Positions 1 to 64,000 of a DNA stretch of 64,000 nucleotides are shown here, in pieces (the first letter of the stretch is position 1; each line of letters starts with the position of its first letter). The stretch spans positions 7,551 through 71,550 of the forward strand of contig JBHHVD010000002.1 of assembly GCA_046754105.1 (NCBI GenBank), given 5' to 3'. Made by a program: the position numbers and the translations under genes. This stretch comes from Candidatus Krumholzibacteriia bacterium. GTDB lineage: Bacteria; Krumholzibacteriota; Krumholzibacteriia; WVZY01. Under the pieces are notes generated by a model. The model had not been told where the DNA came from, made no database searches, and was given only the letters and a program-made list of their open reading frames with translations.

Positions 1-1
1 T

Positions 2-517
2 TTGTACTATCGTTTGAAAGTCGTGCCGCTTCGCGTGCCGCCGCTGCGCGAGCGGAGCGCCGACCTGCTCAACTTCGTGAAGTATTTCATGAATGTTTTC
101 AACAAGAAATTCAATAAGGACTTCACCGAAATCGACGCCGCCGCGCAACAAGGCATGCTGTCCTACGATTGGCCCGGGAACATCCGCGAATTGAAAAACT
201 GTATCGAGCGCGTCATCCTGCTCGAAAAGGGCCCGGTACTGGAAGCCCGGCATCTTCCTTTCTCCGCCGGCGCGAGGGAAGAACACAGCCTTGGCCGCAA
301 GCTCGATCGCATCCTCGCACAGCCGATACCGGAGGACGGCGTCGATCTCGAAGAGCTGGTTGCGGAGCTGGAGAAGGAGCTGATCGTCAAGGCATCCGAG
401 CAGAGCGGCTGGAACCAGAGTAAGACGGCCCGTCTGCTCAACCTCAAGCGCGATAAGCTGCGCTACCGGATGAAGGGCTACGAGATGGGCGACAAGAAGG
501 AAGTGACGACCAATTGA
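2..517 (+). CDS. Sigma54-dependent (NtrC/Fis-family) transcriptional regulator, C-terminal part (5' truncated by window)
   Basis: YYRLKVVPLRVPPLRER and YDWPGNIRELKNCIER AAA+ motifs; Fis-type HTH WNQSKTARLLNLKRDKLRYRMK. Confidence 0.93.
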   Translation: MYYRLKVVPLRVPPLRERSADLLNFVKYFMNVFNKKFNKDFTEIDAAAQQGMLSYDWPGNIRELKNCIERVILLEKGPVLEARHLPFSAGAREEHSLGRKLDRILAQPIPEDGVDLEELVAELEKELIVKASEQSGWNQSKTARLLNLKRDKLRYRMKGYEMGDKKEVTTN

Positions 518-1008
518 AATGGATCTGGATCGTGGTGACGGCCTGCGTTGTGAGCGGAGGCTGCGGTTACAGCACCAGTTCAAGGACGGCGAAGGGGATC
601 AAGTCCATCGCCGTCCCTTTTTTTGAGAACCGCACCGCCGAGCCCAACCTGGAAATCAGCGTTACCGAGAGAATCATCGACAATCTCCTGGAGGACAATA
701 CCCTCAGAGTGGTCGATGAGGCCGACGCGGACGCGTTGCTCGAAGGCTCCATCGTCATTTTTGAGAACACACCCTTTTCGTTCAACCGCGATCTCAATGC
801 GGAGGAGTACCACGTCATCGTCACGGTCGAAGTAACCCTGTTCAGCCGGACGCTGAATGAACCGATATGGGAGAAGAAGACGATCAAGGGCGACGCGTCA
901 TATTTCCCCGACGAATCAATAAACGGGATCACATTTGACGACGCGCTGGAGGAAGCGGTAAAGGAAATCACCGAGCGCATTCTTAACCTCACCGTTCAGG
1001 ACTGGTAG
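514..1008 (+). CDS. lptE: LptE-family LPS assembly lipoprotein
   Basis: Lipoprotein signal (VSGGCGY), SIAVPFFENRT motif, C-terminal ILNLTVQDW; sits upstream of holA. Confidence 0.8.
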   Translation: MKWIWIVVTACVVSGGCGYSTSSRTAKGIKSIAVPFFENRTAEPNLEISVTERIIDNLLEDNTLRVVDEADADALLEGSIVIFENTPFSFNRDLNAEEYHVIVTVEVTLFSRTLNEPIWEKKTIKGDASYFPDESINGITFDDALEEAVKEITERILNLTVQDW

Positions 1009-1012
1009 GCCG

Positions 1013-2074
1013 ATGGGCAGAACGCTTCAGCGGTACAAGAAACTCTTCGAGGATCTCAAGAAATCCCCGCCCGGGCGGGTATACTTCCTCTACGGACCCG
1101 AGGAGCACATCAAGAAGGAGTACGTCGGCGAGCTGATGAAGCGCACGCTTCGGGACGAGAACCAGGCTTTCAACCTCGACGTCCTGCACGGAGATGAATT
1201 CGAGCGCGAGCGATTCGATGACCGCATGAGCTCGTTTCCGCTCTTTACCGAGCGCCGCATGATCGTAGTGAAGAAGTTTGAGGCGCTGCCCCTGGCGGGC
1301 AAGGACCTGATCGTGGAGAGAATCGGCGCCGGCCTGCCGGAATCCGTCGTGCTGGTGGTCGAATGCGGCAACGACAAGCTCGACTCGGCGCGGCTAAAGA
1401 AAATCGACAAGCTCGCCACCGCACACGGCGTGTCCTTTCGCTTCCAGTTTCTCTCGGATGAGGAGACCGTCGAGCGCATCAAGTCCCGGCTGCGGCGCGA
1501 AGGAAAGGCCATCGATCCGCCGGCCCTCGACCTGCTCGTTACGTCGGTGGGCACGCACCTGACCGATCTCAACAACGAGTTGGACAAGATCGTGCTCAGC
1601 AGCGGAGACGAGAAGGCGATCACGCGGGAACTGGTGGCCGAAGTCGTGGGCAAGTATCGCACGGAGAACATTTTTGCGTTCCTGGACGAACTGGGCGGCG
1701 ACGTAGGCCGTGTGATCCGCAAAGTGAACCGGGTGATCGACGGTGGGGAAGAGCCGGTGTTCGTCATGGCGCTCCTGACCCGGCGGGTGCTTCAGCTCAT
1801 GCAGGTTCAGGCACTGCTCGCGGAGCAGGGAGCCCGCCTGCGCTCGCCGCGCGCGATGGCGGATCGCATCGGCGGCTACGTGAGCCCGTTTCAGGCCGGC
1901 CGGCTGCTCGACCAGATCGGTCGCTTCGATGCCGGCATCCTCAAGACCTACCTCGAGAACCTGCGCTGGGCGGATATCAAACTGAAATCGACTTCGCTTC
2001 CCGCCCGCAGTGTGATCGAGACCTCGCTCCTCGCCTCCTCGGTAAGAAAAACGCTTGCCCTCTCCGCAAATTGA
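1013..2074 (+). CDS. holA: DNA polymerase III subunit delta
   Basis: VYFLYGPEE N-terminus, PLFTERRMIVVK, LNNELDK, ADIKLKS motifs; lptE-holA synteny. Confidence 0.9.
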   Translation: MGRTLQRYKKLFEDLKKSPPGRVYFLYGPEEHIKKEYVGELMKRTLRDENQAFNLDVLHGDEFERERFDDRMSSFPLFTERRMIVVKKFEALPLAGKDLIVERIGAGLPESVVLVVECGNDKLDSARLKKIDKLATAHGVSFRFQFLSDEETVERIKSRLRREGKAIDPPALDLLVTSVGTHLTDLNNELDKIVLSSGDEKAITRELVAEVVGKYRTENIFAFLDELGGDVGRVIRKVNRVIDGGEEPVFVMALLTRRVLQLMQVQALLAEQGARLRSPRAMADRIGGYVSPFQAGRLLDQIGRFDAGILKTYLENLRWADIKLKSTSLPARSVIETSLLASSVRKTLALSAN

Positions 2075-2094
2075 TTATATAAATCAACTTGCGG
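2055..2094 (+). promoter_or_regulatory. Putative sigma70 promoter (TTGCCC-17-TATAAA) overlapped by inverted repeat CCGCAAaTTGATT-ATATA-AATCAAcTTGCGG
   Basis: AT-rich 12/13-bp inverted repeat 2064-2094 upstream of the thioredoxin gene. Confidence 0.5.
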
Positions 2095-2172
2095 TTGCCC
2101 CCGGGCGCCGGCGCGGCCATCGGCCGCTTGCAGATCACATCGAGCGTAGCATGAAACGGAGACGATAACGGC

Positions 2173-2502
2173 ATGTGTCCAGATAAGTTAACTCCCTTAT
2201 CCGATGATGAGTGGGACGAGAAGGTCCGCCGAGGCGACCGGGCGGTCGTCGTCGATTTCTGGGCCCCGTGGTGTGAGCCGTGCACGCTGGTGGATCCCAT
2301 CCTGGAGAAGCTGGCGGCGAAGTACGAGGGCAGCGTGGAGTTCCTCAAGATGAATATCGACGAGGAAAAGGCGGTGCCGAGCAAGTACGCCGTGCGCAGC
2401 ATTCCAACAATTCTATTCTTCAAACAGGGCAAGATCAGCAATCAGATCATCGGCGTCGAAACCGAAGAGGCCATCGAGAAAGCGATCCAGGAGCTGCTCT
2501 AG
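2173..2502 (+). CDS. trxA: Thioredoxin (WCEPC active site)
   Basis: VVVDFWAPWCEPC, VRSIPT cis-Pro motif, 109 aa. Confidence 0.9.
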   Translation: MCPDKLTPLSDDEWDEKVRRGDRAVVVDFWAPWCEPCTLVDPILEKLAAKYEGSVEFLKMNIDEEKAVPSKYAVRSIPTILFFKQGKISNQIIGVETEEAIEKAIQELL

Positions 2503-2535
2503 CCGGACGCTCCCGGGACCGCCGCGGAGGACCGT

Positions 2536-2760
2536 GTGAAAGACGGCGAATGGCGAATCAATGCAAGGGGGCTCTCGAACCCCGGTCCCCGGCTGATGGT
2601 CGAGAGCGCCCTCGCGCGGGCGGGCGACCGGCCGCTGCGAGTGGTCGTCTCGGAGCCGGAGGCGGTGGATGACCTGAAGGCGTATTTCAAAGAGCTCGGG
2701 CGCGCGTGCGTCGTCGACCAGATCGGCGAAGAGTTTCACCTCCTGGTCGCGTCCCCCTGA
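2536..2760 (+). CDS. TusA/SirA-like small protein lacking the catalytic Cys
   Basis: INARGLSNPGP matches (L/I)DxxGLxCPxP except C->N; 74 aa; GGAGG Shine-Dalgarno before GTG. Confidence 0.7.
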   Translation: MKDGEWRINARGLSNPGPRLMVESALARAGDRPLRVVVSEPEAVDDLKAYFKELGRACVVDQIGEEFHLLVASP

Positions 2761-2800
2761 AGCGAATAGCCGGATTCCCCTTTTATTCCATTCCATCACC

Positions 2801-5290
2801 ATGAGCAAGTATCCGTACAAGACGATCGAGAAGAAGTGGCAAGAACGCTGGGCGCGCAGAGGGCTCATGCACAATGACCTCTCGGAGAGGGACAAGAAAT
2901 ACTACTGTTTAATGATGTTCCCGTACCCGTCCGGAGAGCTGCACGTGGGACACGGCCGCAATTACGTCATTGGGGACGCCCTCGCCCGCCTGAAAATGAT
3001 GGAGGGGTATCGTGTGCTCGCCCCGATGGGATGGGACGCGTTCGGCCTGCCGGCGGAAAACGCCGCGCTCAAGGAAGACGTCCACCCCGCCGTCTGGACC
3101 CGCGAGAACATCCAGCGCATGAAGGACCAGTTTTACCGCTGGGGCGTGGTGTACGACTGGCCGCGCGAGATCGCCTCGTGCGAGCCGGAATACTACCGGT
3201 GGACCCAGTGGTTGTTCGTCCAGCTCTACAAGAACCGCCTGGCGTACCGCAAGGCGGCCTCGGTCAACTGGTGCCCGTCGTGCCGCACGGTCCTGGCCAA
3301 CGAGCAGGTCGTGGCCGGCGCCTGCGAACGCTGCGGGACGGAAATCGAAGACCGCTTTCTCGAACAATGGTTTTTCAAGATCACGGACTTTGCCGATTCG
3401 CTGCTGGACGACCTGGAGACACTCGAATCATGGCCCGAGCGCGTGGTGCAGATGCAACGCAACTGGATCGATCGCAGTGAGGGCACCGACATCGTGTTCG
3501 CGATAAAGGACAGCGAGCGGCGTGTCACGTGCTTCAGCACGCGGCCGGACACGATCTTCGGGGCCACGTTTCTCGTGTTGTCGACGGAGCATCCTCTAGT
3601 CGCGGAGTTGATCGCGGGAGGCGAGAGGGAAGCGGAGGTCAGCGCTTTCATAGACAAGGAACGCGCCCGCAAGAGGACCGGCGACGCGAGAACCGAGCCG
3701 GGAAAGGAGGGTGCATTTACCGGCCGCTACGCGTTGAACCCGATGAACGGCGAAGAAATGCCGATTTACGTCGCCCCGTACGTGCTTATGGAGTACGGGA
3801 CCGGTTCGATCATGGGCGTGCCGGCGCACGATCAGCGGGACTTCGAGTTCGCCCGCGCCTACGACTTGCCGATCCCGGAGGTGGTGCGGCCGCGTGACGG
3901 GCGCTCGTGCCTCCCCGAGGCGGCCTACGAAGGCAAGGGCACCCTGGTAAACAGCGGCGAGTACGACGGCGAGAGCAGCGACTCGGCGTTCGAGAAGATC
4001 AGCGCCCGGCTCGAGAAGCAATCGGCAGGGAAGCGCAAGGTCAACTACCGCCTGCGCGACTGGCTCGTGTCTCGCCAACGGTACTGGGGGGCGCCGATCC
4101 CCATGGTCCATTGCGGGGCCTGCGGGACGGTGCCGGTGCCCGAGGAGGACCTGCCGGTCCTGCTGCCCGGCGACGTGGACTTTCGGCCTCGCGGCGACGG
4201 CAAGAGCCCACTCGCGACGAGTGAGAGTTTTGTAGAGGTGAATTGCCCCGAATGCGGCGCCCGGGCCCGGCGCGACACGGACACCATGGATACGTTCGTC
4301 GATTCGAGCTGGTATTTCCTGCGGTACTTGAGCCCCCGAGACGGCGCGCGCGCGTTCGACTCCGGCCTGGTCGATTCGTGGCTGCCCGTCGACCAGTATA
4401 TCGGCGGTGTCGAGCACGCCATCCTGCACCTGCTCTATGCGCGTTTCGTCACCAAGTTCCTGAACCGTATCGGGCTGGTGTCGTTCAAGGAGCCCTTCGG
4501 GCGCCTTTTCACGCAGGGCATGATTTGCAAGGACGGCGCGAAGATGTCGAAGAGCAAAGGCAACGTGGTCAGCCCGGATCCTATCATCGACAACTTCGGG
4601 GCCGACGCCATGCGTCTCTACATCCTCTTCGCCGGACCACCGGAAAGGGATACCGAGTGGCGCGACGACAGCATCGAAGGCTGCAGCCGCTTCATAAACC
4701 GCGTCTACCGCTTGTACGATTCGCGCAGCGAGAGCGTTAATGCGTCGCTTAACATGCAGGTCGACGCCGAAGCACTCGACGACGCCGAACGCGCGCTGCT
4801 GCGCAAGACCCACTGGGCGGTACTCAAGGTACGCAAGGACCTCGAAGACACCTTTCATTTCAACACGGCCATAAGCGCCACCATGGAGTTGGCAAACGAA
4901 ATGAGCGCTTTTCGGCCCGGCGAAACCCTCGAGGCCGGATCGAGCGCCGCAGCCGTCTACGCCTTCGCCATGGACGCGCTCGTGCGTCTGCTCGCTCCGA
5001 TGACGCCGCACGTGTGCGAGGACCTGTGGGAGCGCATGGGCCACGCGGAAAGTATCTTCCACACCGCGATGCCGCAGGCGGACGAGGCATTCGCCCGGGC
5101 CGAGACCATCACGCTGGTGATCCAGATCAACAGCAAAATACGCGCGCGTGAAGAGATCGCCGCCGGCACGCCGGACGACGACCTGCGCAAGATCGCACTG
5201 GCGCACCCGCGCATTCAGGAGCTTCTGGCGGGCAAGCAGCCACGGAAAGTCCTCGTCATCCGCAACAAAATGGTGAACGTCATCGTCTAG
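2801..5290 (+). CDS. leuS: Leucyl-tRNA synthetase
   Basis: MFPYPSGELHVGH (HIGH), KMSKS, GWDAFGLPAENAA, editing domain GTGSIMGVPAHDQRD. Confidence 0.98.
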   Translation: MSKYPYKTIEKKWQERWARRGLMHNDLSERDKKYYCLMMFPYPSGELHVGHGRNYVIGDALARLKMMEGYRVLAPMGWDAFGLPAENAALKEDVHPAVWTRENIQRMKDQFYRWGVVYDWPREIASCEPEYYRWTQWLFVQLYKNRLAYRKAASVNWCPSCRTVLANEQVVAGACERCGTEIEDRFLEQWFFKITDFADSLLDDLETLESWPERVVQMQRNWIDRSEGTDIVFAIKDSERRVTCFSTRPDTIFGATFLVLSTEHPLVAELIAGGEREAEVSAFIDKERARKRTGDARTEPGKEGAFTGRYALNPMNGEEMPIYVAPYVLMEYGTGSIMGVPAHDQRDFEFARAYDLPIPEVVRPRDGRSCLPEAAYEGKGTLVNSGEYDGESSDSAFEKISARLEKQSAGKRKVNYRLRDWLVSRQRYWGAPIPMVHCGACGTVPVPEEDLPVLLPGDVDFRPRGDGKSPLATSESFVEVNCPECGARARRDTDTMDTFVDSSWYFLRYLSPRDGARAFDSGLVDSWLPVDQYIGGVEHAILHLLYARFVTKFLNRIGLVSFKEPFGRLFTQGMICKDGAKMSKSKGNVVSPDPIIDNFGADAMRLYILFAGPPERDTEWRDDSIEGCSRFINRVYRLYDSRSESVNASLNMQVDAEALDDAERALLRKTHWAVLKVRKDLEDTFHFNTAISATMELANEMSAFRPGETLEAGSSAAAVYAFAMDALVRLLAPMTPHVCEDLWERMGHAESIFHTAMPQADEAFARAETITLVIQINSKIRAREEIAAGTPDDDLRKIALAHPRIQELLAGKQPRKVLVIRNKMVNVIV

Positions 5291-5334
5291 TGCCGCGGGG
5301 GAGATTTGGCGGCGGTGGTGGAGGTGCGGCCATT

Positions 5335-5362
5335 AGTTAACATAATATATCTTATACGACAC
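5335..5362 (-). other. dif: dif chromosome dimer-resolution site (XerC/XerD)
   Basis: Minus strand GTGTCGTATAA-GATATA-TTATGTTAACT versus E. coli GGTGCGCATAA-TGTATA-TTATGTTAAAT; intergenic; gene orientation converges here. Confidence 0.9.
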
Positions 5363-5371
5363 CCGTGGAGA

Positions 5372-5755
5372 CTAGATGAGGGGTACGCGGTCGCTGTAGT
5401 GTCCAAAGATCGGCATGATCCAGCGCTCCCCGAAGAGCGCCTTTACAAAACCCATCACGGAGAAGAACAACGCGCCGACGTAGACGACGATCTGGAGGAC
5501 GATAATGATCAACAGGCCGAGAAACGGCAGCCGGCCCACGGTGCGGTCGAGAATGAGGATGGCCAGAAAACTGGCACATTCGGCAAGAAACAGCAGAAAT
5601 GCCTGGCGGGCGTGGTAGCGGATGAACGTGCTTTCCCTTCCCTTCCACAACGCAAAAAAGCAGAAGAAGAAGAGGTACCCCCCCGCCGCGTACCACCGCT
5701 CGTGGTCGGCGAGGACGACCTTGTCGGGCCGGGTGGATTTCTCGTGTGGCGACAT
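5372..5755 (-). CDS. Small membrane protein (DUF4870/Tic20-like)
   Basis: FIRYHARQA motif, three hydrophobic segments, KALFGERWIMPIFG C-terminus. Confidence 0.75.
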   Translation of the reverse strand: MSPHEKSTRPDKVVLADHERWYAAGGYLFFFCFFALWKGRESTFIRYHARQAFLLFLAECASFLAILILDRTVGRLPFLGLLIIIVLQIVVYVGALFFSVMGFVKALFGERWIMPIFGHYSDRVPLI

Positions 5756-5830
5756 GACTCGTTTGGCGCATCAGAGCAACCCGGCAACGGCCGTCTCGAT
5801 GCCGGTCGCACAGGTCTAGCCGTTTCGTTA

Positions 5831-6499
5831 CTATCTGAGGATGGCCAGCTTTACGGCCGCCCGGCTCTTGAGCGGGCCCGTGGCGACTTCCGAGACCTTG
5901 TCGTAGAATCCCACCGCCTTCTGAACGTCGCCCGTTTCCTCCCAGAACACGCCGGCCCGGAACAACACGTCCGGGTAGCGGGTGTCCTTCGGATCCATCG
6001 TCTCAGCCAGTTCGCTCATCTGCACGGCGGCCGTTTCGAACTGGGTCAATCCCTCGTAGGCACAAGCCCTGCCGATCCTGGCGGCGACCCGGAAGGTGTG
6101 GGAATCTCTCGAGCGGTCCAGATAGCGGTCGTACGCGTCCACCGCATCCTGGTACCGGTAGAGCGACAAGTAGCACTCCCCTAGAAAATACAACGAGGTC
6201 GTGCCCGCGTCCTGTCCCGGGTGCCGGTCGGCGATGTTGAGGAACGTCGTGCTCGCCGCCTCGTAGTCTCGTAGCAGGAATTGGTCCATCGCGACGGCCA
6301 GCTGCTGCGTCGCCTCGGTCGTCTTCGTCCGCCGCGCCTGGGCCATGAAGAGCGTGATGCCGATCGCCGCCACCAGGACGACGACCCCCGTGATCACCTG
6401 GGTGAAATGCGCCTGTACGAAGGTCGACGTCCTCAGCGCCATCGTGACGAGCCGATCTTGCTTGATGTCTTTTTTCCTGAGTCGTTTCTTGGCAACCAT
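5831..6499 (-). CDS. Membrane-anchored TPR protein (YfgM-like)
   Basis: Basic N-terminus KKDIKQD, one TM segment, TPR-like helices (SLYFLGECY, ARIGRACAYE). Confidence 0.78.
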   Translation of the reverse strand: MVAKKRLRKKDIKQDRLVTMALRTSTFVQAHFTQVITGVVVLVAAIGITLFMAQARRTKTTEATQQLAVAMDQFLLRDYEAASTTFLNIADRHPGQDAGTTSLYFLGECYLSLYRYQDAVDAYDRYLDRSRDSHTFRVAARIGRACAYEGLTQFETAAVQMSELAETMDPKDTRYPDVLFRAGVFWEETGDVQKAVGFYDKVSEVATGPLKSRAAVKLAILR

Positions 6500-6699
6500 C
6501 CAGTACTAAACCCCCTAAAAATTGTAACTTACGCATTAATACCGAAGAATATCAAACAGACCGCTTTCAGGCAACCCTTTTGTCCCACCCCGGGTCAAGA
6601 AACGTATTGACACAGGCTCAGTTAGGCCATCACCCTCGATGCACGTGTCGTGCCGCGTTGCCCCGTCGCCGCTACCGGAACAGGAAGGCGGAGGTGTCC

Positions 6700-9195
6700 A
6701 TGGAACCGCTCCACGTCCGGAATTTCAGGATCCCAGTGTTCGTCTTCGTCGGCTGGATCCTGCTGCTCGAGTTCCCCGGCTCGAGCGACCTCGTCCGCTC
6801 TCCCTACTCGGGTCTGGAGACCGAGAACCTCGTCGTCCAGAACGTGCGGGCGGCGGGCCCCAACGCCGGAGCGGATATACGGCGCGGCGACGTTATTGTC
6901 GCCGTCGACGGGCGCCCCGTACGCAACTACAACCACCTCCGGCACCTGATCCGGCAAAATACCACGCACGCGCCGCAAGCCTACGCGTTCGATCGTGACG
7001 GAAAACCGGTGACCGTCCGCGTCAACTACGTTCAGATCCCGGCCTCCATCGTCTACCGACGGTTTGCGTCGCTGGTCGTCGGGTTCACGTTTCTCCTCAT
7101 GGGGCTCTTCGTCCTGCTGCGCCGCTTCGACTCGGTCGGTATTCTCTTTTCGCTCAACTGTGCCATCTTTGCGTACTTTCTCAGCGATCATCCCGTCGCG
7201 CCTTCGGCGTTCCTGCAGATCGCCACCGAGCTGTTTCAAGACGCCGTGATGCTGGCCTTTCCCGCAGTCTTTCTGCACTTTTTTCTCGTATTTCACGACC
7301 GGCCGCGGGGAATCAGCCGGCGAACCCGCGTGCGGCGCGCCGTCGCCCTCTACACCCTGCCCGTCGTGCTCTACGCCGTCAGCGCGTACTTTGCGATACG
7401 CTCGTTCCTCTTGATTTCGCCGCCGTCGGCGGCGGTCGACCTCATCCTCACCGCCTCGACGCTCTATATGTCGGCGTACCTGATCGCGTCGCTCTTTGTA
7501 TTCATCCGAAACTACCGTTCCTCTTCCCGGGCCCAGAAACAGAAGCTGCGGATCGCCATCGCCGGCACCACTATCGGCATCCTGCCGTTTCTGGCCACGA
7601 CCGTGTGGCGGCAAATTGCAACCGGCAGCAACACGCCCCTGGAGTTCATATCCGTACTCGCCCTGTCTTTCATTTCGATCTCGTTCGCTTACGCCATCCT
7701 CAAGCACGGGGCCATCGAGCTCAACATCGTGCTGCGCCGAAGCCTTGGTTACGCGTTCCTGGCGGGTACCATCGTAGTGACGTACTACGGCGTGGTCAAC
7801 CTGCTCGGTGACTTTTTGCAAAAGGAGTTCACACTGGGCTCGACCAGCTCGACGGTTTTCTCCATGATTACCATCCTCATCATTGCGCTGATCTTCGCCC
7901 CCGCGAGGAATATCATCCAGCGCGTGGTCGACAGGCTCTTCCGCAAGGATGACTACGACTACAAGCACGAGGTGCTCGAGTTCGGCCGCCGTCTGTCCAG
8001 AAAGTTGAAGAGAAAGGAGATCCGCGACTATTTCTGCGAGCGGGCCGGCACGTTGCTCGGCGTGACTTTTATCGCCTACTACACGCCGCGGACGGGTGGA
8101 GGCGAGTGGACGCTGGAACACACGTGCGGCGATGCGCCCGACCTGCCACCGCTGTTCCCTATCGACTCGCTTCTCGGCCGCTATTTCAGCCGCTACAAGA
8201 AACCCCTCATGGTGGAATACCTGGACTACTCCTGGGGCCGCCGCAACCTCGACGCCACCTCGACCGGCTTTCTCGACTCCAGCCGCGCCGCGGTGTGCGT
8301 TCCGGTGATGACCAGCGACAGCACGATCGCCGCGGTGGTTCTGGGGGCCAAGAGCTCGGGCCGGCTGTACACGCGGACCGATTCCCTCTTGCTGGAACGT
8401 TTTGCCGCGCAGCTCGCACTCGTGCTGGAAAACGCCGAACTGCACGAAGCAACGATCGAGCAGGAACGGTTGAAGAACGAGCTCATGCTCGCCCGAGAGA
8501 TCCAGTTGAGCCTTTTGCCCAAGGACTCGCCGCACCATCCGGCGATCGAGATGGAGGGCCGCATGGCGAGCTCGGACGAGGTCGGCGGCGACTACTTCGA
8601 CTATTTCGAGCTGGAAAGCGACCGGATCGGAGTTTGCATCGGCGACGTCAACGGGCACGGCGTGCCGGCCGCCATGCTGATGTCGTCGATTCAGGCCGTC
8701 TTCAAAAACCTCGCGCTCAAGGACAGAATGAACCCCTCAGACCTGGTCTCGGAGCTCAACCACTACCTGTGCGGGAGCGCCAAGAACGACCAGTTCGCCA
8801 CGTTCTTCTACGGAATCCTGGATCTGAGCGACTCGACCTTCACCTACGCCAACGCCGGCCACTGCCCCGCCCTTCTCCTCAAGCCCGCCTACGCCGACCG
8901 CCTAGGAGAGGGCGGTATGCCGCTCGGGGTCAACCGGGCACAGGTATATCGCGAGGGCACGGCCCGCGTCGAATCCGGGGATATGCTCTGCCTCTATACC
9001 GACGGTGTGACCGAGCAGACCGGTGAGAACGAACAGGAATTCGGAGAATCCGGTCTGATCGACTTTCTGAGGGCGAACAGAAACTTACCGCTTTCGCAAC
9101 TCCAGGACACGCTTTTTGCCCGGGTTCTTGACTTTGGCCAAGGCGTGCAGCACGACGACGTTACGTGCATAATCGCCCACCATAACGCCGTTTAG
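6700..9195 (+). CDS. PDZ / multi-TM / GAF / SpoIIE (PP2C) sensor phosphatase
   Basis: PDZ-like GADIRRGDVIVAVDG; many TM helices; GAF-like AVCVPV...VVLGAK; PP2C motifs VGGDYFD, IGDVNGHG, LYTDGVTE, HDDVT; GGAGG before ATG 6700. Confidence 0.88.
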   Translation: MEPLHVRNFRIPVFVFVGWILLLEFPGSSDLVRSPYSGLETENLVVQNVRAAGPNAGADIRRGDVIVAVDGRPVRNYNHLRHLIRQNTTHAPQAYAFDRDGKPVTVRVNYVQIPASIVYRRFASLVVGFTFLLMGLFVLLRRFDSVGILFSLNCAIFAYFLSDHPVAPSAFLQIATELFQDAVMLAFPAVFLHFFLVFHDRPRGISRRTRVRRAVALYTLPVVLYAVSAYFAIRSFLLISPPSAAVDLILTASTLYMSAYLIASLFVFIRNYRSSSRAQKQKLRIAIAGTTIGILPFLATTVWRQIATGSNTPLEFISVLALSFISISFAYAILKHGAIELNIVLRRSLGYAFLAGTIVVTYYGVVNLLGDFLQKEFTLGSTSSTVFSMITILIIALIFAPARNIIQRVVDRLFRKDDYDYKHEVLEFGRRLSRKLKRKEIRDYFCERAGTLLGVTFIAYYTPRTGGGEWTLEHTCGDAPDLPPLFPIDSLLGRYFSRYKKPLMVEYLDYSWGRRNLDATSTGFLDSSRAAVCVPVMTSDSTIAAVVLGAKSSGRLYTRTDSLLLERFAAQLALVLENAELHEATIEQERLKNELMLAREIQLSLLPKDSPHHPAIEMEGRMASSDEVGGDYFDYFELESDRIGVCIGDVNGHGVPAAMLMSSIQAVFKNLALKDRMNPSDLVSELNHYLCGSAKNDQFATFFYGILDLSDSTFTYANAGHCPALLLKPAYADRLGEGGMPLGVNRAQVYREGTARVESGDMLCLYTDGVTEQTGENEQEFGESGLIDFLRANRNLPLSQLQDTLFARVLDFGQGVQHDDVTCIIAHHNAV

Positions 9196-9212
9196 ACCCT
9201 CCTGGGGCAGCT

Positions 9213-9228
9213 CTGGAACGCTTCTTGC
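9213..9228 (+). promoter_or_regulatory. Putative sigma54 (-24/-12) promoter
   Basis: CTGGAACGCTTCTTGC matches YTGGCACG-N4-TTGC with one mismatch and exact GG..GC spacing. Confidence 0.6.
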
Positions 9229-9299
9229 GGCAGCCATAGATCGCAATCCACACAACACCATGAGCAGGTAAGTCGAAACCCTACCAAGGGGGGTACGTT

Positions 9300-9347
9300 A
9301 TGCGTAAGATTTGCCTTATCGATCTACTCTGGTGGTTAAGAAGGTGA
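9300..9347 (+). CDS. Candidate 15-aa peptide MRKICLIDLLWWLRR (TrpL-like leader or type I toxin-like)
   Basis: AAGGGGGG Shine-Dalgarno at 9286-9293, ATG 9300, TGA 9345-9347, tandem TGG codons; downstream hairpin. Confidence 0.5.
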   Translation: MRKICLIDLLWWLRR

Positions 9348-9353
9348 GCCATT

Positions 9354-9418
9354 CGGTGTTCCCGTTTGCTCAGCATGTGGTTGCGCGCAACCGGGAACAC
9401 CGCCCTTCTCTCTCTCCC
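9354..9418 (+). terminator. Strong hairpin followed by a pyrimidine tract (terminator/attenuator-like)
   Basis: CGGTGTTCCCGtTTGC (9354-9369) pairs with GCAAcCGGGAACACCG (9387-9402), 15/16 bp; followed by CCCTTCTCTCTCTCCC rather than a clean U-tract. Confidence 0.55.
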
Positions 9419-9612
9419 GATCCCCAGCGATCACGGGAACCTCCTTTAAGTTAGCCCCATATCCAATTACCACACAAAGCGTTACGACATCGACGTGGCC
9501 CCGGGAGCCGTACGGCGCGCCCCCACGGGGCGTCCAGAAACCACTTTAGGTGACCCGGTTAATACCCTGTCAACGGTCCATATGTCGTCGGGGCAATTTT
9601 TTCGTTTGCGGG

Positions 9613-9642
9613 TTGACAATTTTGAAGGGGTCCGTCTATACT
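9613..9642 (+). promoter_or_regulatory. Near-consensus sigma70 promoter
   Basis: TTGACA (9613-9618), 18-nt spacer, TATACT (9637-9642). Confidence 0.75.
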
Positions 9643-9648
9643 AAGAGC

Positions 9649-9783
9649 AACGAGAGTATCCCATTCCTTCGCGTGAGCCCTCTGCTCTCAAGCTAGATTG
9701 CTTAAGCGAAGCGGTTGCCGCATGGGCCTCTGACGGGCATTCGCAACACGGTTGGAAAGGGCTTCTGCTCTCGTTATTTTTTT
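9649..9783 (+). ncRNA. Candidate structured small RNA (~135 nt), family not recognised
   Basis: Begins ~7 nt after the -10 box; 5' AACGAGAGUA pairs with 3' UGCUCUCGUU, followed by a T7 run; internal stems GAGCCCU/AGGGCUU and GCGAA/UUCGC; no credible ORF. Confidence 0.6.
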
Positions 9784-9841
9784 GTGCCCGCGTTTCTGGT
9801 GGCACCCGCCACCGCGAGTTTTCCACAAATGAATAGTCTTG

Positions 9842-11230
9842 TTATCGACCCATCCGTGCGGCGAGTCTTTCGCTGTGGCGGTGGGCGTTGTCGATGCAAT
9901 CCACGACCGAAATCCCCGCCCGGTAATTTCCGGTGACAAAGAGGCCCGGCACTCGCGTCTCGAGGTCCTCGATGGCCTGGACGATGCCACGGTGACCGAG
10001 GTTGTACTGCGGGATCGCCCGCGGCCATCGCTTGACAACGGTGATATCGGGTTGTGTGTCGATACCCATCAGGTCTTGGAGTTCGTCGCGGACGAGTGTA
10101 ACGAGCTGGTCGTATGACAACGACGCGGCGTGGGGTGAACGGCCTCCACCCACGTACGTGGTGAGCGCGGCGCCCGCCCGCGGAGCCCTCCCGGCAAATA
10201 CCGCCGAGTTCCACAGCGTTCCGAGGATTCCACGGCGTTCTTTTGCCGGCACGAGAAAGCCGAACCCGTTGAGCCCGTTCGGCACCGGATCGCGGTGATA
10301 CCCAAAGAAGACGACCGTCACCGGGGGGTACGGAACGCGTTTGAGCACATCGTGGACCGGTGGGTCGAAATCGAGGTGGACGCCGTCGTAGGCGTACGCG
10401 GGGATGGTGAGAACGACGGCCCGGCACCGGAGCGTGCGTTCGCCTCCACGCGACTGCAGGTGGAGCGCGAAGTCTTCGCCTTCCTTGCGTACCGATCGCA
10501 CCCGCGTGCCGGTTGCGATCGCCTCGTGCAAACGCCCGGCCAGGGCGTCGATGAGGGTTTGCATGCCGCCCTTGAAAGAGAGCATTCCACCCCCGGCGGC
10601 CGGTCCCCCGTGACGCTGCCGCCGCTGCCGCCGACCCAACACCGCACCGCTGATGAGACTGCCGTAGCGCTGTTCCAGTTCGTAGAGTTTCGGAAAGGCC
10701 GCTCGCACGCTGAGGTCCTGGGCGACCCCCGCGTACACGCCCGCCACGAAGGGGTCGATGGCGTAGTCGAGCATCTCCTGCCCCAGGCGTCGTTTGACGA
10801 AGCCCGCAAGCGATTCATCGCGATCGGGGTCGCCGCGTTTGACAAAGGGCTCGAGCAGAACTCGAAGTTTGGAACGCAGCGAGAAGAGGTCCGTCCGTAG
10901 CGCCGAAACGGGGCCGAGTGGTAGTTGCCGGAGGCGACCGCCGCGAACGATGTAACGCCGCTTCGCCCCGGGCCTGGCGTATTCCAGCGATTGCGAGATC
11001 CCGAGCTCGCCGAGCAGCTCATCCACCGCAGCCGTGGTCTTCAACGCGCTGGTGGGCCCGTGCTCGAAAAGAAATTCGTCGACGCGCTCCGAGTGGATGA
11101 CGCCGCCGGGCTTGTCGTTCGCCTCGACCACCGCGGCGTCCACACCCCGTTGTCTCAGAAAGTGTGCGAGGCACAGACCCGTGATCCCGGCCCCGACGAT
11201 GCCCACCTCGATACGGCCTGGAGCGTTCAT
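9842..11230 (-). CDS. hemY: Protoporphyrinogen/coproporphyrinogen oxidase, HemY-type FAD-dependent
   Basis: IVGAGITGL dinucleotide motif, FEHGP, GFGFLVP, WPRAIPQY; hem operon context. Confidence 0.93.
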   Translation of the reverse strand: MNAPGRIEVGIVGAGITGLCLAHFLRQRGVDAAVVEANDKPGGVIHSERVDEFLFEHGPTSALKTTAAVDELLGELGISQSLEYARPGAKRRYIVRGGRLRQLPLGPVSALRTDLFSLRSKLRVLLEPFVKRGDPDRDESLAGFVKRRLGQEMLDYAIDPFVAGVYAGVAQDLSVRAAFPKLYELEQRYGSLISGAVLGRRQRRQRHGGPAAGGGMLSFKGGMQTLIDALAGRLHEAIATGTRVRSVRKEGEDFALHLQSRGGERTLRCRAVVLTIPAYAYDGVHLDFDPPVHDVLKRVPYPPVTVVFFGYHRDPVPNGLNGFGFLVPAKERRGILGTLWNSAVFAGRAPRAGAALTTYVGGGRSPHAASLSYDQLVTLVRDELQDLMGIDTQPDITVVKRWPRAIPQYNLGHRGIVQAIEDLETRVPGLFVTGNYRAGISVVDCIDNAHRHSERLAARMGR

Positions 11231-11249
11231 ACGTACGCGCCTCCGGCGG

Positions 11250-12338
11250 CTAGTATCCCGCCAATAGTCCTTCGTCGAGCAGCTGGGGCTCGTCCTGGCG
11301 GCACCAGCCCGAGAGGGTGTCCACCCACCGCGGATGGTCGTTGAGGCACGGGATCATCTCGAATTGCCGGCCGCCGGCCGAGAGAAACGCTTCCCTGCCG
11401 GCGATGGCGATCTCTTCGAGCGTCTCCAGGCAGTCGGTGACGAAGGCCGGGCAGATGACTTTCAAGTGCCGGACACCACACCGTGCCAGGCGCAGCAGCT
11501 CTTCTGACGTCGCTGGTTTGAGCCACGGGTCTCTCCCGAGCCGGGATTGAAACGACACCGAGTACTTCCCGCGCGGGATCTGAGCTCGTTGAGCGAGGAG
11601 CTCGGTGGTCCTCAGCACCTGGTGCCGGTAACACGTGCGATGCGCCGGCGATCTGCGCTCGCAGCACTGCGCTTCCCGCAGGCAGTGGCTACCGGTGGGA
11701 TCGCTCTTGCGAAGATGCCGCTCCGGCAAACCGTGGTAACTGAACAGCAGGTGATCCATGTCATCTTCGATCCGCTCGCGCGCGCTCATCCACAACGCGT
11801 CGATGTAATCCGGGTGCTCGTAGAACGGTGCCATCACGTTCAGTTTAATCGGCCTTCGCGTCTTGTCGACCGCCTTTTTCACCTCGACCACCGAGCTCTC
11901 GTAACTGGACATGGCGTAGTGCGGATACAGAGGGACCATGAGGATCTCTCCGGGCATCCGCTCGTTCGCGATACGGTCGACGACGTCCGGGATGGACGGG
12001 TTGCCGTAGCGCATCGCCAGCTCGACCGGCTGTGACAACTTCTCGGACAGGAGTGCCTGCACCCTGCGGCTGGTAGTGATGAGCGGCGAGCCCGCTGGGG
12101 ACCAGATCGACCGGTAGGCGGCCGCCGACCGCGCGGGCCTGAAGGGGAGAATCGTGCACGTCACGATGAACTTCCGCAGGGGCCACGGGACGTCGATCAC
12201 CCGGCCGTCCATCAAGAACTGGTGAAGGTATCGACGAAGGTCGCGTGGCGTGGGTGCGTCCGGCGAGCCGAGGTTGACCAGCAGCACGCAGCGCGCCGGT
12301 GTCGGTTGCACGGGCTTGCTCGCGGTCGTGCCCATCAA
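11250..12338 (-). CDS. hemH: Ferrochelatase with internal Cys-rich insert
   Basis: LLVNLGSPD, AMRYGNP, PLYPHY, FSYHGLP, FQSRLG..PWL, FVTDCLETLEE. Confidence 0.95.
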   Translation of the reverse strand: MMGTTASKPVQPTPARCVLLVNLGSPDAPTPRDLRRYLHQFLMDGRVIDVPWPLRKFIVTCTILPFRPARSAAAYRSIWSPAGSPLITTSRRVQALLSEKLSQPVELAMRYGNPSIPDVVDRIANERMPGEILMVPLYPHYAMSSYESSVVEVKKAVDKTRRPIKLNVMAPFYEHPDYIDALWMSARERIEDDMDHLLFSYHGLPERHLRKSDPTGSHCLREAQCCERRSPAHRTCYRHQVLRTTELLAQRAQIPRGKYSVSFQSRLGRDPWLKPATSEELLRLARCGVRHLKVICPAFVTDCLETLEEIAIAGREAFLSAGGRQFEMIPCLNDHPRWVDTLSGWCRQDEPQLLDEGLLAGY

Positions 12339-13735
12339 ACGGTTCGGGAATAGATCTGCTGGCCGCCGTCGCTGCCTTCCTGCAGGTAGCGGTCGAATTC
12401 CATGGCGATGTTGCGGATAACCAGGCGGCCGTTCTCGTGGACCTGCAGCCGGTCGGGCAGGCGGGACACCAGTCCGTCATCGACGAACTTGTCGAGCCGG
12501 GCGAGCGAGTCGGCAAAGTAATCGTCGAAGTCGACTCCGTATCGACCCTCGACGTGTGACTTGACGACGCGGCTGTTGCACATCAGTTCCGTGATCACGT
12601 AGCGACGGAGCTGGTCGTCATCGTCGAGCCGGCAGCCGGCAAAGATCGGGAGGTTTCCGTTGCTGATTTCGGTCTTGTATTCCTTGATCGTCTTCCGGTT
12701 CTGCGCGTAGACGTTTCTCAACTGACTGATCGACGACACGCCCATGGCGTAGATCTCCAGTTCGGCGTGCGTACTGTACCCCTGGAAGTTGCGGTGGAGT
12801 GAGTGGTCCTCCAGCGCTGCCGACAACTCGTCGCCCGGCTTGGCGAAATGGTCCATGCCGATATAGACGTACCCGGCACCGGTGAGGCGGTCGATCACCA
12901 TCTTGAGGATACGGAGGCGATCGCTCGCATCCGGCAGCGACCTTTCGGCAAAGACCCGCTGATGCTTCTTCAACCACGGCACGTGGGCGTAGTTAAAGAC
13001 GGCCAGCCGGTCCGGGGAGATATCGACGATCTTATCGACCGTCGACTCGTACGACCGCAGAGTTTGATACGGCAGGCCGTAGATCAAATCGACGTTGACC
13101 GAGTCGAACTCCAATTCGCGGCTCTTCTCCACCACGGCGCGGGTCAGCGCTTCCGGCTGTATGCGGTTGATCGTCTCCTGGACCTTGTCATCGAAATCCT
13201 GCACCCCGTAGCTAACGCGGTTGAAGCCCACCTCGCGGATCACCGGCAGGTGGTCGTCCTCGAGCCGCCGCGGGTCGATTTCGATGCTCACCTCCGCATC
13301 GCCGGCGAAATGGAATCTCTTGCGAATGTGGGCGACGGTCTCCTGTATCTGTACCGGGGTCAGAAACGTAGGCGTACCGCCTCCCCAGTGCATCTGGACG
13401 ACACGCCGATCCGCTCCCATGAGCCCGGCGACGAGATCGATTTCCTTGCGCAGGTGCGATAGATAGTCCGAGATCTGGTTGCGATCGTGGGTGATCGTCA
13501 TGTTGCAGCCGCAGAAGTAACAGAGCGACTGGCAAAACGGAAAGTGAAAATAGAGGGAGAGCCCGGGAAGGTCGCCGCCCCGGTTGGACGCCACGATCTC
13601 TTCCCTGTACTGGTCGGGCCCCAACGCCCCACTGAAATGCGGCGCGGTCGGGTAGCTGGTATACCTCGGCCCCGGGCGGTCGTATTTCTGCAGCAGCTCG
13701 AGGTCAACGCTCATGCCGTGAGTACCATGCGCCAT
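12335..13735 (-). CDS. hemN: Oxygen-independent coproporphyrinogen III oxidase (radical SAM)
   Basis: GPRYTSYPTA, HFPFCQSLCYFCGC, HWGGGTPT, HRNFQGY, C-terminal YSRTV. Confidence 0.97.
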   Translation of the reverse strand: MAHGTHGMSVDLELLQKYDRPGPRYTSYPTAPHFSGALGPDQYREEIVASNRGGDLPGLSLYFHFPFCQSLCYFCGCNMTITHDRNQISDYLSHLRKEIDLVAGLMGADRRVVQMHWGGGTPTFLTPVQIQETVAHIRKRFHFAGDAEVSIEIDPRRLEDDHLPVIREVGFNRVSYGVQDFDDKVQETINRIQPEALTRAVVEKSRELEFDSVNVDLIYGLPYQTLRSYESTVDKIVDISPDRLAVFNYAHVPWLKKHQRVFAERSLPDASDRLRILKMVIDRLTGAGYVYIGMDHFAKPGDELSAALEDHSLHRNFQGYSTHAELEIYAMGVSSISQLRNVYAQNRKTIKEYKTEISNGNLPIFAGCRLDDDDQLRRYVITELMCNSRVVKSHVEGRYGVDFDDYFADSLARLDKFVDDGLVSRLPDRLQVHENGRLVIRNIAMEFDRYLQEGSDGGQQIYSRTV

Positions 13736-13831
13736 GCGGCTCCTGTTAGTGTATTGTATTTGGTTGCAAGGGATTACGCGATGTAAAATCGCACGCTCGC
13801 GCTCTGATTAGACACGAAACGCGCGAACACT

Positions 13832-14101
13832 TCAATAGGTATATAACGCCCGCCGCGGCCCCCGGGCAAGGCCTATCGACGCGGCGTCGCCGCCCGCGTT
13901 GCCGAAGATATTGTTGCACAAGAGCGTCGGCGCGGCGGTTCCGAGACACCGTATGCCCTCACCGTTGACGTTGCCCGCCCCACTGTAGGGGCCCGCAGCG
14001 ACGAGCACGGTGTCGCCGTCCGCCGCCAGATGGATACCGGCCTGGATGGTTGCGGCGTGGCCGGTCACTGCCCGAGGCTTGGCTGCCCCGGGAGCGCCCA
14101 T
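13832..14101 (-). pseudogene. Remnant of a parallel beta-helix secreted protein gene
   Basis: TIQAGIHLAADGDTVLVAAGPYSG is the typical beta-helix N-cap, joined directly to one coil (GIRC...CNNIFGN); only 89 aa. Confidence 0.55.
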
Positions 14102-14136
14102 AATGGAGCAGATGAAAAGATGCTCGTTATGTGTTG

Positions 14137-14255
14137 TGATATAATCACTTAGACAGCGACAACTTCACGGCACGGTGCCCCCCCGGGGGCCCGCCCACAC
14201 TCGGGCGGGCCTCGGGAACGCCGCCAAACGGCCGTGGCGATTGTGGGATTTTTTT
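14137..14255 (+). ncRNA. Candidate promoter plus ~100-nt structured RNA
   Basis: Extended -10 TGATATAAT (14137-14145); CACGGC/GCCGTG closing stem; GGCCCGCCC/GGGCGGGCC hairpin; T7 run at 14249-14255. Confidence 0.35.
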
Positions 14256-14463
14256 CGTAGCTTCGGTACCCTCAATTACGTCATTTCCCCAGCGATACAC
14301 GGCCGGAGGCGGCAAGGGAGAGATTCACGGGCCACACCTCCCCCGGATGCCTCGTGGCACCCGTGGCACACCGGTTGTGTCGCCATGGCAGCTCGCTGCT
14401 GGAGGTGTACCGCTTCCTTCCGCGACCGCGTACGCATGCTGGCAAAAAGCCAGGGTGGCCCGT

Positions 14464-15069
14464 TCAGAAGCGGTAGCCCACTGTCGCCGTGAAGGTGGGC
14501 ACCACTGCCGTGGCTTCTCCCGGTGCACTGAACACGAAGAAGGTCGGTATCTGAGCGCGGACGTCGAGTTGCTCCGTGAAGCGGTGACCGATACCGAAGT
14601 TCACGATCGTGCCGCCCGAGGTCGCATCTTCCGCCTGCATACTTCCTCCGCCCGGTAGCGCAGTGCCGAGCGAGGTATCGGTCAGGCTGCGTTCTTCCCA
14701 ATCGACGGAGATGGCGCCCACACCGACACCCGCGACGAAGTACGGGCCGGGTTTCTCGAGCGAGTACAGAAAAAGGTAATTGGCGATGGCGCCGACGACG
14801 AAAATGTCCGTCGTCTCGTCGTAGGTGTGAATGCCTTCATTGGTCGATTCGTCAAAACTGCCACCGAAGAAGGCAAGGCTCAGCTCGACGCCGTTGAATC
14901 CCAGCGCTCTCGTGTAGTTGATCTCGGCTCCGAATGCCAGCCCTCCCGATATGTCGGTACCGATACCACCGCGCAGCCCGACCCCGTCCGCCAGTTGGGC
15001 GTACGCGGTGCCCCCTACCGCAAAGACGAGGCACATCACGATCGATCCGCATCGCATCAGCCTTTTCAT
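14464..15069 (-). CDS. Outer-membrane beta-barrel protein (small OmpA/W-like barrel)
   Basis: Signal peptide ending AYA-Q, PYFVAGVGVG strand, terminal VGYRF; GAGAGGAG Shine-Dalgarno. Confidence 0.82.
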   Translation of the reverse strand: MKRLMRCGSIVMCLVFAVGGTAYAQLADGVGLRGGIGTDISGGLAFGAEINYTRALGFNGVELSLAFFGGSFDESTNEGIHTYDETTDIFVVGAIANYLFLYSLEKPGPYFVAGVGVGAISVDWEERSLTDTSLGTALPGGGSMQAEDATSGGTIVNFGIGHRFTEQLDVRAQIPTFFVFSAPGEATAVVPTFTATVGYRF

Positions 15070-15510
15070 ACAAACTCCTCTCTCCCCCGGCCTCGGGGGC
15101 AATGGTGTTGGACGAACCCCTACGGAAGCGACCGGGCCGGAATGGTGTCCATTCGCCAGGCCACGGCAGGGGTGCAGCACAGCCCATTATCCTCGCGCAG
15201 CGTATCAGGGGTGTGAAACGATGTCAAAGGGTACACCGGGCGTACGCGCGCCACAAACAGTAGGACACCGTCAATCGACACTTATCACAGACGAATTAGC
15301 GTCGATGCGTCCAAAACAGGAATCGCGGGGTCAGCGGGCCGGGCACCGGAACGGGGGCACTCCGGCTTTAGACAATCCCCGCCGTCGACCCCCATTCCCG
15401 CGCGCCGGCCCAAACGGTCGTATGCCGGCCTTGACGCATTGAGGTCCGTCCGCCCACGGCAGAACGTCTTTGCCCTCGATCCGCGACCGCTGAAATATTA
15501 TGATCGTCCG

Positions 15511-16677
15511 ATGATAAACCGGCTCCTCAGACGCGAGTTCGTCGCCCGCCTCGTCCTCGTCGCCGTGGGCCTCCTCCTGGCTCCGGTGTCTGGAGAGATC
15601 GCCCTGCGCATCGTATACGCCGACAAGTTCGGAAAACGCCCGTTGTTCTACGTCGCGGATGACACGCTGGGATACAAGCCGAATGCGGACCTCGACCACA
15701 CCTTTTACGGGCGTGATTTCCGCATCACGATGCGAACCGACGCAGAGGGATACCGGCTCGGCAGCCTCGGCGAGGTGGGCTTCGACAAGCGGCTGGTGCT
15801 GTTGTCCGGCGACTCGAACGTATTCGGCTGGGGCGTATCCACAGACGAGACCTGCGCGTCCTTCCTCGACGAATATCTCTCCGAGATATCGCACGGCGGC
15901 ACCCGCGTTGTGAATCTGGGTGTGGGCGGCTATGGTACCTTGCAATACTACGTGCGGCTGGCCCGCTTTCTCGAACGCCATGCAGAGGCCCAAATCCCCG
16001 CGCTGTTCGTCGTCCATGCGCCAAACGACGCCACAGACAACGTAGAAGCAACGGCGTACCACGCGGGGTACCGGCAAACACGCGACAAGGCGCCTCGATC
16101 GAGAAGCTCGTTTCACATGGTCAACTTCGTCGGGTATCTTTTGCGCGCCCGCACACACGCGGATTCGCTACGCGAGTCCCCCGGCAAGCAGGGCGTTATC
16201 GACCCGTATCTCCAGGATATGCTGTTCGGATTCGAGCACTCCCATTCCCGGCGCTTCCCTGCACGCATTCGGGTGGGTCGAAGGTCTTTGGACCTCACGG
16301 GCGTCACCGCCAGGGACTGGGACGTCATCATGACCTACAAGCGCAAGCAGCTGACCCGGATCCAGCGCCAGCTTGCGTTGCTGTCCGTCAACCTGATACA
16401 CGATGCGCTTGCCGGTCGCAATACGACGATCTTTCATGTCATTCTCCCCGTCGCCGAGGACTGGTACGCTCTGGAGTGGTCGCGGATATTGAAACGGGCG
16501 GCGCCCAGCGAGGGCAATCGGGTCGTGCTGCTGGGCCGATACCCCGACGTCGCCTCGTACGAAGGAGAGCTGCGAAACGCCCACAGCGGTGGCCATTTCA
16601 CACCTGCGTTCAACCGTTACTGGGCCGAGAGGCTCGCCGAGGTCCTGCGGGAACACGAGATCGTCGCGGTCCCGTAG
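15511..16677 (+). CDS. Membrane-anchored SGNH/GDSL hydrolase-family protein
   Basis: N-terminal TM with EIALRI; GDSNVFGWG (block I), NLGVGGYGTLQ (II), ND (III), GHF (V). Confidence 0.82.
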   Translation: MINRLLRREFVARLVLVAVGLLLAPVSGEIALRIVYADKFGKRPLFYVADDTLGYKPNADLDHTFYGRDFRITMRTDAEGYRLGSLGEVGFDKRLVLLSGDSNVFGWGVSTDETCASFLDEYLSEISHGGTRVVNLGVGGYGTLQYYVRLARFLERHAEAQIPALFVVHAPNDATDNVEATAYHAGYRQTRDKAPRSRSSFHMVNFVGYLLRARTHADSLRESPGKQGVIDPYLQDMLFGFEHSHSRRFPARIRVGRRSLDLTGVTARDWDVIMTYKRKQLTRIQRQLALLSVNLIHDALAGRNTTIFHVILPVAEDWYALEWSRILKRAAPSEGNRVVLLGRYPDVASYEGELRNAHSGGHFTPAFNRYWAERLAEVLREHEIVAVP

Positions 16678-16798
16678 CCTCCTCTATCGGACGCGCACGA
16701 CCTGGCGCGCAAGCGCGCTTGCGCGTCCCGCGTATGTCACGTGTCATTGATACAGCCCCACGGACGGCGAGGCGCTCTCTACAACAGTGGGCCCCTGC

Positions 16799-18307
16799 CT
16801 AGCGGGATCGGCCCCTGACCTCGCTCAGCGTATAGACGTGTCCTTCCCGATCCACCATCAGCACGCGCGTTCCCGGTGATTCCCCCCTGGATATCCACTG
16901 GCGGTCCGGCTCGAGGACGACGTTTATGGACGGATCGCCGAGAGCCATCGCGACCAACGCACCATTGCCCAGAGCCCAAAACAGATCCCGCTTTCGTCCC
17001 CCGGTATCCACCTGTTGCCAATCGTAATAAACCATGTGCACGGTTCGAATCCCCTGCCCGTTGCCGACCTTTGAGACGATGTCGTCATGAATGGTACGGC
17101 CGAGCCGCGACCGGCGGATGACGAAGCTGGCATCGGCCCACACACGAGGATCCGATGCCCGCCGCAACTGGGTATGGACGGACACGAGGGATGTGCCAAA
17201 CAATCCCGCCACGAGGACCGACGCCGTGACGACGCGGGCCCGCGGCGCGCGCAGAGCGCGGATGCGAAAGAGATCGCTCAGTGCCAGCGCCGAGAGGTAA
17301 AAGACGCCCAGCGCCGCCGGGTAGGTGTGGTAGTAGAACTCGTGCTCGCGGAGGAACAACGTGGGAAACAACGTGGCCAGTACGAACGCGCCGGCGAAGA
17401 CCACCGGCGTGACGCGGCGCCGTACGAGATGATACCCGACGAGTGCGACGAGAATCACGTGCGTCACCCGGGGGGCCAGGGGCGCCGCGGTGATCCGGTT
17501 CGACACGGCCGGCCAGGGGTTGGTCATAGCGCCGAGGTAGGCGGCGAGGTTCTCGAGCACGTTCCTGCCGTACGCAAACCCCGCATAACCGGAGTCGGGC
17601 ACGCCCTTGAACACGCGGGCGAGTGTGTACACGCTGAAAACCAGCACGTGGGGCCACAGCGTCCGCAGGATTTCGGAGGGCGAGCGGCGCCGGCCTCCGA
17701 TACCGAGCGCAGCCAGCACGACGAGCAGCGGGCCGGCGGCGAACGTCTGTTCGAGGCTCAGGACGGCGAGCACGTAGGCCAGCGCCGATACGAACCCCAG
17801 AGGGCGGGATCGCTCCTGCACGGCACGAATCCCCGTCCACAGACAAGTGAGGAAAAAAAGCGTGCCGGCGAGCTGCTGGATGCAGGCGACCCATGCCACG
17901 GCGTTCAGGAAGGCGACGTTCATCCCGAACAACGCGCTCGCCAGTACCGCCGGCAGCCGGCGGACTCCCAGCCGGCCGATCACCTTGAAAACCAGCCACG
18001 TATTGGCAACGTGGACGAGGAGGGAGACGAGGTGGTAGGCGAACGGCTTGAGGCCGAAGGCCGCGTACATGACAGCGAAGTAGAGGTATTTCGTCAGCGG
18101 GCGGTAGTGGTGCTTGGTAAACGCGAACCCCCAGCCCGGCTCGTTCACGGCACGCTGCATCAACATGAAGTCGTCCTGCGCGAAGAACAGGACCAGCACG
18201 GGCAGGAATGTCACCGCGGTGAGCACCAGCGTCGAGGCCAGCAAGGCCCGCACCGGACCGCGCCGGCCATCGGGGAATTCGTCGCGTAAAGTGTCGCTGG
18301 ACGTCAT
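16799..18307 (-). CDS. GT-C-type (TMTC/ArnT-like) integral membrane glycosyltransferase
   Basis: FFAQDDF, YRPLTKY, PFAYHLVSLLVHVAN motifs; many TM segments. Confidence 0.72.
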   Translation of the reverse strand: MTSSDTLRDEFPDGRRGPVRALLASTLVLTAVTFLPVLVLFFAQDDFMLMQRAVNEPGWGFAFTKHHYRPLTKYLYFAVMYAAFGLKPFAYHLVSLLVHVANTWLVFKVIGRLGVRRLPAVLASALFGMNVAFLNAVAWVACIQQLAGTLFFLTCLWTGIRAVQERSRPLGFVSALAYVLAVLSLEQTFAAGPLLVVLAALGIGGRRRSPSEILRTLWPHVLVFSVYTLARVFKGVPDSGYAGFAYGRNVLENLAAYLGAMTNPWPAVSNRITAAPLAPRVTHVILVALVGYHLVRRRVTPVVFAGAFVLATLFPTLFLREHEFYYHTYPAALGVFYLSALALSDLFRIRALRAPRARVVTASVLVAGLFGTSLVSVHTQLRRASDPRVWADASFVIRRSRLGRTIHDDIVSKVGNGQGIRTVHMVYYDWQQVDTGGRKRDLFWALGNGALVAMALGDPSINVVLEPDRQWISRGESPGTRVLMVDREGHVYTLSEVRGRSR

Positions 18308-18553
18308 GATCGCGTCAGGGCGGGCAAGCGCCGCTTTCCCCGCTGGCCGCATCGTACCACAACCAGCGGCGATGCGATTTCATTTTCCTTGAGAATGGTA
18401 AAGGCGCCGTTCGTCCGTTCGACACGTGCCCGGGAGGCTTGGGCCGTGGTATGCTCGTCCGGCTCCCGGGCGCGGGCCTCCCGCGTGCCGACGAGCACGC
18501 TCGGCACGTGATGCTTTCGAAGGGGTTTGTGTTGACACGAAGTTGTTATACGA

Positions 18554-19429
18554 ATGGCTGCTAGCGCCGCACGGCTGCGAACGACGATCCTGACCGGGTT
18601 GGCTCTGGTGGCGTTCGCCGGGAACTCCGTCCTGTGCCGTCTGGCCTTGGGTGATGCGGCCATCGACGCGTCCAGCTTCTCGACCCTCCGCCTGGTGTCG
18701 GGCGCGTTGACACTGTCGCTGATCGCCGTCGTACCGGGGAGAAAGACGACCGTACGGCACGGCGGTGGCTGGCTCCCGGCAACGATGCTGTTTCTCTACG
18801 CGGTCGCCTTTTCGTTCGCGTACATGAGTCTAAGCACGGCCACGGGTGCTCTTATCCTGTTTGGTGCCGTACAGGCCACCATGATTCTGTCGGCCCTGGC
18901 CTTCGGAGAGCGACCACGTCCATTGGAGTGGATCGGACTCGGGCTCGCCCTCTGCGGACTGGTTTACCTCGTGCTCCCCGGGCTGGCCGCGCCCTCCCCC
19001 GCCGGGTCCGCACTGATGACGGTTGCCGGTATCGCGTGGGGCGCCTATTCACTCAGGGGCCGGGGCGCCGGCGATCCCACCGCGGCAACGACCGGCAATT
19101 TCGTGCGCTCCGTACCGCTGGTTGTCGCGGTTAGCGTAATCATGCTAAAACACATCCACATTTCACCGCGGGGCGCGCTGCTCGCGGCTTCATCCGGCGC
19201 CATCGCTTCGGGGTTGGGCTACGTGGCCTGGTACGCCGCACTCCGTGGGCTCACCGCGACACGGGCTGCGATGGTGCAACTTGCCGTACCCGTGCTGGCA
19301 GCGCTGGGAGGCGTAGCCGTGCTCTCCGAGGAAGTCTCCTTGCGCCTGCTCATGTCGGCGATTCTCATACTGGGCGGGATCGGTCTGTCCGTAACGGGTG
19401 GCAGGACGTCCCGGGAGCGGGGATCGTAA
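18554..19429 (+). CDS. DMT/EamA-family transporter
   Basis: AFAGNSVLCRLAL, LYAVAFSFAY, SGLGYVAWY, QLAVPV; ~10 TM. Confidence 0.9.
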   Translation: MAASAARLRTTILTGLALVAFAGNSVLCRLALGDAAIDASSFSTLRLVSGALTLSLIAVVPGRKTTVRHGGGWLPATMLFLYAVAFSFAYMSLSTATGALILFGAVQATMILSALAFGERPRPLEWIGLGLALCGLVYLVLPGLAAPSPAGSALMTVAGIAWGAYSLRGRGAGDPTAATTGNFVRSVPLVVAVSVIMLKHIHISPRGALLAASSGAIASGLGYVAWYAALRGLTATRAAMVQLAVPVLAALGGVAVLSEEVSLRLLMSAILILGGIGLSVTGGRTSRERGS

Positions 19430-19498
19430 CCGGTCGGACGGCATGCCATCCAACCGGCAGCTTGACATACGGCAACTCCGGCGCCCGGAAGGAAGGGT

Positions 19499-21016
19499 TC
19501 ATTCGCCGGGAAGCTGCCGGCGGGCCCTCATCTCCTCTACGGTGTAACAATGGCCGAGGTAATCGAAGAAAAAGACCGCCGAACCGGCCCCATGATCCGG
19601 CATGCCTTCCTTGGCCTCTTGAAACCTTACATCCAGTCCCGGAGCCGAGAAAAACAACCGAAAGGCGTCTCCATCCGCCAGCGCCGACATCACGTTCTTT
19701 CCCTGCCAGCCCATCTCGCCGGGATATACCATGAGAAGTCTCCCATGCCGGTAGATGTTCGCGGCGTTGCGCATCATGTCGTCGTAGGCGTTCCTGGCGA
19801 TCACGGCTCTCCGGAAGACGACGTGCCTGCGCATCTCGCCGCTCGATCCCAACGTGCTGGTCTCGTTCGCCCGGACTTTTGTATAGGAGATGACCGAGAG
19901 CATGATTACGATGGCCGCCGCAGACAAGCGTGCGAACCGCGGACCCGCCGCGCGCAGGACCGAATACAAATCCTCGACCACCGGCGCCACCAGGTAGAGC
20001 ATGCCGAAGGCCGGCACATAGTTGTGCGTGAACGCCTTGTGTTGCTGCAGGAAGAGAACGGGAAGAAGGGCGAGGAGATAGAAGGAAACACCGAGAATCA
20101 CCGTGTCCCCGCGTCCCCGCGAGAGGTTATAGACGATGACCAGCAACAGGATAAAATGAGCCGACGTGATTCCAGGCGAATATGCATTGAACGCGAAGGG
20201 GACCTCAATCGCCAGATCGAACATCCAATCCACGTAGGTCAGGACGTTGGAGAGGACGTTCCAACCGGCGGCGAACTCGTACGGGCCGGATCTGGGTATC
20301 CCGCGCCGGATGAATACGAACAGAAGATAAACCGCCATGGCGGTGAGAAGAGGCCACGTGCGGCGCAGGGCCGATGCGAGGCGTTCACGGAGCGGTCTCG
20401 CCTTGTCCTGCAGAAGAAAAAACACCACGAGAAAGAGCGGAATGGCGCAGGTTTGCTCCATGGCTGCGAGCGCGAGCACGTAGGTCACGGCACTCGCCGT
20501 TGTGAAAAACAATCGGCTCCGTCCCTGTGTGCGCAGGGCAAGGTGGAGCGTACTCAGCGCCAGCAGCGCTGATAACAGTTGCTGTATGCAGGAAATCCAG
20601 GCGATGACGCTCAGAAAGCCGACGTGCAAGGCGAAGAACAACGTCACGACGAGAGCCGGCACCCGGCTGATTCTCAAACGCCTCAGCAGCAGAAAGATCA
20701 ACACGGAGTTCAAGAAATGCAGTACCAGGGACACGATGTGATACGGCAGTGGATTGAGTCCGAACAGCGGGTACATGAGCCGAAAGTAGATGTATTTGGT
20801 AAGCGGTCGAAACTGCCCCGGCGCCGAACCGAACGTAATGGCCATCGATGATTTCATCGAAAAGTTCGCCGCGTACATGAGCCCGAAATCGTCCTGGGCA
20901 AAGAAATAGCCCGTCGTAGGCAAGAAGCAAACCACGATCAGCAACGCAATACCGGCGAGCGCCAGGACGGTGGCGCCCCTGCGATTCCGTGCTTCGTTCA
21001 TAGTCTCTGCTGTCAT
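19499..21016 (-). CDS. Second GT-C-type (TMTC/ArnT-like) membrane glycosyltransferase, paralogue of 16799-18307
   Basis: FFAQDDF, FRPLTKY, PLPYHIVSLVLHFLN, AWISCIQQL; start taken downstream of the tRNA. Confidence 0.72.
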   Translation of the reverse strand: MTAETMNEARNRRGATVLALAGIALLIVVCFLPTTGYFFAQDDFGLMYAANFSMKSSMAITFGSAPGQFRPLTKYIYFRLMYPLFGLNPLPYHIVSLVLHFLNSVLIFLLLRRLRISRVPALVVTLFFALHVGFLSVIAWISCIQQLLSALLALSTLHLALRTQGRSRLFFTTASAVTYVLALAAMEQTCAIPLFLVVFFLLQDKARPLRERLASALRRTWPLLTAMAVYLLFVFIRRGIPRSGPYEFAAGWNVLSNVLTYVDWMFDLAIEVPFAFNAYSPGITSAHFILLLVIVYNLSRGRGDTVILGVSFYLLALLPVLFLQQHKAFTHNYVPAFGMLYLVAPVVEDLYSVLRAAGPRFARLSAAAIVIMLSVISYTKVRANETSTLGSSGEMRRHVVFRRAVIARNAYDDMMRNAANIYRHGRLLMVYPGEMGWQGKNVMSALADGDAFRLFFSAPGLDVRFQEAKEGMPDHGAGSAVFFFDYLGHCYTVEEMRARRQLPGE

Positions 21017-21043
21017 AACGGAGGGCGCCGCGCGGCGATAATA

Positions 21044-21120
21044 TGGTGCCCCCGAGACGATTCGAACGTCCGACACCCGGTTTAGGAAACCGGTGCTCTA
21101 TCCAACTGAGCTACGGGGGC
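21044..21120 (-). tRNA. tRNA-Arg(CCT)
   Basis: GCCCCCG acceptor, anticodon arm CCGGT-TTCCTAA-ACCGG, TTCGAAT T-loop, encoded CCA. Confidence 0.97.
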
Positions 21121-21143
21121 ACGTTGTTTAGAAGGTAACCGGA

Positions 21144-21668
21144 TCAGTCGTACTGGATCAACGAAAACACGGGGGTGCCGTCGAGCTTCGCACGCCCGCC
21201 GAGTCCCTCAAGCTCGATGACGAAGCCCACTTCGATCACTTCCCCACCGAGTTTGTTCACCAGGGCCACGGACGCCGCGGCGGTGCCACCGGTCGCGAGC
21301 AGGTCATCGAACAACAGCACGCGGTCCCCGGGGGATACCGCGTCCTTGTGGATCTCGAGTGTCGATTCGCCGTACTCGAGCAGATAGGATTCGGCTACCG
21401 TCTCATAAGGCAGCTTGCCGGGTTTGCGCAGCGGCACGAACGCGGCTCCCAGGCTGTAGGACAGCGGCGCGGCAAAAAGAAACCCACGCGACTCGATGGC
21501 GACGATCTTGTCGATGCGACTGCCCTCATAGCGCTCGCGCAGCAGGTCGATCGTGCTTCGAAACGCGTCCGGGTTCATCAACAGCGGCGTGATGTCCCTG
21601 AAGAGGATCCCCGGCTTCGGAAAATCGGGGATGTCTCGGATATGCGATTTCAATTGCTCGGTGTTCAT
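21144..21668 (-). CDS. apt: Adenine phosphoribosyltransferase
   Basis: [38 protein letters not shown]. Confidence 0.97.
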
Positions 21669-22544
21669 TTACTGTACCTTGCCTCCGGATAGCATCAGCT
21701 TGAGTTTCTGCAACGCCCGTTTCTCTATCTGACGGATGCGCTCCCGCGACACACCGATCATCTTGCCCGTCTCGGCCAGCGTGCGCGGATGCCCGTCCGC
21801 CAGGCCGTAGCGGGTTCGCAAAATCTGTTGTTCCCGTTCACTGAGGTATTTCTCCATATATTCCGTAATCTGTTCGTTCTCCAGTTGGATCGATATGATC
21901 TTCTCGGGGCTTGGCGTATCCTGCTGCGCCGCGTCGGTGGACAGCTTCTGCAGGGCTTCGGCCGTTACGCTGAACTCCTCCGAGCGGATGCCGTGGATCA
22001 GGCTCTTGACCAGGCGGATCTTCTTGACGTTGACCCCGAGGTCTGTAGCGGCCCGTTCCTCGTCGGGCGCACGATCCGCGTACCGCTCCTCGAGTCGCAG
22101 GTAACGATTGATCAGTTGGTAGATGTGAATCGGGATCCGGATTGATTTCGACTGGTTGGCGATGGCCCGCGTCATCGACTGCTTGATCCACAACGAAGCG
22201 TAGGTACTGAAACGAAATCCCTTTGAGTAATCAAACTTACCGGCGGCGCGGATCAGACCGATATTGCCCTCCTCGACGAGGTCGAGAAAACTGAGGCCCT
22301 GACCGAGGTAGCGCTTGGCGATGGTGACGACCAGGCGCAGGTTGGAAATGATCAGAGTGCGCTTGGCCTCCTCGTCACCGCCCTCCATCACCGCCTTGCC
22401 GAGCGTCTGCTCCTCTTCGGCGCTCAGGAGCGGGTGTCGATTTATTTCGGAAAGGTAGCGGGTCTGAATATCATAGTCCCCGCCCGCCTGGGATGTGGTG
22501 CGTGCCGCTCCGGACTCCTTTTTCCTTGGCATACTCGATCCCAT
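21669..22544 (-). CDS. Group-2 (RpoS-like) sigma70 factor
   Basis: NLRLVVTIAKRY, DLVEEGNIGL, GFRFSTYA, region 4 TLAETG..IGVSRERIRQIE; no region 1.1; surE-pcm...apt context; start uncertain (22544 or 22532). Confidence 0.88.
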   Translation of the reverse strand: MGSSMPRKKESGAARTTSQAGGDYDIQTRYLSEINRHPLLSAEEEQTLGKAVMEGGDEEAKRTLIISNLRLVVTIAKRYLGQGLSFLDLVEEGNIGLIRAAGKFDYSKGFRFSTYASLWIKQSMTRAIANQSKSIRIPIHIYQLINRYLRLEERYADRAPDEERAATDLGVNVKKIRLVKSLIHGIRSEEFSVTAEALQKLSTDAAQQDTPSPEKIISIQLENEQITEYMEKYLSEREQQILRTRYGLADGHPRTLAETGKMIGVSRERIRQIEKRALQKLKLMLSGGKVQ

Positions 22545-22548
22545 GGAA

Positions 22549-22570
22549 GCCCCGGGGGGTTCCCCGGGGC
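22549..22570. terminator. Perfect GC hairpin between tRNA-Pro and the sigma gene
   Basis: GCCCCGGGG-GGTT-CCCCGGGGC. Confidence 0.5.
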
Positions 22571-22577
22571 GGTTCAA

Positions 22578-22655
<78 letters not shown>

Positions 22656-22865
22656 ACATCGATGATTTCCGGGATCGAGAGCCGGAGACGCCCGTGCCGC
22701 CCGACCTGAACCCAACCTAAGTCTTTAGAATGTAACATCTATTCGAATTCATTCAACCACATCTTTCGGCGCTCCCGGGCGGCGATCCCCGAGGACGGCC
22801 GCCGGCTTTCGGGCGGGCCCGCCTGCGGTGTGGGTCGGAGGCCACGCCGCCCCATCTACAGCGGC

Positions 22866-22895
22866 TTGACCCGGGCGCGGGTACGGCATTACAAT
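22866..22895 (+). promoter_or_regulatory. Putative sigma70 promoter of metH
   Basis: TTGACC-18-TACAAT. Confidence 0.5.
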
Positions 22896-22976
22896 ACATC
22901 CAATTACACACGCCCCCCGCCACCTGCGCGGGCCCGTAAACGCTTCCGCTCCAGACACGCATCCAGGAATGGGAAA

Positions 22977-26695
<3,719 letters not shown>

Positions 26696-26731
26696 GCGCA
26701 CGAGCTCGTACGCGCTTCTGCGACACGCCCC

Positions 26732-27238
26732 TCACGGTGTCCCGCTCGAAACTCCCCACACCGAAATCAATCCCAGCGCCGCCAGCGTGACTACGACACC
26801 GGCGATACAGATGCCGGCGAAGACGGCCGGCAGTGCCACGCGTTTCTTGACACCGAAGAGGAATGCGGCCACGGTTCCGGTCCATGCTCCGGTGACCGGC
26901 AGCGGTATCGCGACGAACAGGACGAGTCCCAGGATCTCGAATCGCTCGATCAAGCGGCCCTTGCGACGCGTGCGGGCGAAGAGCCAGTCGAAAAACCGGT
27001 CGAACGTCTTGTAGCGCCGAAGATACTCCGACACCGGACCGATCAAGTACAGAATCGGAATGACGGGAATGAAATTTGCGATGACGGCAATCGAGTACGC
27101 CTCCTGCCACGGCATCTTGCCCACGGCAATCGCGTATGGAATGGCCCCTCGCAATTCTGAAATCGGGAGCATGGCCAGCACGGCGGTCGTCACCTCGTGC
27201 GGCGAGCTGGACATGAGGTCGATCAGTTTTTCTCGCAT
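26732..27238 (-). CDS. Small multi-drug export-like membrane protein (COG2426)
   Basis: MLPISELRGAIP, FVAIPLPVTGAWTG. Confidence 0.88.
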   Translation of the reverse strand: MREKLIDLMSSSPHEVTTAVLAMLPISELRGAIPYAIAVGKMPWQEAYSIAVIANFIPVIPILYLIGPVSEYLRRYKTFDRFFDWLFARTRRKGRLIERFEILGLVLFVAIPLPVTGAWTGTVAAFLFGVKKRVALPAVFAGICIAGVVVTLAALGLISVWGVSSGTP

Positions 27239-27918
27239 CGTGGGATCGCAGGTGGTTGGGGGGCGCCCGGGTGCTCCGCCGTACCGCGGACCAGGGGCAC
27301 GAAGGAACAGTCCCTGAGTTTCTCGAGGTGGAACGAGTTGTGCCGGCGCGTGAGCTTGACGATGTGCTGTTTTGTCTTACCGTCGGCGACCGGCCCCAAC
27401 AGAAACCCTCCCTCGGCCAACTGGGTCACGAGTGCCTCCGGCACCCCCGCGGCCGCCGCCGTCAACAGGATGCGGTCGAACGGGGCCCGCTCGCACCAGC
27501 CTCGGGCGCCGTCGCCGGTCTTTACAAAAACCGACTCGATACGCAGCCTGTCGAAGATCGCTTCCGCCCGCCGCGCCAGCCCGGGAATCCGCTCGATGGA
27601 ACACACGTTCGACGCAAGCCGCGACAACACCGCGGCCTGGTAACCGGAACCCGTCCCGATTTCCAGTATATTCTCGTTTCCCTGCAGTTCGAGTTCCTGG
27701 GCCAGGTAGGCCACCATGTACGGCTGTGACATGGTCTGCGCATGACCGATCGGGAACGCGTGGTTGCTGTACGCTTCTGAACCCGCCTCGTGGTCGAGAA
27801 AAAGGTGCCTCGGAACGGCTTGCATCGCGTCGAGCACGCGAGGGTCGGTGATGCCACCCGGGATGATCTGCTCGCGCACCATCCGCGCCCGCGCCACGGG
27901 GTAGTCCTGGAAGCTCAT
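27223..27918 (-). CDS. pcm: Protein-L-isoaspartate O-methyltransferase
   Basis: VPRHLF, QTMSQP, LEIGTGSGYQAA, APFDRI, FVPL. Confidence 0.95.
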   Translation of the reverse strand: MSFQDYPVARARMVREQIIPGGITDPRVLDAMQAVPRHLFLDHEAGSEAYSNHAFPIGHAQTMSQPYMVAYLAQELELQGNENILEIGTGSGYQAAVLSRLASNVCSIERIPGLARRAEAIFDRLRIESVFVKTGDGARGWCERAPFDRILLTAAAAGVPEALVTQLAEGGFLLGPVADGKTKQHIVKLTRRHNSFHLEKLRDCSFVPLVRGTAEHPGAPQPPAIPRCEKN

Positions 27919-28670
27919 AGGTCGAAGCGCCACCTCTCCATTTCCACGATGGATTTGTAGTGCGTCAGATCGAGATGCAGCGGCGTGATCGACACGTAGC
28001 CGCTGCGGATCGCGGCGATGTCAGTTCCCTCTTCGTCCTTCCACACGGGCTCGTCTTCTCCGCCGATTACGAAGCCCTTCTCACCCGTCTGGTCCCTTTG
28101 TTCCCGCAACAAATTGTCATACGCCCTCGAACCCAGGCGCGTGACCCGCGCACCCTTTATGGCGGAGATCTCGGGGTTCGGGATGTTGACATTCAGCAGC
28201 GAACCCTCCGGCAGGCCGTGCTTGAGTGCCGCTTCCACTATCGTCCGGGCCACGCGGCCGATCTCCTCAGTGCTCGAAACGCTCTTTTGCAGGGAGGAAA
28301 AGGCGATCGACGGCACGCCAAGTATGGTGCCCTCTATGGCGGCGGCGACCGTGCCGCTGTAGGTTACGTCTTCGCCCATGTTGGGACCGTGGTTCACGCC
28401 GGAAATTACCAGGTCCGGCTTGCGGTCCAGCAGTACCTCGATCGCCAGCAGCACGCAGTCCGTCGGTGTACCGTCGACCGTGTGGCGGTTGTCGCCCAGG
28501 CAGCGGGTGGCGATCTGCTTGCGCAGCGTCAAGGAGTGGCTGCTGGCGCTTTGCTGGTTGAGAGGCGCCACGACGGAGATATCGCCCAGAGCTTCCATGG
28601 CGTCTACCAGCACCTGCAGGCCGGCCGCGTCGTGGCCGTCATCGTTGGTGAGCAGGATTGCGAGGGACAT
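27915..28670 (-). CDS. surE: 5'/3'-nucleotidase SurE
   Basis: ILLTNDDG, GTPTDCV, SGVNHGPN, YSGTVAAA, SITPL. Confidence 0.97.
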   Translation of the reverse strand: MSLAILLTNDDGHDAAGLQVLVDAMEALGDISVVAPLNQQSASSHSLTLRKQIATRCLGDNRHTVDGTPTDCVLLAIEVLLDRKPDLVISGVNHGPNMGEDVTYSGTVAAAIEGTILGVPSIAFSSLQKSVSSTEEIGRVARTIVEAALKHGLPEGSLLNVNIPNPEISAIKGARVTRLGSRAYDNLLREQRDQTGEKGFVIGGEDEPVWKDEEGTDIAAIRSGYVSITPLHLDLTHYKSIVEMERWRFDL

Positions 28671-28706
28671 GATTTCAACCTTTCGCGCGACAAAGTTCGC
28701 CCGAGC

Positions 28707-29393
28707 CTACCAGAAGAGGCTCTTTAGCACCAGCCGCAAAAATCGCAGCGTATCGACCAGCGGGTTGACCCCGCTCTTTTCCGTGCCGTAGATCGTCTCG
28801 ACCGGGACGGAATCGATTTTCGCCCCGGCCCGGCCCGCCTTGATCAAGATTTCGGACTCGGTATCGTAGCGCGTCGTCTCCAGTCGCAAACGGTCGAAAA
28901 GAGAGGTCCTCAGCATCCGGTAGCCGTTTTGCGAATCGGGGACGCGGGCGTGGGCCCGCAGCGACACAAAGGCGGAGGTCACGCGGTTGGCGAAAACCCG
29001 CAGGGGTGGCATGTCGCCCCGCTCGCCCATGCGGTTGCCGACGATGACGTCGGCGCCGGTTGCTGCTTGCCGCTCGATGAAACGCGGTATTTCATCCGGA
29101 TTGTGTTGCCCATCGGCGTCGAGTGTGATTACGAATTGCATGTCGAGCGACCGTGCCTTGTCGATCCCGGAGGCAAGCGCCGCCCCCTTGCCCAAGTTGC
29201 GCGGATGAACGACCACGTGCACGCCGTGCGCGCGGGCGAGTGCCCCGCTGCCATCGTCAGAACCGTCGTCGACCACGATTACCGGCAGCTTGAAGACCGC
29301 CACGCGCTCCAGGACACCGGCGAGATGACGGGCAGCGTTCCACGCGGGAATCACCACCGCGGTGGCACCCAGGGCTGCCTTAGATGCGATCAA
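28707..29393 (-). CDS. Glycosyltransferase family 2 (DPM-synthase-like)
   Basis: VIPAWN, VVDDGSDD, NLGKGAA, LDADGQH, DSQNGYR. Confidence 0.9.
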   Translation of the reverse strand: MIASKAALGATAVVIPAWNAARHLAGVLERVAVFKLPVIVVDDGSDDGSGALARAHGVHVVVHPRNLGKGAALASGIDKARSLDMQFVITLDADGQHNPDEIPRFIERQAATGADVIVGNRMGERGDMPPLRVFANRVTSAFVSLRAHARVPDSQNGYRMLRTSLFDRLRLETTRYDTESEILIKAGRAGAKIDSVPVETIYGTEKSGVNPLVDTLRFLRLVLKSLFW

Positions 29394-30231
29394 AGTTGAA
29401 CCACTGGTCGGGGTGCCGGGAGATGAAGGTTTCCATGTCGCCGCGGCAGTCTTCCTGCAGCCGCACCATCGCCCCCTCGTACCCGAGACTCCGGTCCGGA
29501 AAATGAGGACCGTTGTGGACGAATCGAAAACCGTTGCGCCCGTTGAAGAGGCAGGCCGTCGTCACTACGGGCACGCCGCAACGCACGGCCAGCGCCGCGT
29601 GTCCGATCGGCAGTTCGAACCGATGACCGAACATGCGCGAGACGCGTTTGCGCCCGCCGTACGGTCGGTCGATGAGGAGGACGATGCTCTTGCCTTCACG
29701 AAGCACCCGCTGCAACGAGCCTGCCGATGCACGGCCCATGGACACCCCCTCGATCCCCGCGTGGGAGCGTCGTTCATCAAAGAAACGCGTGACGTGACGG
29801 GAAGGATGCGGAAACGCGATGGTGGCCAGCTCGATGCCGAGCGCGGCCAGACAGGCTCCGCCCACCTCCCAGGCACCCAGGTGGGGCCCGGCGAGGATGA
29901 ACGCGCCCTTGCGGCGCAGGTCTCGCGTCACTTCGTCGAGGCCGTCGTAATCGCAGTTCGCCCTGAGTTCTTCCGGGTCGATAAAAGGCAGTCGCAGGAA
30001 ATAACAGATGCTCCGCGCAAAGTTCGAGAAGACGGCCCGCGTTACCCTGCGGCGCTCCATCTCCGTCGCCTCCGGGATGATCCGGCGCAGGTTGTGCATG
30101 ACGTTCCCCCGCGAACGGCGGCGGAACACGTATTGGGTCTTGAGGATCGCTTCGGTAATAGATTCTGAGACTTCGGGAGGCAGACGCCGCGCAAAAAATG
30201 CGCCGAGCTTATAACAGGCGACACTGATCAT
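29380..30231 (-). CDS. Lipid A/glycolipid acyltransferase family protein
   Basis: HLGAWE (HxxxxE), LLIDR, PDQWF C-terminus. Confidence 0.85.
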   Translation of the reverse strand: MISVACYKLGAFFARRLPPEVSESITEAILKTQYVFRRRSRGNVMHNLRRIIPEATEMERRRVTRAVFSNFARSICYFLRLPFIDPEELRANCDYDGLDEVTRDLRRKGAFILAGPHLGAWEVGGACLAALGIELATIAFPHPSRHVTRFFDERRSHAGIEGVSMGRASAGSLQRVLREGKSIVLLIDRPYGGRKRVSRMFGHRFELPIGHAALAVRCGVPVVTTACLFNGRNGFRFVHNGPHFPDRSLGYEGAMVRLQEDCRGDMETFISRHPDQWFNFDRI

Positions 30232-30327
30232 TCACTCGCTACACCCACCTGACACCGTCACCGGCGATTGAGGTGCATTCCGGTTCAGGTCGCCGCATGC
30301 GGATACGGGTCAACGAACGCAAAAAAA

Positions 30328-30405
30328 TGGTCGGGGCGACTGGATTTGAACCAGCGACCACTTGTCCCCCAGACAAGTGCGCTAACCGGGCTGCGCTACG
30401 CCCCG
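30328..30405 (-). tRNA. tRNA-Pro(GGG)
   Basis: Anticodon arm CTTGT-CTGGGGG-ACAAG, TTCAAAT, CCA; follows the MerR gene. Confidence 0.97.
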
Positions 30406-30443
30406 ACCTACGTATCTTACAATAACACTGGAACTTGACGGAT

Positions 30444-30845
30444 TCAAGCGGAATCGACCTCTTCCTGCTTCTTCACACCCTTTTCCACCATGCCGCGCAG
30501 CTCTTCCAGTTCGTCCTTGATCGTCGATAAGATCGCCCGCGCGTGCGGGTCGGCAAACGGGATCTGCAGCTGGTCGATCAAGGGGTCGGGGTTGCCGTAG
30601 TGCTCCTGGAGCTTCTTGCGCGCGCCGCTTATGGTGAACTTCTCCCGGTAGAGCAGGTCCTTGATGACCAGAACCGCCTTGATTTCCTTCGGGCGGTAGT
30701 TGCGATTCCCCGCGCGATTCTTCTTCGGGCGCAGACTGGGAAATTCCGTTTCCCAATAGCGCAGCACGTGTGCCTTGACACCGGTCATAGCGGCAACTTC
30801 GCTGATGGAGTAGTACATCTTGGCCGAACCGGTCTTGTACCTCAT
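30444..30845 (-). CDS. MerR-family HTH regulator
   Basis: YYSISEVA, HVLRYWETEF, KNRAGNRNY, FTISGA; usual linkage to tRNA-Pro. Confidence 0.9.
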   Translation of the reverse strand: MRYKTGSAKMYYSISEVAAMTGVKAHVLRYWETEFPSLRPKKNRAGNRNYRPKEIKAVLVIKDLLYREKFTISGARKKLQEHYGNPDPLIDQLQIPFADPHARAILSTIKDELEELRGMVEKGVKKQEEVDSA

Positions 30846-30847
30846 AC

Positions 30848-31882
30848 CTACCCCCTTTCTGGATCACCTGTCGCCATCCAACTCATCTCTTTCTGCGGAG
30901 GCCGGTTCATCAGCTCGTTTATGGCCTGCCGCGGATCTTTCCCAGCGTACAGCACCTCATGAATACTCTCGATGATGGGTAGCTCCAGCCCCAGTCTCTC
31001 GCCGACCGAGACGGCGGCCCGCGTGGTGCGCACACCCTCGGCAACCATCACCATCTCCCCGAGAATTTTTTCCAGGGACTCGCCGCGACCGATCTTTTCG
31101 CCGACGTGGCGGTTGCGGCTGTGCTTGCTCAGACAGGTCGCGATCATATCGCCGACACCGGCGAGCCCGAAAAACGTTTCCCGTCGTGCGCCCAGCGCCG
31201 TGCCCAGCCGGCTGATCTCGACCAGGCCGCGCGTCAACAGGGCCGCCTTGGTGTTGTCACCGTAGCCGAGCCCGTCGCAGACCCCCGCCGCGATCGCGAT
31301 AATGTTCTTTAGCGCCACTCCGATCTCGACGCCTGCCAGGTCACCGTTGGTGTACACCCGAAAATAGGGCCCGAAGAACGTCTCCTGCACGGTCTTGACG
31401 ACCGTCTCGTCGACGCCGGCCACCACCACCGACGTCGGCATCTTGCGGCTGACTTCCTCCGCGTGGCTCGGCCCACTTATCGTACAGACCCTACCTGCTT
31501 CTACGGGCAGCTCGTCCAGCAACACTTCGCTCATGCGCTTGAGCGTTTTTTCCTCCAGGCCCTTCGCCGCGTTTACGACGATCGCCCGCGGATCGAGCTT
31601 GCCGCTCGCCGCAACCTCTGATGCCACGGCACGCACGATGTGGCTCGGCACCACGAACAAGACGAGGCTCGCACCTTCGAGGGCTGCACCAAGGCTGGCC
31701 TCGATGGTGACCGTTTCGGGCAGCGGGACGCCGGGCAGGAACTTCTTGTTCTCCCCGTCGCGTTTCATTGCCGAGGCCTGCGCGCGGTCGAACTCCCACA
31801 TCGTCACCCCGTGTCCGTTTTCGTGGAGCAGAATGCCGAGCGTCGTCCCCCAACTTCCCGCCCCAAGAACCGCAATGGTCAT
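30848..31882 (-). CDS. gpsA: NAD(P)H-dependent glycerol-3-phosphate dehydrogenase
   Basis: GAGSWGT, SGPSHAEEV, LKNIIAIAAG, GVGDMIATC..SRN, VAEGV. Confidence 0.97.
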   Translation of the reverse strand: MTIAVLGAGSWGTTLGILLHENGHGVTMWEFDRAQASAMKRDGENKKFLPGVPLPETVTIEASLGAALEGASLVLFVVPSHIVRAVASEVAASGKLDPRAIVVNAAKGLEEKTLKRMSEVLLDELPVEAGRVCTISGPSHAEEVSRKMPTSVVVAGVDETVVKTVQETFFGPYFRVYTNGDLAGVEIGVALKNIIAIAAGVCDGLGYGDNTKAALLTRGLVEISRLGTALGARRETFFGLAGVGDMIATCLSKHSRNRHVGEKIGRGESLEKILGEMVMVAEGVRTTRAAVSVGERLGLELPIIESIHEVLYAGKDPRQAINELMNRPPQKEMSWMATGDPERG

Positions 31883-31897
31883 CGGTATTCCCTTTCC

Positions 31898-32527
31898 CTA
31901 TTTCCTTTGGCGTTGCAGCGCCGGTTCCTGACCCGCCACGAGACGACGGATGTTGCTGCGGTGCTTTGTCAGCACCACGGCCGTGATGGCGGCCGCCAAC
32001 GCGAGCAGCGACCAGTGATACGATGCAAAACCAAACCAGTCGAGAACAAATACCACGACCGGCAGCGCCACCGCTGCGCTCATGCTCGCCACCGAGACGA
32101 TGCGCGTGGCGCCCAGGACGATTGCAAACACCACGAAGGCCCACAGCAATACGAGGGGGGCCAGGGCCATAAAAGCTCCCGCCGTCGTCGCTACGCCCTT
32201 GCCACCCTTGAAACCGACGAAAAGCGAGAACATATGTCCGATCACCGCGGAGAAACCGGCTGCGAGCATCAGCCAGTGTCCGGGGACCTCGCTCGCGGCG
32301 GCGAGGTCCGGCGCAAAATAGGCCGGCGCAAAGCCCTTGGCGACGTCCGCAACCAGTACGAGAATCGCGACCCACGGCCCCAGGTAGCGAAACGAGTTGG
32401 ACGCTCCGAGGTTACCACTGCCGTGTTCCCTCAGATCGATGCCGGCGAATGCCTTTCCCGCCATATAACTGAAAGGCACGGCACCGGCGATGTAGCCGAC
32501 CGCAATTACAATGAGCAAACCCATCAT
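31898..32527 (-). CDS. plsY: Acyl-phosphate:glycerol-3-phosphate acyltransferase
   Basis: GSGNLGASN, DVAKG, FKGGKGVAT, HRSNIRRL. Confidence 0.96.
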   Translation of the reverse strand: MMGLLIVIAVGYIAGAVPFSYMAGKAFAGIDLREHGSGNLGASNSFRYLGPWVAILVLVADVAKGFAPAYFAPDLAAASEVPGHWLMLAAGFSAVIGHMFSLFVGFKGGKGVATTAGAFMALAPLVLLWAFVVFAIVLGATRIVSVASMSAAVALPVVVFVLDWFGFASYHWSLLALAAAITAVVLTKHRSNIRRLVAGQEPALQRQRK

Positions 32528-32541
32528 GAGCGGTCCCGTTT

Positions 32542-33852
32542 CTATTGCTTGTCCACCAGTTTTATGCGAATCACCGTGCCCTCGAACGAATAACGGTCAC
32601 GCAGGCGATTGTTGAGAAACCTCACGTAGGCCCTCCCGAAGTAGGCCCGTTTGTTGACAAAACAACTGAACGTCGGTGGCGAGACATCCACCTGCGTGAC
32701 GTAATAAATCTTGCCGTTTCCACCTCCGTATGACGGCGGCGGGTTTCTCTCGATCACTTCTTCCAGGAAGCGGTTGACTTCGCTCGTCGGGAGCCGGGTT
32801 TCCCGCGCCTCCTTGACCCGCCACACGATTTCCAGGATACGGCTCACCCGCTGGCCGGTCACCGCCGAGGTGAAAAGAACCGGCGCGTACGACGCAAACT
32901 TGAATGCCCGGCGGACCTTCTTCTCGAATTGCGGCACGGTCGAGTTGTCTTTGTCGGCGACGAGGTCCCACTTGTTGACGCAGAATATCAGTCCTTTGCC
33001 GGCACGGTGCGCGTAACTCGTGACCTTCATGTCCTGATTGGCGATGTCCCGCGACGCGTCGACGACCATGACCACGACGTCCGCCCGTGAAATGGCATCG
33101 ATGCTCTTTAACGCCGAGAGCGACGTGAGACCGTCTTTGCTGCGCGACTGGCGCCGGATCCCCGCCGTGTCCACCAGTGTCACCTGCTTCGAGAACCAGC
33201 GCATCGTAACGTCCACGCTGTCCCTTGTCGTGCCCGGCCGCGAATCGACGATCGTGGTCTCCTTGCCGAGCATTGCATTGATCAGGCTCGACTTGCCCAC
33301 GTTGGGCCGCCCAACGATCGCCAACTTCACGTCCTCATGATTCGAGCTCGGTCCTCGCCGGGGCAGCTCCGCGACGACCTCGTCCAGCAGATCGCCCACT
33401 CCCTGTCCGTGAAGCGCGCTGATCGCGTGAATCCGCTCGAAGCCCAATTCAAAGAACTCGGCCTCCGAATGGCGATTCTTCTCGGACTTGTTCACCACCA
33501 GAAACACCGGCGCCTCGATTTCGCGCAGGCGATTGGCCACGTCGATATCGGGCCCGGTGATCCCCGTCTCGGCGTCGGTGACGAATATCATGACATCGGA
33601 GCCCAAGGCTTCCTGCCAGGCCCTCTTTTCCACTTCGTGGACTAACTCATCGGCGATCCCGGAGAAGAGTCCGCCGGTGTCGATCAACTCGAACGCCACA
33701 CCCGTCCACTCGGTCTCGATACGCTGCACGTCCCGCGTCACCCCGGGCGTCGGATGAACCAGCGCCCGCCGTTTGCGGGTAATACGGTTGAACAGAGTCG
33801 ACTTTCCCACGTTGGGTCTGCCGACGATTGCCACCCGCGAAGGCCGTTTCAT
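32542..33852 (-). CDS. der: Ribosome biogenesis GTPase Der
   Basis: Two GRPNVGKS P-loops, DTGG/DTAG, NKWD, KH-like C-terminus. Confidence 0.97.
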   Translation of the reverse strand: MKRPSRVAIVGRPNVGKSTLFNRITRKRRALVHPTPGVTRDVQRIETEWTGVAFELIDTGGLFSGIADELVHEVEKRAWQEALGSDVMIFVTDAETGITGPDIDVANRLREIEAPVFLVVNKSEKNRHSEAEFFELGFERIHAISALHGQGVGDLLDEVVAELPRRGPSSNHEDVKLAIVGRPNVGKSSLINAMLGKETTIVDSRPGTTRDSVDVTMRWFSKQVTLVDTAGIRRQSRSKDGLTSLSALKSIDAISRADVVVMVVDASRDIANQDMKVTSYAHRAGKGLIFCVNKWDLVADKDNSTVPQFEKKVRRAFKFASYAPVLFTSAVTGQRVSRILEIVWRVKEARETRLPTSEVNRFLEEVIERNPPPSYGGGNGKIYYVTQVDVSPPTFSCFVNKRAYFGRAYVRFLNNRLRDRYSFEGTVIRIKLVDKQ

Positions 33853-33872
33853 TCCCGCCCCACCTGCTCCGA

Positions 33873-34643
33873 TCAATTGCGCGAGGGGTCAGAAGCCGAC
33901 GCAACGGCCTGCAGCACGCGAACCACGTCGTTGCCGGCGACCGGCCGGTCACCGGCCGCGGGATCCGGCCCGCCCGTCGTGGTTACGGCACTTCTAACTC
34001 CTTGTGGATACAACAGTTGCTCGAACACTGCCCGCCTGACGCCGACGCGCAGAGCCAGGCGTCGCAACACGAAATAGAAAGCGGCACGGGTGACCACGCG
34101 CTCGGAATGAAAACCACCGTCGGCGAGGCGCGCCATCACGCCCGAGGCCAGCGCGCTGCGGATGGGGACGGCAAGCGGCGGCTGCCCCTGCACGCGCTCT
34201 CTCGAGCGCGGGTCTGGTGGAAGCTTCTCACCGAAAAAGGAGTGAATCAACGATGCAAGGTCCCCCCTCGACACGGTGGATTGCGCGCGGACGGTCCGGG
34301 GGGAGACGCCGGCGTGTTGCGCCGCCGCGGCGAGATACTCGTCGAATCGAAGGCCGCCGCCCAGGCGCTTGCCCGCGGCGAACGCTTCCAGGGCACGCGG
34401 GTAATCCGAAACTGCCATATACGTTCGCCCCAGGTAGAGATAAGCGGTCCGGCGCTCTTCGTCGTTATCCAGGCTGGAGGTCAAACGGCTCAGGACGCGC
34501 TCCGCGTCCACGTAATCACCTTCGATATAGAGGGCGATGGCACCATCCACTGCCCTACCGCCCTTGTGCGAGCGGGCGCAGCCCGTCACGGCGAGCGCGA
34601 CCGCAACGCTGACGTATAACGGTTTTTCGAAACAGCCAATCAA
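33873..34643 (-). CDS. Lipoprotein with TPR and SLH-like motifs
   Basis: LAVTGC lipobox, AYLYLGRTY TPR, GVM...DGGFHSERVVTRAAF SLH-like; start (TTG 34643) uncertain. Confidence 0.6.
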   Translation of the reverse strand: MIGCFEKPLYVSVAVALAVTGCARSHKGGRAVDGAIALYIEGDYVDAERVLSRLTSSLDNDEERRTAYLYLGRTYMAVSDYPRALEAFAAGKRLGGGLRFDEYLAAAAQHAGVSPRTVRAQSTVSRGDLASLIHSFFGEKLPPDPRSRERVQGQPPLAVPIRSALASGVMARLADGGFHSERVVTRAAFYFVLRRLALRVGVRRAVFEQLLYPQGVRSAVTTTGGPDPAAGDRPVAGNDVVRVLQAVASASDPSRN

Positions 34644-34660
34644 CGATATCGTCTCATTTT

Positions 34661-34736
34661 TGGAGCGGGCAACGGGACTCGAACCCGCGACCCTCAGCTT
34701 GGGAAGCTGATACTCTACCAACTGAGTTATGCCCGC
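34661..34736 (-). tRNA. tRNA-Gly(CCC)
   Basis: GCGGGCA acceptor, anticodon arm TCAGC-TTCCCAA-GCTGA, TTCGAGT, CCA. Confidence 0.97.
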
Positions 34737-34772
34737 CCGGTTAACGAGTGTTTTTTTATCATCTTAGCTTAC

Positions 34773-35711
34773 TTATGTCAAGTGAGATTTAAAGTCGTCA
34801 TTCCCTCGAATCAACCCGGCGATCACCGACACGGGTTCCGTTGCCGTGACATCTACCCAATGCGCGCCGCCGACGCTGCGAAAAAACGTTTCCTGTCGCT
34901 TGGCGTACTGCTGCGTCTGGGTTATCACCTCATCCACGCATGCGTCCGGCGCACCACCTGCGATGATGGCGCGGGCAATCACGGCGTACCCGAGGCTGCC
35001 CATGGCGGGTGCGTCGGGCCGAACCCCCGAGGCAAGGAGTCCCCGCACCTCCTCCACCCATCCGGACTCGAACATCTCGCGCGTGCGGTCCGCGATGCGG
35101 CGGCGAAGCCTCGCCCGCGGCAGCGTCAGGACGATTCGCAGTCCGCACCACGGGTGTCTGCGTTTCTGCTCCTTGATCAGGCGGCTGTGCGGTTTGCCCG
35201 TGTAGTCGTGGATTTCCAGGGCGCGCATGATGCGTACGCGATCGTTGCGAGAGAGCTCGCCCGCGCGTTCCGGATCGCGACGGAGCAGTTCCGCGTAGAG
35301 CGCCCCGGTCGCCCAATCGCCGAGCCGCCCGCGAATGGCTTCGAGGTCCGCTTCCGGTATGCGGACGTGAATGAGTCCTTCGAAGAGCACCCGGAAATAG
35401 AAGCCGGTGCCCCCGACAAAGAAAGGAATCCCTCCAGCAGCCGCGATTCCCTCCGCCACGTCCAGCGCGCGCGCCACATGCCGCCCCGCGTTGTTCGCCT
35501 CGTCGGGGTCCAGAACGTCTATTAAGTGGTGGGCGACGCGGTCGCGGTCCGCCTCGGCGACCTTCGCCGTACCGATGTCGAGACCACGGTAGACCTGGCG
35601 CGAGTCCATGGAGATGATCTCGCCGCCAAACGACCGTGCCAGTTCGATCGCCACGCGCGACTTGCCGCTGGCCGTCGCTCCCATGATTGCGACGCCGGGG
35701 TACGAGGTCAT
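34773..35711 (-). CDS. miaA: tRNA dimethylallyltransferase
   Basis: GATASGKS, DSRQVYRGLDIGTAK, VGGTGFY, YAKRQ; follows mutL. Confidence 0.96.
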   Translation of the reverse strand: MTSYPGVAIMGATASGKSRVAIELARSFGGEIISMDSRQVYRGLDIGTAKVAEADRDRVAHHLIDVLDPDEANNAGRHVARALDVAEGIAAAGGIPFFVGGTGFYFRVLFEGLIHVRIPEADLEAIRGRLGDWATGALYAELLRRDPERAGELSRNDRVRIMRALEIHDYTGKPHSRLIKEQKRRHPWCGLRIVLTLPRARLRRRIADRTREMFESGWVEEVRGLLASGVRPDAPAMGSLGYAVIARAIIAGGAPDACVDEVITQTQQYAKRQETFFRSVGGAHWVDVTATEPVSVIAGLIRGNDDFKSHLT

Positions 35712-37564
35712 TATCGTCTCAAGAACCAGCCCTCGATCTCTTCTATCGATATTCTCTGGATGGTTGGGCGCCCGTGGGGGCAGGAGTACGGATTGGCAAC
35801 GGCGAAGAGCTGGTCGGCCAGCATCTTCATCTCTTCGGTGGCCAGCTGCTGTCCGGCTTTGACCGCGCTGCGGCACGCGAAACTTGCAATGATCCGATCC
35901 GCGTGCGAGTTCCCCGGGACGCGGTCCTCGGCGATGTCGTCAAAGATCTGCAGCAGGAGCTTGCCCTCCTCCCAGTTCTTCAACCCCTGGGGAGTGCCTC
36001 GAACGAGAATACTCTTACCACCGAAGGGCTCCAGGTGAAACCCGAGCTTGCGGAATACCTCACCCGAAGATCGAAACACCTCGAGCTCACCGATGGACAG
36101 TTCCAGGTGTATCGGGAACAACATCTGTTGTGACAGGGGAATCTCGCTTTCGAAACGGTTCTTGCTCGTGTCAAAAATGATGCGTTCGTGTGCGGCGTGC
36201 TGGTCGATGACCACGATACCGCCGCGTACCTGGATGAATATGTACGCGTTGTTGAACTGCCAGAAGAGCGCGTCGTCTCCGCCCACTTCTTCCTTCAGCT
36301 CCTCGACGGCCGCCGGCTCCGGCGGGGCTTTTCGAGCGACGTTCTTCAAAGACAGTTGCGGATTGAATGCCTTGCGCGAGGCACTGCCCTCCATGTATGA
36401 GGCGTAGGCGTCCTTGATTCGAGAGCGATACCGGTCAGCCGGCACGCCAGGCGCCATCGCACCCTTTCTCTCACCGGACTCCGTCCCGGTGGACGCAAGA
36501 CCTGCCGGGCCGAACGGGGATGGGGCCGGCGTCACCGGCGGAGTGCCGATCCGGTCGTAGCGCACGCGCAGCGTCGATTCGGAATGGGCCGACAACGCCT
36601 GTTTGAGCGCCCGCTGCACCAGCTCAAAGACGCCGCGCTCGTTTCGAAGCCGAACCTCCAGCTTGTTCGGATGGACGTTCACATCCACTTGCTCGCACGG
36701 CACCTCGAGAGAGAGCACGATGACGGGAAAGCGTTTGTACGGGATCACGCTGCGGTAGGCCAACTGCACCGCCTGCTGGATGGTTTTTTCACGCACGAGC
36801 CGGCGGTTGACGTAGATGAACTGCTGGTTGCGATTGGCGCGAGTGTGTGCCGGTAGACTGGTGAATCCCTTCAAACGCAGCGGATCGACACCGGCGTCCA
36901 GATCCACGATGTGTTTCATCACGTCACCGCTGAGAATGGCGGCTACGCGGTCACGCCACGACGGCGCCGGAATCAGATCCAGTTCGCTCCGCCCGTCGAC
37001 GGCATAATGAAACTCCAGGTCCGGGAAAATGAGGGCGAAAGCGAGCACCGTCTCAAGCATTCTGCGCCGTTCGGTCGTGCCCGATTTCAGAAACTTCCTG
37101 CGTGCCGGTGTGTTGAAGAACAGTTCCCGCACCCGAACCGTGGTGCCGCGCTCGCGCGGCGCCGGCGAGCCCGACACTTCGCCGCCGCAGGCGAAACGCC
37201 ACCCCTCCCCACCCGCGGTGTCCGCGGAGACAATCTCGAAACGGGACACCGCCGAGATACTCGCCAGTGCCTCTCCCCGGAAACCGAACGTCGCGATGCG
37301 GTCGAGGTCCCCCGAGTGCGCGATCTTGCTCGTCGAGAAACTACGCGCCGCGAGCTCCACGTCATCCGCCGCCATGCCGTGCCCGTCGTCTCTGACCTCG
37401 ATCAAGCCGACACCGGCCCCCTCGACGCGGATCGATATCACGCCCGCGCCCGAATCGATCGCGTTCTCGATCAGTTCCTTGACAACGGACGCCGGCCGTT
37501 CCACGACCTCTCCCGCGGCGATCTGCCGCGCCACATCTTCTGGCAGGACCTTGATTTTCGCCAT
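35711..37564 (-). CDS. mutL: DNA mismatch repair endonuclease MutL
   Basis: IAAGEVVERPASVVKELIEN, GFRGEAL, DVNVHP, DQHAAHER, CPHGRP. Confidence 0.98.
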   Translation of the reverse strand: MAKIKVLPEDVARQIAAGEVVERPASVVKELIENAIDSGAGVISIRVEGAGVGLIEVRDDGHGMAADDVELAARSFSTSKIAHSGDLDRIATFGFRGEALASISAVSRFEIVSADTAGGEGWRFACGGEVSGSPAPRERGTTVRVRELFFNTPARRKFLKSGTTERRRMLETVLAFALIFPDLEFHYAVDGRSELDLIPAPSWRDRVAAILSGDVMKHIVDLDAGVDPLRLKGFTSLPAHTRANRNQQFIYVNRRLVREKTIQQAVQLAYRSVIPYKRFPVIVLSLEVPCEQVDVNVHPNKLEVRLRNERGVFELVQRALKQALSAHSESTLRVRYDRIGTPPVTPAPSPFGPAGLASTGTESGERKGAMAPGVPADRYRSRIKDAYASYMEGSASRKAFNPQLSLKNVARKAPPEPAAVEELKEEVGGDDALFWQFNNAYIFIQVRGGIVVIDQHAAHERIIFDTSKNRFESEIPLSQQMLFPIHLELSIGELEVFRSSGEVFRKLGFHLEPFGGKSILVRGTPQGLKNWEEGKLLLQIFDDIAEDRVPGNSHADRIIASFACRSAVKAGQQLATEEMKMLADQLFAVANPYSCPHGRPTIQRISIEEIEGWFLRR

Positions 37565-37675
37565 TCTTCTCCCCTTCTTCCTCAAGAACCGGGGACAACA
37601 TAGCACGGACCCGAAGCCGCTGGCAATCAAAGCATGCCCCGCGGGGCGCCTGGCAACGCTGTTTTCTGTTGAAAA

Positions 37676-39976
37676 CTATTCCTGGCTGGGAACCTGCAGG
37701 TCCTTCTCCGCCTCGGCCAAAAGCTCGGCGGCCGTGCGGGAGGCTCCCGGGTAGACGGCGGAGCCGACGAGGATGTCGTTCTTGCCAACCTTGAGGTCCT
37801 CGACACCGGAGAGGTCCTTCATGAGGTAGAGCACAACCCGAGACAAGAGAAACCGGATGCGGCGCCCGCCCTCCAGGGACAGCATGGCGTACGTCGCTCG
37901 ATCTACCCACGCCCCATAGTCCGTCTCTCGGGTGCGCGTGCGAATGCCCTGGGTGATCTCGTCGACCAGCCCGAAAGCTGCTTTGTAATCGTCATCGAAC
38001 AACTCATCCAGTGGGTTGATTCGGAAGAGGATCAACGCGAACGAGTGGTGGTAGCGGTCGGATCGGGATATCTCGCTCACGCACACCTTCTGGAACCGTG
38101 TCAGATTGCTCTCCAGCACCGTCTCGTAGGCGTCGGGCTCGGCGTCGGCGGCACCCGGCGACGTTTGCTGGATGGTGTCGAGTACCGGCAAAATCAGACG
38201 GGCGAGGTTTTCGAGGATATTGCGATCGAGGTCGGAGAAAACGACGTCCTCCATGGGGTCGCCGGGCTGCTTGCCGTACGCGATGATTCCCCCGTGAAAC
38301 GCCTCCTTGCCCGCGATCGGCGAGGCCAGCAGCGACGCGCACCCGCCGCCATCCTCGCGCACCTCGGCGTCGAAGTCCAGGAGGGCCAGTGTGAAGGCCT
38401 TGCCGGTTTCTACGAGACGCTCGAACCGTTTGCTGTCCTCATCGGCCCAGGCGGCATCCGGCTCACCGGGCGGCTCCAGGAGGCTCACGTGGTAGGCAAG
38501 GTCGTCCGCGGACGGTCGCAGCCTCACCGAAACCTGCCGGCATTCGAGCACGTCGGCCACGACACGCCCGAGCACATCGGCCAGTTCGTCGACCGTCCGG
38601 CACCCGAGGAGGGTCGCCGCCGCGTCGGACACTTTGGAGAAGGCGTCCAGCTCCCTTTTCAGTTTGCGTTCGCGCATTTCGGAGAACATAAATCGCGCGA
38701 GCTCGAGCTCGATCGCCTCGCGAATGATGAGAAACTCATCGAGGCGGTAGCGTTCCTTGAATTCGAGGACGAGAACCCCGCCGCTGTCGTCCACGCCGAG
38801 ATGGCAGTACACGCTAGAGGACAGCGCCTCGAGGGCGTCCGCCGTCGGATCGGCGCTTTCCGTGAGAACGATACACCGTCGTTCCAGGAAGGCGCGGCTC
38901 AATGTGCCTTTTTGAAACCGCAGCCTCTCGCTTCGTGGCGTAAGCAGCCGGTTGGACCCACCGAGGATGAACCAGTCACCCTCCGCTGTGTGCATGAACA
39001 CCTCGACGGTTTCGGCGCCCAGCAGCTCGGAGAGATACCGGCACACGATCGAGAACTTCTCCACCGTCGAAACCGGTTTTACCGCGACTTCGCCCATTGT
39101 AGAACGAATCTTGGCCTCCCGGTGCCGCATTTGCGTTTCCTGGAGCTTCAGCGATTCGAATAAGACCCTCGACAGGCGCCGTGACAGTTCCTTCAAACGC
39201 GTCAGGTCGTGCTCGTCGTGCACGTGTCCCTTTTTGCCCGACGACACGTTGACCACGCCAAGCAGGCGGCCCTCCCACATCAGCGGCACCGATATGGCGG
39301 ATGCGATGTCGAGACGTTCACGGTCGCGTGCGTACAACGACCTGTCGGATGTCGTGGTCAGAAGCTGGGCCTCCTTGCGAAGGGCAACGGCACCGGCGAC
39401 CCCCTCGCCGAGCTTTTGCCGCGTGTTCTTGACGATGCGCTCGCTGAGGCCCGTGGCGTAGGCGATGTAGAGCTCCTTCGCTTCCGTCGAGTAGAGCATC
39501 ACCGAACCGGCGCTCGAGGACGTCGCGCGCACCGCGACCTCCAGCAGGAACTTGAGGAGCTGCTTGCGGTCGAGTAGCTTTTCAAGCGCCTGCAACGTGT
39601 CCTCAACCGTGTACGGCGTGTCGATGTCTCTCGCCTCCGGCGGGGCCGGGGGCGTGCTGGCGCACAGCGAAGTGGTGGCTGCGCTCGGAGTCAGCACCTT
39701 CGCCCCGCTGCCCGTCAGGGCGGTGAGCTCCTCGCTGAAACGTGCCCGGGGCTCGGAGACCACGACGTGGTCGATCTTGCGAAGGTCCTTCAACTGGTCG
39801 GGTTTGTGGAACCGCGGCAGCCCGAGGATCTCCGCAATCTCCAACCCGACGGCCCCTTCATGGGTATCGTAGACGAAGGCCACCTCGACGTCGGGCTGGC
39901 GATGCAGCTCGCTGAGCACGGCGAGGTCACGCTCTTGCGCGCCGAGGATCCCACATCTTAGTCTCCGCTTGTGCAT
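37676..39976 (-). CDS. Multi-GAF protein with N-terminal Rossmann-like and C-terminal degenerate GGDEF-like domains
   Basis: GEGVAG...ISVPL..LLGVVNV GAF; EISRSDRY..FALI, RETD, VGSAVYPG..ELLAEA GGDEF-fold hallmarks without the GGDEF motif. Confidence 0.7.
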   Translation of the reverse strand: MHKRRLRCGILGAQERDLAVLSELHRQPDVEVAFVYDTHEGAVGLEIAEILGLPRFHKPDQLKDLRKIDHVVVSEPRARFSEELTALTGSGAKVLTPSAATTSLCASTPPAPPEARDIDTPYTVEDTLQALEKLLDRKQLLKFLLEVAVRATSSSAGSVMLYSTEAKELYIAYATGLSERIVKNTRQKLGEGVAGAVALRKEAQLLTTTSDRSLYARDRERLDIASAISVPLMWEGRLLGVVNVSSGKKGHVHDEHDLTRLKELSRRLSRVLFESLKLQETQMRHREAKIRSTMGEVAVKPVSTVEKFSIVCRYLSELLGAETVEVFMHTAEGDWFILGGSNRLLTPRSERLRFQKGTLSRAFLERRCIVLTESADPTADALEALSSSVYCHLGVDDSGGVLVLEFKERYRLDEFLIIREAIELELARFMFSEMRERKLKRELDAFSKVSDAAATLLGCRTVDELADVLGRVVADVLECRQVSVRLRPSADDLAYHVSLLEPPGEPDAAWADEDSKRFERLVETGKAFTLALLDFDAEVREDGGGCASLLASPIAGKEAFHGGIIAYGKQPGDPMEDVVFSDLDRNILENLARLILPVLDTIQQTSPGAADAEPDAYETVLESNLTRFQKVCVSEISRSDRYHHSFALILFRINPLDELFDDDYKAAFGLVDEITQGIRTRTRETDYGAWVDRATYAMLSLEGGRRIRFLLSRVVLYLMKDLSGVEDLKVGKNDILVGSAVYPGASRTAAELLAEAEKDLQVPSQE

Positions 39977-40121
39977 AGGGTTACATGATCCTGCTGATGT
40001 AATACTCGAAATACGGCGTTTCCGCCGGGTATACGGACCGCTTCCATTAGATGCAAATCCCAGACCATACGGCGGATTATCGCGAGATCGGGGTGGCGGG
40101 CCGTGCGGCCGGCGTTGCGGA

Positions 40122-42749
40122 TCAGCGAGGTGGAGCCAGGGAGTCCTTGAGACCCTGCAAGAACTTCATGGCGTCCAGGGGGGTGGAACCATCGATGTCA
40201 AAATCGCGAATACGGCCCGCCAGGTCATCGGAGGGTACTCCGGTGGCGGGCGGCCGCGCGTTCGACGGCGCTCCGAACAGCGGTATCTGGCCCTGGTGAC
40301 GCGCGTCATGCGACAACCCCTGCCGCAGCAGGTCCCGCCGCAGTTCGAGCGAGTGCAGGATTTCCTCCGCACGCTTGAGCACCGCCGCCGGCAACCCGGC
40401 AACCCGTGCCGCGTGGATTCCGTAGCTCCGGTCGCTGGTACCGGTGACGATCTTGCGCAGAAACATGATGCCGCCCTCCCATTCCCGAATCGAGATCTTG
40501 AGATTGACCAGGCGCGGGTAGGTTCGGCGAAGTTGCGTCAACTCGTGGAAGTGGGTTGCAAAGAGCGTCTTGGGCCTCGCCTTGAAACCCTGCAGCAGGT
40601 ACTCGGTGACGGCCCACGCAATGCTGAGCCCGTCGTAGGTGCTTGTGCCCCTGCCCACCTCGTCCAGCAGCACCAGACTGCGGTCCGTCATATTGTCGAG
40701 AATGTAAGAGGTCTCCTTCATCTCGACGAGAAAGGTCGATTCCCCCCGGCTCAGACGCTCACCCGCTCCCACTCTCGTGAAGATCTGGTCGACCAGGCCG
40801 ATTCGCGCGCGTTGCGCAGGGACAAACGAGCCTGCCTGCGCCAATAACACGTTCAGCGCCACCTGGCGCAGAAACGTGCTCTTGCCGGACATGTTGGGCC
40901 CGGTGATCAGCGCGAACTGCCTGCGGTCCACATCGAGGTGGAGATCGTTGGGGACAAATGGCTCCTTGCCGACGTCCTCCAGAACCGGGTGGCGGCTGGC
41001 AACCAGTTCGATGACTTTCGATCCGTCGACCACCGGACGCCGCAGCGCGTGTCGTCGTGCCGCCGCCGCAATGGATTGAGCAACATCGATGCGCGCCACG
41101 GCGAGCGACGTTCTCAGCAGCGACGGCAGCGCGCCGGCAACCCGGGCACACAATTTCGAATAGTTCTCCTGCTCGCAGGCGATGCGTTTCTCTTCGCTCG
41201 CCAGGATCAGTTCCTCCCTGTCCTTGAGTTGCCGCGTGAAGTACCGCTCGGCGTTGACGAGCGTTTGCTTGCCGACGTAATCTTCCGGGACCGATTTGGC
41301 GTGCGCCTTGGACACCTCTATGAAATAGCCGAAGACTTTGTTGTACCCCACCTTCAACGTCGGGATCCCCGTACGTTGCCTCTCGCGTCGTTCGAGGTTT
41401 GCAATCCACACTTTCGCCGATTCACTGTCCTCGATCAGCGCGTCGAGGTCGGCGCTGAATCCTTTGCGAATGACACCACCGTCGCGCAGGTGCCCCGGCG
41501 GGTCCTCGACAATTGCCCTGCCAATCTCCCCGGCCAGCTCCTCGTGGTCACCGATGTCGCCGCCGTCCCGCCTCAACAGCACCGACTTCCTCCCCACCAC
41601 CGCCTCTTTCAATTCCGGGAGTCTCTCGAGCGATTCGCGCAAACTGTGAAATTCCCGCGGCACGGCCTTGCGCGAGGCGATACGTGTGGCGATGCGGGGC
41701 ATATCCTGTATGCCCTTGAGAACTGAGGAGAGAGTTTCTTGCAGGGAGGTGTCACCGTACACCTCTGAAACGGCATCCAGCCTCTCATCGATACTCTCCA
41801 CGTCGCAAAGTGGTCTCTGGAGACGGGACCGCAATTCCCTTGCCCCCATCGGCGTCGCGGTGCGGTCGACCAACCGTATGAGGGTGGCCTTGGCGTCCCC
41901 GCCGTAGAGCGGCTTGAAGATCTCCAGGTTGCGGATGGTTTCATCGTCCAGCGCCAGGAAATTCGTTGCGGCGAGTTGCCTCGCCTCCACGACCTGCGGC
42001 AGCGATCCGCCTTTGAGGGTGCGGCAGTGCGCGAGCAGCGCGCCCGAAGCGGTGCGGGCGAGTGGAAGCTGCTCGAGCGCCTCCACGTCTCCACGGCCGG
42101 CGAACTGCCCCTGCAACACAGCGGCTACAGAGTCGTCGTCAAAGAGCTCCGGTTCAACCTCCGTCGCGAACGGTTGCCCGATGACGTCCAGCAACGGCGC
42201 GAGCATATTCGGCGGGGTGCCTTTGCGGTACAGCACCTCCCGGATGTGCTTTCCCTGCAGGAGACGCTGCACGTGGAGGGCGTCTTCTTCGCCAAAGAAG
42301 AAATCTCCGGTGCTGACATCCACCAGCGAGATACCCGCCCGCGGGCCGTCGACCAGGACCAGAAGACAGTAGTTGTGTTCCTTCGCTTCGAGAAGCTTGC
42401 CGCTGAGCGACGTCCCCGGTGTCAACACTTCCACCACTTCGCGGCGTACCAACCCCTTCGCCTGTGCGGCGTCTTCGACCTGCTCGCAAATGGCGACGCT
42501 TCTCCCCGCCGAAAGCAGGCGTGTGATGTAGTTCTCCGCCGAATGAAACGGCACACCGGCAAGAGGCACCGGATTGGGCTTGTTCTTGTCTCGGGTGGTC
42601 AGAGCGATGTTGAGAATACGCGATATGTCAACTGCATCTTCGTAAAACGTTTCGTAGAAATCCCCAACACGGAACAGCAACACGCAATCGCCGTACTCGG
42701 ATTTGATATCTCTATACTGCGCCATGAGTGGCGAGGAATTATTTATCAT
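40122..42749 (-). CDS. mutS: DNA mismatch repair protein MutS
   Basis: PLMAQY, FRVGDFYE, ITGPNMSGKST, STFLVEM, LDEVGRGTST, THFHEL, SYGIHAA. Confidence 0.98.
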   Translation of the reverse strand: MINNSSPLMAQYRDIKSEYGDCVLLFRVGDFYETFYEDAVDISRILNIALTTRDKNKPNPVPLAGVPFHSAENYITRLLSAGRSVAICEQVEDAAQAKGLVRREVVEVLTPGTSLSGKLLEAKEHNYCLLVLVDGPRAGISLVDVSTGDFFFGEEDALHVQRLLQGKHIREVLYRKGTPPNMLAPLLDVIGQPFATEVEPELFDDDSVAAVLQGQFAGRGDVEALEQLPLARTASGALLAHCRTLKGGSLPQVVEARQLAATNFLALDDETIRNLEIFKPLYGGDAKATLIRLVDRTATPMGARELRSRLQRPLCDVESIDERLDAVSEVYGDTSLQETLSSVLKGIQDMPRIATRIASRKAVPREFHSLRESLERLPELKEAVVGRKSVLLRRDGGDIGDHEELAGEIGRAIVEDPPGHLRDGGVIRKGFSADLDALIEDSESAKVWIANLERRERQRTGIPTLKVGYNKVFGYFIEVSKAHAKSVPEDYVGKQTLVNAERYFTRQLKDREELILASEEKRIACEQENYSKLCARVAGALPSLLRTSLAVARIDVAQSIAAAARRHALRRPVVDGSKVIELVASRHPVLEDVGKEPFVPNDLHLDVDRRQFALITGPNMSGKSTFLRQVALNVLLAQAGSFVPAQRARIGLVDQIFTRVGAGERLSRGESTFLVEMKETSYILDNMTDRSLVLLDEVGRGTSTYDGLSIAWAVTEYLLQGFKARPKTLFATHFHELTQLRRTYPRLVNLKISIREWEGGIMFLRKIVTGTSDRSYGIHAARVAGLPAAVLKRAEEILHSLELRRDLLRQGLSHDARHQGQIPLFGAPSNARPPATGVPSDDLAGRIRDFDIDGSTPLDAMKFLQGLKDSLAPPR

Positions 42750-42750
42750 G

Positions 42751-43767
42751 TTATGGCAGGGGTAAGATAGATACCCGTTCATCAATCTTGGTGGCAATCT
42801 GTTCCGCTGTTCTCTCGGCGGCTTCTCGTGTCTCGAAATACCCGTACCGAACCCGGTGGATCTCCCTGTTGTTTACCAGCCCGCTGTCGACGCGGATGCC
42901 CGGCAGGTCCCTCTTGAGGCTCGCCGCCAGTTTGATCGCGTTCGTTCGGTCATGAAACGCGCCGAACTGGATCGTATAGCCCGCCTTTGGGCGTGTGCGC
43001 CCCTCGTCGGCTGCCTTCTCCTGGGAGCGATCGTCGAAGTGCTCCGTCATTCGCTCCAACTTCTGCCCGGCGAGCAGCGCCTCGGGCGTGTTCTTGAACT
43101 CCGCGATGACTTCTTCGAACGCCCTTCTGGCGTCTCGGCCGCTGCCCTGTTTTTCCAGGCACTCCGCGTACCGATACATCGCGGTCGGGCTGATCGCCGT
43201 GCGGGCGATCGCGCGGTACCTTCGGCATGCCTCCTCGACGTTGTGCGTGTTCATCTCGATATCGGCCAGGGATAGATAGGCCCACGGCCGGTACTTTCCG
43301 CGTCGCACGCGCTGCAGCGCGGTACGCGCCCTCGCGTAGCTCTTCGACATCACCGCCGACATGCCCTGAAAAAAGCAGGCCTCCTCGGAAACGCCGCAGG
43401 CTTGTGATGATTCGAGGATCTCGAACGCCTTGCCGTAGTTCCCGAGTGCGTATTGAATCTTGGCGAGCTCGACCCGGGCCGCGGCAGCCCATTCGCCCCC
43501 CGTATGGAGGCGTATGACTTCCTGGTAGATGATTTCGGCTTCCGACGCCGAACTCTTGAGACCGGCCAGCAGATACAGCGCTTCCTGCCGGCGCTCGCCG
43601 GAGAGCGTCTTCGCGATGTCCACCAGCTTGCTTTCCGCCAGGTCATAGCGCAGGCGCGTGATATCCCGTCTCGCGCTCTGGATACTCGCCGCTACCGCGG
43701 AATCGGCGAACCAGGCCGGCACGAGGACGTGCGCGGCGCACAGCGCTACAATGACTCTACGTTTCAT
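42751..43767 (-). CDS. Secreted TPR + SPOR-domain protein
   Basis: Signal peptide, TPR helices, C-terminal YTIQFGAF..NA..HRVRYGYF SPOR signature. Confidence 0.85.
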   Translation of the reverse strand: MKRRVIVALCAAHVLVPAWFADSAVAASIQSARRDITRLRYDLAESKLVDIAKTLSGERRQEALYLLAGLKSSASEAEIIYQEVIRLHTGGEWAAAARVELAKIQYALGNYGKAFEILESSQACGVSEEACFFQGMSAVMSKSYARARTALQRVRRGKYRPWAYLSLADIEMNTHNVEEACRRYRAIARTAISPTAMYRYAECLEKQGSGRDARRAFEEVIAEFKNTPEALLAGQKLERMTEHFDDRSQEKAADEGRTRPKAGYTIQFGAFHDRTNAIKLAASLKRDLPGIRVDSGLVNNREIHRVRYGYFETREAAERTAEQIATKIDERVSILPLP

Positions 43768-44908
43768 TGTTGGAGGAGAAAGAATCGAAGCTGTTGCAGT
43801 TCGGGCAATGCCAGCGCATGGTAGCGGATTGATACTCGCACCGGTTGCAGGAGTACTGGCGCGCGTGCGATACCTCTCGTATCGACTTGTCCAGAAAGCC
43901 CTCGACGGTCTCGGCGTCACGAAGCCGGCTGTAGAACGACGTCAACATCAGGGAGGCGCGTATCGATTGTGGGCGCGCCGCGACGTAGCTCTCCAGCAGC
44001 TCGATGGCCTCCTCCCCCCTTCCCTGCTTCTTGTAGAAACGCGCGAGCGCGAGATTCGCAGCTTCATCCTCGGCACGAGCCGACCTCACCTGGTCGTACA
44101 CCTTCTCGATCTCGCTGAAGCGGCCTTCGTCGAACAACGTGCTTTCCAGCTTCGGCAAGACCGCGCCCGAGAGCTCCGGCGAGAGCACGGCGACACGTTT
44201 CCAGTGGTCGATGGCGTTGTCGAGATCGTTTGAGTCTCTTGCGAGATCGCCGAGGGCCAACAGGCAGGGCGCGCACTCCGGGTCGTGCTTGAGCGCGCGC
44301 TGCAGGAGCTTCCTCGCCTCGCGCGGCTCGTTCTTTTCCACCAGGGTCTCCGCCGCCGACGTCAGGAAAAGGGCCAACTCGCGCTCCCCCACACCGCCGA
44401 GTTTGCGAGCCTCTCTGAGCACTTCGTATGCCTTTTCATCATCACCGGTCTCCCGATGGCGCGCGGCGAGAGTGAGGAGGACGTCTGGCTCCTTGATACC
44501 GAGGTTTCGCACCGCGGCGTCGAGCACGCGTATCGATTTCTCCGGACTGCCCATCCGCGCGTAATCTGCGGCCAGGTTCAAGTACAACTCGACCTTTTCA
44601 CTCTTCGAAAGGTCTGTCTTTACCGTCAGGCTTTGATGGATCTGTAACGCCTTCGAGACGTCACCACGGTCCCGCAGCAGTGAGCCCAGCTTGATATACG
44701 CGTCGGTGGGAGCGGTCCCGCCCTTCACCGATTCCTGCAGCCTCGCAAACGCCGCCTCACTGTCACCGTCTACAAGCAGTTTCAGTGCGTCGATATACGG
44801 GTCATGGCGGGCGGGTCCGCGGCGTCTGCCGCGGTAGACAAAGAAGAGGGCGCCGAGCACGGCAATCACGGCCGCGGCGAGAAGATAAAGATAAACGGGT
44901 ATGCCCAT
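43757..44908 (-). CDS. lapB: LPS assembly protein B (TPR + rubredoxin-like)
   Basis: N-terminal TM, LGSLLRDRGD..KALQIHQSL, C-terminal CNRC...WHCPNC. Confidence 0.88.
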   Translation of the reverse strand: MGIPVYLYLLAAAVIAVLGALFFVYRGRRRGPARHDPYIDALKLLVDGDSEAAFARLQESVKGGTAPTDAYIKLGSLLRDRGDVSKALQIHQSLTVKTDLSKSEKVELYLNLAADYARMGSPEKSIRVLDAAVRNLGIKEPDVLLTLAARHRETGDDEKAYEVLREARKLGGVGERELALFLTSAAETLVEKNEPREARKLLQRALKHDPECAPCLLALGDLARDSNDLDNAIDHWKRVAVLSPELSGAVLPKLESTLFDEGRFSEIEKVYDQVRSARAEDEAANLALARFYKKQGRGEEAIELLESYVAARPQSIRASLMLTSFYSRLRDAETVEGFLDKSIREVSHARQYSCNRCEYQSATMRWHCPNCNSFDSFSSNNET

Positions 44909-44923
44909 AAGCGTACGGGGGCC

Positions 44924-45250
44924 CTACAGGCTCATCGTCGATTCTTCGCCGCCGCTGTCGCCTTCCTCCAGCGGCAGATTGCGCAGCGCGGCGAGCTCGC
45001 GCTCGAGCCTGTAGACCTCTCTCTGTTTTTGACTCACCGTGTGCCGCAACTGAAATTCGCTGAAAATGAAGATGAGAAACGAGAAGACCATGCCGGCGGC
45101 AAATACGACGAGCAGCAGCAGGTTCAACGTCATCTGGGGAAACACCTTAGTGAAAAACGTGAAATCCACCCTCTGATCGGCATTGTTCATACCGATCCAC
45201 AGAAATGCGATCACGCCGACAAGGATTATCACGCTACGAATCAGCCACAC
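44924..45250 (-). CDS. lapA: LPS assembly protein A
   Basis: Two TM segments with N..V between them, ELAALRNLP tail; upstream of lapB, downstream of rpsA. Confidence 0.85.
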   Translation of the reverse strand: MWLIRSVIILVGVIAFLWIGMNNADQRVDFTFFTKVFPQMTLNLLLLVVFAAGMVFSFLIFIFSEFQLRHTVSQKQREVYRLERELAALRNLPLEEGDSGGEESTMSL

Positions 45251-45351
45251 GTCCGTTGCCTCCTTCGCTTTCGGGCTAGATCATGAGTCGTTTCGCCGTA
45301 CCGGTCAATCAAAATTCGGGCCAACAGAAGACACCAACGCCCGGCGATCTC

Positions 45352-45442
45352 AAAAAAAAGCCGTCTCCACCGAAGCCGGGAGCGCACTGGGCACCCCCCA
45401 TTGGGCTCGGATGGAGACAGCGGAAAAAAAGCCGGACTCGGC
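45352..45442 (-). terminator. Two tandem intrinsic terminators after rpsA
   Basis: Short GCCG/CGGC hairpin plus A7 (45424-45442) and long GCCGTCTCCA../..TGGAGACAGC hairpin plus A8 (45352-45421) on the + strand. Confidence 0.65.
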
Positions 45443-45447
45443 GTCTA

Positions 45448-47637
45448 TCAGGCTTCCTTCTCGTCCCCTTCGTCAGGGGCCTTCTCCGGCTCGGTGTCCC
45501 CTTCGCCACGGGCCTTCTCCAGCGCCGCGTCCCCTTCTTCGTCAGGGCCCTTCTCCCGTGCGGCGTCCTCCGCCTCTTCGGGTTCCGCAGGCGGCGCTGG
45601 CGAGTCCTCTGCAACCGCCGCGGCAAGAGATGGCTCCGTTGCCGGCCCTGCTTCGGGGGCCGGTGTCGCGACGGTCTCCTCACCGGCAACGACGGCTTTG
45701 GGAGCCGGCGCTTCGACCGCCTCCGCAACGGTGGTCTCCGACGCGGCGCCATCTCCCGCCCCGCCCGTAGACGTTCCATCGGTTTTGGCGCTGTCATCGT
45801 GGCCGGCAGCATCGGCCGCCCGTTGCTCGCTCGGCAGGGGTTCCTTGATCGGAAACCGCGCGTGAAACCCCTGGACCTCGTCGTCGTCCTTGCCTTTCAA
45901 GAAGGCCGCTATACTGAGGACGATGCGCTTGTTCTTCGGATCGATCTTGATCACCTTCAACGGTAGCCGATCTCCATCCGAGAAACAATCCTCTGGGTGC
46001 TTCAAATCCGGCTTGGCCATCTGCCCCACAGGTACGAAACCTTCGACGTCGGGGCGAAGCTCCACGACCGCTCCACGCTCCAGGATTCGAGTCACCGTGC
46101 CTTCCGCCACCGTGTCGATCGCGTAATCGATCGCGAGCGACTCCCACGGATTCTCGGACAGCTGTTTCATCCCCAGGCTGATGCGCTTCTTTTCCTGGCT
46201 GATGTCCAGCACGACTATCTGGATTTCATCGCCTTTCTTTACCATCTCGCTGGGATGCCGCACTCGTTTGGCCCACGACATGTCTGAAATGTGAAGCAAC
46301 CCGTCTATTCCGTCTTCGATCTCGACGAACGCGCCGAAGTTGGTCAGGTTGCGAACCTTGCCGTCGAGCAGCGTGCCGACAGGGTATTTCTTCTCTATCT
46401 GACTCCACGGATCGGGTTCAACCTGTTTGAGCCCAAGTGAGATTTTTTGGTGTTCCTTGTCAACCTTCAACACCATCGCCTCGACGGTTTCGCCGATCGA
46501 GAGCACCTTCGACGGGTGGCGGACGTGACGCGTCCAGGACATTTCCGATATGTGGATCAGTCCCTCCACGCCCCGCTCCAACTCGATGAACGCACCGTAG
46601 TCGGTAATGCTCACGACCTTGCCGTTCACCTTCTCGCCGACAATGTAGCGGTCCTCGACGCCGTCCCACGGGTGGGGCGTCAACTGCTTGAGACCGAGAG
46701 AGATCTTCTCCCGCTCCTTGTCAAAATCGAGGATCTTGACCTCGATCGTGTCACCGATCGACACGACCTCCGACGGGTGGCCGATCCGTCCCCACGTCAT
46801 ATCGGTCAGGTGCAGTAAACCGTCGATGCCACCGAGATCGACAAACGCGCCGAAGTCAGTGATGTTCTTGACGATGCCCTCGCGGACCTCTCCGTTTTCC
46901 AGTTCGCTGAGGAGCGTCTTCTTTTGAGCCTCCCGCTGCTGCTCCAGCACCGTGCGGCGGGAAATGACGATGTTCCGTCGTCGCTTGTTGATCTTTATAA
47001 TCTTGAATTGCAGGGTCTGGCCGATTAGATCGTCCAGGTTGGGTACCTGCCGCAGGGCGATCTGGCTGCCGGGCAGAAACGCGTCGACCCCCAGGAGATC
47101 GACGACCAGCCCTCCCTTGATGCGGCGCGACACACGGCCTTCCATTATCTGGGAGGCGTCGTGTCCGTTCTTGATTTCGTCCCATACCTTGAAGAAGTCG
47201 GCTTTTTCCTTGGAGAGGACGACGAGGCCGTCCTGGTTCTCCAGTTTCTCGAGGTACACGTCGATCTCGTCGCCGGTGTTGATCTGGGCAAAATCCCTGA
47301 ACTCGGAAACGGGTATCGTCCCCTCGCTCTTGAAACCAACGTCGACGATTATCTCGTTCTCCCGGATCTCGGTCACCGCGCCCTTTACGATTTGGCCCTC
47401 CTCGAAAATGTTTACCGTTTTCTCGAGTTCTTCACTGAGGGTTGCAATGGCCGTATCGTCGAACGGGTTGGCCTCGCGCTCGGCCTCTACCGCGTCCAGT
47501 TGCTCGAACTGCGCGTACACTGGCGAGCGGCGTGACGCCCCGCCCGAGTGTTTGCGGCCCGGCGTCTGTTCCGCGCCGCCGTTTGAGTTTGTGTCTTCTC
47601 CCGGCGTCTCTCTCGCGCCGAGCTGTCCGTCTACCAT
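45448..47637 (-). CDS. rpsA: 30S ribosomal protein S1 with long acidic C-terminal tail
   Basis: VDVGFKSEG, AFLPGSQ, repeated FGAFVxL..GxDGLxHISxMSW S1 domains. Confidence 0.98.
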   Translation of the reverse strand: MVDGQLGARETPGEDTNSNGGAEQTPGRKHSGGASRRSPVYAQFEQLDAVEAEREANPFDDTAIATLSEELEKTVNIFEEGQIVKGAVTEIRENEIIVDVGFKSEGTIPVSEFRDFAQINTGDEIDVYLEKLENQDGLVVLSKEKADFFKVWDEIKNGHDASQIMEGRVSRRIKGGLVVDLLGVDAFLPGSQIALRQVPNLDDLIGQTLQFKIIKINKRRRNIVISRRTVLEQQREAQKKTLLSELENGEVREGIVKNITDFGAFVDLGGIDGLLHLTDMTWGRIGHPSEVVSIGDTIEVKILDFDKEREKISLGLKQLTPHPWDGVEDRYIVGEKVNGKVVSITDYGAFIELERGVEGLIHISEMSWTRHVRHPSKVLSIGETVEAMVLKVDKEHQKISLGLKQVEPDPWSQIEKKYPVGTLLDGKVRNLTNFGAFVEIEDGIDGLLHISDMSWAKRVRHPSEMVKKGDEIQIVVLDISQEKKRISLGMKQLSENPWESLAIDYAIDTVAEGTVTRILERGAVVELRPDVEGFVPVGQMAKPDLKHPEDCFSDGDRLPLKVIKIDPKNKRIVLSIAAFLKGKDDDEVQGFHARFPIKEPLPSEQRAADAAGHDDSAKTDGTSTGGAGDGAASETTVAEAVEAPAPKAVVAGEETVATPAPEAGPATEPSLAAAVAEDSPAPPAEPEEAEDAAREKGPDEEGDAALEKARGEGDTEPEKAPDEGDEKEA

Positions 47638-47685
47638 GTGTAAATTCCCCCTTTATATGGATTTGTCAAAAAAATTGACCCGTGA

Positions 47686-47714
47686 ATGATACGGTCCGAA
47701 CGTGATAAATGCAA
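47686..47714 (-). promoter_or_regulatory. Putative rpsA promoter
   Basis: TTGCAT-17-TATCAT on the minus strand. Confidence 0.6.
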
Positions 47715-47770
47715 GCGGAAAGTCAATATAGCCGGCCCGCGCCCGCCTGGCGGCCCCCCCCTGGCGGCCG

Positions 47771-49159
47771 CTAGCAGGTCCCCGCCCCCGGCGGGCGCTG
47801 GTGCTCGTCCTGGAGCGCCTCGATCGCGCACATCACCATGGCCCCGAAGTCACGGTAGTGCTCCGGGTCCTGGTATTTCGACAGATCGGTGTCCGTCAGC
47901 CGCATGGGGCGGCCGTGGATGACTGTGAGATGAGGTTTTCGAAAGAGGGATCGTTTCAGACTCAACGTGCCGTCGACGTACATGGGGTAGACAGGTTTGC
48001 CCGACTTGAGAGCGAGGTAGCCCGCGCCCGCCTTGGGAGGCCGCAGCCGGGCGCTCCTCGATCGTCCGCCCTCTGGAAAGATGAGGATCGAGTGTCCCTG
48101 TTCCAGCAGATCGAGGAAGGTATCCAGTGCGGCGCGGTCGAACGCCCCGCGCCGGATCGGCACGGCGTTGACCTTCGATATCACCCACCCGAAAGGCCTG
48201 AACCGGAACAGCGCCCGCTTCGCCACAAAAAACAGGTTGCGCTGAATGGTCGAGCCGACGATCGGCGGATCACCATTCGAGCGGTGGTTGCAGGCATAGA
48301 TATAGTTTTCCGCGTATTGGCGATGATCCCTGTGCACCACGCGCATGCCCCAGAACACCTTCGCAATCAGAAAAAAGAACCATTGCCCGGCGCGCAGGGC
48401 CGGATTGCGCTTCCGCAGGAGCCGCACACGGCCTGGATTGTCCAGCAGGCCGACAATCCGCGCCGCCGCCACCTCTGCCGTCGCGACTACCTGTTCGATC
48501 TGTTCCTCGATCGTGAGGCGCGACGTGTCGACGATACGAGCGCCGATGGGGATTCTCAGGGGACTCAGCGAGCGGGTGCTGTCATAGTGATCCCGCGCTT
48601 GCAACTCCGAGCGCACTGCCTCGAGGGACGTCGCGGTGCCGCGCGCTTCGAGTTCGGCACGCCGGCGCGCGGCCCGCACGTCGATCGACGCGTCGAGGTA
48701 GATTTTAACGTGCGCGCTGGGCAACACGACGCTCCCGATGTCGCGTCCTTCGAGCACGACACCGCCCTGGTCCGAGAAAGCCCTCTGCCTCCGCACCATC
48801 GCGTGACGGACTTCCGCATGGGTGCTCACCAGTGACACCTGCCGCGTGATTTCCGGCGAGCGAATGGCCTGGGTAACATCCTCTCCGTCCATGACCACGG
48901 CCTGCCCCGCCTCACCATCCACGAAGTCGATGTCCGCGCCTGCGGCGACCCTTCCCACCGCCCCCGCGTTCCCGAGGTCCACACCCTCGCCCATCGCCTT
49001 CAAGGTTATGGCCCGGTACATCGCGCCGGTGTCCACGTGCCGTAAGCCCAGCCGGCGCGCGACGCCCCTCGCCGTCGTCGTCTTGCCGGAGGCGGACGGT
49101 CCGTCGATCGCGATGACCATTTCGCGCACGATGTCTTCTCTGGTTGTGGGAGGGCTCAT
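47771..49159 (-). CDS. cmk: Cytidylate kinase fused to 1-acyl-sn-glycerol-3-phosphate acyltransferase
   Basis: IAIDGPSASGKTT, DTGAMYR, EGRDIG; C-terminal NHRSNGD and FPEGGRS PlsC motifs in the same ORF. Confidence 0.92.
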   Translation of the reverse strand: MSPPTTREDIVREMVIAIDGPSASGKTTTARGVARRLGLRHVDTGAMYRAITLKAMGEGVDLGNAGAVGRVAAGADIDFVDGEAGQAVVMDGEDVTQAIRSPEITRQVSLVSTHAEVRHAMVRRQRAFSDQGGVVLEGRDIGSVVLPSAHVKIYLDASIDVRAARRRAELEARGTATSLEAVRSELQARDHYDSTRSLSPLRIPIGARIVDTSRLTIEEQIEQVVATAEVAAARIVGLLDNPGRVRLLRKRNPALRAGQWFFFLIAKVFWGMRVVHRDHRQYAENYIYACNHRSNGDPPIVGSTIQRNLFFVAKRALFRFRPFGWVISKVNAVPIRRGAFDRAALDTFLDLLEQGHSILIFPEGGRSRSARLRPPKAGAGYLALKSGKPVYPMYVDGTLSLKRSLFRKPHLTVIHGRPMRLTDTDLSKYQDPEHYRDFGAMVMCAIEALQDEHQRPPGAGTC

Positions 49160-49196
49160 ATCGACCGCCCGGTCTGCGGTAGCGCTCGCACCCCCA

Positions 49197-50315
49197 CTAC
49201 CGGTCCTGCGCGAGTAGGGCTTCGATCGCGTCCATGAAACGCGTATTTTCGTCGGGTGTCCCCATGTTGACGCGGAACGAGTTCTCCGGTGCTCCGAACG
49301 GAGCCATGGGACGAACGATGATGCCTTGTTCCTCGAGCCTTCCGCAAATATCCCCGGAAAAACTGTCGGGAACCACGAACAAGAAGTTTGTCTGGGACGC
49401 GGGACACGTGCAACCCAGGGAGAGAATTGCCTCGCGCATGCGCTGGCGCTCCGCGACGATCTCCGAGATCACACCGGATAGCTCAGCTCTGCAGTCGAGG
49501 GCGGTCATGGCTGCCGCCTGCGCGAGCCGGTTGACGTTGAACGGCTGCCGCATTTTGTGCAGGATACCCACTACCCGCGGGTCGGCCAGTGCGTAGCCGA
49601 TGCGCAGGCCGGCGAGCGAATAGAACTTTGAAAACGTCCGCAGGACAATCAGGTTCTCTTGCAGCCTGCGCAACGCGAGACTGTCCGGATAGTCGGGAGC
49701 CGTGACGAATTCATGATAGGCCTCGTCGAGAACGACCAGCGTGTGGTCGGGCACCTCCCGCAGGAAGGCCTCCACCTGCCGGGTGTCGTTATAGGTCGCC
49801 GTGGGGTTGTTCGGATTACAGATCCATACGATCCGCGTCTTGTCATTTATCGCCGCAGCCATCGCGGGCAGGTCATGCGTGTAATCCCGGCACGGCACTG
49901 CAACCCTGCCGACGCCGCACTGCTGGCAAACGAGATCGTAAATAAGGAAACTCAATTGTGAAAACACGCAATTCTCGCCGGTGTCGACGTAGGCGCGGAC
50001 CAGCAGGTCGAGGATCTCGTTGGTGCCGTTTGCAACAAACACTTCCTCCATCTCCACGCCGTGGGCCTTCGCTAGCTTTCGCGTGAGTTCGGGCGCACCG
50101 GACTCGGGGTAACGGTTACCGCTCTCGATCGCCTCTACGAGTGCCTGCTTGATCCTTGCGGCCGGTGGGTACGGGTTTTCGTTCGACGCCAGTTTGATGA
50201 CGGGCTGGCTGGACCTGCCCTCCCGCTGCGCCTGTTCGATCGGCTTTCCCGGTTTGTACGGAATGATGCCGCGGAGAAACGGCCTGGCCAGCTTGTCAAG
50301 ATCCACGTTCATCAC
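49197..50315 (-). CDS. hisC: Histidinol-phosphate aminotransferase
   Basis: KLASNENP, CNPNNPT, DEAYHEF, RTFSKFYSLAGLRIGY. Confidence 0.94.
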   Translation of the reverse strand: MMNVDLDKLARPFLRGIIPYKPGKPIEQAQREGRSSQPVIKLASNENPYPPAARIKQALVEAIESGNRYPESGAPELTRKLAKAHGVEMEEVFVANGTNEILDLLVRAYVDTGENCVFSQLSFLIYDLVCQQCGVGRVAVPCRDYTHDLPAMAAAINDKTRIVWICNPNNPTATYNDTRQVEAFLREVPDHTLVVLDEAYHEFVTAPDYPDSLALRRLQENLIVLRTFSKFYSLAGLRIGYALADPRVVGILHKMRQPFNVNRLAQAAAMTALDCRAELSGVISEIVAERQRMREAILSLGCTCPASQTNFLFVVPDSFSGDICGRLEEQGIIVRPMAPFGAPENSFRVNMGTPDENTRFMDAIEALLAQDR

Positions 50316-51072
50316 TTCCCCGTTGCAAGACCCGGTTCAGGCGTTCGAGTTCCTTGTGCTCCAGGGGTCGAACCGCACCGAGGGGCAGGTTGCGGACCGA
50401 GAGCGGGCCGAAGCGAATGCGCCTGAGCTTGACCACGCGCAGTCCCATCGATTCGCACATCTTGCGAACCTGGCGGTTTCTGCCCTCCTTGAGGGTTATC
50501 TGCAGGATGGTTTCGCGGTTCATCTGCCGGACGAGCTGAACCGACGCTTTCGTCCGCTTGCGTGAACGCTGCCGGGGCGCGGCAAGTTTATCGAGTTCAA
50601 CGAGCTTTCTGTCGTTCATCGTTCCTCGCACGCGGACGTGATACGTTCGGGGAATCTGGTACCTCGGATGCGTCAGACGGTAGCACAGCATTCCGTCGTT
50701 GGTCAAAAGGATTAAGCCGGTTGTGTTTACGTCGAGGCGGCCGACGGGAAACAGGCGTCGCCTGCGCGTGTACTTCCTGCAGAGTTCCAGCACGGTCGGA
50801 CGACCGTAGGGATCGGTTACCGTGGAAACGACACCGGCGGGTTTGTTCAAGATGAGTACCAGCGGGCTTCCCTGCGAAGACAGCGGCCTGCCGTCCACGC
50901 TCACCTTGCTGACACCCGGTACCACGCGCGTCGAAGGATCGGTAACGCGCCGGCCGTCGACCGTGACCCGCCCTTCCGAGATCATCTGGTCACACGTTCT
51001 TCTGGCGCCGGCACCCAACATGGCAATCAGCCGGTTCAGCCGTATCGGATCCTTGTCGCTGGCCTTCTCCAT
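50296..51072 (-). CDS. rluB: rRNA pseudouridine synthase (RluB/RsuA family)
   Basis: S4 domain, LNKPAG, PVGRLD, EGRNRQVRKM; scpAB context. Confidence 0.88.
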   Translation of the reverse strand: MEKASDKDPIRLNRLIAMLGAGARRTCDQMISEGRVTVDGRRVTDPSTRVVPGVSKVSVDGRPLSSQGSPLVLILNKPAGVVSTVTDPYGRPTVLELCRKYTRRRRLFPVGRLDVNTTGLILLTNDGMLCYRLTHPRYQIPRTYHVRVRGTMNDRKLVELDKLAAPRQRSRKRTKASVQLVRQMNRETILQITLKEGRNRQVRKMCESMGLRVVKLRRIRFGPLSVRNLPLGAVRPLEHKELERLNRVLQRGSDERGS

Positions 51073-51083
51073 GGAGACCGGGC

Positions 51084-51782
51084 TCAATCGGGGTTGTCGG
51101 CACGCGGTATGTGATCAGCAGCGTCCGCCCCATGGTTGGCCGTGTCCGGGCTGTCCAGAGCGGCGGCCGTGTCCGTCGTCATCGTAAAGTCCTCGAGCGT
51201 CGGCCCCGCCTCCTCGTCGCCGTCCTCTTTCTCCTCGGCCGGGCTCTCTTCCTGCGCCAGCATCTCTTCTAGCACTTCCATCGAGGGCAGGTCCTTGAGC
51301 CGGTCCAGCCCGAGGTATTCGAGAAACTCGGGCGTCGTTCCGTACAGGAACGGAGCTCCGAGCACCCTGGCCTTGCCCGCGATGCGGATCAGATTGCGCT
51401 CCATCAACGTTGTCAGCACACCACCGCACCCGACGCCACGGAGATTCTCGATATCCGCGCGCGTAATCGGCTGCTTGTACGCGATGATGGCCAGCGTTTC
51501 CATAGCGGCCCGCGACAGCCGCTGTTTGCGTCTTCCCGAGTAGAGTCGTGAGACGTAGTCGGCAAATTCGGGGTTGGTCGCCAACTGCAACCCGCCGGCG
51601 ACACGCTCGAGGACGATACTCGGATAGTCGCGCGAGATGTTCTTCTGCAAGCGCGTGACTGCGTCCTTCAAGTCGTCGAGTTCGACCGCGTCGACGATGG
51701 CGGAAATGCGTTTCATGGAAATCGGCTCGTCCGACGCAAAAAGCAGGGCGAGCACGATGCTGTCTATCCGGGATGGTTCCAT
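51084..51782 (-). CDS. scpB: SMC-Scp complex subunit ScpB
   Basis: LSRAAMETLAIIAYKQPITR, YGTTPEFL..LGL..LKDLP. Confidence 0.96.
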   Translation of the reverse strand: MEPSRIDSIVLALLFASDEPISMKRISAIVDAVELDDLKDAVTRLQKNISRDYPSIVLERVAGGLQLATNPEFADYVSRLYSGRRKQRLSRAAMETLAIIAYKQPITRADIENLRGVGCGGVLTTLMERNLIRIAGKARVLGAPFLYGTTPEFLEYLGLDRLKDLPSMEVLEEMLAQEESPAEEKEDGDEEAGPTLEDFTMTTDTAAALDSPDTANHGADAADHIPRADNPD

Positions 51783-51805
51783 GGTCTCTTCCTTGCGCCG
51801 GCTGC

Positions 51806-52579
51806 CTACGCCCCGGACGGGCCTGCCCCGCTATCATCCGCCGGAACCGGTTCGTCCGCCGCGCGGCTCTCCCCGGCCGCGTAGATCCAGATCTCACCGA
51901 AAGCGCCCTCCTGCCTGGCCTTGATCCGCAAACGTTTTATTAGCTCCAGGACGGCCATGAACGTCACGACCACCTCGAGCCGGCTCGAGGTGCCTTCGAA
52001 CAACTCGCGGAATCGCACCTGCTCCCGCTCGCCCAGCCTGGAATCGATGACGGCGATCTTCTCCTCGATGGTGAACGCCTCGGGCTCGATCTCCGAGACC
52101 TCCGCCGCGTCCATTTCCGCCATCACCTGGCGAAACACCCGCATGATCTCGAACACGTTGAGATCTAGCACCGCCTCGCCGCGATACTCTTTTTCCCGCT
52201 GGGGCACGGGGCGGCTGAAGACCTTGAAGCGATCATCCTCCATCTCCCGAAAGGACCGTGCCGCCTCTACCATCTTCTTGTATTCCAGGAGGTTCCGTAC
52301 CAGTTCCTCCCGCGGGTCCTCCGAGTCATCGTCCCGCCGCAGGAGCATCTGGACTTTGATACGCATCAGCGTCGCGGCCAGCACGAAGAACTCGCCGGCC
52401 AGGTCGATGTGGAGCCGTTCCATGAGATCGACGTACTCGAGATAATCGCTGGTGATCTTGGCGATCGGGATATCATAGATATCCAGGTTGTCGCGCTTGA
52501 TCAGGTAGAGGATCACTTCGAGCGGCGCCTTGACGCCTTCGAGCTCGGCCTTGTATCGCGGTTCCTGGGCGTGGTTCAC
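51806..52579 (-). CDS. scpA: Segregation/condensation protein ScpA
   Basis: PLEVILYLI, DIYDIPI, EDPREELV..LLEY, VVTFMAVLEL. Confidence 0.94.
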   Translation of the reverse strand: MNHAQEPRYKAELEGVKAPLEVILYLIKRDNLDIYDIPIAKITSDYLEYVDLMERLHIDLAGEFFVLAATLMRIKVQMLLRRDDDSEDPREELVRNLLEYKKMVEAARSFREMEDDRFKVFSRPVPQREKEYRGEAVLDLNVFEIMRVFRQVMAEMDAAEVSEIEPEAFTIEEKIAVIDSRLGEREQVRFRELFEGTSSRLEVVVTFMAVLELIKRLRIKARQEGAFGEIWIYAAGESRAADEPVPADDSGAGPSGA

Positions 52580-52664
52580 AGACTGGCTCCCGTAAGGGTG
52601 AAACCCGGTTTGAGGGCGATATTATGCGGAGTTCTCGATATGTGTCAAGCGCTGTTGCCCCTTC

Positions 52665-53570
52665 TCAGCGGTCCCTCCTCGCGCGCGGGTGGAACGCGCG
52701 GTGGACCTCGATCAGGTGCCTCGTGTCGACCGTCGTATAGATTTGGGTGGTGGAGATGTCCGAGTGACCGAGCAGTTCCTGAACGTACCGCAGGTCTGCC
52801 CCGCCTTCGAGCAGGTGGGTGGCGAAGGTGTGACGAAGCACGTGCGGGCTGACCCTGCGCTGGATACCGGCGGACCGCGCATGCTGGCCGAGGCGCTTGA
52901 AAAACCCCACGCGCGAGATCTTGTCCCCGCGGCAGTTCAGAAAGACCGCCGCCGACTGCCGCCCGCGGGCCAGGAAGGGGCGGCTCGAGGTCAAGTACCG
53001 GTGGAGCGCCGTGGCGGCGGGCTCGCCGAACGGCACGATGCGTTGCCTGCCCCCCTTTCCGCGCACCATGAGGATGCGCTCCTTCTCCTGGACCTGTTCG
53101 AACGTCAAATCGCAAAGCTCCGAGACACGGAGCCCCGATGCGTACGCCACCTCGAGCATTGCGCGATCTCGCATTCCTAAGTAACTGTCATCCGGTGCTT
53201 TCAGTAGACGCTCCATCTGCTGGATGGTCAGCACCCCGGGCACGTGCCGCCCCCGCTTCGGGCTCGGAATTTCCCCCCCCTCCACCCGCCGCACAACCCC
53301 GTCCCGCAGCAGAAAGCGGTGAAAATGGCGAACGGCGGACAGGGCGCGAGCCCGCGAGGCGGCCCCCAGCCCACGGCGGCTCAGGCGGGTGAGATGGAGC
53401 TCCAGCGCCGTGGCCGGGATGGCGTTCTCCTTCCCCCATATCTTGCCCAGGATATCGAGGTATCCCCGCAGATCACTGCGGTAGGCTTCGACGGTCCGGG
53501 GACGGAGCCCCCGTTCGCTCACCAGGTAATCAAAAAACTGTTCAACGACCGTATCGAGCTTATTTTCCAT
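52665..53570 (-). CDS. xerD: Tyrosine recombinase XerD
   Basis: RDRAMLE..YASGLRVSEL, GKGGRQRIVP, SPHVLRHTFATHLL, QELLGHSDISTTQIY. Confidence 0.9.
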   Translation of the reverse strand: MENKLDTVVEQFFDYLVSERGLRPRTVEAYRSDLRGYLDILGKIWGKENAIPATALELHLTRLSRRGLGAASRARALSAVRHFHRFLLRDGVVRRVEGGEIPSPKRGRHVPGVLTIQQMERLLKAPDDSYLGMRDRAMLEVAYASGLRVSELCDLTFEQVQEKERILMVRGKGGRQRIVPFGEPAATALHRYLTSSRPFLARGRQSAAVFLNCRGDKISRVGFFKRLGQHARSAGIQRRVSPHVLRHTFATHLLEGGADLRYVQELLGHSDISTTQIYTTVDTRHLIEVHRAFHPRARRDR

Positions 53571-53579
53571 ACGATTTGC

Positions 53580-53608
53580 TTGACTCCGCGGCCCGGGGAT
53601 GGTAGATT
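53580..53608 (+). promoter_or_regulatory. Putative rpsT promoter
   Basis: TTGACT-17-TAGATT with extended TG. Confidence 0.6.
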
Positions 53609-53637
53609 TCCACAGGATTTTATTCGTAAGGAGAATC

Positions 53638-53877
53638 ATGCCACAACATAAATCGGCGAAGAAACGCCTGAGGAACGCCGCCAAGAACCAGGCGCGCAAC
53701 CGGGCGGCCCGTAGCACGCTGAGGCGGTCGATGAAGGCGCTTCGCGAGCTGCCCGCGGACAAGGCAGGCGATGCGATAAAGGCGATGCACTCGCTCCTGG
53801 ACAGGGCAGCGAACCACGGTCTGTTTCACAGGAACAAGGCGGCCCGTTTGAAGTCGCGCTTTAAGCCCGGCGCCTGA
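53638..53877 (+). CDS. rpsT: 30S ribosomal protein S20
   Basis: MPQHKSAKKR...HRNKAARLKSR; AAGGAG Shine-Dalgarno. Confidence 0.96.
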   Translation: MPQHKSAKKRLRNAAKNQARNRAARSTLRRSMKALRELPADKAGDAIKAMHSLLDRAANHGLFHRNKAARLKSRFKPGA

Positions 53878-53902
53878 ACGCGCCCGCCCCATGGACGGCC
53901 CC

Positions 53903-53937
53903 AACGGCAGCGCCTCGCAGGCGCCGCCGTTTTTTTT
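53903..53937 (+). terminator. Intrinsic terminator of rpsT
   Basis: ACGGCaGCGCC/GGCGCcGCCGT hairpin followed by a T run. Confidence 0.8.
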
Positions 53938-55651
53938 ATGCGGAATCGCCGTAGAAGCGCGTGAGAACGTCCACAACGGCGGAAGGCTCGACCAGTTCCT
54001 GCCGGTCCTCATGGCGATAGTAGATCTCCACCTTGCCATCCTTGAGGTTCCGCTCGCCCAGGGTGACCCTCAGCGGCACCCCGACCAGCTCGGAGTCCTT
54101 GAACTTGAACCCGGCCCGCACGTCGCGGTCGTCGAGCAGGACGTCCCACCCGGCCGCCCGCAGTTCCTCGTAGAGCGCCTCCGCCGCCGACGTCGTGTGG
54201 TCCTCGTTCATGTTGACGGGCAGGATAATGGCGTGGAACGGCGTGATGGATTTGGGCCAGCGGATGCCACGCCCGTCGTGGTGCGCCTCGATCGCCGCGG
54301 CGACAGCCCGCGACACGCCGAAACCATAGCAGCCCATGATGAAGTGGCGGTCTTTTCCGTCGCGGTCGAGGTAGGTGGCGTTCATCGCCTTGCTGTACTT
54401 GTCGTCGAGTTTGAAGATGTGTCCCAGCTCGACTCCGCGATGCGCCCTCAGTTCCGACTTCTCGCACCGCGCACAACGGTCCCCGGCCTCGGTGAGACTG
54501 ATGTTCCGAAACTCCGTCGCTTCGAAATCGCGTCCCAGCCGTACGCCGCGCAGGTGCGCATCCGTGACGTTCGCCCCCACGATCATGCCTTCGTAGTTTT
54601 TCAAGGATGTATCAGCCACGATGCGGGTCCCCGCCGGCAAGCCCACCGGACCGGCGAAACCGACGTCGGCACCCGTTAGCTCCTTAACCGCCGTTTCGTC
54701 CAGCGGTTCTACGTACGGGTCGCCCAATACCTTCATGAAGCGTGCCTCGTTCAGTGTGCGGTCCCCCGGAATGAGCGCGGCCACCACTTCGCCCTCAGAA
54801 CGAAACAGCAGCGTCTTGACCAGCTGCGACGCGTTCACCGCGAGGAAAGCAGTGACCTCGTCGACCGTCCGGCTCCCCGGCGTGGCCGCCGTCTCCGGGG
54901 AGTCGAGCACTCGTTCCTTCTTCGCCGGCGGCTTGCCGAGGCTCTCGGCGCCCTCGAGCGCGGCGGCGTATCCGCACTCGCAACTCAAGATCTCACTCTC
55001 GCCCTCCTCGGCGAGGACCACAAACTCGTGGTTGACGTCGCCGCCGATTTTTCCAGCGTCGGCCTCCACCATCACGTGCTCGAGCTCGCATCGATCCAGA
55101 ATGCGGGAGTACGCCCCCGCCATCTTCCGGTAGGTCTCCTCGAGTGACTCCGGTGAGCCGTGGAAACTATACGCGTCCTTCATGATAAATTCACGTGCGC
55201 GCATGACGCCGAACCGCGGGCGGATCTCGTCGCGAAACTTGGTCAGCACCTGGTAAAGGCACTGCGGCAGCTGGCGGTAACTGCGCAGTTCGCTGCGTGC
55301 GAGGTCGGTTACGACTTCTTCGTGCGTCGGCCCGAGCGCGAAGACGCGGCCCTTTCGGTCCTCGAGCTTGAACAGCTCGGGACCGAACTGCTTGAACCGC
55401 CCGCTCTCCTCGTACAACTGCGACGGGTGCAGGATGGGCATGAGAATCTCCTGGCACCCGATGCCGTCCATTTCTTCGCGGACGATGCGCTCGACCTTTT
55501 TGAGGACTTTGAAGCCGAGCGGCAGGAACGTATAGACTCCGGATGTGAGTTTCTTTATCACGCCGGCGCGGATCATGAGCTTGTGGCTCGGAATCTCCGC
55601 GTCGCTCGGGCTCTCCTTATAGGTCGGCAGATAGTAGCGGGACCACCTCAT
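53936..55651 (-). CDS. proS: Prolyl-tRNA synthetase
   Basis: LGPTHEE, KFRDEIRPRFGVMRAREF, INS editing domain, MGCYGFGVSR. Confidence 0.98.
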   Translation of the reverse strand: MRWSRYYLPTYKESPSDAEIPSHKLMIRAGVIKKLTSGVYTFLPLGFKVLKKVERIVREEMDGIGCQEILMPILHPSQLYEESGRFKQFGPELFKLEDRKGRVFALGPTHEEVVTDLARSELRSYRQLPQCLYQVLTKFRDEIRPRFGVMRAREFIMKDAYSFHGSPESLEETYRKMAGAYSRILDRCELEHVMVEADAGKIGGDVNHEFVVLAEEGESEILSCECGYAAALEGAESLGKPPAKKERVLDSPETAATPGSRTVDEVTAFLAVNASQLVKTLLFRSEGEVVAALIPGDRTLNEARFMKVLGDPYVEPLDETAVKELTGADVGFAGPVGLPAGTRIVADTSLKNYEGMIVGANVTDAHLRGVRLGRDFEATEFRNISLTEAGDRCARCEKSELRAHRGVELGHIFKLDDKYSKAMNATYLDRDGKDRHFIMGCYGFGVSRAVAAAIEAHHDGRGIRWPKSITPFHAIILPVNMNEDHTTSAAEALYEELRAAGWDVLLDDRDVRAGFKFKDSELVGVPLRVTLGERNLKDGKVEIYYRHEDRQELVEPSAVVDVLTRFYGDSA

Positions 55652-55687
55652 CGCGCCCTCCGTTTCTGTGTCCTTCGAATATGAAGA

Positions 55688-58501
55688 CTAGTAGTTGAGA
55701 CCGATGAAGAATTCGACGTCGGTATTGTTGGATATACTACTGAAATCAGTGGCCCGTGTAAAGTTGACACGGATAACCGGTGCGAACCCGAGGTTGAGCT
55801 CGGTGCCGACGCCCACCGTGCCGAGCCAGTCGGTATCCGCGATGAAACGCCCTACCTTGCCGGCATCGACGAAGAAGGCGCCGCGGATGAGGGGAAATTC
55901 GATTGCTCCGAAGGGGAGGCTGAGGGCGAAACGGTCGATCAGCGGAAAGCGGATCTCGCTGTTGATCAGGTAGCTGCTGCGGCCGAAGAACTCGCGGAAG
56001 TCGTAGCCCCTCAGGTCCCAGGGACCTCCGAGGTAGAAGATCTGGAAATCACTGCCGAAGCTGTGGCGCGTGACGAAACGCTCGGCGATTACGACGCGCC
56101 GCCCCAGCTTGAAGTACTTGCGGATGTCAAAGTGTACCGTGGTGTTGTCGAACCCGCGGCCCCTGAAATCAATCGTTTGACCGATCGTCGTGTGGTATCG
56201 CAAGCCCTTGAGCGGGCCGCCCACCGTCCACAACGTGTTGTCGGAGACGTAGGTCAGAAATGTCGATCCCAGGAAGCTCTTCTGGTCGGCCAGCTCCGTG
56301 AAGTCGGATTCGCGGTCGACGAAGCGGAGCACGAACGACCCGTCGATGCGTGAAAACTTGCTAAACGGATAACTCACGCCAGTGGCAACGCCGAATCGCC
56401 TCTCGGAGCGAAACACGGTGAAAAAGTCACCGGTAAAGCTGGTCAAGTGAAAGACACCTACCGTGTAGTTCAGCCGGCGCGTCAGGTTCGCGTAGTTCAA
56501 TCCGAAGTTCAAGCGCTTGAAGAAATTCCCCTCTTGTTCGGAGTCGCTGGTCGTACCAAAGAACACCTGGTACTGGTGGTTGCCGAGGATGTCGGAAAAC
56601 ACGACCGCTCCCCCGTTCCCAAGCGTGCCGAAGTCCGGGTCGATGGACAGGCCCGTGCCCGCAAAATCCAGTCCCAGTTTTTGCTTGTAGTCCTGGGTCG
56701 TGTACGTCACCCGCGTCGGCCGGGTGCTGGTCCACGTCGACTGCGTGGTGTCCACGGAGGCCGCCACGACATCGCCCACGGCTCCCCCGTTCTTCAACGG
56801 GAACTCGAAGAGGTGAAACTCGCCCTGGTAGTAGCCGCTGGCGATGAACCCAGAACGATCCGGCATGAATGCCGGTGTCGTCACACCTCCGATAACCGCC
56901 GTTTGACGGATGACCAGTCGTTCGTCGAGCTCGAAGAGATAAATGTTGAACACACCGTCGCGGTCCGACGTAAAGAGGAACGACTCGCCGTCCGGCGACC
57001 AGTCGGGGTGCGCGTCGGAGTTGTCTCCACACGTCAGGGCCTCGATCTCCCTCGTATCGATGTCGATCATGTAAATGCCCTGGCGCTTGCGCTCGCCGGC
57101 CTCGCAGCGGTCGGAGCTGAAGAGGACCAGGTCTTTCATGGGATGAAAATCGGGGTCTTCCTCGGCGTACCTGTCATGGGTAAGGCGCTCCAGCCGGGCG
57201 TCATCGCGCCGGTAGAGAAAGAGGTCCATGCTGCCCGTGCTGTCGATGGCGCTGAAGACGATCTTGTCGCCCTGTGCGGAGATCGTCGGCGAGGAGATGA
57301 CGCTCAGCCCGGCGAAGCTCACGTGCTCGACTTCCCTGTTCCGTAGGGTGTCCCACAGGTAGATGGCGTCCCGTTCCTGTCTCTTGGCGACGAAGAGGAT
57401 CATGTCGCCGTGGGTTTCGATTTTGCTGCGGAACGCGGGGATGGTCTCGAACGCAGAGGAACGGCTTCCTTCCACCAGGGTCTTTCGGGTCACCAGGCCG
57501 CCCGCGCCCTTGCTCAGACTGAGTATGTTGAGGACCCCGTCCTGCGCTCCGAGGGCGTACAGGTTTATCTCCCCATCGCTGCCGCGGCCCACCGCCGGGC
57601 GCGAGTGAAACGTGTGCGGGCGGGTAAGCTGCTTGCCGGCGTCCGTGGCGAAAGTGGTATGCAGAATTGAGGGATAGTAGCGACGCTTGACGCTCTTCAT
57701 GAACGCGTCGTTGAGCTCCAGCAGGTTCAAGCCGATCGTCTTCTTCAGCACCACCGGGAACTTGTCCGACATCCACCAGTTCTCCAGAATCTTGATGATC
57801 GCCTCGACGCCGAAATTGTTGCCGATGTAGAGAAGGACCGCCTCACCTTCCTTGTACATCATGAACGATCCTTCGATCCTCCAGATGTTGACGAGGTCGA
57901 GCAAACGCCCGTGGATGAGGGCGTCGCGCACGAACATGTGGCTCTGCGTATCCGCCTCGCGTCCGGCGAGGAATTCGGCCATGCCTTCGACAAACCACAG
58001 CGGCGGCTGCGTGTAATTGAAGCGGCTTTTCTCACTCATCACCACGGCCAGCTTCTCCAGCATGAAGGCGTGCACCATTTCATGGCGGATCACATGGCGC
58101 AACTGCCACAAGGACCCCGTCATCGGGATCGCGATCCGACCCTTGATCAAATCCGTGAAACCGCCCGTGTACTCGGAAATCAGCGATGGAACGATGTTGG
58201 TCTGTTGAAAATCATAGTGCGAGCTGTAGAAGACGAGCGGCAGGCGGTCTCGAAACTCGAGGTTGAAGACCTCGGAATATTCCACGAACGTCTCTTCGAC
58301 GATCGGCGCGACAAAGGCGACCAGGTTGTGCTCGTTCGGGTAATAATAGATATCGACGTGGTCGGTCTGCATGACCTTCCAGTCCTTCTTGGTGTAGTTG
58401 ACCTTGTTTTTTCCGAAGGGATACTGTGCGAAGCCGGACGTGGGAGCCGCAAGTGCTGCGGCGCAGACGAGCAGGAACAGGATCGATCTCCGTCTAATCA
58501 T
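55688..58501 (-). CDS. Gluzincin peptidase + PD40 propeller + Omp85/BamA-type barrel protein
   Basis: Signal peptide, FGKNKV, HEMVH...WFVEGMAE, PDWSPDG..FTSDRDG repeats, LGGPWDLRGY, terminal FFIGLNY. Confidence 0.82.
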   Translation of the reverse strand: MIRRRSILFLLVCAAALAAPTSGFAQYPFGKNKVNYTKKDWKVMQTDHVDIYYYPNEHNLVAFVAPIVEETFVEYSEVFNLEFRDRLPLVFYSSHYDFQQTNIVPSLISEYTGGFTDLIKGRIAIPMTGSLWQLRHVIRHEMVHAFMLEKLAVVMSEKSRFNYTQPPLWFVEGMAEFLAGREADTQSHMFVRDALIHGRLLDLVNIWRIEGSFMMYKEGEAVLLYIGNNFGVEAIIKILENWWMSDKFPVVLKKTIGLNLLELNDAFMKSVKRRYYPSILHTTFATDAGKQLTRPHTFHSRPAVGRGSDGEINLYALGAQDGVLNILSLSKGAGGLVTRKTLVEGSRSSAFETIPAFRSKIETHGDMILFVAKRQERDAIYLWDTLRNREVEHVSFAGLSVISSPTISAQGDKIVFSAIDSTGSMDLFLYRRDDARLERLTHDRYAEEDPDFHPMKDLVLFSSDRCEAGERKRQGIYMIDIDTREIEALTCGDNSDAHPDWSPDGESFLFTSDRDGVFNIYLFELDERLVIRQTAVIGGVTTPAFMPDRSGFIASGYYQGEFHLFEFPLKNGGAVGDVVAASVDTTQSTWTSTRPTRVTYTTQDYKQKLGLDFAGTGLSIDPDFGTLGNGGAVVFSDILGNHQYQVFFGTTSDSEQEGNFFKRLNFGLNYANLTRRLNYTVGVFHLTSFTGDFFTVFRSERRFGVATGVSYPFSKFSRIDGSFVLRFVDRESDFTELADQKSFLGSTFLTYVSDNTLWTVGGPLKGLRYHTTIGQTIDFRGRGFDNTTVHFDIRKYFKLGRRVVIAERFVTRHSFGSDFQIFYLGGPWDLRGYDFREFFGRSSYLINSEIRFPLIDRFALSLPFGAIEFPLIRGAFFVDAGKVGRFIADTDWLGTVGVGTELNLGFAPVIRVNFTRATDFSSISNNTDVEFFIGLNY

Positions 58502-59262
58502 GATGTATCCCCGAGGATGTCCTCCATGCGGAAGAGACCGCGCTCTTTGGAGGAGATGAAGCGGGCGGCTCGTATGGCGCCGCGCGCGAACACCTGTCGG
58601 GAGATGGCGCGGTGCGAGAGCGTAACGACTTCTTCGTGGTTGGCAAACAGCACATGGTGCTCGCCGGGAATTCCTCCGAGCCGCAGGGAATGGATGTGGA
58701 CCGGCCCACGGCGACCATCCCCCCGCCCGGAAATCGGCTTGGCTTCGGGTGATATGAGTCGTGACAGGGCAAGTGCCGTACCACTCGGGTGATCCTGCTT
58801 GTCCGCGTGATGCGTTTCGACGATTTCCACATCATAGTCCCCGAGCAAAGGTACGGCCGCCTCTACAAGCGCTCTTACAGCGGAAACACCATAACTCATG
58901 TTTTCATCGTACAATACGGCAGTTTCTTTAGAATATCCCTTCAATAGCGCCCTTTCTTTTGCCCCTATACCCGTCGTTCCAGACACGAGCGGAACGCCGG
59001 ATCCCGCCATCGCTGCGATGAGCCGTGCCAGCCCCTGCGGGTGGCTGAAGTCCACGACGACGGTCGCGCGCCCCTCGTTCTGGGGCACCTGGCCAAGAAT
59101 GGTAGCGTCTTCTGCGCCAACTGGCCCACTCACCGGCTGAACGTCTCGCAGCTCCAGGACGCCACCCAGGGTCACATCGTCCGTCTGCCGCACCAGCGAC
59201 AGTACTTCACGGCCCATCCGGCCCCAGGCGCCGTGCACGAGAAGCACTGTCGCTCCCCCCAC
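58498..59262 (-). CDS. dapB: 4-hydroxy-tetrahydrodipicolinate reductase
   Basis: GAWGRMG, VDFS, SGTTG, ETHHADKQDHPSGTA, FARGA. Confidence 0.94.
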   Translation of the reverse strand: MGGATVLLVHGAWGRMGREVLSLVRQTDDVTLGGVLELRDVQPVSGPVGAEDATILGQVPQNEGRATVVVDFSHPQGLARLIAAMAGSGVPLVSGTTGIGAKERALLKGYSKETAVLYDENMSYGVSAVRALVEAAVPLLGDYDVEIVETHHADKQDHPSGTALALSRLISPEAKPISGRGDGRRGPVHIHSLRLGGIPGEHHVLFANHEEVVTLSHRAISRQVFARGAIRAARFISSKERGLFRMEDILGDTS

Positions 59263-59263
59263 G

Positions 59264-60151
59264 TCACTCGCTCCCCGAGGCGCCGAATCGCTCCAGCGCC
59301 GCCTGGATCCGTTCCCGCCCCTCCCGGCCCACAACCGCCAGCGGCGCCCGCACCTCTTCCGACATGAACTCTCGCGAAGCGAGCATGGTCTTGATCGGCG
59401 ATGGATTCGACTCGACGAAGGCGGCGCGCATCACCGGCAGCAGGCGAAAGTGCCACTTGCACGCCCTGCTGAAATCTCCGTCGAGGGCGGCCGCTACCAT
59501 ATCTCGCACGGCTTGAGGCAGCAGGTTCGAGACCACAGACACCACACCGCGTGCGCCCAGCGCGAGCATGGCCACGGTCAACGAATCGTCTCCCGACAGA
59601 ACGGGGATGTCGCTGCTCTCGCGGATATCGGAAACGGCGTCGATACTCCCGCCGGCTTCCTTCACGGCTGCGTAGCGCCCCGTCTCGTAGAGACGCGCAA
59701 TGGTGTCGGGGGCAAGGGTAACGCCGGTACGGCCTGGCACGTTGTAGAGAACGAGTGGCAGCGTGGTGGCGTCGGCCACGCGCCGGTAGTGGTCCAGCAG
59801 ACCCGCCTGCGACGGCTTGTTATAGTAAGGTGTGATAAGCATTGCGGCGTGTACACCGGCGGCCTGCGCCTCGCGCGTGATGCGAATCGTCGATTCGGTG
59901 GCGTTGGTCCCGGTGCCGGCCATGACCTGCATGTCGCCGCCGACCTCCTCGAGAGTGGTGTGCAGCAGCGTCATGCGCTCGGCTTCGGTGAGTGTGGCCG
60001 CCTCTCCCGTGCACCCGCACGGGACCACCCCCACCACGGCGGCATCCCGCTGTGCGGCGAGCAATCTCTTGTAGGCACCCAGGTCGAGTTCGCCGCCCTT
60101 GAACGGCGTTACGAGCGCGGTGTATGTTCCCGCAAACTCCATATCGGTCAT
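59264..60151 (-). CDS. dapA: 4-hydroxy-tetrahydrodipicolinate synthase
   Basis: TALVTPF, GCTGE, PYYNKP, LYNVPGRT, KEA, LSGDD. Confidence 0.96.
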   Translation of the reverse strand: MTDMEFAGTYTALVTPFKGGELDLGAYKRLLAAQRDAAVVGVVPCGCTGEAATLTEAERMTLLHTTLEEVGGDMQVMAGTGTNATESTIRITREAQAAGVHAAMLITPYYNKPSQAGLLDHYRRVADATTLPLVLYNVPGRTGVTLAPDTIARLYETGRYAAVKEAGGSIDAVSDIRESSDIPVLSGDDSLTVAMLALGARGVVSVVSNLLPQAVRDMVAAALDGDFSRACKWHFRLLPVMRAAFVESNPSPIKTMLASREFMSEEVRAPLAVVGREGRERIQAALERFGASGSE

Positions 60152-61002
60152 TCCTCCCCGCTCAAGCGAACGGTGCCTTCGAACGTAACGGCCGTGGGGC
60201 CCTCCAGGATCACGCCACTCGCCCCCCCCACTTCCGCTTCGAACCGCACCGCCAGGACGTCGCCGCCGCGCGCCACCAGCCGTACGGGACTCGCAGCCAG
60301 CCCGAGGTGCGACAGCACCACAGCCGCCGCCACGGCACCGGTCCCGCAAGCCTCCGTCTCGGCCTCGACCCCCCGTTCGTAGGTCCGAATGGCGATCTCT
60401 CCGCCGGCGAGCGGGGTGACGAAATCCACGTTCGCCCCGTCGGGGGCGAACGTCTTGTGCTCGCGAATTGCACGGCCCCGGAGGGCGATCTCGTCGTCGC
60501 CGAGCGCCCGCGCCCCGTCCACTACGACGACGGCGTGGGGAACCCCCGTGTTGACAAAATGCACAATTTCTTCGCCCGCCGCAACCTTCACGGAAACGTC
60601 TTTTCGAAAACCGGTTGCGTCGGCCATGGATATGGCGACCTTGCGGCCGTCGACCTCGCCCGCCAGGACACCCGACCCGGCGACGAAGCGCAGCCTCACC
60701 GTCTGCCCCCGCTTTTCCCCCAGCCCGAGCCCGGCCGCGTGAAAAACGGCGCACCTCGCCCCGTTCCCGCACATCTCCGCCTCTCCCCCGTCACTATTAT
60801 AATAGCGCATTCGGAATGCCGCCTCCTCCGCCGCCTCGAGTAGAATCACACCGTCCGCCCCAACCCCTCGCCTGCGATCGCAAACGGCGCGAATCGCATT
60901 GCGACCGAGTGCCAATCCCGCCGCGCGGTTGTCGATCACGATGAAGTCGTTACCGGCGCCATGCATCTTGACGAAGCGGAACTCCACGGTGCTATCCCCC
61001 AT
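60148..61002 (-). CDS. dapF: Diaminopimelate epimerase
   Basis: KMHGAGNDF, EMCGNGARC, GVPHAV, ERGVEAETEACGTG. Confidence 0.97.
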   Translation of the reverse strand: MGDSTVEFRFVKMHGAGNDFIVIDNRAAGLALGRNAIRAVCDRRRGVGADGVILLEAAEEAAFRMRYYNSDGGEAEMCGNGARCAVFHAAGLGLGEKRGQTVRLRFVAGSGVLAGEVDGRKVAISMADATGFRKDVSVKVAAGEEIVHFVNTGVPHAVVVVDGARALGDDEIALRGRAIREHKTFAPDGANVDFVTPLAGGEIAIRTYERGVEAETEACGTGAVAAAVVLSHLGLAASPVRLVARGGDVLAVRFEAEVGGASGVILEGPTAVTFEGTVRLSGEE

Positions 61003-62059
61003 TGGCGTCCTCCAGCAGCAGCTCGCCCACCCGGACCTTGTCCCCCGGCTCTATACGAAGCGTATCCGGATACATTACGCATGGCTCCCGGCAGGCGCGA
61101 GAAGAATCGTCCGCGCACGGATAGGTCCCACACAGGCTGTCGTCCCTGAAATCCAGGAAGCTCCACAAGACGTAGGTTCCCGCGAGCACCTCCAGGTCGA
61201 ACGACCCGTCGGCGCTGCAGCGCACGTAGTACGCCGGCGGCAGGCTGTCCGACCGTTCGTGCATGGTCACGACCACGGGCACGCTGTCCACGCCGGTCCG
61301 GTTGTCGACCGTGCCGGTCACCGACGCGGGCTCTGTGGGGTCCACGACATAAAAACTGATTCCCTCCCGCTGCGGGACCTCCGGGGACAGGGACAGGGTA
61401 TCGCCGGGCGCGGCCGCCTCCCGCTCCCGGTTGTAGTCGAGATTCCCGTTCTGGTCCTGAAACGCCCAAAGGAGGAACGCCTCGCCGCTGGTCGGCAGGT
61501 AATCGAACCGGAACGTGCCGTCGGCCGCGCACGCCGCCTCCCGCTCCGGCCGCGCCGCCTCCGCGGAGAATGCACTGTCCTTTGGAAGCACGAAGAGACG
61601 GACGACGCCCTTGTCACTGGGCTTGCGCCGAAACAGCACCCGGCCCGCAATGACACCGCTGTCAATGGCGGCCGAGGTCGCGAACGCGAACCGGAAACCG
61701 CTCTTGTTGGCCACGCCGTGCGCGTCGCTAAAACCCGGCCTCAGCTCGACGACGTAGGTGGTGTCCGCGTGGAGCGGTTCTTCGAGCTCGAGCCTCAACG
61801 CATCCCCTTTCCACCTCGCCTTCTTGATCGTCACCGGCGGGTGGAGGTCCAGCAGGCGTTCCATACGGGGCTTGCGCATACTCTCATCGAAGGTAATCTC
61901 GATCGGCGTGTCCACCGCCACCCCGGCCGAGCCGTCTCTCGGCAGGGTCGCCGAAACCTCCGGCGCCCGCGTGTCCTCCGGCCCCCCCGGCGGCGGCTCG
62001 GGGATCGCGCACGCCGCCGAGAGAACTACGACCGCCGCCACCCATATGCGGCGGGTCAT
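60992..62059 (-). CDS. Ig-like (Big_5) domain lipoprotein
   Basis: SAACA lipobox followed by PPPGGPEDTRAP, ITFDESM, DTTYVV. Confidence 0.8.
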   Translation of the reverse strand: MTRRIWVAAVVVLSAACAIPEPPPGGPEDTRAPEVSATLPRDGSAGVAVDTPIEITFDESMRKPRMERLLDLHPPVTIKKARWKGDALRLELEEPLHADTTYVVELRPGFSDAHGVANKSGFRFAFATSAAIDSGVIAGRVLFRRKPSDKGVVRLFVLPKDSAFSAEAARPEREAACAADGTFRFDYLPTSGEAFLLWAFQDQNGNLDYNREREAAAPGDTLSLSPEVPQREGISFYVVDPTEPASVTGTVDNRTGVDSVPVVVTMHERSDSLPPAYYVRCSADGSFDLEVLAGTYVLWSFLDFRDDSLCGTYPCADDSSRACREPCVMYPDTLRIEPGDKVRVGELLLEDANGG

Positions 62060-62997
62060 CAACCCGCATCCCCCGTCGGTGGAATGAGCAGCGAGAGGAG
62101 CGCACGTTGCACGTGCAGGCGGTTTTCGGCCTCGTCGAATACCAGGCTCCGATCGGATTCGATGACTTCATCCGTAATCTCTTCGCCGCGATGGGCGGGC
62201 AGGCAGTGCAGCACCACCGCGTGGGAAGGCGCTCGTTCGACGAGGGCGCGGTTGACCTGGAATCCCGCGAAATCCGATCGGCGTTTCGCCGCCTGCTCCT
62301 CCTGCCCCATCGACGCCCACACGTCCGTGTAGACAACGTCCGCCCCTGTCACCGCTCGTTCGGGATCGTTTACTTCGCTGTACAGTTCCGCGTCCCGCCC
62401 GAGCGCGTCATCGACGAACTCCCGTTCGACGCCGTAACCCTTGGGACAGCCCAACACGAAGCGGAATGACAACCGCGCTGCGGCGTTGACCCAGCTGCGT
62501 GCGACGTTGTTTCCGTCACCCAGAAAGGCCACGGTGAGGTTGTCGAGGTTGCCGCGGTGCTCCTGGATCGTCATCAGGTCTGCGAGTATCTGGCACGGGT
62601 GTAACAGGTCGGTCAAACCGTTAATCACGGGCACCGAGGCGAACTCGGCCAGCCTCTCTACGATGCCGTGGTCGAAAGTCCTGATCATAACACCGCTGAC
62701 GTACCGCGAGAGCACCCGCGCTACGTCCTGCGGTGCCTCACGGCTCCCGACACCGATTTCCTTGTCGGTCAGGTAGAGCGAATCGCCTCCGAGGTGATGC
62801 ATGGCTACCTCGAAACTCACCCGCGTTCTCAAGGAGGGCTTGTGAAAAATGCACGCGAGGGTCTTGCCGGCGTGCGTTTGTGGAAGCGCTCCCGTGGCGA
62901 GCCGTTCCTTTTGCTGGAGCGCGAGCGCGATGATTTCCCGGATTCCCTCAGCATTGTAGTCGGCGATCGAAATGAAATCCTTGTGGCGCAGCGCCAT
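62059..62997 (-). CDS. argF: Ornithine carbamoyltransferase
   Basis: SLRTRVSF, HPCQ, GDGNNV, DVWASMG, HCLPAHRG. Confidence 0.96.
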   Translation of the reverse strand: MALRHKDFISIADYNAEGIREIIALALQQKERLATGALPQTHAGKTLACIFHKPSLRTRVSFEVAMHHLGGDSLYLTDKEIGVGSREAPQDVARVLSRYVSGVMIRTFDHGIVERLAEFASVPVINGLTDLLHPCQILADLMTIQEHRGNLDNLTVAFLGDGNNVARSWVNAAARLSFRFVLGCPKGYGVEREFVDDALGRDAELYSEVNDPERAVTGADVVYTDVWASMGQEEQAAKRRSDFAGFQVNRALVERAPSHAVVLHCLPAHRGEEITDEVIESDRSLVFDEAENRLHVQRALLSLLIPPTGDAG

Positions 62998-63014
62998 TTC
63001 CTCTCCTTTGGAAC

Positions 63015-63998
63015 TCACAATATATAGCGCGTCAAATCCTCATCGGCGAGAATATCATCGAGCTTGCCCTTTACGTGCTTGCCCGTGAACTCGACACGTT
63101 TTTGGCCCGATTCGGGAAGATCGAAGAGTACTTTTTCCAGCAGCGTGGCGAGAACGGTCTGCAGGCGGCGCGCGCCGATGTTCTCGGAGCGTTCGTTCGC
63201 CAGGCCGGCCACGCGCGCGATTTCGACCAGAGCATCATCGGTGAAAACCAGCTGGCAGTCCTCGGCGAGTAGAAGGGCCTGGTACTGTTTGACCAATGAA
63301 TTAGCCGGCTCCTTTAGAATGCGCACGAAATCTTCCGGCCCGAGCGAAGACAATTCGACCCGGATGGGAAACCTGCCCTGGAACTCGGGGATCAAGTCGG
63401 AAGGTTTCGACATGTTGAACGCACCCGCCGCCACGAACAAGACGTGGTCCGTTTTCACCACCCCGTGACGCGTGTTGATCGAACATCCTTCCACAATCGG
63501 CAGCAGGTCGCGCTGCACGCCCTCGCGCGACACGTCGGGTCCCGAGTGCGCCGTGCCACCGGCGATCTTGTCGATCTCGTCTATGAAGACGATCCCGTTG
63601 GTTTCCACCCGGCGTTTTGCCTCGGTGACGACCTTTTCCATATCGATCGCCTTGCCCGTCTCTTCGGCACGCAGGTGCTCACGGGCGCGGTCGATAGTGA
63701 GCTCCCGTTCACCGGTGCTCTGCGGGGCGAACGGATTGATGTTGCCCGGAAACTGAACGCCCATTTCCTCCGTCCCGCCGCGCGAGAAGATTTCGATCAT
63801 GGGACCGGCCGTCGCTGCCGTTTTGACCCGGACCTTTCGGGCCTCGAGATCCCCGTCACGGAGCTTGCGGCGAAGTTTCTCGCGGGTCCGTTCCCGTCGC
63901 TCGTGGGCCTCGTCCTCGTCATCGGCGAGCGGGACCGACGGGTCCGGCATCAACAGATCTATCAGCCGCTCCTCGACGGCTTCCTCGACGCGCGCCGC
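63015..63998 (-). CDS. hslU: HslU ATPase subunit, C-terminal part (5' end outside window)
   Basis: FIDEIDKI, VSREGVQRDLLPIVEG, PEFQGRFPIRVEL, NIGARRL, DLTRYIL. Confidence 0.97.
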   Translation of the reverse strand, partial: AARVEEAVEERLIDLLMPDPSVPLADDEDEAHERRERTREKLRRKLRDGDLEARKVRVKTAATAGPMIEIFSRGGTEEMGVQFPGNINPFAPQSTGERELTIDRAREHLRAEETGKAIDMEKVVTEAKRRVETNGIVFIDEIDKIAGGTAHSGPDVSREGVQRDLLPIVEGCSINTRHGVVKTDHVLFVAAGAFNMSKPSDLIPEFQGRFPIRVELSSLGPEDFVRILKEPANSLVKQYQALLLAEDCQLVFTDDALVEIARVAGLANERSENIGARRLQTVLATLLEKVLFDLPESGQKRVEFTGKHVKGKLDDILADEDLTRYIL

Positions 63999-64000
63999 GA

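Follow-up and report, generated by a model that had tools for sequence, protein, structure and literature searches.

A short tandem-tryptophan peptide gene linked to a PDZ-7TM-GAF-PP2C receptor-phosphatase in Krumholzibacteriota and Eisenbacteria, with copies in phages and Patescibacteria

Organization of the locus

The window, by which we mean the whole 64,000-nucleotide stretch analysed here, encodes on its forward strand an 831-aa membrane receptor-phosphatase (6700..9195), in which a TM anchor is followed by a PDZ domain, a 7TM bundle resembling HisKA_7TM, further helices, a GAF domain and a SpoIIE/PP2C domain; Pfam recognizes the PDZ, GAF and SpoIIE modules. Placed 105 nt beyond the stop codon of this gene, and on the same strand, is a compact mini-gene. 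It comprises a sigma-54-type -24/-12 promoter motif (9213..9229; GG at 9215-16, GC at 9227-28), from which transcription is predicted to start near 9240, a Shine-Dalgarno-type sequence AAGGGGGG (9286..9293) whose G-run is kept in the order-level alignment, an ORF for a 15-aa peptide MRKICLIDLLWWLRR (9300..9347) and, beginning 6 nt past its stop codon, a hairpin with a pyrimidine tract (9354..9418; arms 9354-9369 and 9387-9402 with 15/16 pairs, pyrimidines at 9403-9418). The original prediction had placed all these elements at the same positions. It had also correctly noted that neither a trp gene nor any other protein gene follows on this strand: the next protein genes past the mini-gene are those for haem synthesis, encoded on the opposite strand.

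The promoter motif has the GG-N10-GC form with a steady spacing, and the genome encodes rpoN together with 15 strong sigma-54 activators. Taken by itself the motif is weak, as 48 of the 52,417 GG-N10-GC sites in the same genome score equally well; across 70 loci it recurs 60-115 nt upstream of the start codon in 63, as against a mean of 3.2 and a maximum of 10 in shuffles. The hairpin at 9354-9418 was not returned as a canonical terminator by the terminator scan; sought as a repeat, it is single-copy in the genome. Distant families have a hairpin at the equivalent place, mostly with a U-tract after it, and on this ground we read it as the likely end of the transcript. On the 5' side, the MFE fold predicts a leader stem on the same strand (9264..9317; 9266-9274 pairing with 9308-9316) that encloses the ribosome-binding site. 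Within the order this stem covaries with codons 3-7, and in 30 of 30 order-level loci, which are kin and not independent, the leader pairs better with its own ORF than with the ORF of another family.

Roughly 300 nt downstream of the peptide gene lies a candidate structured non-coding RNA of about 140 nt (9647..9790, forward strand; hereafter RNA B), preceded by a sigma-70-type promoter on the same strand (9613..9642; 11/12 in a promoter scan) that is conserved in relatives. In five families RNA B is found once, a short way downstream of the peptide gene; it has an invariant core and displays compensatory change in nine of its 25 pairs. A covariance model recovered one copy in 61 of 150 genomes of the phylum, present in most members of some families (f1 7/8, f2 15/17, f5 26/33, f6 10/10, f9 1/1) and scarce or not found in others (f3 1/60, at another place in that genome; f7 0/9, f8 0/6, f4 0/5). 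When run on 100 loci, the same model gave 16 matches, all at host loci and none in phages or Patescibacteria; RNA B is not needed wherever the peptide occurs. Searches with Rfam at 8000-11000 and at six related loci returned nothing above the gathering score except tRNAs. An identity with 6S RNA (RF00013) was rejected, as the 6S match of this genome is on contig C77 and none is at RNA B.

The spacer between the peptide gene and RNA B (window 9430-9600), like the matching spacers of several relatives (L002-L009), contains short AT-rich palindromic motifs, possibly activator or IHF sites. In one metatranscriptome, from marine sediment (share 0.05), the peptide gene of a relative is covered by a 196-nt contig and RNA B by one of 169 nt (9665-9785), with none over the spacer; since such contigs carry neither strand nor start and may stem from DNA, they are a weak hint of transcription.

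The original prediction had considered a type I toxin among the options for this layout. The Fst/Ldr and Ibs toxins are likewise short hydrophobic peptides with Trp and a basic C-terminus, translated from a structured leader. A sigma-54-controlled membrane peptide of toxin-like action, slowing growth or depolarising the cell and with its translation restrained by RNA structure, would be compatible with the short, hydrophobic product and its basic C-terminus, with the conserved leader stem and a Shine-Dalgarno sequence that is predicted to be mostly paired (mean 0.77), and with the conserved RNA next door. However, RNA B does not behave as an antitoxin: it is not complementary to the peptide mRNA (the duplex z has a mean of -0.11 and falls below -2 in one of 35, and perfect matches extend to 6-8 nt at most). 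A search for a minus-strand sigma-70 promoter across 8800-10200 found none, though a promoter of another type may still give rise to an overlapping antisense RNA. A pairing of the 3' tail with the Shine-Dalgarno sequence, suggested by RNAalifold, was likewise rejected, the single-sequence ensembles giving a mean of 0.09 with values above 0.5 in just 3/30. Further, the gene is single-copy and vertically inherited, keeps an exact Asp/Trp-Trp motif across two phyla, and longer relatives of its product matched no family in Pfam, NCBIfam, PHROGs or PADLOC, in searches that are insensitive to queries this short; these features set it apart from the known toxins and render a toxin improbable.

Conservation of the peptide gene and its linkage to the phosphatase

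A BLASTN search with the intergenic region gave matches, in two blocks, in 11 of 12 genomes of the family and 20 of 23 of the order. The first block includes the ORF in all 32 order-level loci, always of 15 codons and accompanied by the Shine-Dalgarno sequence and hairpin; 31 of these were counted by script, and the last (L025), an ortholog reading WF instead of WW, was read by eye. Loci from more distant families were chosen via the upstream phosphatase ortholog and not the peptide, so as to avoid circularity. The ORF is present in 40 of 40 such loci, drawn from the upper part of about 140 phosphatase matches: in 39 it is on the same strand, 68-410 nt downstream of the phosphatase gene, and in one (L078) it is inverted.

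The substitution pattern is that of a translated sequence. Over 70 loci, the eight core codons vary by 1% at codon position 2 and by 36% at position 3, and pairs within the order differ by 1293 synonymous as against 406 non-synonymous codon changes. Since a D..WW pattern served to pick the 70 rows, part of the invariance of D and WW stems from how the rows were chosen; the D, L/I, L/F, L and R of the core are conserved, with synonymous change. All three stop codons occur among these loci. The mini-gene is a real protein-coding gene, and the complete sigma-54-type unit that had been predicted is supported. Its products form a family with a variable hydrophobic N-terminal part, followed by [IVL]D[LI][LF]WW[LI][RK] and 0-2 mostly basic residues. 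They are 14-23 aa long as a rule, with one natural form of 40 aa, and their alignment has no conserved Cys. A single hydrophobic membrane segment suits the 18-23-aa forms. The 15-aa form of the order is short, with a GRAVY of 0.39 vs the family mean of 1.03; such forms have neither the length nor the low charge needed to span the membrane.

Eight relatives of 21-22 aa compared with Pfam and NCBIfam, four with PHROGs and four with PADLOC matched no family, at lengths for which these searches are insensitive and with the 15-aa form below their size limit; one Pfam match of a relative, to the VEGFR-2 TM segment (E 0.034), is below cut-off. The natural 40-aa variant used as a query against the ESM Atlas gave a best value of 0.80, which is at chance level. 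Searches of the literature on small proteins of Krumholzibacteria, on episymbionts in connection with Eisenbacteria and Patescibacteria, on WWLR and on HisKA_7TM found no description of the peptide, although large small-protein catalogues may list the sequence in their supplements. The family is undescribed so far in the literature searched. The gene is below the size of routine gene calling, and so the whole family is likely unannotated.

A degenerate motif pattern is found in 177 of 208 genomes of Krumholzibacteriota, nearly always once, as against about 25 genomes (counted by eye) for the reversed pattern, and in 63 of 151 genomes of the Eisenbacteria-group phylum, with two for the control. 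Wider scans of GTDB and of metagenomes took in 53/64 and 35/64 parts, respectively, and required a GGAGG site, which makes the resulting range a lower bound. With this requirement the GTDB-wide scan yielded at least 120 loci, 105 of these being short in-frame ORFs; among the 15 of 120 matches dropped as chance are a likely frameshift and a long read-through that lie beside, or resemble, true members. Among the matches listed, 80 loci have full flanks, and 68 of them include the phosphatase; the other 12 are eight chance matches, three Patescibacteria and one genome with the phosphatase on another contig. Among the metagenomic matches listed, the phosphatase is present at 63 of 120 loci, 19 lack it despite at least 600 nt of upstream sequence, and 38 are too short to tell. 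Chance matches (L234; those in G050 and G106; the second match in G094) were left out. The NCBI labels Fibrobacteraceae, Gammaproteobacteria and Acidiferrales on some loci were not used, as their receptors group with members of the phylum or their genomes are of 0.9-1.0 Mb. Several loci labelled as Eisenbacteria are devoid of the sigma-54 motif. In one host genome (L288; G109:C99) there is also a second copy, MTPEILFGLMVVDILWWLRKINH, that is divergent, is not located by the phosphatase gene and may be in a prophage.

Orthologs of the phosphatase itself are detected at E<=1e-60 in 172 of 201 genomes of the phylum, and its named close homologues are from Candidatus Krumholzibacteria and Latescibacterota records. 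The mini-gene, which the original prediction had described as an orphan, is instead linked with the phosphatase gene in both phyla. Inversion of the peptide unit does not break this adjacency, nor does a phosphatase gene that points away: in one genus (g20; L078, L148, L150, L157, L168) the peptide gene and RNA B have been inverted as a block and remain directly beside the phosphatase gene. In family f4 the peptide motif is found in 0/7 genomes, and in the five tested the best receptor match is a PDZ-less paralog. As adjacent genes vanish together in assembly gaps, we count f4 as the sole lineage-level joint loss, amounting to one event. A PDZ-less 7TM-GAF-PP2C paralog is also encoded in the genome under study (G000:C3:18990-21272, minus strand), with no peptide gene downstream, and would serve as a natural negative control in binding tests. 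The tail types of the peptide are lineage-specific and follow the receptor tree, with 24 changes vs a shuffle mean of 51 (quick tree, 73 of 77 rows), a pattern which shows shared descent only and not co-evolution.

Linkage and shared descent are no proof of a receptor target, and with its own promoter the peptide could be a co-inherited output of the same pathway. A genuine regulatory peptide of the membrane, of which parasites have copies as described below, might act on another conserved host protein, e.g. a sigma-54 sensor kinase, a membrane protease or an export complex, and sit beside the phosphatase through one inherited regulon. The separate promoter and the inversion in g20 are in line with this, as is a pair of a GAF-PAS histidine kinase and a sigma-54 response regulator (G000:C2:4617-8067, with the 3' end falling in window 1-517) that lies 6-12 kb upstream of the phosphatase gene and has sugar-nucleotide genes and a diguanylate cyclase as neighbours. 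Homologues of this regulator are found in 5 of 11 relatives tested, and it is a candidate, though only that, for the activator of the peptide promoter. The receiver genes that adjoin the peptide in Patescibacteria and the 7TM kinases in those genomes likewise point to such a target. Yet the adjacency to the phosphatase persists where the gene order around it does not: the kinase/regulator pair is not seen in 6 of 11 regions. In addition, the peptide and phosphatase are absent together in f4; we therefore regard a target other than the phosphatase as unlikely, if a serious contender. The option favoured here is the link to the upstream PDZ-PP2C sensor, also raised in the original prediction and in keeping with the position of the peptide beside the phosphatase at all 40 distant loci.

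Copies in phages and Patescibacteria

The IMG/VR database has 27 matches to the peptide in 25 contigs, of which 23 are ORFs led by a Shine-Dalgarno sequence and stopping within two codons of the motif. Controls with two scrambled patterns gave 0/26 and 1/3, where the single match comes from a locus that belongs to the genuine set, and a second search pattern added three more viral loci. The phosphatase was sought at 26 viral loci and is absent from all 26. Genes for terminase, portal, head, tail, lysin or integrase proteins flank 11 of the 26, and most of the others have phage replication genes; the flank of L251 has no PHROG match, and that of L254 has metabolic PHROG matches only. The sigma-54 motif is present at just four of the 26 phage copies, as would be expected if most are driven by the parasite's own programme.

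A true copy is also encoded in 8 of 401 genomes of one class of Patescibacteria (nine matches, one of them chance), and among the matches listed the GTDB-wide scan found further peptide-bearing Patescibacteria with genomes of 0.9-1.1 Mb. Like those of phages, these copies comprise the peptide without the phosphatase. The peptide gene often follows a receiver-domain gene, with a match to Response_reg in six of eight tested. It is found in islands, on contigs of 84-375 kb, that also encode secreted-type proteins, many of the ORFs having a GC content of 0.5-0.57 vs about 0.3 around them. At L434, L435, L436 and L437, for instance, GC-rich islands located near a fur/ZIP-transporter locus on low-GC chromosomes combine receiver genes and the peptide with ORFs of secreted or lipoprotein type; these are possibly host-directed effector islands. 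The same organisms encode HisKA_7TM-GAF histidine kinases of their own, and hence their peptide copies could also act at home.

Multiple variants may be arrayed in tandem: two phages and two Patescibacteria have two each (L258, L261, L195, L214), and a metagenome contig (L333:184-516) has three different peptide variants in a row, each with its own Shine-Dalgarno sequence. Parasite copies resemble particular host variants, as seen with MRNDLVDLLWWLRKR as compared to the order's MRNELVDLLWWLRKR, and with MKFFVLFVDIFWWLRD, which resembles MHWFILFVDIFWWLRD of family f6.

These copies also bear on the first option suggested by the tandem Trp codons, namely a TrpL- or TnaC-like leader that senses tryptophan via its own translation, in cis or in trans. 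TrpL leaders share with the present unit a short ORF, here of 15 aa, tandem Trp codons and a hairpin soon after the stop. However, no trp gene is located downstream, and the downstream element is under its own promoter. The genome has a separate candidate for the true trp leader on contig C28 (G000:C28:10226-10400, forward strand), with YYWWW and a U-tailed terminator, before a trp operon whose trpA is recognized by Pfam and whose first gene we take to be trpE. The lengths of 14-23 aa with a hydrophobic N-terminal part, the WF ortholog, the constraint on non-Trp residues and the copies in phages all run against such a leader. So do those in Patescibacteria, where trpA was sought in five peptide-bearing genomes and found in none. 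Tryptophan sensing hence appears very improbable.

Receptor architecture and a proposed mechanism

AlphaFold models of the receptor agree with the domain order given above and place the PDZ domain on the outer side, with a well-defined 7TM bundle (pLDDT 92) between the TM anchor and the further helices, GAF and PP2C domains. Conserved charged residues (R142, D144 and R284) are at the cytoplasmic ends of the modelled bundle. The Pfam HisKA_7TM model matches 27 of 77 ortholog segments, the segment from the window itself not being among them. In fold searches the full-length receptor retrieved PP2C domains only. The 7TM bundle on its own has peptide-binding GPCRs as its nearest solved folds, with a best Z of 12.2 (rmsd 4.7, 215 aligned), a score below the level that the tool sets for helical bundles, and Foldseek with the 7TM model returned no match at E<=0.001. 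HisKA_7TM is listed as a widespread sensor domain, with no ligand named for it in the portion of the source consulted (PMC5847659). Residues 127-587 of the receptor also have a weak match to PrsK (TIGR02916; E 5e-4), far below the cut-off.

The PrsK/PrsR PEP-CTERM system is one in which sigma-54 promoters occur along with hydrophobic-plus-basic peptide tails; it differs from the present system in that the receptor here has a PP2C output, and the peptide is free-standing and without a PEP motif. A closer functional likeness is offered by MgrB, SafA and UgtS, small membrane proteins that, according to the part of the source available, bind and regulate the sensor kinase PhoQ (PMC12648545). As with these, we have a small peptide of predicted membrane location, with its own promoter, whose proposed roles are to target a membrane sensor and to complete a feedback loop. 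In contrast to them, the proposed target is a PDZ-7TM-GAF PP2C protein, the promoter has a sigma-54 motif, and there are copies in phages and Patescibacteria; moreover, their lengths are 34-65 aa vs the 14-23 aa seen here, with no family match. Membership in the MgrB family itself was rejected, as the same partly available source assigns MgrB two periplasmic cysteines (PMC12648545), as opposed to no conserved Cys and no family match in the present case. If our reading holds, the peptide works like the MgrB-type regulators and recalls the agr genes of a phage while being a member of neither group.

The latter precedent is presented by phage phiCDHM1, which, as far as the accessible part of the report goes, carries agr genes for the peptide, its processing enzyme and the kinase (PMC3901668). 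The two cases have in common a host peptide-signalling gene on a phage. The parasites described here differ in having the peptide alone, on many unrelated contigs and in Patescibacteria too, with no processing gene linked, as opposed to the whole agr set of that phage. This precedent could be taken to suggest that the peptide, as a precursor or in its mature form, represents a diffusible autoinducer that is exported, sensed outside by the PDZ-7TM receptor in a quorum-sensing-like manner and broadcast by parasites. The proximity of its gene to one for a 7TM receptor that has its PDZ domain on the outside, the similarity of the 7TM model to peptide-binding GPCRs and the tandem variant arrays in phages would agree with this. 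However, the conserved neighbourhood lacks a processing or export gene, a hydrophobic peptide with a basic C-terminus suits a membrane anchor, and the GPCR similarity is at the sub-threshold Z and without the Foldseek support noted above. A diffusible signal thus appears quite unlikely to us.

The reading that we prefer, and hold to be somewhat better than an even bet, takes the peptide to act in the membrane on the adjacent PDZ-7TM-GAF-PP2C receptor-phosphatase, as its ligand or modulator, comparable to MgrB and mimicked by phages and Patescibacteria. It sets out from the gene with its coding signal, its fixed phosphatase linkage, their joint absence in one family and the phosphatase-less copies of the parasites. 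Made from its own predicted sigma-54 promoter, the peptide would likely insert in the inner membrane, the 18-22-aa forms adopting an N-out/C-in topology with the Asp, the Trp pair and the basic tail at the cytoplasmic face, and the 15-aa forms lying shallower. There, it would likely bind the 7TM domain of the adjacent receptor and thereby set the phosphatase output. STAS proteins are the usual substrates of SpoIIE-type phosphatases, and the genome has eight STAS matches; the phosphatase may accordingly feed a partner-switching pathway. Induction of the peptide by a sigma-54 activator would close the loop. By analogy with the effect of MgrB on PhoQ, we modestly favour damping as the effect on the receptor, since parasites would gain from silencing an envelope or stress response of the host. 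Phages and Patescibacteria would then carry lineage-matched copies that mimic the host peptide, and the lineage with the resembling variant would be predicted to be the one that such a carrier infects or attaches to.

More broadly, and as a tentative proposal that we consider rather less probable than not, the system could constitute a bacterial pair of a peptide ligand and a 7TM receptor, the latter GPCR-like in fold and with a PP2C as output. This pair would have been present in the ancestor of Krumholzibacteriota and Eisenbacteria, and repeatedly and independently hijacked by phages and Patescibacteria episymbionts with lineage-matched mimics, some of them as multi-variant arrays. The repeated capture by both kinds of parasites implies that the pathway limits them or must be steered by them. 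Both host phyla are hardly studied, and the finding offers a candidate ligand for a sensor domain of the HisKA_7TM type. For Patescibacteria, the lineage-matched peptides would predict hosts and offer a candidate effector. If such a hijacked ligand-receptor pair is indeed at work, the peptide would be the first defined host-signalling effector of Patescibacteria within the literature searched, and its variants would serve as a host barcode for uncultured phages and Patescibacteria.
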